Below are positions 1-64,000 of a DNA stretch of 64,000 nucleotides, one piece after another (positions within the stretch are counted from its first letter, which is position 1; each line of letters starts with the position of its first letter). Below the pieces are notes generated by a model. The model was given only the letters and a program-made list of their open reading frames with translations. It searched no databases and was not told the DNA's origin. The stretch covers positions 78,492,001 through 78,556,000 of the forward strand of contig NC_135821.1 in NCBI RefSeq assembly GCF_964213995.1. The letters run 5' to 3'. This DNA is from Mustelus asterias. Lineage: Eukaryota. The translations under genes were made by a program, and so were the position numbers.

Positions 1-558
1 CATAAAAATTGTACAGATTGTTTTTTCCGTTGGCCTGGAAATGAAGCAATCCACAGTGTTAGGACAGGGATATTCACTGCATTTGACAAGTCTGAGCATC
101 TTGTAGCCTTCATAAATCCAATAAAATAAACACATAAAGACAATTTCAAACGATATTTTGAAGAAAATGCTAACCAAGTAAGTTCGAAGAAGGGGGGCAT
201 CGATTTTTACTTTCTGCAAACCTGCATTCTGACTAAAGATTTTGATATTCTTCTTGCATTTTTTCCTTTGATAAATGTGCATACCAATGAGAAATGATGG
301 AATGGACACAAAGAGGAGCTGGAAAACCCACAGCCTGATGTGGGAGATGGGGAAGAAATGATCGTAGCACACATTCCTGCAACCAGGCTGCTGTGTGTTG
401 CACACAAAGTCACTCTGTTCATCTCCCCAGACAGTCTCAGCTGCCACCACCAAGACCAGGACACGGAAAATGAAAACGACAGAGAGCCAGACTTTCCCCA
501 ACGGTGTTGAGTATTTGTTCACGCCACCCAGCAGAGACTGAAGAGAATGCCAATCCAT
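1..558 (-). CDS. Beta-type connexin (gap junction protein) copy B, 3'-truncated by the window edge
   Basis: Hand translation from ATG at 558: [77 protein letters not shown]...[27 protein letters not shown]. Open for 186 codons to position 1. Absent from the ORF track because its stop lies outside the window. Splice acceptor (tgtttgttcctag) ends at 570. Confidence 0.95.
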
Positions 559-1409
559 TTTGGATCACCCTAGGAACAAACAGCACTCATTACTTTACTG
601 CACTTAGGAATCTGGTAGGAACATAGGAATTGCTAAAATAATAAGCTCCTACCAGTTCATCTGCTACCATCCTGTTAGTTGCATGACACAAGGATAATGG
701 AGGATTGAGTTATCACGACGCAACAATTAATCTACAACAGTTTCAGACATGAGGCGATACAGATCCCAGTGGAATATTTGAGCAACCATCAACCCAAAGT
801 CACTAGTTTCTCCTAAGCCTGCTAGATTTGCTTATGTCATGTCCCAATTTACTCATATACTCCATCCCCAAAATATCTGCTTCCCAAATTGCTGTAAATG
901 TGCATATTTTAAATATAAATATAAAACTGGCTGGTAAATAAAACCAAGAACAGAATGGATGCAAAATTGGGTGGGAATTTGATGTAACCCACCTCCCTCC
1001 TATTTTCTGATTAATGACACTAATTCTTGCATCTAACCTGGCATGTCTAAGTGCTATATTTTTAAAAAGCTGGTTTATGTGGCTGCTTATCAAAGTCTCG
1101 TGGTCTTTTCAAATGTGTTAGCATCAAAGCTAACATAGCAACAAAGAATATTCTGGAATTCCCTTCGGTAATTGGTCCTGTTGCTGCAAATTGAAGGGAG
1201 AAGGTGAAAGCCTGAAATTTCCCACATTGCAGTTCCTAATCACAGGAAGTAGTATGAAGTAAAGATGAGGCTTCTTACATGAGGGAGAACATCTGGAGAG
1301 AGAATGCGATAGCATTAGCTGTCTATACTCCCTGTTAGCTGACTAACAGATTATAGAACATCTGTAGAATGGTTGTTCCATCAATTCCAAATAAGAGATT
1401 TTTTAAAAA

Positions 1410-1677
1410 GTTAAAGTTTGTTTATTAGTCACAAGTAGGCTTACTGCGATGAAGCTACTGTGAAATTCCCCTTGTCGCCACTCTCTGGCACCTGTTCAGG
1501 CCAATGCAGCTAACCAGCACAGCTTTCAGACTGTGGGAGGAGACCAGAGCACCTGGAGGAAACCCACGTAGACACAGGGAGAACGTGCAAACTCCACACA
1601 GACAGTGAACCCTAACCGGGAATTGAACCCGGGTCCCTCGCGCTGTGAGGCAGCAGCGCTAACCACTGTGCCACCCC
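1410..1677 (-). mobile_element. tRNA-derived V-SINE with alternative (non-CR1) tail
   Basis: tRNA-like head, V-domain TGTGTGGAGTTTGCACGTTCTCCC, tail ending GTAAGCCTACTTGTGACTAATAAA. Similar copies at ~24284-24556(-), 27700-28000(-), 40125-40335(+), 52169-52435(+) and 63420-63697(+). Confidence 0.85.
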
Positions 1678-4229
1678 AGGTTTCAACTCTCAGTCGAAAG
1701 CTTCTATTGAACAAGACCAACAGGAACTCCACTTGGGATTAGAAGCAAACTGCTGGTGTATCAGCTGGAATTCAACAAAAATCTTTCATACCAAACCTCC
1801 AGAAACCAGGTTAAATACTCATTATATTAAATGTATATCCATTACTGTAAAGGAAAATAGCCATTTGTCCATCAAACCAGCACAGATCAGAACAAATTTA
1901 CAACATTGATCGATAATGCATAAATATCCATTCAAGTGAACCACAGTTTTATGCAATTTCTTTGGCAAAAATAAAACAAAAATGCACCAATGTTTGTCCT
2001 CAGAAACCTTTCTCAATGAAAACTGACTTTCATCCCAACAAATTAAATCACAGCACAGGTAAACAGCAGTATTCTTTTAAAAGTAGCATGGAATTGGACA
2101 CAAGCATAGTTAAATAAATCTAAGGATTGAAATGAACAAATTCCGGTCATTTCTACAGATTTGACACCAATTCCTGGGCCACGGCTAGCACCTGACTACT
2201 GACTAATTCCCTGAGTATTTGTTGCATCAAAAGTTAACATATATCTTGCTCCTAAGAAGTTCACAAAAGCTATTGAATGTAAAAGTTTAGTGTTATAAAG
2301 ATCCTATGGAAATCATTGAATACAATCTTGCTATGTTTATAACTCAGCCCACCGTTGCCCTCACTCCATGGGTGGTATTTAATTGAGGCAATGGGGCTTT
2401 TGCCCACTGTCTGGAAGACCGGCAGAAGACCATCTCCCCCGCTGCAACACCACTTTGAGAAAGGCTGCCAGAATGAAGCGTCAAACAGGCCCTTGAGTGG
2501 CCGGCGAACAGCCTTCCTCAGGATCAAGGACTCCAAGGAAGGAAATCCCACACTTTTGACAACTTTTGGCCAGAGGCTGGTTTTATCATTCGTTTTATTT
2601 ACTCTTTTGATAGGAGGTGGTGATCACTGGTAAGGCCAGAATTTGCTCCCATCCCTAATCACCTTTCAACTGAGAGACTGCCATTTCTGAGGGCAGTTTA
2701 GAGTCTCAGAATCTGGAATCGTGCGTAGGCCCGAGTGGGTAAGGATATTTCCTTCCCTGAAAGACATTAGTGAACCAGATGGGTTTTTACAACAATCAAT
2801 GATATTGTTTCCTTTACAGGAGGCTAACTTTATATTCCTGTTTTATTAATTAAGTTTAAATTCCACCAGCTGCCATGGTAGCATTTGAACCCGCGACTCA
2901 AAGCATTAACCGGGATCCCTGAATTAGCAATCATTACTACTACACCACTGACTCATCCCACACTGCGGGCAGTGCCAACTGGACCAGTAGCAGCTGCTAG
3001 TAATGTGCCCAGGGGGGAGGCCTATGATCATCAAGGGGATGAGACCAAAGCTGAGTGCGGGTGGGATAGGGGTCACGGGGCGAGGTTCACAGGAGGTGGG
3101 ATGAAGGAGGTTGGCAGCAAGCATGCGATGGTGGTTCTCAGCCCGTTTGCCAGTGCCAGGTCCCTCAATCGAGGAACAGAGTACCTTTGAATGAGAGACT
3201 CGCTCCTGGGAGTCTGCAAACAAATGCAGCAGGATTTTGCTTTCTGTGCTCATTGCATAACGAGACCCTGCCTCACTGGAAGCCAGCGATGGCATAAGAT
3301 CCTTCAGTGGGCAATAATTGGAACAGGGTGGGAAGGCTGTCAGCCTTTTTGCCATGGATTTAAGGCAGGGCTGGAAGGCGGGTCCGGTATCCACCCTGCA
3401 GCTTCTAATATGACAAAATCATCCTCCCCCCCCCCCTCCCCCACCCCACTCCAAACCCACCTCAGGGGAAGGGCAGTAAATGTTGCCCCTTTAGATCCAA
3501 ATTCAAATATCATCCAGGCCACAGTTTAATTTAAATAAAAGCAGTTTATTACAACATATCATCATCTTTATAGCACTAGGTACAGAATTACATTCCTAAA
3601 AAGTTACTGTGCTGTTGCAATCCCAACAAACATAACAGTTGTGTTGTATATTCCCATTATATCCAGGAGTTAAAGTCTTTCAGTTTCTTCGCTCAATATC
3701 CAGACTGCCCTCAGAATAATGGAGAGGAAACACTCTGGATCTATTCCCCAGATGAAAGAAGGATAAAGAAAATCTGTAAACCTATTCATAAATAGTCAAT
3801 CGAAAAACAAACCTAAATGGAAAATAGAATTCATCTTTTCACAATCTGCAATGTAATCTTTTATTATCTGTTGTTCACTTTTCAATGATCATTCATTACA
3901 CAAGTGCTAAGGCAAGCATACCAAGGGGAAAGGTTCTAGTTACACTTCTTGAACTTTTCACATTTCACTGTTAAAGATACTTTAATATTGAAGGAATGTC
4001 AATAGCAGCAAATCTACAGCATTCCACCATTGGCGGTACATTTTACATGAAAGACCTCCGAAGCTCTGGAGATCTAAAAGAGATGCAGACCCAGATTTCC
4101 AGCAGGGATCCACATAGGAGTGAAACGTAAGCAGCCAGATTCCCACATCAGCTGTGCAAAACCATAGTTGTCAGATTGTATGTGAAGTGGCATCAAGAAA
4201 TATGATAAACGAGAAAGAGTGGTACATAG

Positions 4230-4998
4230 ACCATAGACCATTAAATGGTAAAAAATTGCAGCATGCTGCTGTGCAGAGGGACCTGGGTGTCCTTGTGCAA
4301 GAATCACAAGGAGTTGGTTTGCAGGTGCAGCAGTTAATTAAGAAGGCAAATTGAATTTTGTCCTTCATTGCTAGAGGGATGGAGTTTAAAAACAGCGAGG
4401 TCATATTGCAGCTGTATAAGGTGCTGGTGAGGCCACACCTAGAGTACTGTGTACAGTTTTGGTCTCCTTACTTGAGAAAGGATATACTGGCATTGGAGGG
4501 GGTGCAGAGGGGATTCACTAGGTTGATTCCGGAGTTGAGAGGGTTGGCTCATGAGGAGAAACTGAGTAGACTGGGGCTACACTCATTGGAATTCAGAAGA
4601 ATGAGGGGAGATCTATAGAAATATATAAGATTATGAAGGGAATAGATAAGATAGAAGCAGGGAAGTTGTTTCCACTGGCAGGTGAAACTAGAACTAGGGG
4701 GCATGGCCTCAAAATAAGGGGAAGCAGATTTAGGACTGAGTTGAGGAGGAACTTCGTCACACAAAGGGTTGTGAATCTGTGGAATTCCCTGCCCAGTGAA
4801 GCAGTTGAGGCTACCTCATTGAATGTCTTTAAGGCAAGGATAGATACATTTTTGAACAGTAAAGGAATTAAGGATTATGGTGAGTGGGTGGGTAAGTGGA
4901 GCTAAGTCCACGAAAAGATCAGCCATGATCTTATTGAATGGCGGAGCAGGCTCGAGGGGCCAGATGCCTCCTCCTGCTCCTAGTTCTTATGTTCTTAT
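4230..4998 (+). mobile_element. CR1 LINE 3' fragment (C-terminal ORF2 and tail)
   Basis: Broken ORFs with [19 protein letters not shown] and FVTQRVVNLWNSLP; (TTCTTATG)-type tail. Confidence 0.92.
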
Positions 4999-5083
4999 AG
5001 ACGTTATGGGCCAACGTGTGAGCGTGCTCCATGGACTGCCAATGGCAGGTCCCACTCCTTTACACATCAATCTTTGCTCATTT

Positions 5084-5436
5084 GGGGCGGCACGGTAGCA
5101 CAGTGGTTAGCACTGCTGCTTCACAGCTCCAGGGTCCTGGGTTCGATTCCCGGCTCGGGTCACTGTCTGTGTGGAGTTTGCACATTCTCCTCGTGTCTGC
5201 ATGGGTTTCCTCCGGGTGCTCCGGTTTCCTCCCACAGTCCAAAGATGTGCGGGTTAGGTTGATTGGCCAGGTTAAAAAAAAAAATTGCCCCTTAGAGTCC
5301 TAAGATGTGTAGGTTAGAGGGATTAGTGGGTAAATATGTGGGGGTAGGGCCTGGGTGGGATTGTGGTCGGTGCAGACTCGATGGGCCGAATGGCCTCCTT
5401 CTGCACTGTAGGGTTTCTATGATTTCTATGATTTCA
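5084..5436 (+). mobile_element. HE1-type V-SINE with CR1-derived tail
   Basis: GGGCGGCACGGTAGCACAGTGGTTAGCACTGCTG head with A/B boxes, V-domain, tail GGCCGAATGGCCTCCTTCTGCACTGTAGGG(TTTCTATGA)n. Further copies at ~9050-9378(+), 26228-26582(+), 26596-26924(+), 29310-29630(-), 43943-44293(+) and 49953-50290(-). Confidence 0.92.
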
Positions 5437-5870
5437 TTTACATGAACTTCAACCAACTCCCAATTATCAAGCATTTTAGACTCAATTGTATAGTTTTGTA
5501 TAAAATATTTCACTTAATCTAATTCTTTGATACCCTGACATCCGTCTTCTACTCAAAACATGGGGCTTCTAATCTGCTTCAGGTTCCTTATCTTCTCTGT
5601 GCGAATCATATTATTTATAATCCTTCTTTGGTATATTTGATAGAGGTTACATTCCCAGAGGTCTACATAGCATTACTAAAAAAAAGGTAGTGATTACGTG
5701 CTCACAAATGTCTAACATGTAACAGTAACAAATGGAATAATCTGAAATAAAAAGAATGCATAAAAGGTGCAAGTTCATCATTTCTTCCTGAAAATATAAC
5801 ATTGCAAAGTCACACAATGAAATATGTACAAATTGTATAATTCTAACTAATTCACAGATCAATGTTTTTT

Positions 5871-6647
5871 TTAACATATAGAAGTGTGATCTGAACTGCT
5901 GGATTGGTCATCATCAAATTTTGCTATGCTGATGTTTGAGGATTTAAGTGCAACTGTTGTTCTTTTGTCCTGTTCATTGCTTTCCGTTGCGGAAGCCAAG
6001 CTTCGCTTCCAATGCATAATGCAGTACTTTACAGACAAATAGCACAATTCAGCAATATTTAGCAAGATGCACACAGCTGAAGTCACTAACATAAAAACAG
6101 TAAAAACTGTTTTTTCCGTTGGCCTGGAAATGAAGCAATCCACAGTGTTAGGACAGGGATATTCACTGCATTTGACAAGTCTGAGCATCTTGTAGCCTTC
6201 ATAAATCCAATAAAATAAATACATAAAGACAACTTCAAACGACATTTTGAAGAAAATGCTAACCAAGTAAGTTCGAAGAAGGGGGGCATCGATTTTTACT
6301 TTCTGCAAACCTGCATTCTGACTAAAGATTTTGATATTCTTCTTGCATTTTTTCCTTTGATAAATGTGCATACCAATGAGAAATGATGGAATGGACACAA
6401 AGAGGAGCTGGAAAACCCACAGCCTGATGTGGGAGATGGGGAAGAAATGATCGTAGCACACATTCCTGCAACCAGGCTGCTGTGTGTTGCACACAAAGTC
6501 ACTCTGTTCATCTCCCCAGACAGTCTCAGCTGCCACCACCAAGATCAAGATACGGAAAATGAATATGACTGCGATCCATACTTTCCCCAGGGACGTTGAA
6601 TATTTGTTGACCCCATTCAGCAGAGAATGAAGGAAATACCATCCCAT
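5871..6647 (-). CDS. Beta-type connexin copy A, 258 aa, single coding exon
   Basis: [18 protein letters not shown]1 C-x6-C-x3-C, EL2 C-x4-C-x5-C and FISRPTEK motifs. Short cytoplasmic loop and tail, as in the beta class. Acceptor (tgtttatttctag) ends at 6659, 11 nt before the ATG. Exact GJB orthology cannot be resolved by eye. Confidence 0.96.
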
Positions 6648-7669
6648 TCTTGATCAGTCTAGAAATAAACAGCACCGGTTACTTTACTACAGCAGGAAGT
6701 CTAGAATTTATCTACTGATCATTTAAAATTTTGCACATCCGCGCACTTCCTGGTCAACTTCTAGTGATGATTTTTGGCCACACATTTATGTCAGTATTCA
6801 GCAGTGAAGCTACCACGTCTAACATTTACAACAGAAATCCTGTATGCAAACAGTTTACTGTCACAATGTTGCTGCAGACTCTGGCTGGTAGGTCGCACTG
6901 TGGAACACATTTCTTTAAATCATGGCTACTGCCTGTGGTCTGTTGACCGGTGAATCATTCTGTTGACAGTATGAAGATGAAGATCATGCCCAAAGCTTTC
7001 TGCATTGTGAATTTCCGATTTCTATAGGAACTAACAAATGCCTCTGCAGGAAAATGTGGATGTTATTTACATGGACAGAGGTTAGAAAGGGAGCAGAGAG
7101 ATGAGAGTCATGTCTTCAACCGTATTCTCTCAACATCTCCTGCTACACCATCTTGTTAGGATTGTGAGTAAACTGCTCTCTTTATCAGTGAGAGGTTTGA
7201 GCACAAAATCTGAGTAAGAAAATAAAGGTAATATTCTCTGTAAGTACCCGAAAGACATCTGTAGCATAAAAATTACAACTGTTAGCTGGAACATAACTCA
7301 GTCCGAATATATACCTGGTCTCTATTTAATATGTCTATCTCTCTTTAACTTTCACAGTTCTTCCCTCAGGAATCTATGATTATTTTAGCATAATTCACAA
7401 TGCAAAAATATATTTATCTTTCCAGCGTCGTACTCCTGCAGCTGATAATTTTTGCTGGGTATTTGTCCATAGGAAAATTGGCACCCCCCAGTTCCATACC
7501 CAAATGATCATTTCCCATGTACGCATCAGCAAACTGTTTGATTTGTGCAGTCAAATCAGCACAAGATTGTGAATTTTCTGTACAATGTTATCATTATATT
7601 TAATTTTAAAGACAAGGTAAATAACTGTTTAAATGATACAAGCAGCAACAAATTCATTGTGATGTTTCC

Positions 7670-8345
7670 TATTTTAAAAGATGGTGTAGTGTGACTTTGT
7701 TCTTGAGAAGGTGGTGGTGAGCTGCCTTGAACTGCTTCAGTCCCTAAGGTTTGGTACATCCACAGGTGTAGAGAAGGAGTTCCAGGGTTTAGACCCAGCG
7801 ACAGCGAAGGGACAGTGATATATTTCCAAGTCAGGATGGTGAGTGACTTGGAGGGGAACTTGCAGGTGATGGTGTTCCCATGTGTCTGCTGACATTGTCC
7901 TTCTAGATGGTAGCAGCCCTGGGTTTTGGAAGGTGGTGTCTAAGGAGCCTTGTTGAGCTCTTGTAGAGTCACAGAGATATACAGCGTGGAAAAAGGCCCT
8001 TCGGCCCAACTTGTCCATGCCGATCAGGTTTCCAAAATTGGTATACACTGCTGCTACTGTGTGGTGGAGGGAGTGAATGTTTGTGGAAGAGGTGTAAGTC
8101 AAGTGAACTGCTTTGTCCTGAATAATGTCAAGCTCCTTGAGTGTTGTTGGAGCTGCACTCATCCAGGCAAGTGGGAAGTATTCCATCACACTCCTGACCT
8201 GTGCCTTGTAGATGGTGGACAGGCTTTGGTGAGTCAGGAGGTGAATTACTCTCTGCAGGATTCCTAGCCCCTGCCCTGATCTTGTAGCCACAGTATTCAT
8301 ATAGCTAGTCCAGTTCAGTTTCTGGTCAATGGTTATCCCCAGAAT
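7670..8345 (-). mobile_element. CR1/L2-group LINE 3' fragment with a small nested CR1 tail (~7962-8040)
   Basis: IYKAQVRSVMEYFPLAWMSAAPTTL RT-thumb-like peptide. A related decayed fragment lies at ~61040-62040(-). Confidence 0.75.
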
Positions 8346-9627
8346 ATTTGTTTTTCCAAAGTCTTCAAAATTGAATAATACTCAAAATAAAGGTAAAAAC
8401 TTTAATCACATGGAGTTTCCAGGTGATGCCAGGTATCTGTATCTGTGCAGGGCACTGAGCTAGGTTAAGCTAATAACAACACAATGTTGCTCGTTGCACG
8501 AGGATTGACAAATTATTGATTAAAAAGTACAAAAAATTAAAAACTTTTTTAAAAAGGCTGTGCTGTTATCCTAATTCTGTTTTGAATTTTGACCTAGAGC
8601 CTGTCAAATGTTAAAAGAAGATAATTTTTGACATGCAAATTAAAATCCAGCTGTTGTGCAAGATTCCACTGTGAACAAACTGGTTGCACATATAGAAACA
8701 TAGAAACATGGAAGATAGGAGCAGGAGGAGGCCATTCAGCCCTTCGAGCCTGCTCCGCCATTCATTACGATCATGGCTGATCGTCCAACTCAAAAGCCTA
8801 ATCCTGCTTTCTCCCCATAACCTTTGATCCCATTTGCCTCAAGTGCTATATCCAGCCGCCTCTTGAATACATTCAATGGTGCACGAATATCTCTAACAGT
8901 AACTCTATATTATAACAGTGTCTCAATATTCTAACAGTGGGTGCAAATATTCATTTCAAATTTTTTTGGACAGTCCAAGATTGAAAAAATCCACCAAATA
9001 AAACCAGCTTCATTTATATTTGAAAATGAATAGCAATCTGTTCATTTGAAGGGCGACACAGTGGCAGAGTGCTTAGCACTGCTGCCTCACAGAGCCAGGG
9101 ACCCGGGTTCAATTCCAGGCTTGGGTCACTGTCTGTGTAGAGTTTGCACATTCTCCCCGTGTCTGCGTGGGTTTCCTCCAGATGCTTCGATTTCCACCCA
9201 CAGTCCAAAGATGTGCAGGCAGGTTGATTGGCCATGCTAAATTGCCTCTTAGTGTCAGGGGGACAAGCCAGGGTAAATGCACAGGGTTATGGGAATAGGG
9301 CCTGGGTGGGAATGTGGTCGGTGCCGATTTGATGGGCCAAATGGCCTCCTTCTGCACTGTAGGGATTCTATGAACTATGAATTTCTCAAATTAATTCCTT
9401 CTGATCACTCATTACATGAAACAACTACATCTGTACTTCAACACACCTCGGTCAATGCAGCATAACTATTATAACAGATAATAACTAATTTCTGATAGAA
9501 TTAGATGTTTATCAGGAAACTGGATTGCTGTTTTTCTTTTCTCAAGATTGTATTTGAATCAAAAATAAAAATGGCTAGGCAAAATATGTTATTAAACACT
9601 GACTCCTGAACAGTTCAAATCTAAATA

Positions 9628-10305
9628 ACAAAGAACAAAGAACAAAGAACAATACAGCACAGGAACAGGCCCTTCGGCCCTCCAAGCCCGCGCCGCTCCC
9701 CGGTCCAGGATTGAATCCTGAATCCAGGATCCCCGCCCAATTTTCCAGCCTATCTACATACCAATATCCTATCCACCGAGCTGTCCCTCACAGCTACGAT
9801 GCTTTGTTCATTACAACCTATTAACTTACCCCCACCCCCCCATTCCAGACCATGTGATCTCCAGGGAGAGGCGAAAACCCAGAGTGAAAACCCCAGGGCC
9901 AATATGGGGAAAAGAAATCTGGGAAATTCCTCTCCGACCCCCTGAGGCGATCGAAACGAGTCCAGGAGATCACAATGGCCCCGATCGGAAAATGCTTCCC
10001 AACCCTAGTCATTTCCACTTCCACGAATACCATATGAATTCCCTGCCCCCGAGACAGGTTCCCAACTATCCGCAGTCTCACTCTGTACTGGCACCAGCAA
10101 GATGATCATAGAATGAAGCCTTGAAACGAGAAACCAGGAACAATTAGCCCGCGCCGCTCCCTGGTCCAAACTAGACCACTCTTTTGTATCCCTCCATTCC
10201 CACTCCGTTCATATAGCTGTCTAGATAAGTCTTAAACATTCTCAGTGTGTCCGCCTCCACCACCTTGCCCGGCAACACATTCCAGGCCCCCACGACCCTC
10301 TGTGT
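9628..10305 (-). mobile_element. Young CR1 3' end with long 3' UTR
   Basis: (AACAAAG)n tail on +. 10146-10305 is nearly identical to the CR1 at ~31072-31230. Carries an extra 461-bp UTR module. Confidence 0.9.
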
Positions 10306-11163
10306 TCAGCAAAAATGTTCAGCAAAAAACTGCAATTTTTAAAAAGATTATCTAAACAGCCTTCTGTGATGCACCACAGAAATGCAGTAATCCCCTGTCC
10401 TGCCAAGGGCTATATTCATATTAAAAGCTAAACATATGTAGTAGGCGCATGTGTGTGAATACAACTTCAGCTTATGCCAAGATTCCCATATTCAACATTC
10501 AGGCAAGGACGTGTTTCCATGGACTGCTTCTGCCCACCTACTTGGGACAGATCACCTGGGATCAGCAGTGCAACATGGAAGATATTGTGGTTTGAGAAAA
10601 CTATAAAGGGACAAAACTAACAATAATCATAGAAGCAAAAGAAAAAAAAATGATTTAAGAAAACTAAAGAAAAATAGATGACTAATAATAATAATCAGTT
10701 AAATAAAGCAAAAAAAACCTTTAACAGTGCATTGTGTCTATTTAAACTGTCTTCCAAATAGCTTTCAATTTTTTCACAACTTTAATGGATAATTTTGTGT
10801 CGTAGCAAGTTCCATATTCTCATCACTCTCTGGGTAAAAAGGTTTCTCTTGAATTCACTATTGGATTTATTGGCAACTGTCATTTATTTATGACCCTTAC
10901 TGTTGGTTCCCCACACAAATGGAAATATATTCTCTACATTTACGCGATCAGACAGACCCCTTAAAGACCTCAATCAGGTCACCCCCTCAGTCTGCTCTCC
11001 TCGCGAGAAAAGTGTCTCAGCTTGTTTAACCTCTCTCTTCAGTACTGGTGTCAAATTGCAAATGTTTTCAAAAAGATGATTAAAGGCAAACATTTCTTTC
11101 TATAAATAGATGAATGATGCTTTTTATCTATAAGACACTTGTCTTAAAATAAATTCAACTTAC

Positions 11164-11349
11164 CTTGTTCTAAATTTAGAATTATTTCACAGGAGAAAGT
11201 ATTGTGTGAAAACAGCGTCCGCAATAACCCAGGCTGATATCCAGACCGAATCCAGGGAGCTTTCTCCAATGTGCCTATAATCAGAAGCAGAATCAACTTG
11301 GATAAAACCCAAAGAAGCAAATTACAAATGAAGAATGTAGGTGGACCGG
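11164..11349 (-). other. Candidate non-coding 5' leader exon of the connexin locus (copy L1)
   Basis: Consensus donor AAG|GTAAGT (exon end 11164). Candidate acceptors put the exon start at 11349 or 11296. No ATG inside. All sites are retained in the paralogous copy L2. Confidence 0.5.
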
Positions 11350-12067
11350 CTATAAAGGAACATTGTTCCTCTTAATGTTCTTCTATTGTTCCTCCAAAGC
11401 TACAAAGACATCATTCTACACTAATTTCCTCTTCCCTGCATTCTCACTGTACAAACTCAGGATTTGTCTCCAACCCTAACTCATTCTTTCACAAGGACTT
11501 CAAACTGCAGAATTCCTGGATTCCTTCTTCTGCATGGAGATTTTCCAAATCCAAACTTGCGGTAGCTTGTTGTTTAGATCTCTCAATTACATGGACATTC
11601 GTTCCATGTAGGTCGGAGCCAGTACTCTTTATGTAATCCTATTAGCACGATGTTCAACTCCTTTCTCCAGTACTTAGCCAGCCTTCCCTCAAATTATTCT
11701 CTACTATTTGCCTTAACCACTCCCTATTAGTGAATTCCACGCATAAAGAAATTTCACCTGAATTCCCAATAGATTCATTAGCAACACCCATATATTTATG
11801 ACCTTTAGTTTTTGCTTCCCCATAATTGAAAATATCTTCTCAGTTTTTCGCTATCCAAACACTTCTTAACTTTAAAAGATCCTTTGTCTTCACTTTTCAA
11901 GAGATAATCTTCCCTGATAATTATAACCTCTCAGTTCTGGTATTGTATTTGGAGATCATTTTTAAAAAGATGTTTAAAGGCAAAAATTTATGGGAAAATT
12001 CCATATCTAGATGGATTGCATTTTTAAATCTACAAGAATCACAGGGCATAAAATAAATTCAGCTTAC

Positions 12068-12255
12068 CTTAAGGTACTAAGGTTAAAATTACAGTTTCAC
12101 TGTGGAAAGTACTGAGTAAAAACACCACTTGTAATATTCCAGGCTAATATCTAGACTGAAGCCTTCTTTGCCAAATGTGCCGACGATCAGCTGCAGAACC
12201 AGCTGAAATAAAAAAACAAAGAGACATCCACAAATGCAGAATGTAGATGGACCGG
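12068..12255 (-). other. Candidate non-coding 5' leader exon (copy L2)
   Basis: Donor AAG|GTAAGC (exon end 12068). Candidate acceptors ttctcctatag (start 12255) or tttttttatttcag (start 12202). Clearly homologous to L1. Confidence 0.5.
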
Positions 12256-13654
12256 CTATAGGAGAATATTGTTCTGACGTAAGATACCTTAGCAGTATGG
12301 GTCAGACAATTGTTGTAAAAGTATTCTCACCTTTGCTATCATAAACACATCATGATAATAAATTGACACAGGTGTGTGATGAGTTGTTTGGAAGCAATGT
12401 AATAGGCGGCCAGTGTTGCTGATGTAAAAACATTCTTCTTGTTTTGGAGAGTGGCACAAATAATGCTCCTACTTTGAGATGAAAGTAAATTATAAGGAAA
12501 CTGCACAGTCGATTTTCAATTACAATGTTGTTTTTTCCCTTTAACATGGGGCACTTTATTGTTGGACTCCTGACAGCTAGTTAGTGGAAGAGGAGGCCAG
12601 AAGACAATCTTTACTCAGTTTCAGGCATCATTTTAAAATATAACTCCTAAATCTACTCCCCAACAGCAGTGTCAATGAGTGTCTATATATTTTTTTTCAA
12701 TTATCCAATAAATACCCTCCACCTATATACACTTAAGCTTAATTCATATAATTACATTTATTACATCAAGTATGTTTAACTGTTCTATATTATTATTGAA
12801 GTATCTACACAGAGATTACTGCTGTTGTCCAAACAAAAAAAAAAGTGTACTTGGACCGACACTTGCCAAACAACAAGTATTTTGGGCCAAAATTCCACTT
12901 TGTTGGTTTAAAAGCTGCAAAGTTCTGGCATAGGAGACTGTAATTTGGGGCATAATATCCAGAGTTATCTAAAATACCCAGTGATGCCGGCTGGAATTAG
13001 CAGTAGCTTACAATAGGCCCATGGTTCAAGGGAGCCAAATGATGGAATAATGAGATCAAAGGCTGCCAAGCCAGAAATTCCTACATGCCAGAATTATAAC
13101 TAACTTTCATTAAGCTTGTGAAATACAGCAAAAGATACCTGCATAACTTGTCAAACCAGGAAGTGACAGGCTTTGAAAGTCCAAGCTTTGACAACAACAA
13201 TTAGAAAAATATTTTCTCAGCCATATGACGGGAAGGAATTCAGCAAAATACCTTTAATCAGTTTCAGACAATCTTCTTCTCCATCTTGTAACCAAGCCCT
13301 TTTCATAGAGCTGAGGGTAAGAGTTTTCATTTGTGTTAAACTGGGGGCACAGGAGCTGGAAGAAGAGAAAATGAGAGAGGCAACATCAAAGATGATCAAC
13401 TCAGAAAAACCCTTCCATCAAAGTCCACACACCGTCGATCCCCAGATAAGCCCTCAGAAAAAGTCTTCTTAGGCGGCAACAGGTCAGTAAGGATGTATCA
13501 AAGGAATTTTGGTGTCCTACAACAAATCCCTCTCAAACATCCTGTTAATCTGTATATTGACAGCATGCCAATGAGTCTAACGCTGCTGCCATGCTGTATC
13601 ATTCTGCTGTTACGCTAAGGTGGCATCCAAGGTTGATATTACCAAAACATAACA

Positions 13655-14985
13655 CTCGGGAGGATTTAAACTAGTTTGGCAGGAGGGTGGGATCCAAAGC
13701 AGTAGGGAGACAGAAGAGAAGTTTGAGGACAGTGCAGAAATTAAAGAGAGCACATTAAGTCGTAAAGGCAGTGTCAGTAATCCTAGTACCAGACAGATCA
13801 GGCAAAGGAAAGACAGAGAGCAAGGGAAGTCCAGATTAAACTGTGTTTATTTCAATGCAAGAGGCTTGACGGGCAAGGCAGATGAACTCAGGCCATGGAT
13901 GGGTACATGGGACTGGGATATTATAGCAATTACTGAAACATGGCTAAGGGAGGGACAGGACTGGCAGCTCAATGTTCCAGGGTACAGATGCTGTAGGAAA
14001 GATAGAACAGGAGATAAGAGAGGAGGGGGAGTTGCATTTTTGATTAGGGAAAGCATCACGGCCGTACTGAGAGGGGATATATCCGAGGGTTTGGCCACTG
14101 AGTTTATATGGGTAGAACTGAGAAATAAGAAGGGGGAAACCACTTTGATAGGGTTGTACTATAGGCCTCCAAATAGTCGGTGGGAAATTGAGGAGCAAAT
14201 CTATAAGGAGATTACAGATAGCTCCAAGAAAAATAGGATGGTAATAGAAGGGGATTTTAACCTTCCCAACATTGACTGGGATAACTATAGTATTAGAGGG
14301 TTGGATGGAGAGAAATTTGTTGAGTGCATTCAGGAGGAATTTCTCATTCAGTATGTGGATGGCCCGACTAGAGAGGGGGCAAAACTTGACCTCCTCTTGG
14401 GAAATAAGGAAGGGCAAGTGACAGAAGTGTTAGCGAGGGATCACTTTGGGACCAGTGACCATAATTCTATTAGTTTTAAGATAGCCATGGAGAATGATAG
14501 GTCTGGCCCAAAAGTTAAAATTCTAAATTGGGGCAAGGCCAATTTTGATGGTATCAGGCAGGAACTTTCAAAAGTTAATTGGGGGAGTCTGTTGGAAGGC
14601 AAAGGGATGTCTGGTAAGTGGGAGGCTTTCAAAAGTGTGTTAACCGGGGTTCAGGGTAAGCACATTCTTCTTGGAGTGAAGGGCAAGGCTGGCAGAAGTA
14701 GGGAACCCTGGATGACTCAGATAATTGTCCAGAGGGGCAATTTTTTCACACAGAGCGTGCTGAGTGTCTGGAACAAGCTGCCAGAGATCGTAGTAGAGGC
14801 GGGTACAATTTTGTCTTTTAAAAAGCATTTAGACAGTTACATGGGTATGATGGGTATAGAGGGATATGGGCCAAATGTGGGCAATTGGGATTAGCTTCGG
14901 GGTTTTAAAAAAAAGGGCAGCATGGACAGGTTGGGCTGAAGGGCCTGTTTCCATGCTGTAAACCTCTATGACTCTATGCCTCTAT
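13655..14985 (+). mobile_element. Internally deleted CR1: ORF1 end, APE endonuclease, joined in frame to the ORF2 C-terminus (no RT)
   Basis: CVYFNARG, AITETWL, YYRPP, GDFN and SDHN APE motifs. Junction near 14720 jumps to QRGNFFTQSVLSVWNKLP. (ACTCTATG)-type tail. Confidence 0.92.
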
Positions 14986-15404
14986 TTCTTGGCTTTTAAG
15001 GCAAAGGGTGGAATTTTCAGAAACTTCCCCTCTCTGGCCAGAGGCCAGAATTAAATGACTTTGCACCCCTTAATGGAATTCAGTTTAAGGTCCAACTAGA
15101 ATCATCCTTCCCTATGATTGTCTGCTCTGCCAGTGGGATATCACGCCAATCCAGAACATGCCCAGGCCAATGTAATGTGCACATGTCAGATTTACATGCA
15201 AGAGGACATCAGCTGGAAGATGGAGGCCTCCAGCAACATGGACCCTATAACGCCATGTAGGGATTAAAATCATTGAATGCAGTAGACTTCCCTGGGAAGC
15301 TGCTGTGAAGATGCTTCAGTGCATTTCCCACACTTACAGATGGGCAGCACAAACAAGCTGACCAATGGTCAGAGGCTGAGAACTCTGACAACCACAAGCT
15401 ATAA

Positions 15405-16442
15405 CATCAGGTGTGAATGTTTGAATGGTGCACACACCAGGGAGCATACAGGGGGCAGACACTAGCTTCAGGGAGGTGGTCACACCATAGGTCCAGATAG
15501 GTAGATGGGGGACCACCAGGAGAAGCAGGCGCGTAAGGCAGGAGTCTCCTGTGACTATTCGCCTCTCAAACAGGTATACCGTTTGGATACTGTTGGGGGG
15601 AGATTTCTCGGGGGAAAATACCAGCAGCAACCAGGCCTGTGGCACCACAACTGGTTCTGCTGTAGAACAGGATCGGGCTAAGTCCAAGTGAGTGATAGTA
15701 GTAGGAGACTCAATAGTCAGGGGCATGTCTGTGGCCATGTGTGTCAGGGTCCTGGATGTCTCTGAGCAGGTACAGGGCAATCTGAAACAGGAGGGTAAGC
15801 AGACAGATGTTATTGTCCACATTGGCACTAATGTCATTGGCAGAGGGAAGAGATCCTGCAAAGACAATTCAGGGAGTTGGGTAGGGAGCTAAAAGGCAGG
15901 ACCTCTAGAAATCTTAGAATTACTCCCTGTGCCATCTACTCGTAAGGCTTGGAAGAGGGAGATAGTACAATTGAACATGTGGCTAAAGAGCTGGTGTAGG
16001 AGGGAGGGCTTTAGATAAATGGATCATTGGGATGTCTTCTGGGGAAGGTGGGACCTGTACAAGAAGGACGGGTTGCACATGAACTGGAGGGGCACCAATA
16101 CCCTGGATGGGAGGTTTGCTAGTGCTGTTCGGGAGAGTTTAAACTCGTGTGGCGGGGGTGCGAACCGGAACAGCAAGACTGTAAGTGTAGGGGCCAGGAA
16201 AAAAAGTGAGACTGAGATAAACATAGCACAGAGTAAGAGCCGGCAGAGGGAAGTCACAGGGCTCAGCGGGATTGGAGATCTGGAATGCGTTTGCTCCAAT
16301 ACAAGAAGTTTAACAGGTAAAACTGATGAACTGAGAGCCTGGATTACTGCATGGTTTAGTTAGGGCATCGTGATCGGCACAGGCTTGGAGGGCTGAAGGG
16401 CCTGTTCCTGTGCTGTACTTTTCTTTGCTCTTTGTTCTTTAT
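15405..16442 (+). mobile_element. Internally deleted, decayed CR1: ORF1 esterase remnants and start of APE joined to the tail
   Basis: IVVGDSIVRG, VIVHIGTN and LYKKDGLH SGNH motifs, then LECVCSNTRSLTGKTDEL, then the 3' UTR with a (CTTTGTT)n tail. Confidence 0.88.
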
Positions 16443-17764
16443 GTAGGCATACCTCATTAGTAATTAATCATTATAATTAGAGAAGCATATAGAGGCTATA
16501 ACTGGTTAACTATATTCATCTGACATAAATGAAATAATCAGAACTATAAGTTGCAGGTGAGTGAAGCACAGAGGGATGTAGGTGTTCAAGTGCGTGAGTC
16601 ACAAAATGATTGTAGGCAGGTCCCAACAGGTGGTTAAGAAGACAAACAGCATTTTGGCCTTTATTGCAAAGGGGTTGGAGTTTAAAATAGGAAGATTTTA
16701 TTCCAATTGGATATCCGCCACAGTGCTTAATCACAGAATGGAAAATTCCACGCAAAGACTTATGCTTTCAGAAGTTTAGACTTATTGATGAGGATGGTCA
16801 AAAACATAAGAGTCAAAATAATCTAAGGTAAGTTGTTTTTAAAAGGAGATTGTAACTATTCCAGTGAATTATTCATATAGGATCAATAATTACTGTGTTG
16901 ATGGCTGTAGTTCTTTGTGCTTGAAGATGTGTGGGATCTTGAGCCCACTCTCACCGTGCATGAGGTTGTTGATGGGGGCTCAAGATGCTGAGGGAACCCG
17001 GAAGCCCAGATCTCACTGGTGAGATAACTTCCGATTTCTGGTGGCCCTGCCAGCGATGTGATAGGTTCACACCCAAAACAGGTGTGAACCTGATTTAAAT
17101 ACATTTCCAGGTATTTCAATATGATTAGTCTGCCCCCTTGCCATATATTCACACTGTACCAACATGACGTCAAACTGGTGAGGTTTACAAGAGGTTCGCC
17201 CAGACATGAACCTGTTGTGGTGATCCCCCGGGGACATAAAGGTGAGTATAACCTCGGAGGAGAGGGATATGGCCAGGCAGTGGCCTGCCAGGTTGACACC
17301 ATGCCCATGTCAACCTGGCAGTGCCAACATGTGCCAGACAGCAGTAACAGGGGCGAACCCCAATGGGAGCCTCATGGGGAGGGAGGAGGGGAATGGGATT
17401 AATTTGTATATGGTGGTGGCTGGGAACGGACATGGGAGCTGGGGATGGGGGTTGGAGAGTGGGGGGTGCGTGTCGGCACTGACTGTTGTGGGGGATGAAG
17501 GGGGAATGGGGGAGAGGTGCCAGCCATGACTGTTGGGCATGGGGGGGACAAGTGGCAGCTCTGATAAGGGGGATGGGGGAGCCCCGAGACCTCCGTGATG
17601 GGCTTGGAGGAAGGATCATTCCTGTTTTGAGCGGGGCGCTCGATCTCAGTACAGCTGGGCTTTGCCAGCGTTTTGAGGGCCCGACCCCTTCACGATGGCC
17701 TGAAACACACCCAGCTTTTTCTTTTGTGACAAGAGTGTGGTAAGATCTGGAGAGAAACACACAG

Positions 17765-18488
17765 GGGGCAATCTTACCAAAAAGATTCTAAGTGCTGAAC
17801 AAGCATGAAAATGGGAGATAATCACCGCCACCGACTCCCGCACCCCCCCAGCCGATTGCCGCCCTGGATGACTCCCCCCATCCCCCAGCCGATCACTGCC
17901 CGCGATGCCCTCCCCAGTCGATTGCCAGCTCCGATTCCACCCCCCCCTCGCCCCCAGGTGATTGCCGCCCGGCAGTCCCCAATGCAGAGTACACAGTTCC
18001 CCACGCCCTGCCTCCCTTTCAGGCCCCGCCCCTTCAGGCACCATCCTACTCCTTAGGCCCCACCACTTGGCACTGCCCGGTGCCAGGCTGGCGCTGCCAG
18101 GATGTCAGGCTGGCACTGCCCAAGAGGCACTACCTGCCCCCGACTACCCGGGGGACCTCAATGGCCTCCTGTCTCACCGGCGAGGCCTTCACATCTGGGC
18201 CCCATTGCTGGTGGCTATACATGATCCTCGCCGGTGGGGACTTCCGCCAGTGAGGCTGTTAAGGCAAGGGAACCCGGACTATTACGTCCCGAGCACACTA
18301 ATAATATTGAAATGAGAAAATGAATATTGAAATTATCCTCGCGCTCTTCCTGGGCGTGAGGCCGATGACGTCGGCAGATCAGGGCCAGCAATATCATGAG
18401 AGGTGAGGAACCGGGTGCCAACTGGGCTTTTCACCTCTCGTGCAATCTTACCAGAACCAACACTGCCAAATCCTGGTAAGACCGCCCC
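17765..18488. mobile_element. GC-rich non-autonomous DNA transposon (MITE-like)
   Basis: TIRs GGGGCAATCTTACCA / TGGTAAGACCGCCCC. Related GC-rich segments at ~16960-17745 and ~22140-22990 share TGGCACTGCC-type motifs. Confidence 0.65.
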
Positions 18489-19057
18489 TGTGAACCCCTT
18501 ATTGGAAATACAACCGGTCTTGATGATCTCTCTGAGAAATATTAAAATAAAGTCTTCTGCACATTTGACAGATCCGAAAGCCTTTCTCGGGTCAAGAGCT
18601 TTCTGCTGAGATCCGTGCCTGTGCTTTGCGGCTGACACAACAACTTACAAATCTATAGCTCCTTTAGCTTCGAAAAACATCACACGGCACTCCACAGAGG
18701 CGTAATCTCAAAGATTGGCACCAAGCCAAAGGAAGCGAGGCCAAAAGCTGGTCAAAGAGGTGGATTCTGAATAGAGTTTCGCTTGCCAACTCATGTGATC
18801 AGCCACGAGATTTTCCCTGCTGGCAGAGAATCGTCTTTAGCTGTCTATTCTGTTCAAGCTAACTTACATGAGCTTTCTTGGCATTCTGGAGCTTTCTATT
18901 ATAACGTATCCTGATCAGCGCAGCTGTTCTTTTGTCAACATGGCCTCAGTGTTAAATGCCTGATCATTGCTGGAGTGTCCTGCAATTTGTGGTCATGAGA
19001 TACCTGGAGTATGATACTTGCACATGATTCCCCTCATCTGGGATGCTTTTCATCTTT

Positions 19058-19410
19058 TTTTTATTCGTTCGTGGGACATGGGTGTCACTGGCTGGCCAGC
19101 ATTTATTGCCCATCCCGAGTTACCCTTGGAGGGCAGCTGAGAGTCAACCACATTGCTCTGGAGTCACATGTAGGCCAGACCAGGTAAGGACAGCAGATTT
19201 CCTTCCCTAAAGGACATTCGTGAACCAGATGGTTTTTCCGACAATCGACAATGGTTTTATGATCATCAGTAGATTCTTAATGCCAGATTTTTTTTTTTAA
19301 ATTAAAATTCCCACCATCTGCCATGGTGGGATTCAAAACTGGGTCCCCAGAACATTCGCTGAGTTTCTGGATTAATAGTCTAGCAATAATACCACTGGGC
19401 CATCGCCTCC
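19058..19410 (-). mobile_element. tRNA-derived SINE, third family (tail GGGCAATAAATGCTGGCC)
   Basis: Dispersed copies at ~2610-2950, 23190-23450, 30548-30905 and 59870-60430; tRNA-like head on - strand. Confidence 0.75.
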
Positions 19411-19975
19411 GATCGCCTCATCACTGAGTAGACCACAAGCCTCAACAAAGATCACAGAGGAGTTCATGGGTGGGCTTCCATTCACAAATCCCCGCATGTG
19501 CATCCAAGATGATCTGCAGCTTTAACCAGCTTTCCACGGCAGCAAGGATTCATTGCCTCAACATAAACCTGCAAAAAGAAACTGTACTTCAGCTGTCGGA
19601 CAAATGCTGTAAGAAGACAACCATCATCATTGGAATAAAGATTATCAGCCAATCAATGCAATACCAGGGTGTTAGAAACTTCAGCTCCTAAGACTGACCC
19701 TACCAAGGGTGTGTTTGAACTTCAACTTAATGAAGCAATTTCCATCTCGTGCTGATATTAAACGGTTGTGTACATCTTTGAGGGAGATTCACATGGCTTT
19801 AATCTGACATGCTTTGCAGTCAGTTTAAAATCGGATTAGGTCTCACACATCAAAAAGGAGCCTCTGCGTTTTCCTTGAACCTTCTATAAAAATAACTGTA
19901 GGACAGACACTGCTGCCTGCTCTGTCTAAACATTTAATAGATAACCGTTAGAGGAACTCTGCGTTTAGAGATGAA

Positions 19976-21212
19976 CAGTAAGAAGTCTCACAACACCAGG
20001 TTAAAGTCCAACAGGTTTATTTGGTAGCAAATACCATAAGCTTTCGGAGCAATGCTCCTTCGTCAGATGGAGTGGTCTCTGTTCTCAAACAGGGTGTGGA
20101 GATGCCGGCGTTGGACTGGGGTAAACACAGTAAGAAGTTTAACAACACCAGGTTAAAGTCCAACAGGTTTATTTGGTAGCAAAAGCCACACAAGCTTTCG
20201 AGGCTCGAAAGCTTGTGTGGCTTTTGCTACCAAATAAACCTGTTGGACTTTAACCTGGTGTTGTTAAACTTCTTACTCAAACAGGGCACAGACACAGAAA
20301 TCAAATTACAGAATACTGATTAGAATGCAAATCTCTACAGCCAGCCAGGTCTTAAATGTACAGACAATGTGGGTGGAGGGAGCATTCAACACAGGTTAAA
20401 GAGATGTGTATTGTCTCCAGACAGTACAGCTTGTGAAATTGTGCAAGTCCAGGAGGCAAGCTGTGGGGGTTACTGATAATGTGACATAAATCCAACATCC
20501 CGGTTTAGACTGTCCTCATGTGTGCGGAACTTGGCTATCAGTTTCTGCTCAGCGACTCTGCGCTGTCGTGTGTCGTGAAGGCCGCCTTGGAGAATGCTTA
20601 CCTGAAGATCCAAGGCTGAATGCCCGTGACTGCTGAAGTGCTCCCCCACAGGAAGAGAACAGTCTTGCCTGGTGATTGTCGAGCGGTGTTCATTCATCCG
20701 TTGTCGTAGCGTCTGCATGGTTTCCCCAATGTACCATGCCTCGGGACATCCTTTCTTGCAGCGTATCAGGTAGACAACCTTGGCCGAGTTGCAAGAGTAG
20801 GTACCGTTCCGCACACATGAGGACGGTCTAAACCGGGATGTTGGATTTATGTCACATTATCAGTAACCCCCACAGCTTGCCTCCTGGACTTGCACAATTT
20901 CACAAGCTGTACTGTCTGGAGACAATACACATCTCTTTAACCTGTGTTGAATGCTCCCTCCACCCACATTGTCTGTCCATTTAAGACCTGGCTGGCTGTA
21001 GAGATTTGCATTCTAATCAGTATTCTGTAATTTGATTTCTGTGTCTGTGCCCTGTTTGAGAACAGAGACCACTCCATCTGACGAAGGAGCATTGCTCCGA
21101 AAGCTTATGGTATTTGCTACCAAATAAACCTGTTGGACTTTAACCTGGTGTTGTGAGACTTCTTACTGTGCTTACCCCAGTCCAACGCCGGCATCTCCAC
21201 ATCATGACTACC
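19976..21212. mobile_element. Penelope-like element (family A) fold-back insertion with inverted pseudo-LTRs and a GIY-YIG fragment
   Basis: GIY-YIG peptide VVYLIRCKKGCPEAWYIGET at 20470-20814(-). Near-perfect inverted arms. 12-bp TSD TTTAGAGATGAA (19964-19975 / 21213-21224). Confidence 0.92.
20095..20276. mobile_element. Mini palindromic family-A Penelope insertion nested in the previous element
   Basis: ~35-nt tail plus perfect inverted repeat. TSD TCAAACAGGG (20085-20094 / 20277-20286). Confidence 0.9.
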
Positions 21213-21429
21213 TTTAGAGATGAATGCAGACCTCTGTCCTGGGCATAGAACCAAAATTACTGCCAGACAACATAAAAGAGATAAACAGGAAACAAAGAAA
21301 TGCAGATGTTGAAAATATGAAATGAAAACTGAAAATGCTGGACAAATGGGGCAGCATCGGTGAAGAGAAAAGACAAGTTAACAATTCCAGTATATAACTA
21401 TACAAGGTATTGTAAGGAGAAAAAGATAT

Positions 21430-21565
21430 AAAGGCAAAATACTGCGGATGCTGGAATCTGAAACAAAACAGAAAATGCTGGAAAATCTCAGCAGGTCTGA
21501 CAGCATCTCTGTGGAGAGAGAATAGAACCAACGTTTCGAGTCTGGATGACCCTTCATCAGAACTG
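21430..21565 (-). mobile_element. Penelope-like terminal repeat, family B, with minimal hammerhead motif
   Basis: On -: CTGATGA-A-GGGTC-ATCCA-GACTC-GAAACGTT. Other copies at 23715-24060, 25110-25200, 46945-47030 plus 49318-49375, 50550-51160, 54970-55075 and 57810-58000. Confidence 0.75.
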
Positions 21566-21636
21566 GTTTTTATTTTAGCTTTTACCACTCTCGTGAGGTT
21601 TCGAATCTGGATGACCCAGATGTATCTCAGCTTGGA

Positions 21637-22078
21637 ATGGCTCCTGCTCTGATCAAGACCGCAAGAAACTACAAAGGGTTGTGAGCAAAGCCCAGTCCAT
21701 CACACAAACCGGCCTCCCATCCATTGACTCTGTCTACACTTCCCGCTGCCTCGGAAATGCTGCCAGCATTATCAATGATCCCACGCACCCTGGACATTCT
21801 CTCTTCCACCTTCTTCCGTCGGGAAAAAGATACAAAAGTCTGAGATCACGTACCAACCAACTCAAAGACAGTTTATTCCCTGCTGCCATCAGACATTTGA
21901 ATGTACTTACCTTATATTAAGTTGACCTTGCTCTACACCCTAGCTATGACTGTAACACTACATTCTGTACTCTCTCGTTGCCTTCTCTATGAGCAGTATG
22001 CTTTGTCTGTATAGCGTGCAAGAAACAATACTTTTCACTGTATCCCAATACATGTGACAATAATAAATCAAATCAGTC
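21637..22078 (+). mobile_element. Rex1/Babar-type LINE 3' fragment
   Basis: AQSITQTGLPSIDSVYTSRCLGNAASIINDPTHPGHSLFHLLPSGKRY; (AAATC)n tail. Other copies at 40746-41283(-), 43421-43920(-), 44372-44712(+) and 49447-49580(-). Confidence 0.85.
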
Positions 22079-23767
22079 AAAGGTTAAAAAGAGAAATGTA
22101 TAGGTTAAAAAAAGCAAGAGAAGATGGCCATGCTAAGCTGGCAGCTAGAAGGACCGGGGCCTTTTCACACTGGAGTCTGACAATTCCGGGCCTCTGCACA
22201 TGCACAGTGGCCCCGAACTATCAGCCTCCCATTTGCTGGCCAGCCCGTCCCAGAACACCCCGATCTCCAGCTTCCCACCCCCCAGCAGTGATAATCCCCC
22301 CACCCTCCCCCCCAGCAGACACCCCCCACCACTGGAGGCAGATACCCCAGCAGACCCCCCCCACCACCACTGACCGCTCCGCCCCCAGCTCACCCCGATT
22401 GTTGGCCTCCCTCCAGTCCTGCCCATTCCCCATGAGGAGTGGCAGCAGGATGCCCGGCAGCAGGATGCCCCGCCCCAGTTGGCCCCACCTCCAGGCCCCA
22501 CTCCCTTGGCATTGCCCCATGCCCGATGGGCAGTGCCAAGGTGTCTCCTGGGCATGGGCACTTTGCCCATGGGCAGTGCCAGGGGGCCCAGGCTGGCACG
22601 GCCAGGGTGCCCATGCCGAGGGCGCATCAACTCCCTGACGCCGACCCCAGGGGGGGGGGGGGGGGGGGGGGGGGCCTAATGGCCCCCTCTTCACTCCAGC
22701 GGGGTCTCCCACTACTTCCCAGAAAGTGGGGAGCTAATCTGAACCCCATCAGAGTGAAATTGTACTGGCAGGGTGGGAGATGCTAGTGGGCCCGGAAACT
22801 TCAGTCCCGGGCCCACTAATCACATTTAAATAACATTGAAATAAGATTTAAATCACTTACCTGCTGTTCCCACCGGTTTCCAGCATGGTCCCGATTGTGC
22901 CAGATAGCCGGCACTCGGAGATGTGCACACGGCGGAAATGCATGCGCAAATCCCGCGAATCGGCCCATGCGATGGGAGAATTGCCCCCCATAGAATCTAG
23001 AAGGAGGAGGAGGCCATTCGGCCCTTCGAGCCTGCTCCGCTATTCATTTTAATCATGGCTGATCATCGAATTCAATATCCTGATTCCCCCCTCCTTCCTC
23101 CCGTATCCCTTAATCCCTTTAGCCCCAAGAGCTATATCTAATTTCTTCTTGAAATCAGACAACGTGTTGGCCTCAACTACATTCTTACATTGCTGCGGTT
23201 CTGGAGTCATATGTAGGCCAGACCAGGTAAGGACAGCAGATTTCCTTCCCTAAAGGACATTAGTGAACCAGATGGATTTTTACAACAATCGACAATGGTT
23301 TCATGGTCAAGAGTAGATTCTTAATTCCAGATATTTTTAACAGAATTCAAATTCTACCCAAATTCTACCATCTGCCATTGCGGGATTCGAACTCAGGTTC
23401 CCAGAACATTAGCTGAGTTTCTGGATTAATAGTAATACCCCTAAGCCATTGCCTAGACAAGAACAACAATGAGACAAAGAGGATGCAACAGATGAACAGT
23501 ACTTAAAAAGGAACAGAACCATTGGAGTGGAGAACACACAAGCCGGACAAAAAACAGGAAATGACTCAATGGCAGGAGTGATATTTGCATAATGAGAGAA
23601 GCAAAATAAATTAGAATCATTAGTGACTATGGGAAATGTTTATAAATTAAAGGAGATTGTTACTTCTGGGAATGGACAAGAATTATGAAAAAGTGGTAAA
23701 AGCTAAAATAAATACCAGCTCTGACGAAGGGTCATCCAGACTCGAAACGTTGGCTCTATTCTCTCTC

Positions 23768-24000
23768 GATGTGGAGATGCCGGCGTTGGACTGGGGTGAA
23801 CACAGTCAGAAGTTTAACAACACCAGGTTAAAGTCCAACAGGTTTATTTGGTAGCAAAAGCCACAAGCTTTCGGAGCCTTAAGCTCCTTCGTCAGGTGAG
23901 TGGGACACCTGAAGAAGGAGCTTAAGGCTCCGAAAGCTTGTGGCTTTTGCTACCAAATAAACCTGTTGGACTTTAACCTGGTGTTGTTAAAACTTCTTAC
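23768..24000. mobile_element. Mini palindromic family-A Penelope insertion inside a family-B terminus
   Basis: Tail plus perfect inverted repeat with a hammerhead core on each strand. 13-bp TSD TCTATTCTCTCTC (23755-23767 / 24001-24013). Confidence 0.9.
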
Positions 24001-24557
24001 TCTATTCTCTCTCCACAGATACTGTCAGACCCACTGAGATTTTCCAGCATTTGTTTCTGATTATGAGAGTAGTGTTATTTGCTTTTCATAGGTGTTGCAC
24101 AAAGTAACATGGTGACTCAATTATAACATCACATGATGTGTTTATAGACAAACATAAAGAGGTGTCTAACACCTTCCTATGATAATGATGTTTCTCTCTG
24201 TCAGTGATTATGATACAAACAGCTATTACATCCACAGAGTTGTTGGCCTCGAAATTCAATGCTGCTACAGCTATTTTCTGGCAGTTTAAAGTTTATTTAT
24301 TAATGTCATAAATAGGCTTACATTAACACGGCAATGAAGTTACTGTGAAAATCTCCTAGTCACCACACTCCAGTGCCTGTTTGGGTACACTGAAGGAGAA
24401 TTTAGCACGGCCAATGCACCGAACCATGTCTTTCAGACTGTGGGAGGAAACCTGAGCACCCGGAGGAAACCCACGCAGACATGGGGAGAACGTAACAGAC
24501 TCTACACAGTGACCCGAGCCGGGAATGGAACCTGGGTCCCTGGCAGTGCTGACCACA

Positions 24558-24905
24558 GACTTGCAGTCCTGCTCAAATCACTTAACTGAGTCTCCCACTG
24601 GCTGTCCTATACTGTACAGGGCAAAAGGACATGGGATAGATTATCAAAATAAGGGGCAGTCCTTTAAAATATGAGACAGTTGGTCACTCTGCCCTGTGCC
24701 CAGTTTGTGCCCCTGGTGCGAGGTGTTTGAATGGAATATCATGCACTGTGGCTTTGGTTGTTATGTCAAGTTGTATTTAAACATGTCAAAAGAACACACA
24801 TTATTAATTATCAGTCGTGCCTGACATGTTTTTGTGGTACAAACTTTCTGACAAAGCAAGCTTGTCTATTTATAATCATGTTCCTTTTCAGCTGTTTGGC
24901 ATGCA
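24558..24905. repeat. Local direct duplication, copy 1 (copy 2 at 29647-30010)
   Basis: About 350 bp align base by base with few substitutions; both copies end at TGTTTGGCATGCA. Confidence 0.9.
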
Positions 24906-27900
24906 TATCGTTTAAAGGTGAACTTACGCTCATTCATTTTGCAATTATTAATCATTTGTTCATGGTCCACAGTCACATATTAAAAATCTGACAGTGTGCT
25001 AACAATAGCTTAATCATAGTGTACAGTCTGCACCATAGCTTGCCTATAATGCCCTATCAACGTAAGCAATAGATCATTCCATTTAGAGAAGATGTTCCCT
25101 TAGTCTGTGGAAGGGTCATTTAGATTTGAAATGTTAACTCTGCTTGTCTTCACATATGCAGCCTGATCTGCTGAGTTTATCCAGCATTTTCTGATTTTAG
25201 TTCTCCTGGCCGTTCTCTCCTCTAACGATCTTTAGACTTTGAATGCTGAAGCTTACCTGAACACCATTTCCTGGTTTATCTTTAATCTTCTGTTCTTTTT
25301 TTAATTTGATGATGTCCTGGTCCCTCACCGTGGTTTCTTAAAAAAATAGCTCTAAAGTACTGGGTAATGAGTTTTTGTGAGAGAATATGTGTCTCTTCCA
25401 ACTACTGCGTTATTATAGTGGCCGATGTGCTACAAATTAAATTTAAACTTGAAGGTCTGATAATATCCTCACATTCTTTAAAAAGTATCTGGATGAGCAC
25501 TTGGCACATCGTAACATTCAAAACTATGGGCCAAGTGCTTGTAAATGGGATTAGGTGGGAGGTCAGGTGTTTCTCACATGTTGGTGCAGACGCGATGGGC
25601 TGAATGACCTCTTCTGCACGGCAATGATTCTATAATATCCTGAGATCTCGCTCCTTCAGCATAAGCACAGGAATTCCAGGGTTGGAATTTGCATAGCTAC
25701 AGCATTCCATTCTTATCTGAAAGGGCACATCAGCTGCCTGAACCAAGTTAATCCTCAAGGCAGAGTGAAGTCTAGAAGGCCCAAATTTGCAGGAGGTTGT
25801 TTTTGTCGCTCTGGTGGAGGAAGGAAGGAAGCAAAGGAGGAAATCACTGGAGGAACTGCAGCAACCAATCTGTGTGCAGCAAGGTCCCACAATCAGCAAC
25901 CTTGTTGTATGATGGTGGCCATGTGTCGACTTGGAACTTGCATTGAGATTAACGGTGAGACTAACAAGCAGTCACCAGCATAAGGAGTAAAGCAGACAAC
26001 AAACGCCAGAGTACGGGCATGCTCTGGAAATTGCAGTCCAGGTTACCCTGCACCTTTACACGTCACGCCAACAGTACATTACTGGCAGAACTCAGTATTA
26101 AAATCAATGTAAGGACAGGAAGTTGAGGTACATATCCTGCACTAAACACAGGAAAATAATTTTGTATTCAGGTGTAAGTGAATTTATAACAGTGTGATCA
26201 ATCATCATTTCTGCCAAACAATGACCAGGGCGGCACGGTAGCACAGTGGTTAGCACTGCTGCTTCACAGCTCCAGGGACCTGGGTTCGATTCCCGGCTTG
26301 GGTCACTGTCTGTGTGGAGTTTGCACATTCTCCTCGTGTCTGCGTGGGTTTCTTCCTGGTGCTCCGGTTTCCTTCCACAGCCCAAAGATGTGCGGGTTAG
26401 GTTGATTGGCCGTGCTAAAATTGCCCCTTAGTGTCGTGAGATGCGTAGGTTAGAGGGATTAGTGGGTAAAATATGTAGGGATGTGGGGATAGGGCCTGGG
26501 TGGGATTGTGGTCGGTGCAGACTCGATGGGCCGAATGGCCTCTTTCTGTGCTGTAGGGTTTCTATGATTTCTATGATTTCTTCTAGGATTTAACGGGGCA
26601 GCACGGTGGCACAGTGGTTAGCACTGCTGCCTCACAGCGCCAGGGACCCTGGTTCAATTCTGGACTCGGGTCACTGTCTGTGTGGAGTTTGCATGTTCTC
26701 CCTGTGTCTGCATTGGTTTCATCCGGGTGCTCCGGTTTCCTCCCACAGTCCAAAGATGTGTGGGTTAGGTTGCTTGCCCATGCTAAATTGACCCTTAGTG
26801 TCAGGGGGATTAGTGGGGTAAATATGTGGGGTTACGGGAATTGGGCCTGGGTGGATTGTGGTTGGCGCAGACTCAATGGGCTGAATAGCCTCCTTCTGCA
26901 CTGTAGGGATTCTATGGTTCTATGAGGTGGTGGCCTTGTCCACTTCCATCTGCCCAGGAAGTCAGGCTTTTATTTTATCGTCCTCAGGAAATTTCCCCCC
27001 CTCTGCGGCTGGATTTCCTGTTTCCAAGAGTTGCTGGCCAATCAGAGGGCTGACAGCTCTTTAGTTCCAGCAGTCCCACTGGGTGACAGAGGCTGCAGTC
27101 AGTTCCCATCCAGGAGCAGTGCTGGAGGCCCAGAGTCAAGGTTAGTGGGGCAGGCTTGCGCAGGCCACAGGCACACCCAGGCAAGGGTGGAGGGGGCTGG
27201 GGGAGTTGACCATTAGGGCAGGGATGTTTAAGTGGGAGCACCTCTTGCCACTGGGGAGGACCTCCATGGCAAACATGAGTGCCTGAGGAGAAGGGACTCC
27301 CTCCAAGCCCACAATCAGATCACCATGGTATAACCAGTGGCTGTGCTACGTGGTGTGAATCTCTCTGCCACCGTCAATACACCAGGGGAGGCAGGTTGGC
27401 GACAGGCACGGTAACCCTGCCATCCGATCCAATTTTACACTCCTCCCTCCGTCTGCCAGCCTGTTTCCTATGTTGGGGAGGTGGTCCAAACTCTCTGGCC
27501 AGGGTGATGGAAGTTGTCAAAAAAATTAAAATAATGTATAAAACTTTTCTATCTGTCACTTTTATTTTCTCCATTAATCATATTTTTTCCCAAAGTTTGT
27601 TCCATTTCCTGTACATGATTTAAATCTATTTAATAATTCCTGGTTTAGACTTTGTGTCTCAGTTAAAGAGGTTTATTGTCTGCCCTGCTCATCAATGTCA
27701 AAGTAAAGTTTATTTATTGGTCACAAGTAGGCTTACATTAACACTGCAATGAAGTTACTGTGAAAATCCCCTAGTTGCCATACTCAGGTGCCTGCTCGGG
27801 TACACTGAGGGAGAATTTAGCATGGCCAATGCACCTAACCAGTATGTCTTTCAGGCTGTGGGAGGAAACCGGAGCACCCGGAGGAAACCCACGCAGACAC

Positions 27901-29646
27901 GGGGAGAACATGCAAACTCTACACAGGCAGTGACCCAAGCTGGGAATCGAATCCAGGTCCCTGTCGCTGTGAGGCAGCAGTGCTAACCACTGTGCCACCC
28001 CACTGATCCCTTATAAAGGGAAGAGCCTGATAATAGCAAGTATCTGCTCAAAACGCAGCGAAAGCTCTCTGAGCAGCTGTCAGTTTAGTGCTCTGCCAAC
28101 AATGATAATGATGAACAGAAAACCCCATTCCTTCACCACTGATTAAAATCCCAGCCATCTTTGTGCCTCTGAAGCATGGCTTGCCGATAATGCCCACGTA
28201 TGTTTCTTCTGCATCTTATCCGCACCTGTAGATGAGGTAGTTGACTGGAAGCTAAATACTTCCTGATTGGGAAAAAAGGAAATATCAGAGGAGAAATCAC
28301 CAGGGCTGCTCTTGTGGTTTGGGCAAGTCCCAGATTCAAGGCAGCAAAAAAGATACATCAATAAAGAAATGTGGTGGAAATACCATAAGTGAATTGTCAC
28401 GGATGTTTAACAGCTGTTTCCCCAGTCACACTTGAACAATATATTTGTTTGTGTGTGCTTTCTTCCAGTCCGAAAGTATTTGGCTTCCAGTCAATTAACC
28501 GTGGAGTGAGAAATTCAAATTAAAATAATCCAGCAGCAATTTACTTACAAACAAAATCTTAGTTCATTTCACGCTATTGTTCTGGATGTTACCTAAGAAA
28601 GGATAACTAATACACACACATACATACACAAAGACCAATTACAGATGAAGATCAAATGAAATATGGGCTGGAATTCTCCAGCTGTTCACACCCCACAACC
28701 GCTGCCAATGAGAACGGAGAATTTGACACTCAGCCAAATCTCCATTCACAATCTCAGCTGTGGGCGAGGTCAGCGAATCCGGATCATAATACTTATAAAT
28801 GTAAATTGAGATTAGTCCATAGTCAGCCAGACACATTTTGAAATCGAGGTCCAGTGTTGTCTAAAGTGAAGGTCTTGAGGCTGAGCGTTGTCTCTGCAAA
28901 TTGCCCGAGGTTGCTTTGACAGATGGTGAATCGGATTTGCAGAGACGAGAGAGTAGCTTCTAGCTTTGCAGGTGTGGCACTTTTAGCTGCAGGAGACTAA
29001 TGGCTCTTTTGAAATGTACCTCTCTCTGGTCGCAGCTTTTTAAGATGGATCTCCAAGATGGTTCTGCCTCAATGCAACTTTCTGCCTTTGTTGTAAAAGC
29101 ATGATGGTTGCTGTTATGTTGAATCATTGTTCCATATAAGGCAAGTGGTTTTGCAGTTTTGAATTCTATTTACTTGTGGTGTTCAAATGATGGAGAGCTG
29201 TTCACACCTGACAGCAACTCATCACTTAGTGTCTTTATGTTTGGAAGAAAAGCCATCAAGTCAATCAGTTTCTGCCTACTCTATGAACAGTGATTTCAAG
29301 TCCCTCCAGTGCTGAAGGAGGCCATTTGGCCCATCAAGTCTGCACCGACTCTCTGACAGAGTATCTTATCCAGGCCCTCTCCCCCATCCTATCCCCGTAA
29401 CCCCACATATTTACCATGGCTAATCCATTTAACCTATACATCTTGGGACTTTGCAGAGCAAATTTAGCATGGCCAATTCACCTAACCCACACATGGGAGG
29501 AAACTGGAGCACCTGGAGGAAACTCATGCAGACACGGGGAGAACGTGCAAACTCCACACAGTCACCCAAGGCCGGAATCAAACCCAGGTGCCTGGCGCTG
29601 TGAGGGAGCAGTGCTAACCACTGTGCCACCCGTGGGTGCACCCAGC

Positions 29647-30010
29647 AGACTTGCAGTCCTGTTCAAATCACTTAACTGAGACTCCCAGGCTCAGTCTCCC
29701 ACTGGTTGTCCTATACTGTTCATGAAAAAATGACATGGGATTAAATTATCAAAATAAGAGACAATCCCTTAAAATACCAGACAGTTGGTCACCCAGCCCT
29801 GTGCCCAGTTTGTGCCCCTGGTGCAAGGTGTTTGAATGCAATATCATGCACTGTGGCTTTGGGTGTTATGTCAAGTTGTATTTAAACATGTCAAAAGAAC
29901 ACACATTATTAATTATCAGTCATACCTGACATGTTTTTGTGGTACAAAATTTCTGACAAAGCAAGCTTTTCTATTTATAATCACGTTCCTTTTCAGCTGT
30001 TTGGCATGCA
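29647..30010. repeat. Local direct duplication, copy 2; candidate TATA promoter and short first exon on -
   Basis: Homologous to 24558-24905. On -: TATAAATAG (29979-29971) and donor CAG|GTATGA (exon end 29926). Confidence 0.8.
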
Positions 30011-31096
30011 CGACTCCAGATCTGCTACTTTGCAAGCTCTAACTCCTCATCTGATTCTATCACTTCCTCGGGTCCAGTCCCCCAACTCCAATTCTAATTT
30101 TGGGCAAAAGTAGCACTGTTCGTTCAATCTCTTTACTCCATCTACCCTGAACTCCTCTCAAGCTCTGTATAGTTCTGGCATCGAACACCGCATTTGCAGC
30201 ACCTTCAGGTAGAAAATTCCTCCTGTGACATTGCCTCGTGGCAGAAAGCAGGTTAGCCTCCTCCTCTTCTCCCTCAGTAGAACAAGTATAACGACACCCA
30301 AAGGACTGCATAAAGGAACCACGATAAATTAGAATTCATCCCAATGCCCTGTTCTCATTATTGATGAGGCAATCTTACAGCCAACTGTAAAATTAAGCTC
30401 CAAAACAGTTGGAGTAAATAAAGGATATCCTATGACTGGTCTTTCAAAAGACACTGATAAGTGGCTGTTGTACAGTTTAATATGATTTTATTTGAAGCTA
30501 GTTTGCATGTCCAATAGAAATGTCTTGGCTTCTTTGCTCATCAGCTTTTTTTATTCATTCGTGGGACATGGGCGTCGTTGGTTGGCCAGCATTTATTGCC
30601 CATCCCTAGTTGCCCGAGGGCAGTTGAGAGTCAACCACGTTGCTGTGGCTCTGGAGTCACATGTAGGCCAGACCAAGTCAGGACAGCGGATTTCCTTCCC
30701 TAAAGGGACATTAGTGAACCAGATGGGTTTTTTTGACAATCGACAATGGTTTCATGATCATCAGTAGATTCTTAATTCCAGATATTTTTTATTGAAATCA
30801 AATTCCACCATCTGCCGTGGCGGGATTTGAACCTGGGTCCCCAGAACATTAGTTGAGTTTCTGGATTAATAGACTGGCGATAATACCACTAGGTCATCTG
30901 CTCCCCCTGAGTTGTTATTAATAGATAGATTTTACAATCAGAATCACAGAGAATTGTTACAGAGCAGGTGTCCATTCAGCCCATCATGTCTGTACCAGCT
31001 CTCTAAATGAGCAATTTACCAACAAAGAACAAAGAACAATACAGCACAGGAACAGGCCCTTCGGCCCTCCAAGCCCGTGCCACTCCCTGGTCCAAA

Positions 31097-34028
31097 CTAG
31101 ACCATTCTTTTGTATCCCTCCATTCCCACTCCGTTCATATGGCTGTCTAGATAAGTCTTAAACGTTCCCAGTGTGTCTGCCTCCACCACCTTGCCTGGCA
31201 GCGCACTCCAGGCCCCCACCACCCTCTGTGTAAAATATGTCCGTCTGATATCCGTGTTAAACCTCCCCCCCTTCACCTTGAACCTATGACCCCTCGTGAA
31301 CGTCACCACCGACCTGGGGAAAAGCTTCCCACTGTTCACCCTATCTATGCCTTTCATAATTTTATACACCTCTATTAAGTCTCCCCTCATCCTCTGACTT
31401 TCCAGGGAGAACAACCCCAGTTTACCCAATCTCTCCTCATAACTAAGTCCCTCCATACCAGGTAACATCCTGGTTAACCTCCTCTGTACTCTCTCCAAAG
31501 CCTCCACGTCCTTCTGGTAGTATGGCGACCAGAACTGGACGCAGTATTCCAGATGCGGCCGAACCAACGTTCTATACATCTGCAACATCAGACCCCAACT
31601 TTTATACTCTATGCCCCGTCCTATAAAGGCAAGCATGCCATATGCCTTCTTCACCACCTTCTCCACCTGTGACATCACTTTCAAGGATCTGTGGACTTGC
31701 ACACCCAGGTCCCTCTGCGTATCTACACCCTTTATGGTTCTGCCATTTATCATATAGCTCCTCCCTACATTATTTCTACCAAAATGCATCACTTCGCATT
31801 TATCAGGATTGAACTCCATCTGCCATTTCTTTGCCCAAATTTCCAGCCTATCTATATCCTTCTGTAGCTTCTGACAATGCTCCTCACTATCTGCAAGTCC
31901 TGCCAATTTTGTGTCGTCCGCAAACTTACTGATCACCCCAGTTACACCTTCTTCCAGATCATTTATATAAATCACAAACAGCAGAGGTCCCAATACAGAG
32001 CCCTGCGGAACACCACTAGTCACAGGCCTCCAGCCGGAAAAAGACCCTTCCACTACCACCCTCTGTCTTCTGTGACCAAGCCAGTTCTCCACCCATCTAG
32101 CCACCTCCCCCTTTATCCTAAGAGATCCAACCTTTTTCACCAGCCTACCATGAGGGACTTTGTCAAACGCTTTACTAAAGTCCATATAGACGACATCCAC
32201 GGCCCTTCCCTCGTCAACCATTTTGGTCACTTCTTCAAAAAACTCCACCAGGTTAGTGAGGCATGACCTCCCTCTCACAAAACCATGCTGACTATCGTTA
32301 ATGAGTTTATTCCTTTCTAAATGCGCATACATCCGATCTCTAAGAATCTTCTCCAACAACTTCCCCACCACGGACGTCAAGCTCACCGGCCTATAATTAC
32401 CCGGGTTATCCTTCCCACCCTTCTTAAATAACGGGACCACTTTAGCTATCCTCCAATCCTCTGGGACCTCACCTGCGTCCAGTGACGAGACAAAGATTTG
32501 CGTCAGAGGCCCAGCGATTTCATCTCTCGTCTCCCTGAGCAGCCTTGGATAGATTCCATCAGGCCCTGGGGATTTGTCAGTCTTTAAATTCTCTCACAAA
32601 CCTAACACTTCCTCCTTTGTAATGGAGATTTTCTCCAACGGTTCAACACTCCCCTCCGAGACACTCCCAGTCAACACATCCCTCTCCTTTGTGAATACCG
32701 ACGCAAAGTATTCATTTAGGATCTCCCCTACTTCTTTGGGCTCCAAGCATATTTCCCCACTTTTGTCCCTGAGAGGTCCGATTTTTTCCCTGACAACCCT
32801 TTTGTTCCTAACGTATGAATAAAATGCCTTGGGATTCTCCTTAATCCTGTCTGCCAAGAACATTTCGTGACCCCTTTTTGCTCTTCTAATTCTCCGTTTG
32901 AGTTCTTTCCTACTTTCTTTGTACTCCTCCAGGGCTCCCTCCGTTTTTAGCTGCCTGGACCTACCATACGCCTCTCTTTTCTTTTTGACCAGTCCCTCAA
33001 TTTCCCTGGTTATCCACGGTTCTCGAATCCTACCCCTCCTATCCTTTTTAAACAGGCACATGCCTGTCCTGTAGCCCTAACAACTGTTCCTTAAAAGACT
33101 CCCACTTGCCAGATGTGGATTTACCCTCAAACAGCCCCTCCCAATCAAGAGCTGCCAATTTCTGCCTAATCCCACTAAAGTTAGCCTTCCCCCAATCCAA
33201 CACCTTACCCTTGGGACACCACTCATCCTTTTCCATCACTATCCTAAAGCTAACAGAATTGTGGTCACTATTTGCCACATGTTCCCCTACCGAAACTTTG
33301 AAGACCTGACCGGGCTCATTCCCCAGTACTAGGTCCAGTATAGCCCCCTCTCTAGTCGGGCTATCTACATATTGTTCCAAAGAACCCTCCTGTACGCATT
33401 TTACAAATTCCACCCCATTCAGAGTCCCTGCTCTCAGCGATTTCCAGTCAATACCAGGGAAATTGAAGTCTCCCACTACAACAACCCTATTTTTCCTGCA
33501 CCTATCCAGTATCTCCTGACATATCCGTTCTTCCACTTCCCTTGGGCTGTTGGGGGGCCTGTAGTACACCCCCAACATAGTGACTGCGCCCTTCCTGTTT
33601 CTAAGCTCCACCCAGAGTGACTCGTTACACGACCCCTCTGAATTGTCCTCCCTCTGCACCGCTGTAATATGCTCTCCAACTAATACTGCCACTCCCCCAC
33701 CTCTTTTGGCCCCTCCTCTGTCTCGCCTAAAACACTTGTACCCCGGAATATTCAGCTGCCAGTCCTGTCCCTCTTTCAACCAAGTCTCTGTCACCGCAAC
33801 CACATCCAAATTCCTCGTGAGCATTAAGGCCCTAAGTTCATCTGTCTTACCTGCTACGCTCCTTGCATTGAAGTATAAGCACTCCAGACCTCCAGGCCCA
33901 GTGAGGTCATCCTCCCCCAGAGTGCTCTTCTTCTTTGCCAGCCTTGTCCCAGCCCCAAGCTCGTCCCCAGCCTCTACACTTGTAGACCTAATATTTTGAT
34001 CCCCTCCCCCCTGCCATACTAGTTTAAA
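31097..34028 (-). pseudogene. CR1 ORF2 (APE endonuclease and reverse transcriptase); frameshift near 33050 and in-frame TGA at 32594-32596
   Basis: CLYFNARS, VTETWL, YYRPP, GDFN, SDHN; NYRPVSLTS, DFSKAFD, GVPQGSVLGP and FADD. Confidence 0.95.
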
Positions 34029-35039
34029 CCCCCCCGAACTGCACTAGCAAAACTCCCAGCCAGGATATTCGTGCCCTTCCAACTTAGTTGTGACCCGTCC
34101 TTCTTGTACAGGTGCCATCCTCTCCTGAAAACTTCCCATTGATCTAGGAAAATGAAGCCCTCCCTCCTGGACCAGTCCTTTAGCCAAGCATTCAATTTTA
34201 CTAACTCCCTATTCTTAGCCTCACTGGCACGAGGCATTGGGAGCAGCCCAGAGATGGCCACCCTGGAGGCCCTACGTTTTAGCCTATTTCCCAACTCCCT
34301 GAATTGCTCTCGTAGGATCCCCCTGCTCTTCCTATCTACGTCATTTGCACCAATGTGTACAATGACATCCGTTTCTTTATCTTCCCCTTTTAATATGCCT
34401 CCTATCCGCTCGGAGACATCCATGACCCCAGCACCAGGTAGGCAGACTACCATCCTGGAGTCCCGTTCGCACCCACAGAATCGCCTGTCCGTGCCTCTAA
34501 CCGACGCATCCCCCACCACTATTGCTCTCCTAACCCCTCTCTTTCCTTTCCGGGCCACAGAGCCTGACTGTGTGCCAGTGACCTGGTCACTGTGGCTTAC
34601 CCCTGGAGAGTCATCCTCCCCCACACTATCCAAAACAATATACTTGTTTTGGAGTGGGACAACCACAGGTGACCCCCTCCTCTAATTGCTCACTCCCCTC
34701 CCCTCTCACACCTGTCGCCGAGCCCTTCCTATTATGAGAGACAGCCACTGGAGTACTCTCTGGTACGTTACCCTTCTGACCTTTACTCCTCCTAACTGTG
34801 ACCCACGTGTCTTCCTCCCGATACCCCGGTGTAACTAGTTGCCTATAACTCATGTCAATTATTCTCTCATTCTCCCTGACTAGACCAAGGTCAGCAATCT
34901 GCAGCTCCAGTTCCGTGACACGGTCCCTCAGGAGCTGCAGTTCCACGCACCTGGCACAAATGTGAACCGCTGGGAGGCTAGGTGTTTCCAGGAACTCCCA
35001 CATCCCACACTGGAAGCACTGAACTGGCCTATCGCTCAT
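34019..35039 (-). pseudogene. CR1 ORF1 (Zn finger, coiled coil, SGNH/GDSL esterase), one frameshift near 34675
   Basis: CFQCGMW...CARC, VVGDAS, VIVHIGAND and LYKKDG; two overlapping ORF-track frames. Confidence 0.9.
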
Positions 35040-35099
35040 AGCTACCCTTATCCGATACAGGTTTGGATAAAAACTTACCTTGCCTCGCCCTTTCTGCCT

Positions 35100-35257
35100 A
35101 AGCCCTGTGAGCCAAAGCCCTTAAAGCTCACACTCTGCTTCCCACACACTCAAGCCCTGTGAGCCAAAGCCCTTAAAGCTCACACTCTGCTTCCCACACA
35201 CTCAAGCCCTGTGAGCCAAAGCCCTTAAAGCTCACACGCTGCTTCCCACACACTCTG
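35100..35257. repeat. Three tandem 52-bp repeats in the CR1 5' UTR
   Basis: Unit AAGCCCTGTGAGCCAAAGCCCTTAAAGCTCACACTCTGCTTCCCACACACTC, each with a TGTGAGC/GCTCACA hairpin. Confidence 0.95.
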
Positions 35258-35723
35258 CTGCCCGCTCCCGACGCTGCCCGCTGTATAGTGCGGCCGGCTT
35301 TTTATGCTCCAGTCGAACAAAGAGGTCGAAGCCCCCAGGTAACTGACTTTTATACTAAGAACTCAACCTACCAGAATCCCCTTCAGCTGACCTCACTTCC
35401 TTTAATTTAAAAGCTTGAAAAAAGCCCGCGAAACAAACAAGGAATACAATTAAATAAATAAATAAATCAGTACTTTGCTTACCCTCAGCACTCCTGCTAA
35501 GAATCTCTCCCTCAGTCCTGCTCCAGTCGAACAAAGAACAAAGACCAAGTACCATTTCTCCCTCCTCCTTCTCCCTCTAATGTGCAAATATTTTGAATAT
35601 AAAGCAATTAGTGACCATTATCCTTGGTAACAATTTGTCCAATATTGAAGCTTTCCTTTCACATCTCATAATGGTAATTTTAACAACATATTTCAGTTGT
35701 ACTCAGTCATGGCAAAAAACTAA

Positions 35724-36406
35724 GGCCAGAATTTTACACTCCCCCACCAGCGGTTTTTAGGCGGGGTGGGGGGAGGGAGCATGAAATTGAAGGGATGTAA
35801 GTCCCTCTTAGTGCCTGACTACTCATGACCACACTGCGGTTTTACGTGGGGGCAGGCAAGCCCACCCTTGCCCCAAGTGAAGTCCTAAACTGACCAATTA
35901 ATGGCCCCTTAAGGGTTGTTTCCTGTCGAGCCTTAATTTTTAGGCTGGTGGGAAGATTGAATCTGTGTGTGGGGAGGCCAGAAGACAACAAAGTTACATC
36001 TCAGGTGGGAAATGGGATGCTTCCATGAGAAACCCGGACCTTCTCCCGCCCTGCCTCTCTGCCCAGACCCCGATTACCTCCTTCGTGCACCCCCACCCCA
36101 TGATGTTTTCAACTTACCTGGGCCCCTAGTCCCCGGGCTTAGGCCCCGGCCCCCTGCTGCATTTCTTCTTCTGTCCAATGCAGCACTGTCGCAACAGACA
36201 CTGGAGAACTGTCAGCCAATCAGATTGGCTGGCAATCTCTAAAGTGAGACTTCCTTCCAAGTCAGGGGTGGAAGTTCCACCTGCAACCACTGAACACTCA
36301 TTCAAGTGTAAATTGGCTGTGGGACAGCCTGAGCAGGAATATGTTCCCCACCAACTTTTCGGATGGTGAGAAATGAGACCCTGCCATCAACAAAAAAATT
36401 CAGGCC
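35724..36406. mobile_element. PIF/Harbinger-type MITE
   Basis: TIRs GGCCAGAATTTT / AAAATTCAGGCC flanked by TAA on both sides. Related internal sequence at ~2350-2570, 3300-3490, 26940-27500 and 38620-39130. Confidence 0.7.
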
Positions 36407-37061
36407 TAAAAATGACAGTGTCCCAATAAAAATTACATAGGAATTTCTATTTCCAGCATTGGTGAGTCATAAATGTTCAACTTATGAACCTCAGTAAAAT
36501 GAGGTCTCCAACGTTACTCAAACAGTACCATAACCCTGAATTGAAATACCCTGTCACTTCTATTTATCTCAGATAACCAATGAAGTACTTCTGAAGAATA
36601 GTCACTGCTGTAATGTTGATGTGTTTCGCATCAATCTGTTGATATGCAGTCCATGCAATTACTGATAGAGCAGTGAGGACTCTGAAAAGTGTTACTTTCT
36701 GTTTAAGTTGACAAACAAAACTTAAAAGTAATCCTCTGTATATTGCAAAGACAATAATTCCTAAAACGCTGATATTCAGTAATTGCAATAATCCAAAAAC
36801 TGGTACATTTTAGTTTTGAATCTTGGTAATTAATGACAGAATCAAACAAAGGAAACAAACTTGTGAATTAGGGTGCACAGAATCCCTTGACACTGACAAT
36901 GAATGCTCATTGAGTGGCTACCTTACAATAAGAGCCAGGAGTTTTGGAATATATTACAAATATCAATGTTTTTTTCTTATTAGTGTCAAACCTTCTAGTT
37001 CAAAGCTCAAAGCACATGGTCCACTGATAGTTTTGTTGATTGAGTCGCCCCGCTCCAAGAA

Positions 37062-50664: not shown

Positions 50665-51737
50665 TGTCTATAAGGAGAGAAAAGAGCTGACGTTTCGAGT
50701 CTAGACGACCCTTTGTCAAAGCTTAAATGCAGAGAAAATGGGAGATGTTTATACTGCAGGGTGAGGGAGTGAAAGATGAGTCATAGCCACAGAAACCAGG
50801 GAAACCAGTTAATAGCGTCCACAGAGAATGTGTGAATGGCCAAACGGCAGAGAAGCTAAAATGTTGTTGGTGGTGGTGGTGGTGGGGGGGCGGGGGATGG
50901 GGCAGAGGTAAGATTTAGAAAAGGAGACGCAAAGGGGAAGAAAAGGGAAGGGGTGGAAAGTAGGGGGAAAGAGTGGAGGGGGAGGAAGAAAAATGAAGAA
51001 AGACAATAAAGGAATAAAAGGTAGAGAACAGTAAAAAATTAAAAATAGAATGAAAACAAAGAGGTCGAGGTGGGGTAGAGCAAATCATCTGAAGTTGTTG
51101 AATTCAATGTTGAGACCGGAAAGCTGTAAAGTGCTTAGCCAGAAGATGAGATGCTGCACAATATAAACAAATTGGGTCTCTTTAAAGAGGTGACCAAATA
51201 TTGTGCAGCAGCTCAGAGAACATTTCTTAGAGAACAAAAGTGTTCTCTAAAATTATGGTACGTTTTGATACAGTAGGCGCAGAATCTTTTCAGAGCAAAA
51301 CTAGAGACCACCATTTCAAAACTGACACCAAGAAAGCAAATAGGGAATTCCAAAGAAGCTTATTTACCAATTGTGGTGGAAATATAGAATATGCTGACGC
51401 AAACATAGAATTTCACAAAGCACTTTACGGCCAAAGAAGTACTTTTTGAACTGTAGTCAAAGTTGTAACATAGGAAATGTGGCTTCCAATTCATTCACAG
51501 CAAGTTCACATGCACCAACAGGCATCTGATTATCACCAGAAAATGTTTTGGTGATGTTGATTGTGGCATAAATGTTGGCAGGGGCAACAATATGATTCCA
51601 CTGCTCTTCTTCCAAGTAGTGCATTGGGATCTTTTACATCCACGTGAGAGGACAATCAGAACCTCGGTTTAGCATCTCATTTAAAAGATGGTGTGACAGT
51701 GTAGCACTCCCCGCAGTCCAGCACTGCCTTGATTTCT

Positions 51738-51945
51738 CCACTTACATTGTCTGTATCTTTAAGATCTGGTTGGTTGTAGGGATTCGCAGTCTAATCAGTA
51801 TTCTGTAACTTGATTTTGTGTCTCTGTGCCCTGTTTGAGAGCAGATTTCCACTCCATCTGACGAAGAAGCAGTGCTCCGAAAGCTAATGGTATTTGCTAC
51901 CAAATAAACCTGTTGGACTTTAACCTGGTGTTGTTAAAACGCTTA
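51738..51945 (+). mobile_element. Family-A Penelope pLTR fragment inserted in a DeuSINE
   Basis: TSD CTTGATTTCT (51728-51737 / 51946-51955); hammerhead core near 51858-51887. Confidence 0.85.
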
Positions 51946-52689
51946 CTTGATTTCTATACACGTGTCAACTTTTGACTCAGAGATGAAGGTGCTATCAATT
52001 CAAGCACAGGTCACAATACAGGAGAGCCATCAAGAATTAGGGAATTTAGAAGAAACATTGTTAGGTAAAAGGCAATTAAAATGTGGAACCCATTACTGCA
52101 GAGTGGTGGGGAAAGAAGTATAGATGCATTTAAGGGGAATCTGGATAAACACGAGACAGTAGAGAATAGGGGGTGGCACGGTAGCACGGTGGTTAGAACT
52201 GCTGCTTCACAGCGCCAGGGACCCACGTTCGATTCCTGGCTTGGGTCACTGTCTGTGTGGCGTTTGTACGTTCTCCCCGTGTTTCCTCCGGGTGCTCCGG
52301 TTTCCACCCACATTCTGAAAGACGTGCTAGTTCGACCCGAACAGGCAGTGGACTGTGGTGACTAGGGGAATTTCCCAGTAACTTCATTGCAATGTTCATG
52401 TAAGCCTTACTTGTGACTAATAAATAAACAAACTTTTTAGAATGTGTTATTATTTCATGGGATGTGAGCAATTATTGCTCATTCCAAATTGTCCTTGAGA
52501 AGATGGTGATAGCCACCTTCTTAAATCAGTGCAGTCTATGTGATGTTAATGAATTTAGATGGGATAAGGCAGCATAAACAGCAGCATGGACTATTCGGGC
52601 CGAATGGTCTGTATTGTAGTTAAAAATAGAAATCCTCAGCAGAGCAGAAAGCATTTCTGGTCAGAGAGAAAGTGTTAATATTTCAGATC

Positions 52690-53300
52690 GGCCGCTTTTG
52701 ATCCGAGCCGGTAAAGGTTAGAGGCAGGATAGGGGGTGGTGGAGAGGGTGAAGGCTCCCTGGTACCTCGGCCATCTCCCAGGACACGCACCAAATGGCGG
52801 CTGCGCCGTCCCGCCTCCTGCACCAAGATGGCGGGCGCGGCGCTGCGCTGCGATTGGCCAGCGCGCCATTGTGACGCGGCTTCTAGTGGATTCTATGGGC
52901 GGGGCCGGAGGGCGCGCGTGCGCACTCGCTGCCCGGCTCCGTTGCCCGCCTCTTTCTCTCGGTGCAGTTGCCGCCATGTCTCGGTACGCACGCCCGCCCA
53001 ACAGCTCCCTGTTCGTCAGGAATGTCGGCGATTGCACCAGGTGAGGCCGCGCGAAGGCGGCGCCAGCTTCGCGGGGGAGCAGTCCCCGCCCGAGGGGCCG
53101 CGGCTTTCTTTCTCTTTCTGTCTCTGTCGCGGGGCGGCTTTTCTCCGGCCCCCGAGTGTAGGCCGCGCCGCGGTCCCCGGCCTCGCCTGGCCCAGAGCTC
53201 AGGCAAGGGGGGGCAGCGAGGTCGGTGGCTGCCTCATCCACTACCTTTCTAAATGTCCTGCAGCTCGGGAATGGGGAGCGGCTCCGCCTCAGGCAGGATC
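52690..53300 (+). promoter_or_regulatory. CpG-island, TATA-less promoter of the SR-protein gene
   Basis: The densest CpG stretch outside repeats. YY1-type motifs at 52791-52801 and 52824-52834, inverted CCAAT 52852-52857, GC box 52897-52904 and NRF1-like GCGCGTGCGCA 52914-52924. Confidence 0.88.
52976..53040 (+). CDS. SRSF10: SR splicing factor 10, coding exon 1 (65 nt)
   Basis: Kozak GCCGCCATG; MSRYARPPNSSLFVRNVGDCT(R); donor CAG|GTGAGG. The paralogue SRSF12 cannot be fully excluded from 57 codons. Confidence 0.88.
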
Positions 53301-53514
53301 TCTCGCACTTTTATCAAATAAACTAGGTCAACGCTGGAGTTATTTAATTAGACGCTGGGGATAATGTCGACTCCAGTAACGTGGGCAGGTTATACCCGCG
53401 CTTTTCTCAAAGCTTCCTCACTCCAGATTCACTTTGTCCCGGGTTACAAGCAGTGGAACATTGGAGAAAATAAATGGTCGACGTTTAAATGTGGCATAAA
53501 TATTTGTAAAGAAA

Positions 53515-54010
53515 AGCAGGTGTATTTATAGCACCTTTTCATGCGGGTATTATAAAGCAGCATTTGACACCGCGTCTCACAAGGACATTGGGGCAGATGG
53601 TTCAAAGTTTGGTCAAAGAGACCGTTTTAAGGGGCCTCTTAGATTTAGGAGGGAATTCCAAATCTTGGGGCCTAGGGCAGTTGTAAGCAGGGCTGCCAGT
53701 GGGGGAGTAAAGGTAATTGGGGATCTGGCAAGAGGCCAGAATGTTGAGAGATCTTGCATGGTTGAGCTGGAGGTGGTCGGGGTCGGGGAGGGCTGAGACC
53801 ATGGAGGGATTTAAAAATAAGGATGTGAATTTCTAAAGTTGATTTGCTTTACAGTGGGAGACAATGAGCGCAGAGGCAATGGGACTTTTGAGTTAAGGCT
53901 CAGGCAGTAGAATTTTGGTTGGTCTCAAATTTATGGAGCGTAGGGCATGCGGAGACCATCCGGGACTGTGTTAGAACAGTCAGGTGTAGAGGTGGCAAAG
54001 GCAAGGGGTA
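53515..54010 (-). mobile_element. Old L2-type LINE 3' fragment in intron 1
   Basis: ATTTATAGCACCTTT start and GGGAATTCCAAATCTTGGGGCCTAGGGCAG typical of L2 3' ends; similar pieces at ~18640-18780 and ~43355-43420. Confidence 0.6.
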
Positions 54011-56610
54011 GATGACAGTATAGATTTTAGTGAGCTATTTTGAAAAGTAATTGTTTGGATGCTAGTTGAAAGAATTCTCTATACAGTGCAGTCTTATGCA
54101 TTTCAAGTTGCTCTCTGAATTTAATATTGTTTTGTGTGGTCTACATAGGATAGATATGTCAAAATATTTGGTTTAGATTTGAGTTTACACTACATTAAGA
54201 CATTTGTAACCTATGCATCAAAATACATGCAAGGATTCCCAACATTTTGTTAAATAAAATGAGTTGATATACCTTGTATGCTTCAAAGGTTTTAAAAACC
54301 TTGTGAATTCTTGCTTTGTGGTGTTTTGTAACATTTGTATACTTTTGAAGTTCTTAAAAGTTATAATTGAAATTGGTATGGTTTTAGTGGGGTAAATTTG
54401 AGCCAAATTTAGTGATCATTGATTTTATTTAAAAATTTGATGCAATTACGTTCAGTAAATTTGCCCAAAGTATCAACAGTGGGAGAAGGGGTAAAGTGCA
54501 TTTTTAAAAAAGATTCCAACAATTAAATACTTGCTAACACCTTGTTGAGGATGTATTCATCTATTAGTGAGACATAGATCTTGTGGTCAAAAAAAAATTG
54601 GATTTTAGTAATGCCAATGTTTTAAGTGCAGTAATGAATTAGCTTCAAATAATTGTCCCAAAAGAAAAGCATGTACCATGACCACACAACTTGATTATCA
54701 AAATACCTTGCATCTGAAGGTATGGTTCTGAATTATCCATAAATCTTTGAAATAGAAAAATTATTTGGAGTTTAGTAAAAGCATTAATAGTATACCATGT
54801 ATTAGAAAAGGTCAACAGATGGAAAAAGTATTCTTAACTGGGTTGGATTATTTTATATCAGTTGGTAGCTATATCCTATATGTTCCATCCAAGTTAATAT
54901 TATTTGTAGTGCAGTACCACTGAGATATTTAATTGCACAAATAAAAATCCAAACAGATTAGGCTTTTCATGAGCTTTGACAAAAGGTCATCTGGACTTGA
55001 AGCGTCAGCTCTTCTCTCTCCTTACAGATGCTGCCCCAGATCGGCTGAGATTTTCCAGTATTTTCTCTTGGTTTTAGGCTTTTCACATATTCCTTGTGCT
55101 CCAAGTAGTGTGATTTCCTGTTCAGTTAATGCTTTCAAATAAGGTTTTATGCTAGCTTGATTTTAATTATTGCTAATTTTTGACTTCATATTGGTATGAT
55201 TAATAGTGGATTATTTCGCACTCTGGGGACATCACAGCCCTTTTATTTAGCTAACATTTGCCTAGGATGGCTGCTCATGATAATTGGAGTTAAACTCTAG
55301 CCTGGAGCATGCCAATTGTGTGCTTGCTGTTGCCCAGCTGTTATGTAGTGCCTCAATACAGATGGAAGGTTGAACTTTCCTTTTTTAGATGCAGTTCTGC
55401 ACTGTGGTGCATTTTCCCATTGAATTATTATGGGAACACTCACATTTGATTTAACTTGGAAACGGCACACTTTCAGTAAAATATTTCAACAAACACTTTC
55501 AGCCAGTAATTAGACGATAAGTTGAATGCTGCTCTTGAAGAAAATAAAAATGCCTTATCATTCTCTTATTAGTTAAGGTTTTTATAACATGCTGAAGTAT
55601 TGTATCCCATCTCTAGAGAATTTGACTTTTGAGTGGGGAGTACTGCTTCAGCCTATCAGATAAATGCTGAATAGAATCTGTTGTCTTAAAATGATAATCC
55701 TTTTCCAAAACTTTGTACCACAAAAGGGATATATAATTTTTTAATAATGTTAATCTTTGAACAAAACATGTAACTTTCTACCTGGAAAATAGGGATAAGT
55801 AAGATGGTAAGCTCATTTATTCTCATTAATTATACAGTGAAATTGTTTTATCTAATTGAACTAAATTAGACTAAAGGCTATAATGAAATTAATTTTATTG
55901 TTTAATTTTCTTTTTTGAATGATATTTAAAAATGTGGTAATGAATGATTCAAACATTCAAATTTGGAAGCACTTGATTTGAATAGGTGGAGCTGGTGCTA
56001 AAGGTTCCTTTAAAATCAAAAATTGATCTGGATGAGGATGGAGACAGATTGAAGAGGCTGGGAAAATTCTAGTATGCTTAAAATTAATTTGGATTATAGC
56101 AATTAATCTGATCTAATTGAGTTCAATATTAAAATGAGATGCAAACATCAATGATACAAAATGATAAACTGTGGACAGGCTGGAAATTTCAGGAGAGGCA
56201 GCAGGACCCGAGTGGCTAGAAAGAGTCAACTGAGAGACCCTGACTATTGATAAAATACTGGAGAAGAGGTGCAAGATAGTTACGCAGGTTACATTGGATG
56301 TGACTTTGCAGCTAGTTCAGAGGCACACAAAGCCAAATCTTTTGGTTTAAAATTTGTAGCAGTTGGTGACTAGTCAAATGAAAATTAATGTTTGAATGAT
56401 ATTTAAAATGATTCGGGAATTGGTAAGACCAGAAGAACCATAAATCTGTTAACATTGAGGCATTAGTAAGTAATCCCATTTTTAAAATGGAATGTGTTGC
56501 CATTTTGCTCACCCGGAAACCAATAACTTGATTGATCCTATTCCTGACATCCTGTAGACAGTTTACAAGTTGATTTGATGTTCCAAAGCAAATCGTTTAG
56601 ATGGTTGTAG

Positions 56611-56862
<252 letters not shown>

Positions 56863-59254
56863 TAAGGTCTTTTCACTGTATGATGCATTTGAATGTCAAG
56901 TTCAATCTGGTTCAATATAGCTCTGTTCTTTTGGAAATTGCTGCTTGGGGCCGGGATCATATTTAAGAGATAATGCCAAGGGCATGTGTTTGTTGCTATA
57001 TACAGTCTCCACCGCTCATAGTGGTCACGCTTTTATGAACGATTTGCCCGCTGTTTGCAGTGACTAATATAACATGGCATTGCTATCATATGGTTATACA
57101 AATTTTAATTCTTTTGCTGAGCAATGATCTTAACTAAACTCTCATTGTAGAGTAAATCTTTTTTAAAATTGAGCTAATTGATAGTCTAGTCAGTCAATTT
57201 CACTGAAGCATTAATATTGCAACACAGGAGAACCTATCCACTCTAAACCAGTTTCCCTCCTGTGCCTTAACAGTTGAGTGGTTTAGACCAGGATTGCTCC
57301 CAGTCCAGTCATCTCCTTCCTTGACCAATGTCTGCACAGGTCAAATAGTCAGGATAGGTTGTTGCCCTGAATCTAAACCCCTCTCTTGGGAAAAAAGATT
57401 CTCGACTGGCTCTCATAGAAATGAGGAGTCCAGTTAAATTTCAATCCTGTAAATCATAGATCCTGCTTTAATTTGATCAGCGTTTTATTGAGATGAAGTT
57501 TCACAGTAGTCAGTGTAAAAATATAGATAATTTGTGGTGTTAGCAATTCCTAATACAGCTTTTTCTGTCCAAACTAAAGAGTACTGCAGATGCTGTGACT
57601 GGCAACTTTGAAATTGACAGTGCAAATAAATAAAAGTTTTTGCTTTCTGTGTGATGTAATCCACTAACTGTTTGAACGTGGGCATTTTAAGTGTTGGGGA
57701 CTGTACAGAAGTCTTGCATGTGTGGAAATTTGTATTTGAATTAGATGCACTACGTCATGCTAGCTGTGGTGACTGTAATTAAATGTCTTGAATATTGCTG
57801 AAAAGAAAGACACCAAAAGAGAAAATGCTGGAAAATCTCAGCAGGCCTGGCAGCATCTGTAAGGAGAGAAAAGGGCTGACATTTCGACTTGAAACGTCAG
57901 CTCTTTTCTCTCCTTACAGATGCTGCCAGACCTGCTGAGATTTTCCGGCATTTTCTCTTTTGGTTTCAGATTCCAGCTTCTGCAGTAATTTGCTTTTATT
58001 TATTGAAAAGAAAGACATGTTGCCAAAGCTTTTCATCTTGTACTCATCAAGAATGCCAGATTTATCAAGAATGCCAAATTTCAAATGATTGCAATTTATA
58101 CTGCCAAAGAAAAGGTGCTGATCAATTGGCAAGTTGACTCTGGCCAAGGTGTTGCAGTGCAGAAAGCAATGGGGAACTGTGGGCTCCCTTGCTCCTGGGT
58201 TATTCAAGAAAGCTGCAAAGCTTGAACGTGTTTCTTTTATTTGCAGAGAAGGGGTCTCATCAAGTGGATCCATGTCGCTTCTTGCAAGCGTAGATGAGTC
58301 ACATGACTTAAATTGGTTTGTCTCTTCAGCAATATTCAAGTTCTGTACTATCAAACAACAATTAAATTTCTGATAAATCTGGAAGCTTTTTGGGAATGGC
58401 CAGATTATAGTTCATGCTGAAATGTAATAATTCCAGTAAAGGGGTATGAAGCAGTATTAGAGCTGTTACTCAGGGCTATTAGCATGTGAATACTGGCATA
58501 AAGATGACCTAGTTGGTTAGCGCACACTTGTAGCAATGTAATATAATACACTGCTTAGAGATTAGATGCTGTACACTGACGAGTGGAAATTGTTTCATGC
58601 CCCACTTGCCAGATCCTGAACAGCCAAAACTTAATTACAAATCGAACAAGTTTACAAACAAGAATTTGATATTCCCGTGCCACTGCATTTTATTACAACA
58701 TAGGGAAATATGCATATTGCAGCATTTTGCATCTTAAATCCAACAGTTCCAATTTCTTATGCAACTTTACACATCATATTTAAAAGGTTTGATTTTTAAT
58801 TGTTATGTAAGAACATAGAAAGTAATAGTTAATGTAGTTTTTCCTCTAAAGATAAATAAGGCATCCTGCTTAGCTTGTACTATCATTTTAACCTAGTTTC
58901 CAAAAGTGTTCCAATGCACAAATGAGAGGCTGTGTAATAAGTGGTGACCATACAAATTTTAAATATTTTGGCTGCTTGGTTAAAGTCTCAAGTGAATGAT
59001 GGCTTTGTGCCTTTAAAAGTAAAAATAATAGTCTGAATCTGTGTGATTTAAATTTAATTTAGGCATTTAAAATTCGTGATATTGTAGCAGTAGTGAGCAT
59101 ACTAAATGCTTAAAATCCTGCATTAAATGCAGTAGTGCTACATTTCATATAGGCAGTAATAGAAAAACTCTGAAACACCTGGAATTTACACATTTTGTCA
59201 GCATGAAAGTTGCTTAGTAGAAATCCTGTTATTATAAGTAAAGGAAGACTTCCT

Positions 59255-59680
59255 TTGCAGTATAGCTGCTTTTGTGCCCACCAAATGTCCCAAAGCACTT
59301 CATAGTCCGTGAAATGCTTTTGAACTATAGTCACTTGTCATGTAGGAAACACAGCCAATTTGTGCAAAGCAAACTCCTGCCAACAGCAATGTGACAATGA
59401 CTAGAATCAGTTTTGTGATGTTGATTGAGGGATAGATATTGGTCACGACACCAGGGAGAACCCAGCTCCTCTTCAAAATAGTGCATTGGTATCTTTTACA
59501 TTCATCTGAAGGGGTCTTGATTTAACATTTCATCTGAAGGATGGCACCTCTGACAGTGCAGTACTCCCTCAGTGCTGCACTGAAGTGTCAGCCTAGATTG
59601 TTGTGCTCCAGTCCTGTGTGGACCTTGACCCACAATCCTCTGACTCTAGCAGAGCTACCAACTGAACCACAGCTGATTTT
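59255..59680 (-). mobile_element. DeuSINE (SacSINE1/AmnSINE1-like); second copy ~51405-52010
   Basis: Deu-domain-like ACTCCCTCAGTGCTGCACTGAAGTGTCAGCCTAGATT; the two copies are mutually homologous. Family assignment is from memory. Confidence 0.7.
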
Positions 59681-60198
59681 TTTTTAAAGTCATTTGGATT
59701 CACATTAGAAATGTGTTGGATGATACAGATTCAGATGCATGAGCCTTTTGCTTCCCTAAATCGACACCAGTGTAAATTTCTCCAATTCCCTCTGGTCCAC
59801 TCTTGAGAAGAGCAAATGCAAGCCAATATTTTTTATTTTCATTTCAGTTTGGATTGTTTTGTTATTTGTTTTTGAAATGTGAACACCACTGGCAAGGCCA
59901 ACATTTATTGGCCATTTCAATTGCCTTTTGAGTATGTGATGGTGACTATCCAATGGTATTCTGTCATTTCAGAGGACAATTAGGACTCGGCCACATTGCT
60001 GTAGGCCTGGAGTCGCATGTAGGCCAGACAGAATAGGAATTGCAGATTTCCTCCCCTGTAGGGCATTTGTGAATCAGATGAATTTTTCATTACAACATAG
60101 CAAAATGATCATTATTAATAAGACTAGCAATTTATTGATTTTAATTCCTCCAACTGTCATGGTGAGATTTGAACTCTACTCTCTGCATTATTAATCTT

Positions 60199-60383
60199 AG
60201 TAAGAAGTCACAAAACACCAGGTTAAAGTCCAAGTTTATTTGGTAGTACGAGCTTTCGGAGTGTTGCTCCTCCTTCAGGTGAGCGACACTCCGAAAGCTC
60301 GTGCTTCCAAATAAACCTGTTGGACTTTAACCTGGAGTTGTGAGGCTTCTTACTGTCCAACACCAGCATCTCCACATCATCAT
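60199..60383. mobile_element. Older mini palindromic family-A Penelope insertion within a SINE
   Basis: Inverted arms, decayed tail, imperfect TSD (TAATCTTAG / TAAGTCTTAG). Confidence 0.75.
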
Positions 60384-63300
60384 AAGTCTTAGCCTTTGGA
60401 TTCCTTGTTGAGTAACCCTGCGATATGTCATTGTCCCTGCCTTCATTGAGATTTGTAGACATAAGTTTTTATGGATTTGATAAGTCAGTCGTAAAGGGAC
60501 CAGGACTTTGTAACTTAAATACTAGGAATTGGCGTGTTTGTGTATTCTGAATTAAAAACAGCTTTACTTTCTGGCTGTGAAGTTAGTCATGGAAGGCACT
60601 TACTTTCTAGTACGTTAAACATACCATGACCACCTGAAGGTGGCACTGTTTGCTACACCAAATTGATTAATAGGATTGGATCTAGTCTTCCGTAAAAGCT
60701 AACGTATACATATTGGAAGCAACCTTCCTGTGGGAAAATTGCATTTCCATTACGGGACCAGTATAAAGGTTTGTTATATTGCAAAATGTTCCATTGATAA
60801 ATATGTCAAATCCAACCTGTTAGTGACTTTTAACTGAACTAGTTTTAATAGAGGATTCTTTTGGTAATGCACATTCTCCTAAAATCTAAAAATGTAAATT
60901 TTTAGAATGGGAAGAATCTTTGAACATTTTAAATTGAGGTCAAATCCAGTGAAAATCTGAACACTTGGATTTGCAGCTCCACTGATTTGGCCTAGTAACA
61001 ATAACACAATAGATGTCCAGTCATGATTGTGTGCGACATGAAGATAGTATTTCCTCGCACTTTGCTTGTACTGGCATAAAATTCATGGCGAGTTTCTGCA
61101 GCGCATCCTGTATATAGTACACACTGCAGCCGGTTGTGGAAGCAATGAAAGTTTAAGCTCGTCTGTTGGGTGCCAGTCAAGCAGCTTGTTGGCTGTTGCA
61201 GTTCAACCAGTTCAGGCAAGTGGGAAGTATTGCATCACACTCAATTGACTCGTACCCTGTAGATGCTGGGAAGGAAGTGAGCTACTTGCTACAAAATCCC
61301 TAGCCTCGGACCTCTAACAACCATAAAAATTGTGAGATTGACTCAGTTGAACTCCTGGTCCTTGGTAACCCCTAGGATGTTGATGGGTTTCTGGCCAGTT
61401 TAATGCCGTTGATTGGGGCCTATCATGCAGGAGATAGTCATTGTCTGGCACTCGCGTGGCGCTAATGTTCATGCCACTTACCAAACCTGGCTGTTCTCCA
61501 GTCCTTGCTGCATTCAGGCTTTTACTGCTTCATCTGAGGAATTACAAACTGAGTTGAACATTTCAATAATCAGTAAAGAGCTCCTTAAGGAAGGAACATT
61601 GATGTAAAAGCTCAAGATAGTTTAACCTTGCAGCAATGATATGTAGTTGAGTTACTACCTATCTTTGTGTCAGATATGACAGCTTCTGAACAATTTCCCC
61701 CGATCCAGTTGACTTAAACAGAATTCAGCTCATGTCCTTGTTTCGACAAGGGCTGTAAACAGTTCTGGAGCTGGACAGTTTAGTGAAACCCAAACTGAGT
61801 TGATGAAGAGAAGATCATTGAGCCATTTCCCCTTGATAGCGCTGTTGAAGACTGTTCATATGACAGGCTTGGGATGATTGGATGCTAGCTAGCAGGCTTG
61901 AACTAGTTCTGCCTTTTGTGGGCAGAATATACCTGGGTGATATTCTACATCTGGTAGATACCAGTGTTATAGTTGTACCGCAATATCTTGCTGGGCACAA
62001 GGTCTTTCTACAGCTGGCATTTTGGGAAGGGCCTGTAGCTTTGCTACTTTAAACTTAAAGGACAGCTTTTCTTTGAAAAATAAGCAATTCCCTTTGAGCA
62101 GTCATATATCCAAAATTCAAGTCACAAAATCTTGAGGAATGGCCTGCAATAGTTTTATTTCCTTATGTACCTTGAGAAGATTTTTTGCAGTCACTTCAAG
62201 CATTTGGAAGAAAGTTTATGAAGTTAGTTGTGGACAGTCAAAGGCTGCATTGAACTGTACTAAAGGTCTGAAGTCAATTATTGCAGCCTGTTTGCATTGC
62301 CTGACTGAAACATCTACTTTGCTGTCCAGAGGAATGTGTTGTTGCCCGTGGGTTATATACAAGTGTTACATGCACTGGCACACTCTTGTGTTGTCATTTT
62401 GAATTAAAACAGAATTCTGCGTCAAAAGGAGTTTTGAGCCCCCATCCCAGTAAATCTTTGGACTAACGATAAATCTTCCAACTGACCAGTGACTTTTTTG
62501 AATTGTGAGAATTTCATCTCTTGGCAAGTCCTTTTGAGGATAAATTGACAATGTACAGATCAAGATAGAGTACTTTATTTTCTCCAGAGATTCAGATACC
62601 TTTAATGCAAACGTATAGGATCAGTGTTGTATAAACAATTAATTTTGACTTTAAACAGAATCAAAACTTGAGTAAGATTTTAAATTTAAAAATTGGCGTG
62701 CTCTTTTTAACTTGCCTGATCATACTTCCATGCCTGTAGATGTTTGTTGTGTGCAGTATATTCAGATCAATTAGTTTCAATTCAATTCCCGCTTTGTTTT
62801 ATTTACATTCAAATCATTGGATAATTTTATATCAAGGAATGACAGTAGATTATATTGTGAAACAGGTGTTGATTTAGCCTTGCATTATATTCTAGAAGAA
62901 ATTTGCACATGACAAATCTTAAATTTCTTACTGGTGTGGTTTAAATTGGGGTGTTAATCCTCCGCATTCCACACATTTAAGTCAATAATTGCATCTGCAC
63001 GCTTAATTACTATGAGCTGAAACTTTCAAATGAAGCTTCTGCATTCTATGAAATTGTACATAATTTACTTAAGTTTTTTTAGTTTAACAATTTCATTCAA
63101 GAGACCATAACATTTGTCCAAGGAAGGCTATGATAGCTATGCAATTTTGAGAAACCGTAGGTCCCAAATACTACAAAATTTCAGGTCAGTTACCATGAGA
63201 TCATCAATCTTTAATGGGTTTTTATTATTTTATATACTGCGCATTGAACTGAGAAAACCAGACTGAGCATTAAAATGCACTTTTGTAAGAAAACTTTTTT

Positions 63301-64000
63301 AAAAATAAAAATGGAGAAAGTAACTTGAGGATTGTTGCATAACAGAATGTTGTGTGGTAAGTATTTTGGTGCTCATTTGGAATAACCTAGATATTAAAAT
63401 TAAAGATTAAAGCAATAAAGGGCGGCATAGCAGCACAGTGGTTAGCACTGCTACATCACAGCGCCAGGGACCTGGGTTCGATTCCCGGCTTGGGTCACTG
63501 TCTGTGGAGTCTGCACGTTCTCCCTGTGTCTGCATGGGTTTCCTCCCACAGTCCGAAAGACGTGCTGGTTAGGTGCATTGGCCATGCTAAATTCTGCCTC
63601 AGTGTACCCAAACAGGCCCCGGTAGTGTGGTGACTAGGGGATTTTCACAGTAACTTCATTGCAGTGTTAATGTAAGCCTACCTGTGACTAAAACTTTATT
63701 TTAAAGTTGGTGTAATGTTCCTGTTAATATAAATGTTTTGGCAGGACTAGGAAACTTACTGAATAAACTAGTGGCTATTATGCTTATAATGCAGAAACAA
63801 TCATACTGCTCCAGTTTGTGTAACTAATGTGCTGCTTGATGAGTTGGTGCTGCAGGGATTTGCTGGTTCTGAATTTATGTAGTGCACCCCATTGTTGCTT
63901 GTCTAACATTTTTTCCCCTCTTTATATTATGCTGTAAGGTATGTATTTCTAATCAGAAGTTCATCTAATTCATAGAAAATGTGACAACTTTTAGCTGTTT

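What the first reader, a model, noticed from the sequence alone, without database searches (positions are those of the whole stretch)
19..6544. Sharply bounded homogenisation tract between two tandem connexins
Seen (offset 6089): 19-455 vs 6108-6544 differ at only 3 of 437 nt. The first 103 coding nt differ at 24 positions, and the 18 nt visible beyond the tract differ at 5. The tract covers the end of TM1, EL1, TM2, the loop, TM3 and EL2. Inference: an old duplication with recent interlocus gene conversion.
Basis: partly seen in the sequence, partly recalled or inferred. Interest (0 to 1): 0.7.

Follow-up and report, generated by a model that had tools for sequence, protein, structure and literature searches.

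The report
Shark connexin twins share their middle
Two neighbouring gap-junction genes of sharks and rays, which split before sharks and rays did, keep copying their middle two-thirds from each other while their ends, including the residue that sets voltage-gating direction in related channels, stay different.

Summary
No synonymous site of about 86 differs in the tract; about 45% do in codons 1-35. The genes are gjb11.1 (short) and gjb11.2 (long), a cartilaginous-fish connexin pair, not GJB2 orthologues. The pattern is not one recent event. In 19 shark and ray pairs, residues 36-180 group by species (paralogue distance 0.019, orthologues 0.11-0.12; AU p 9e-37 against a long-copy clade), while the ends split long from short. 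So conversion has recurred since before the shark-ray split (306 Ma, PMC3692497). Residue 2 is Gly in 19 of 19 long and Asp in 19 of 19 short copies; its charge sets gating polarity in Cx26/Cx32. Whether selection or a plain edge effect holds the borders is open. The one sawfish protein looks like a long-short hybrid. Raw reads were not examined. This is a new, long-lived case of known partial concerted evolution; I found no report of it for this pair.

The parts
5871..6647 (-). gjb11.2, long copy (258 aa, starts M-G-W), single coding exon; upstream gene of the pair
   Evidence: ORF; PF00029; identical to P0001; in the gjb11 clade 100/100
1..558 (-). gjb11.1, short copy (starts M-D-W), codons 1-186; the last 36 codons of the 222-aa protein lie beyond the window edge
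   Evidence: open-ended ORF; equals the first 186 residues of P0138; PF00029
19..455 (-). Homogenised tract in the short copy (codons 36-180)
   Evidence: 3 of 437 differ from 6108-6544; 0 silent differences
6108..6544 (-). Homogenised tract in the long copy (codons 36-180)
131..154 (-). Island in TM3 with all 3 remaining differences (I/M135, I/V139, C/Y143); partner 6220-6243
   Evidence: clustering p about 0.008; residue 135 differs in 6 of 19 pairs, the most of any site in 36-180
520..558 (-). Short-copy N-terminal helix, codons 1-13 (Asp2; net charge -1, -4 in all 7 rays)
   Evidence: Asp2 in 19 of 19 short copies
6609..6647 (-). Long-copy N-terminal helix, codons 1-13 (Gly2; net charge 0)
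   Evidence: Gly2 in 19 of 19 long copies, 10 of 13 positions invariant
456..519 (-). Codons 14-35 (into TM1): divergent in this lineage and Scyliorhinus, converted in many other lineages; partner 6545-6608
   Evidence: pS 0.5 here; 0 amino-acid differences in residues 15-35 in 7 of 19 pairs
1..18 (-). Start of TM4 (codons 181-186), divergent; partner 6090-6107
   Evidence: 5 of 18 differ; first difference after residue 170 is at 181-182 in 12 of 19 pairs
5871..6014 (-). Long-copy C-terminal tail (residues 212-258 and stop)
   Evidence: tails listed
559..602 (-). Residual upstream homology of the short copy: pyrimidine run and AG 11 nt before the ATG, a likely splice acceptor (inferred); partner 6648-6691
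   Evidence: blastn alignment ends at 602; aligned
603..5870 (.). Spacer between the copies; no homology to the matching flank of the other copy except dispersed repeats
   Evidence: blastn; repeat families

Best explanation
A single gjb11 gene duplicated in tandem before sharks and rays separated (shown by shared end types; date from the literature). The two coding exons, 5-6.5 kb apart in the same orientation, are the only homologous DNA left, and they exchange sequence by repeated non-allelic gene conversion (homogenisation shown; the molecular route inferred). Tracts mostly fall in the middle of the roughly 0.7-kb homology block, so late TM1 to EL2 evolves as one sequence per species, fast-changing cytoplasmic loop included. 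The ends escape for two reasons acting together (inferred): tracts seldom reach the last 80-100 nt of a homology block, and conversions that would erase the Gly2/Asp2 N-terminal difference or the tail difference are removed by selection. Each species therefore makes two subunits with nearly the same docking loops and core but different pore-lining N-termini and tails. Confidence is 0.93 for recurrent conversion and about 0.55 that selection helps to hold the N-terminal border.
For: Window: 0 of about 86 synonymous sites differ in the tract against pS 0.45 in codons 1-35. 19 pairs: paralogue distance 0.019 against orthologue 0.110 and 0.121 in residues 36-180; in the fastest segment (96-135) 0.041 against 0.222 and 0.261; the same with only the 12 pairs whose two members are both named (0.020 against 0.120 and 0.126). 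Middle tree needs 17 long/short changes and rejects a long-copy clade (p-AU 8.8e-37); the ends tree needs 1 change (SH-aLRT 97). Minor residues in 36-180: 64 carried by both copies of a species, 5 by one copy type; in 1-13: 0 and 13. Whale shark DNA printed in the supplement of PMC7914757 (read by eye): about 8 differences in codons 14-180, 12 in codons 1-13, 9 in codons 181-200. Same order and 5.2-6.5 kb spacing in Amblyraja, Chiloscyllium and whale shark. For selection: Gly2 19 of 19 and Asp2 19 of 19; rays add acidic residues only to the short copy (net -4 against 0) with conversion reaching codon 14 in 4 of 7; residue-2 charge sets gating polarity in Cx26/Cx32 (PMC2229612 abstract; PMC4276742 passages).
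Against: No raw reads and no population data; other species were compared as proteins (whale shark DNA by eye only), so silent sites were computed for the window alone. Homogenisation is incomplete: 5 residues in the tract stay copy-specific across species, 8 of 38 sequences are closer to a sequence from a congener or family member than to their own paralogue, and 2 of 8 close-species comparisons show no concerted site. Both usual borders lie about 80-100 nt inside the ends of the homology block, as a neutral edge effect predicts. Heterodontus has converted residues 6-209, and the one Pristis protein has a long-type N-terminus on a short-type tail, so at least one lineage may do without the Asp2 form. 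Expression and co-assembly are unknown.
Confidence: 0.85

Rival explanations
1. Neutral edge effect only: conversion is real, but the ends differ merely because tracts need flanking homology and rarely reach them; nothing selects for two kinds of N-terminus.
For: Homology ends 44 nt before the ATG and fades near codon 212, so codon 13 and codon 181 are each about 80-100 nt from an edge; borders wander between lineages; Pristis has one hybrid-looking protein.
Against: The end differences are not drifting: 10 of 13 long-copy N-terminal positions are invariant in 19 species, and positions 2, 4, 5 differ in 19 of 19 pairs; tracts have reached residue 6 in Heterodontus without taking residues 2-5. 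Purifying selection on each copy separately could give this too, so the test is not decisive.
Confidence: 0.4
2. Adaptive homogenisation: selection favours conversions because the two subunits co-assemble and must keep matching docking and oligomerisation surfaces.
For: The tract covers E1, E2 and the loop-TM3 junction, which govern docking and hetero-oligomerisation in other connexins (PMC5267329 passages); it has lasted in all 19 pairs.
Against: E1 and E2 are nearly invariant even between species (orthologue distance 0-0.06 in residues 41-80), so conversion is not needed to keep them matched; silent sites and the variable loop are swept along as neutral tracts would do; the residual differences cluster in TM3. 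No expression data.
Confidence: 0.2
3. Assembly or polishing artefact: reads of one copy overwrote the other.
Against: The copies still differ at 3 sites; reads cross-map only where copies are already alike, and the flanks differ at 23-28%; the same pattern stands in 18 other pairs with each species' own residues and in the whale shark draft.
Confidence: 0.03
4. Strong protein conservation or parallel amino-acid change, without DNA exchange.
For: Residues 36-95 are conserved among orthologues (0.05).
Against: Silent sites are identical (0 of 48 four-fold sites), and the least conserved segment is shared within species.
Confidence: 0.01
5. Independent recent duplications in each lineage (birth and death).
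For: Whole-protein tree pairs the copies within species.
Against: N-termini and tails split long from short across sharks and rays with one change; conserved order and spacing; no flanking homology beyond 44 nt.
Confidence: 0.01

Closest known systems
gjb11.1 / gjb11.2 of cartilaginous fishes (Mikalsen et al. 2021, PMC7914757)
   Same: Same genes: clade 100/100 with the whale shark gjb11.2 and Callorhinchus gjb11 proteins; same start motifs, order and spacing.
   Different: That paper names and maps them; 'conversion' has 0 hits in its main text and 'conversion', 'concerted', 'homogeni' 0 hits in its supplement.
Human long/middle-wave opsins, RHD/RHCE, clustered protocadherins: divergence peaks under gene conversion (Fawcett and Innan 2011, PMC3924837, passages)
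   Same: Tandem paralogues, low divergence in most of the gene, high divergence kept at a few functionally plausible sites.
   Different: Opsin duplication is put at 30-40 Ma, here at least about 306 Ma. Opsin conversion is strongest in introns; here only the coding exon is still homologous and the divergent parts lie at the edges, so the edge effect is a stronger rival. The functional sites are proven for opsins, only inferred here. RHD/RHCE and protocadherins were seen only as cited references.
Amniote GJB2/GJB6 (Cx26/Cx30) tandem pair
   Same: Tandem beta connexins with a short and a long tail; PMC6726660 (passages) suggests in one sentence that gene conversion may have hidden their orthology.
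   Different: A separate duplication from gjb8. No tract was shown there. In my unmatched-species look the bird and gecko pairs share the N-terminal half and differ in the loop, the opposite layout.
Long-lasting recurrent concerted evolution (Wang and Chen 2018, PMC6053082, abstract only)
   Same: Recurrent homogenisation over hundreds of millions of years, which that abstract calls very rare.
   Different: Prokaryotic cases; here a vertebrate pair and only part of the gene.

Membership tests
Connexin (PF00029) | Pfam score above the curated cut-off | tested here: met
   273 and 246 bits, cut-off 31.3
Connexin (PF00029) | Four membrane segments and three cysteines in each extracellular loop | tested here: met
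   four hydrophobic segments; C53, C60, C64, C160, C165, C171 read from the translation
gjb11 orthogroup | Forms one clade with the sequences named gjb11 in PMC7914757, apart from gjb1 and gjb8/GJB2/GJB6 | tested here: met
   8 of 24 rows form one clade, 100/100; P0122 and P0017 matched to the supplement's entries by reading their ends
gjb11 orthogroup | Restricted to cartilaginous fishes | tested here: met
   the top 17 of 120 listed hits (327 bits or more) are chondrichthyan-named or unnamed, the next scores 281; only the best 120 were seen
gjb11 orthogroup | Synteny with gja9, gja4, gjb3, gjb10 on one chromosome | not testable with these tools
   no genome held; tblastn finds no other connexin in the window
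GJB2 (Cx26) orthologues, the database label | Groups with gjb8/GJB2/GJB6 | tested here: not met
   shark gjb8 (P0096, P0097) groups there; the window genes do not
Interlocus gene conversion | Paralogues closer than orthologues inside the tract | tested here: met
   own paralogue nearest or tied for 30 of 38 sequences
Interlocus gene conversion | Orthologue-wise grouping outside the tract | tested here: met
   (30 columns, chosen after seeing the alignment)
Interlocus gene conversion | Silent sites homogenised | tested here: met
   computed for the window only; whale shark by eye
Interlocus gene conversion | Non-reciprocal transfer (against double unequal crossover); variants shared by both copies in a population | not testable with these tools
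   needs pedigree, sperm or population long reads
Interlocus gene conversion | Both copies confirmed in raw reads | not tested
   no reads were laid
Divergence peak held by selection (Teshima-Innan type) | Fixed differences at functional sites beyond what neutral tract decay gives | tested here: inconclusive
   fixed at residues 2, 4, 5, 211 in 19 of 19, but these lie near the ends of homology

The most novel reading that the evidence does not exclude
For over 300 million years gene conversion has kept two channel subunits able to co-assemble and dock, while selection keeps a neutral (Gly2) and an acidic (Asp2) voltage-sensor N-terminus apart. Sharks and rays would thus build mixed channels with opposite or bipolar voltage gating, or rectifying junctions, from one shared, jointly evolving core: a natural N-terminus and tail swap repeated in every lineage, with the sawfish hybrid as a natural loss of one form.
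Probability: 0.2. Interest if true: 0.75.

Novelty: new member of a known kind. Interest (0 to 1): 0.52.

Why it matters
It is a clean vertebrate case of partial concerted evolution lasting at least as long as the shark-ray split, in a 0.7-kb single exon where tract borders can be read in many species. That makes the old question of whether selection or loss of homology stops conversion testable on a set of natural replicates. For connexin work it gives pairs of wild-type channels that differ almost only in the N-terminal helix, TM4 and tail. It also warns that trees built on conserved connexin domains will show false lineage-specific duplications for this pair.

Tried and rejected
No whole genome is held, so the 3' end of the short copy and synteny were not read from DNA; the protein P0138 supplied the end. 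Sequencing-run search: 23 runs listed, 2 hold half or more of the words and may be the source sample, so no independent support; no RNA holder listed. Dropped from the pair counts: 4 of 42 gjb11-like proteins without a partner in the collection (P0122 whale shark, P0011 Pristis, P0017 and P0145 Callorhinchus); the whale shark short copy exists in the paper's supplement but was not among the hits, so absence from the collection proves little. GC3 in the tract is 0.50-0.51 against 0.57-0.60 in codons 1-35: no sign of GC-biased conversion. No earlier scan findings. No complex or structure prediction was run: close homologues of solved hexamers would pass by likeness. A CO2 carbamylation motif was considered: Lys116 aligns with Cx26 Lys125 but the loop is 9 residues shorter and the partner residue is unclear; not pursued. 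Literature searches without a report of conversion in this pair: (open-licence PMC and bioRxiv only; subscription papers such as Abascal and Zardoya's connexin review, cited in PMC6726660, were not seen).

Full report
Observation. The window holds two connexin genes on the minus strand, 6089 nt apart: a complete 258-aa ORF at 5871-6647 and the first 186 codons of a second at 1-558, which runs off the window. None of 100,000 random placements of the 32 mismatches gave so long a stretch with at most 3. In the tract 0 of about 86 synonymous sites differ (95% upper bound 0.034), against 11.5 of 25 in codons 1-35. All 3 differences are amino-acid changes within 24 nt of TM3, leaving exact runs of 301 and 112 nt. 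Upstream, homology lasts 44 nt past the ATG, through a likely splice acceptor (inferred), and then stops; the spacer shares only dispersed repeats.

Identity. Databases call these 'gap junction beta-2-like', but a tree of 24 beta connexins puts them in a 100/100 clade apart from gjb1 and gjb8/GJB2/GJB6. That clade is gjb11, described as specific to cartilaginous fishes in PMC7914757 (passages; supplement passages and parts 61 and 82 of 83). Its supplement lists gjb11.1 (short, M-D-W) and gjb11.2 (long, M-G-W) 6.5 kb apart in whale shark, and gives positions 5.2 and 5.6 kb apart, long copy upstream, in Amblyraja and Chiloscyllium, the order seen here. The nearest named relative of the window's long protein is from Scyliorhinus (91%).

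Other species. Two homologue searches and two cluster look-ups gave 42 gjb11-like proteins; 38 form 19 long/short pairs (12 shark, 7 ray; 12 pairs with both members named, 6 paired by equal contig length, plus the window's own). All align without gaps over residues 1-212. In residues 36-180 the mean distance between paralogues of one species is 0.019, between orthologues 0.110 (long) and 0.121 (short); in the fastest part, 96-135, 0.041 against 0.222 and 0.261. In residues 1-14 it is reversed: 0.421 against 0.048 and 0.228. The 12 fully named pairs give the same. A tree of residues 36-180 follows the species, needs 17 long/short changes, and rejects a long-copy clade (p-AU 8.8e-37). A tree of residues 1-14 plus 205-220 (30 columns, chosen after seeing the alignment) splits long from short with one change (SH-aLRT 97). 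Of minor residues in 36-180, 64 are carried by both copies of a species and 5 by one copy type; in 1-13 the counts are 0 and 13. Read by eye, the whale shark copies differ at 12 of 39 nt in codons 1-13, about 8 of 501 in codons 14-180 and 9 of 60 in codons 181-200, and their shared tract has silent changes relative to the window's shared tract.

Timing. Both end types occur in sharks and rays, so the duplication predates their split, 306 Ma by PMC3692497 (abstract). Callorhinchus shows one gene, which suggests a date after 421 Ma unless it lost one. Conversion has recurred: 10 of 19 species have private residues in both copies, and 6 of 8 close-species comparisons show sites changed in both copies since the split. 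In the window's lineage 5 such sites postdate the split from Scyliorhinus, while sites 19, 25, 26, 28 and 33 have stayed copy-specific since before it, so the 5' border seen here is older than the last conversions. Against completeness: 8 of 38 sequences are closer to a congener's or family member's than to their own paralogue, and residues 124 and 135 stay copy-specific in carpet sharks.

Borders. At protein level the last 5' difference lies between residues 5 and 35 and the first 3' difference between 181 and 210, at 181-182 in 12 of 19 pairs. Only residues 2, 4, 5 and 211 differ in all 19. Residue 2 is Gly in every long and Asp in every short copy; the long N-terminus is neutral in all 19, the short one -1 in 11 of 12 sharks and -4 in all 7 rays. 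In Cx26 and Cx32 the charge of residue 2 sets the polarity of voltage gating, charges up to residue 11 can reverse it, and one oppositely charged subunit makes a heteromer bipolar (PMC2229612 abstract; PMC4276742 passages). Docking depends on E1 and E2, oligomerisation on the loop-TM3 region (PMC5267329 passages). So the converted part holds the compatibility surfaces and the protected part the gating determinant. That fit is inference: both usual borders also lie 80-100 nt inside the ends of the homology block, which neutral tract decay would give. The single Pristis protein has a long-type N-terminus (0 differences from the commonest long form) and a tail nearest to short ray copies (7 of 16 differences, against 10 or more to long ones), and the paper's table finds one gene there. 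This is what a deletion between the upstream long and downstream short copy would leave; it supports ectopic recombination in the tract but suggests the Asp2 form can be lost. A collapsed assembly is the alternative.

Mechanism. Shown: two old paralogues, a species-wise middle with silent identity in the window, paralogue-wise ends, repeated in 19 pairs. Inferred: non-allelic conversion between close direct repeats (double unequal crossover cannot be told apart); the table places the pair 0.9-2.1 Mb from a chromosome start in three species, where recombination is often high (general knowledge). Unproven: selection on the ends (about 0.55), co-assembly, adaptive value of homogenisation (about 0.2). 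An artefact is unlikely (0.03) but was not tested on reads.

Comparison and novelty. It works like the divergence-peak cases reviewed in PMC3924837 (passages) and meets the testable marks of interlocus conversion. Seven searches found one sentence guessing at conversion for amniote Cx26/Cx30 (PMC6726660, passages) and nothing for gjb11; the paper that named gjb11 does not use the word. The library lacks most subscription journals, and bioRxiv supplements were closed. PMC8594068 (passages) was not relevant. Concerted evolution over hundreds of millions of years is called very rare in PMC6053082 (abstract). Verdict: real, a new member of a known kind, notable for its age and replication; interest 0.52.

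Noticed in passing
P0011 (Pristis pectinata, XP_051892644.1): Only gjb11 protein found for this species: long-type N-terminus with short-type tail, a possible deletion hybrid of the two copies or an assembly collapse.
   Followed up: partly
window 6267-6281 and 178-192 (residues 123-127): gjb11 has L-L-R-T-Y at the loop-TM3 junction where gjb1, gjb8, GJB2 and GJB6 have W-W-T-Y. An LR doublet marks R-type connexins such as Cx43, so this beta-class protein may oligomerise like an alpha connexin. Trp125 occurs in both copies of two stingrays and in one Heterodontus copy.
   Followed up: partly
P0020/P0032 and P0028/P0169: Bird and gecko Cx26/Cx30 pairs are identical in residues 1-14 and 0.02-0.05 apart in 15-97, but 0.41-0.45 apart in the loop; a hint of N-terminal-half conversion in sauropsids, opposite to gjb11. 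Species were not matched.
   Followed up: partly
window 131-154: All 3 residual differences are non-synonymous, clustered, and the rarer state is in the short copy; whale shark has a cluster of 4 differences at codons 134-139 (by eye). A small internal barrier or selected site in TM3 is possible.
   Followed up: partly
P0014 (Heptranchias short copy): Sequence departs from all other short copies from residue 206, suggesting a frameshift or annotation difference.
   Followed up: no
window 19975-21169: Nested near-perfect inverted repeats: 255-nt arms at 99% (20276-20530, 20806-21060) and 120-nt arms at 100% (19975-20094, 21050-21169); part of the arm sequence recurs near the reverse transcriptase ORFs at 47378-49292.
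   Followed up: no
window 13899-14894, 31097-34453, 47378-49292: Retroelement ORFs: endonuclease and RVT_1 domains, an upstream GDSL/esterase-like ORF as in CR1/L2-type LINEs (type recalled), and a second RT of another kind. No other connexin in the window.
   Followed up: partly
window 5084-5440 and six or more other places: Abundant short interspersed repeat family, copies up to 98% alike; one lies between the two genes.
   Followed up: no
window 35100-35255: Three tandem copies of a 52-nt unit, 99% matched.
   Followed up: no

Follow-up and report, generated by a model that had tools for sequence, protein, structure and literature searches.

The closest precedent for the arrangement described here lies in the Dictyostelium elements TRE5-A and TRE3-A, two-ORF LINEs with an APE endonuclease and a reverse transcriptase, for which a −1 frameshift is, according to a review (PMC5911963), required for ORF2 translation. 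These elements differ in clade and host and carry an unrelated ORF1. Retroviral gag-pol and nidoviral ORF1a/1b provide a second parallel, with a structural protein upstream and a polymerase downstream in the −1 phase; as given in PMC5009743, the heptamer of IBV is U_UUA_AAC, identical to the one found here and listed with those that shift most readily on mammalian ribosomes. The same source describes the PRRSV nsp2 frameshift, where nsp1beta/PCBP act on CCCANCUCC, a short single-stranded motif of low complexity located 11 nt 3' of the site of shifting (PMC5009743). For SART1 and human L1, PMC2881922 describes a bicistronic LINE RNA in which ORF2 translation depends on that of ORF1. CR1 is the dominant retrotransposon in most vertebrate species, as stated in PMC13343379. 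No statement of a −1 frameshift for ORF2 was found in the literature on CR1 or any vertebrate LINE. To our knowledge, the route of ORF2 translation in bicistronic LINEs is settled only for L1 and SART1.

The window (the whole 64,000-nt stretch of Mustelus asterias DNA analysed) contains a near full-length minus-strand copy (31020..35537) of a young, high-copy CR1 family with at least 2824 candidate copies. It has the traits of the CR1 clade, namely an esterase ORF1, an ORF2 with APE and RT, and 3' tandem repeats, and the label rests on its domains and its junction, the junction being closely similar to consensuses from sharks and rays that the PMC13343379 supplement assigns to CR1. Its 5' end was set by the furthest match among sister copies, while the 3' end consists of short GTTCTTT tandem repeats with no poly(A). 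The 5' UTR (35040..35537, −) includes three 52-nt tandem repeats (35100-35255) and a splice-donor-like AAG|GTAAGT (35079|35078, −). ORF1 (34019..35039, −) encodes a CxxC zinc finger, a coiled coil and an SGNH esterase; the part ending ...AVRGGLN* matches Lipase_GDSL_2 above the Pfam cut-off (PF13472), ORF1 also matches the solved LINE ORF1 esterase 4c1b (E 2e-19), and homologues at 52-54% occur in shark and ray proteomes. ORF2 (PF03372, PF14529 and PF00078 in Pfam) begins with the APE endonuclease domain (33048..33887, −; motif YFNARS at ~33875-33858), and the remainder, including the reverse transcriptase (31097..33076, −), lies in two more pieces. The copy is dead, with breaks in both ORFs; ORF1 is split over two frames at a G run near 34673, where other runs have one letter fewer.

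At the ORF1/ORF2 junction, the reported ORF1 end GGT TTA AAC TAG is present, with the slippery heptamer U_UUA_AAC (34022..34028, −) in X_XXY_YYZ phase and the stop codon (34019..34021, −; TAG here, TAA or TGA in other families) directly 3' of it. A second in-phase heptamer, G_GGU_UUA, overlaps the first at 34031-34025 in this family. The preliminary description had also placed ORF2 in an open −1 frame with its first ATG inside the endonuclease domain, and both points hold: the frame reads FKLVWQGGGDQNIR...GLECLYFNARSVAGKTDELRALM over 33048-34043, Pfam Exo_endo_phos begins at its residue 57, and the first Met (ATG at 33824) is residue 74. Four out-of-frame ATGs precede this codon, opening ORFs of 4-18 codons, and a stop lying five codons before the heptamer closes the −1 frame. 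The locus combines an in-phase X_XXY_YYZ heptamer with an open −1 frame downstream, as in canonical −1 frameshift signals. In Rous sarcoma virus and equine arteritis virus, too, the heptamer is followed at once by a stop. Within the window, the exact 10-mer TTTAAACTAG occurs twice, both times at a CR1 junction (34019-28, −; 13665-74, +), and allowing one mismatch gives 13 matches against 5.94 expected. The second of these junctions (13665..13674, +) belongs to another CR1 family with a 171-nt linker and is 5'-truncated ~10 nt upstream; a third, decayed junction in an older CR1 copy reads TTTAAACTCG (16138..16147, +).

Junctions across the shark genome were located with protein anchors (esterase and APE), independently of the motif, a procedure that favours well-preserved copies and was adopted because 10-kb stretches taken at even intervals yielded only 2 junctions in 200 kb. 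TTTAAAC is kept in 145 of 150 distinct CR1 junctions from 23 families; each of the five exceptions differs by a single base, three of them in families whose remaining copies retain the motif and two in single-copy families. This agreement, together with the same heptamer and stop in 29 of 30 near-identical sister copies (L012 has TCG in place of the stop), rules out a copy-specific mutation or assembly error as the source of the heptamer. In a codon test covering 18 families at 40-94% DNA identity, with changes counted on a tree, the three third positions within the heptamer show 1, 0 and 0 changes, whereas every one of 80 control third positions varies (mean changes 3.9 in ORF1 and 5.5 in APE). 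The Leu codon is TTA in 18/18 families, compared with 20/171 Leu codons elsewhere, and the Asn codon is AAC in 18/18, compared with 34/101; the codon giving the first U encodes seven different residues yet ends in T in 17 of the 18 families, all counts across families being non-independent since the families are interrelated. By this test, the heptamer is conserved at the nucleotide level beyond protein constraint.

The pattern extends to other vertebrates. The PMC13343379 supplement contains 23 matches to TTTAAAC plus a stop, of which 18, judged by eye, lie at the ORF1 end of CR1-type consensuses; these span 12 species labels, use all three stops (TAG, TAA and TGA), and come from chimaera, rays, bowfin, coelacanth, frog, lizard and crocodilians, in a comparison without bird, turtle or mammal junctions. 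Six synonymous Leu-Asn-TAG variants gave 14 matches in the same supplement, none at a CR1 ORF1 end. The supplements of PMC4316615 and PMC2817409 hold CR1 3' parts only, with TTTAAAC matches near the ORF2 end in a non-slip phase, and metagenome, prokaryote-genome and viral contig collections yielded no usable CR1 DNA of other hosts. The junction comparison proposed in the preliminary description gave the result expected there, heptamer and phase being conserved with no synonymous change in 18 families of the shark genome and in consensuses from 12 other vertebrates.

The two ORFs are joined by an ORF2-frame linker (33888..34028, −; 47 codons here, 120-354 nt in other families) that is open only in the −1 frame, hypervariable, and rich in G/S/K/R/E. 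Among 99 in-phase copies (5112 linker codons), 14 stops fall in the ORF2 frame versus 272 and 462 in the other two, and the modal linker length is a multiple of three (135-354 nt) in each of the six families represented by five or more copies. The 46 of 145 copies that are out of phase are read as decay after insertion. Upstream of the heptamer, the ORF2 frame is closed one codon away in families 20, 22 and 23 and five codons away in most others, and an ATG between that stop and the heptamer is absent as a rule. Comparison of the copies shows that selection keeps the ORF2 frame free of stops from the heptamer on and that this frame is closed 1-5 codons before it. This bears on the idea that protein-level constraint alone fixes the letters, by double coding of the terminal Leu-Asn of ORF1 and of a Phe-Lys-Leu in an ORF2 begun just upstream, with no slippage. 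ORF1 does end in L-N in nearly all homologues reaching that far, and overlapping frames do suppress synonymous change; yet entry into the −1 frame would still be needed, with the frame closed one codon upstream in three families and no initiator between, and the residues past F-K-L belong to the hypervariable linker. We regard this explanation as improbable in the extreme.

The claimed absence of an ORF2 AUG stands as the rule in the largest families but is not universal. An in-frame UAAUG overlapping the stop (CTA ATG at the stop) is found in 4 of 21 families and 7 of 145 copies, though not in the family of the 31020..35537 copy; the other 17 of the 21 heptamer-bearing families lack an overlapping in-frame AUG, several other families have a Met inside the linker, and in family 20, with Met at codon 74, the ORF2 frame is open for 70 codons before its first in-frame ATG. 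UAAUG is the coupling signal of SART1, and these four families resemble it. SART1 yields a separate ORF2 protein. By the same route, CR1 ribosomes could terminate and restart in the −1 frame at UAAUG or a nearby non-AUG codon, releasing free ORF2 protein, and the conserved letters would be termination or restart context. The dependence of SART1 and L1 ORF2 on ORF1 translation fits this route, as does the replaceable ORF2 AUG of human L1: since that element, as described in PMC1965478, tolerates losing this codon, a missing AUG alone proves nothing. In the other families, the four largest included, the codon at the UAAUG site is GTA, GTT, GAA, GAT, AAT, ATA or ATT, and no near-cognate start is conserved, because the codon at the APE start varies among CTG, TTG, TTA, CTA, ATA and ATG. 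Reinitiation also does not account for an exact, in-phase heptamer that admits no synonymous change next to a stop codon that varies. The ORF2 protein of SART1 and human L1 is separate, whereas in CR1 a slippery heptamer is fixed, mostly without an AUG; termination-reinitiation is considered unlikely.

Downstream of the heptamer lies a conserved G run, GGGGGGAGGGG (34001..34011, −), a candidate stimulator. G tracts had been placed 6 nt past the heptamer; a GG does start there, but the conserved run starts at nt 11 (34011), with G at nt 11 in 18/18 families and GGGG at nt 11-14 in 126 of 145 copies. The 10-nt spacer is identical in alligator, crocodile, sawfish and catshark consensuses. The expectation of a stimulator about 5-9 nt downstream was not borne out, the G run lying 10 nt from the slip site and a conserved stem-loop being absent. 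Thirteen families showed no conserved local stem-loop or pseudoknot stem and no shared helix (z −1.2 to +1.3; window z −0.88), leaving local RNA structure unsupported as the stimulator; only some of these families are predicted to form a two-tier quadruplex. Pairing of the junction was considered up to about 1.3 kb, and no common long-range partner of the G run emerged, the best duplexes differing by family (the YRPP C run in some). CR1 differs from retroviral and nidoviral sites in having no conserved pseudoknot or hairpin 5-9 nt downstream, and the element encodes no protease for freeing ORF2 from a fusion. It resembles PRRSV nsp2 in spacing, as the G run begins at nt 11, and differs in its G-rich rather than C-rich motif, its slip site and its outcome (−2/−1 in PRRSV). 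We know of no protein that binds the CR1 G run.

A spliced subgenomic mRNA lacking ORF1, from which ORF2 is translated alone, would turn the junction letters and the G run into splicing signals. One contig from a possibly-RNA run of another organism (X3) joins 35084 to 34038 (depth 62, with 31 letters on the short side), and the joint is compatible with a GT-AG intron of that organism because GAG|GTTAGT stands on the donor side of an unspliced contig from this run. A donor-like GTRAGT precedes ORF1 in 23 of 54 copies, and crocodilian 5' UTRs contain AG|GTAAGT. Against this, 2 of 21 families have the acceptor AG 10 nt upstream of the heptamer, no AG position is common to more than 14 of the 21, pyrimidine tracts reach at most 60%, and the AG of the stop is lost in TAA and TGA families. 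Neither donor brings an in-frame ATG into the joined RNA, and the joint appears in one of seven runs compared, whose contigs do not give expression level. Spliced, re-integrated copies are rejected, none being present among 60 genomic loci. Splicing as the source of ORF2 is accordingly judged highly unlikely.

The frameshift interpretation of the preliminary description is supported by these comparisons of junctions: U_UUA_AAC, the adjacent stop and the G run probably program a −1 frameshift that yields an ORF1-ORF2 fusion in CR1. A minority of ribosomes would slip, tRNA-Leu and tRNA-Asn shifting from UUA AAC onto UUU AAA to give the transframe peptide ...GGLN-LVWQ..., and the product would be an ORF1-linker-endonuclease-RT fusion of about 1,300 residues in which the hypervariable linker may tether the endonuclease to the esterase. 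The adjacent stop and the G run may cause the pause, and a local hairpin would fit the 10-nt spacing of the G run less well than a stimulator that is protein-bound or acts at long range. As a weak test, fused proteins of greater length were sought, and three unrelated APE-RT proteins were returned. A far broader proposition, which we put forward as speculative and doubtful, is that all jawed-vertebrate CR1 LINEs have for more than 400 million years made their RT fused to ORF1, in the manner of Gag-Pol, through a −1 cassette free of RNA structure. A trans-acting protein, either ORF1p or a host protein that binds G runs, would in this view occupy the G run of the cassette, whose 10-nt spacing equals that of the PRRSV poly(C) motif, and this would amount to a new protein-stimulated class of frameshifting and a host-controllable switch on the transposon that dominates most vertebrates.

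If CR1 does produce ORF2 by −1 frameshifting, its ORF2 protein would be tethered to the esterase as a fusion and supplied in cis in a fixed proportion, and the missing usable AUG in annotated CR1 ORF2s would be explained. The definition of active CR1 elements, and their reconstruction for retrotransposition assays, would change. The CR1 junction would also add to the very few conserved frameshift signals of vertebrate genomes, with an unusual candidate stimulator.

Positions 34030-34019 of the window, on the minus strand, read GGT TTA AAC TAG. The frame upstream of this heptamer, ORF1, encodes an SGNH esterase (Pfam PF13472 and PDB 4c1b matches; named homologues from sharks and rays, which makes a cartilaginous fish the probable host) and terminates in ...SFASAVRGGLN*. 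The -1 frame opens after a stop at 34046-34044, reads FKLVWQGGGDQ..., and continues into the APE endonuclease (PF03372, match beginning at residue 57), with the RT (PF00078) downstream. The preliminary description had placed a slip site in phase before the ORF1 stop, with ORF2 in the -1 frame and its first ATG past the YFNARS motif, and these points hold: that ATG (33824, residue 74) falls 17 residues into the Pfam match, with four out-of-frame ATGs ahead of it. Both ORFs are interrupted in this copy of the CR1 element (∼35537-31020, minus strand), and TTTAAAC plus stop is intact in 29 of 30 near-identical copies, the remaining one carrying TCG in place of the stop, which rules out an accident of the window copy.

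The window contains two further CR1 junctions of other families on the plus strand, at 13665 (TTTAAACTAG; this copy is 5'-truncated ∼10 nt upstream of its own heptamer, at 13655-13665) and, decayed, at 16138 (TTTAAACTCG). The sequence CTTTGTTCTTTGTT at both ends of the main element (35543-35530 and 31034-31021, minus strand) is either a target duplication or the result of the element having landed in another CR1's tail repeat. A connexin coding exon (5871-6653, minus strand; PF00029, E 3e-81) is the sole host gene noticed. One protein match (P0007), a CR1 ORF1 catalogued as an SGNH hydrolase of Pseudomonas aeruginosa, is likely host DNA contaminating a bacterial assembly.

Loci were gathered from the 3.7 Gb genome with Pfam and ORF1 protein searches, supplemented by evenly spaced stretches, and the junction was located independently of the motif by two anchors, one in APE and one in the esterase that stops short of the final 12 residues of ORF1; 177 ORF1 anchors yielded 159 loci with both, 150 distinct sequences and 23 clusters at 85%. 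TTTAAAC is present in 145 of the 150 distinct junctions. Synonymous sites were compared on a tree of 18 families (105 indel-free copies, identities 40-94%), leaving out five clusters whose final 41 codons contain a stop or an indel. The families are related and the sample is biased to well-preserved copies, so the counts cannot be treated as independent. Within the heptamer, the three third positions changed 1, 0 and 0 times, the lone change falling in a single-copy cluster, whereas 0 of 80 control third positions are invariant (0/34 in ORF1, mean 3.9 changes; 0/46 in APE, mean 5.5). Synonymous variation of the Leu and Asn codons, which would have spoken against a frameshift signal, is not seen among these families. 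The last Leu is TTA in 18/18 families versus 20/171 Leu elsewhere, and the last Asn is AAC in 18/18 versus 34/101; the codon holding the first U of the heptamer encodes seven different residues, and codon -4 likewise has an invariant third letter (G) in the 18 families. A second in-phase slippery heptamer, G_GGU_UUA (34031-34025, minus strand), overlaps the first in GGT families, and the G at this place is invariant in 18/18 families even where the remainder is imperfect.

Termination-reinitiation at the ORF1 stop could also yield ORF2, as four families carry CTA ATG (a UAAUG stop-start) and L1 tolerates loss of its ORF2 AUG. However, the larger families carry GTA, GTT, GAA or AAT at this place, and the heptamer stays constant next to a variable stop (TAG or TAA across the 18 families). 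The proposed absence of a junction AUG stands for the larger families and fails in the four with UAAUG.

The distance from the heptamer to the APE start is 120-354 nt, and in each of the six families with at least five copies the modal linker length is divisible by three. Among 145 copies, 99 linkers are in phase and 46 out, the latter read as decay after insertion. Across 5112 linker codons of the in-phase copies, the ORF2 frame holds 14 stops, versus 272 and 462 in the others; in family 20, where Met is at codon 74, the preceding 70 codons are stop-free in 6/7 copies, with 6-10 stops in each other frame. Upstream, the ORF2 frame is closed within one codon in families 20, 22 and 23 and within five in most copies of large families. 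These counts show that coding sequence in the -1 frame starts at the heptamer; since the frame is open from there and closed 1-5 codons upstream, ORF2 is entered at or just after this site. In a single copy, L124 (G000:C12:51334000-51340000, minus strand), one extra base in a G run ∼45 nt 5' of the heptamer joins ORF1 and ORF2 into an uninterrupted frame of 1290 codons; whether mutation or homopolymer error, its layout is nonetheless that of the predicted fusion.

Splicing could offer another route to ORF2: in X3, one of seven sequencing runs compared (a possibly RNA run from another organism), one contig joins 35084 to 34038 and another has GAG|GTTAGT at the donor, making a GT-AG splice plausible there. 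However, the acceptor is present in only 2/21 families and lacks a pyrimidine tract, the joined RNA acquires no in-frame ATG, and the spliced form occurs in 0/60 genomic loci; the joint is interpreted as a cryptically used donor in the 5' UTR. A near-perfect donor, AG|GTAAGT (35079-35073, minus strand), lies in the window element's 5' UTR ∼40 nt upstream of the ORF1 start codon, which leaves too little room for a UTR intron, and is possibly a U1-binding site protecting or regulating the RNA. Donor-like sites occur upstream of ORF1 in 23/54 copies and in alligator and crocodile CR1 5' UTRs. The window 5' UTR (35311-35071) is shared at ∼92% identity by about half of 30 loci (L197-L200, L203, L205, L206, L209, L210, L218-L223) whose ORF1/ORF2 are only ∼65% identical to the window, indicating exchange of the 5' UTR between CR1 families.

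The junction comparison proposed for vertebrate CR1 consensuses bears out the motif: in the supplement of PMC13343379, whose rows cover ∼the first 400 letters, so that full-length consensuses cannot show the junction and there is no denominator, TTTAAAC plus TAG, TAA or TGA occurs 23 times, in 18 cases, by eye, at the esterase ORF1 end or just before the APE start. Among 20 crocodilian CR1 rows in two supplement parts, the motif is present in 4/4 showing the whole junction, and a fifth ends inside it (...GCTTT). Six synonymous Leu-Asn-TAG variants gave 14 matches over the ∼400-letter rows of the supplement, 0 at CR1 junctions. The 18 rows with the motif at the junction are AllMis (2), CroPor (3), PogVit, AquCat, LatCha, AmiCal, AldAff (labelled Crack), CalMil, HypSab, PriPec, ScyCan (2) and SquAca (3), which we take to be alligator, crocodile, bearded dragon, bullfrog, coelacanth, bowfin, halosaur, chimaera, stingray, sawfish, catshark and dogfish, respectively.

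The preliminary description had also pointed to G tracts starting 6 nt after the heptamer, within the 5-9 nt range of stimulators. A conserved downstream G run exists (G in 18/18 families; GGGG at nt 11-14 in 126/145 copies; translated as G-[G/D/E]-G when read in frame with ORF2), but it begins only at nt 11 past the heptamer, and folding of 13 families (z -1.2 to +1.3) revealed no helix conserved among them. In the supplement rows, the 10-nt spacer ahead of GGGGG recurs in alligator, crocodile, sawfish and catshark; the gap-riddled frog and coelacanth rows have 7. A two-tier quadruplex is predicted in part of the families only, and long-range duplex partners of the G run differ from family to family, none being common. 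The PRRSV CCCANCUCC motif, bound by nsp1beta and PCBP, lies 11 nt from its shift site (PMC5009743), equal to the CR1 spacing; according to that review, quadruplexes stimulate shifting in synthetic constructs, with no natural use known. The G run may be regarded as a candidate stimulator.

Full-text searches returned no report of a CR1 frameshift signal; an earlier passing mention is possible in the first papers on chicken and turtle CR1, of 1997-2001, which these searches did not reach. The main text of PMC13343379 contains no "frameshift", "overlap" or "start codon"; CR1 does not occur in the first 300,000 characters of PMC5009743, a review of frameshifting, where the passage on non-LTR elements names HeT-A and TART only. 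As precedent, a -1 frameshift is said to be needed in Dictyostelium TRE5-A and TRE3-A (PMC5911963), and +1 shifting, reinitiation or readthrough is suggested for Paramecium LINEs (PMC5405496). Conservation within the genome and across vertebrates supports the -1 frameshift reading of the ORF1/ORF2 junction, and the CR1 junction is a real, deeply conserved recoding-type signal. Its putative stimulator is atypical, and programmed -1 frameshifting, a probable mechanism, is the best explanation of the junction.
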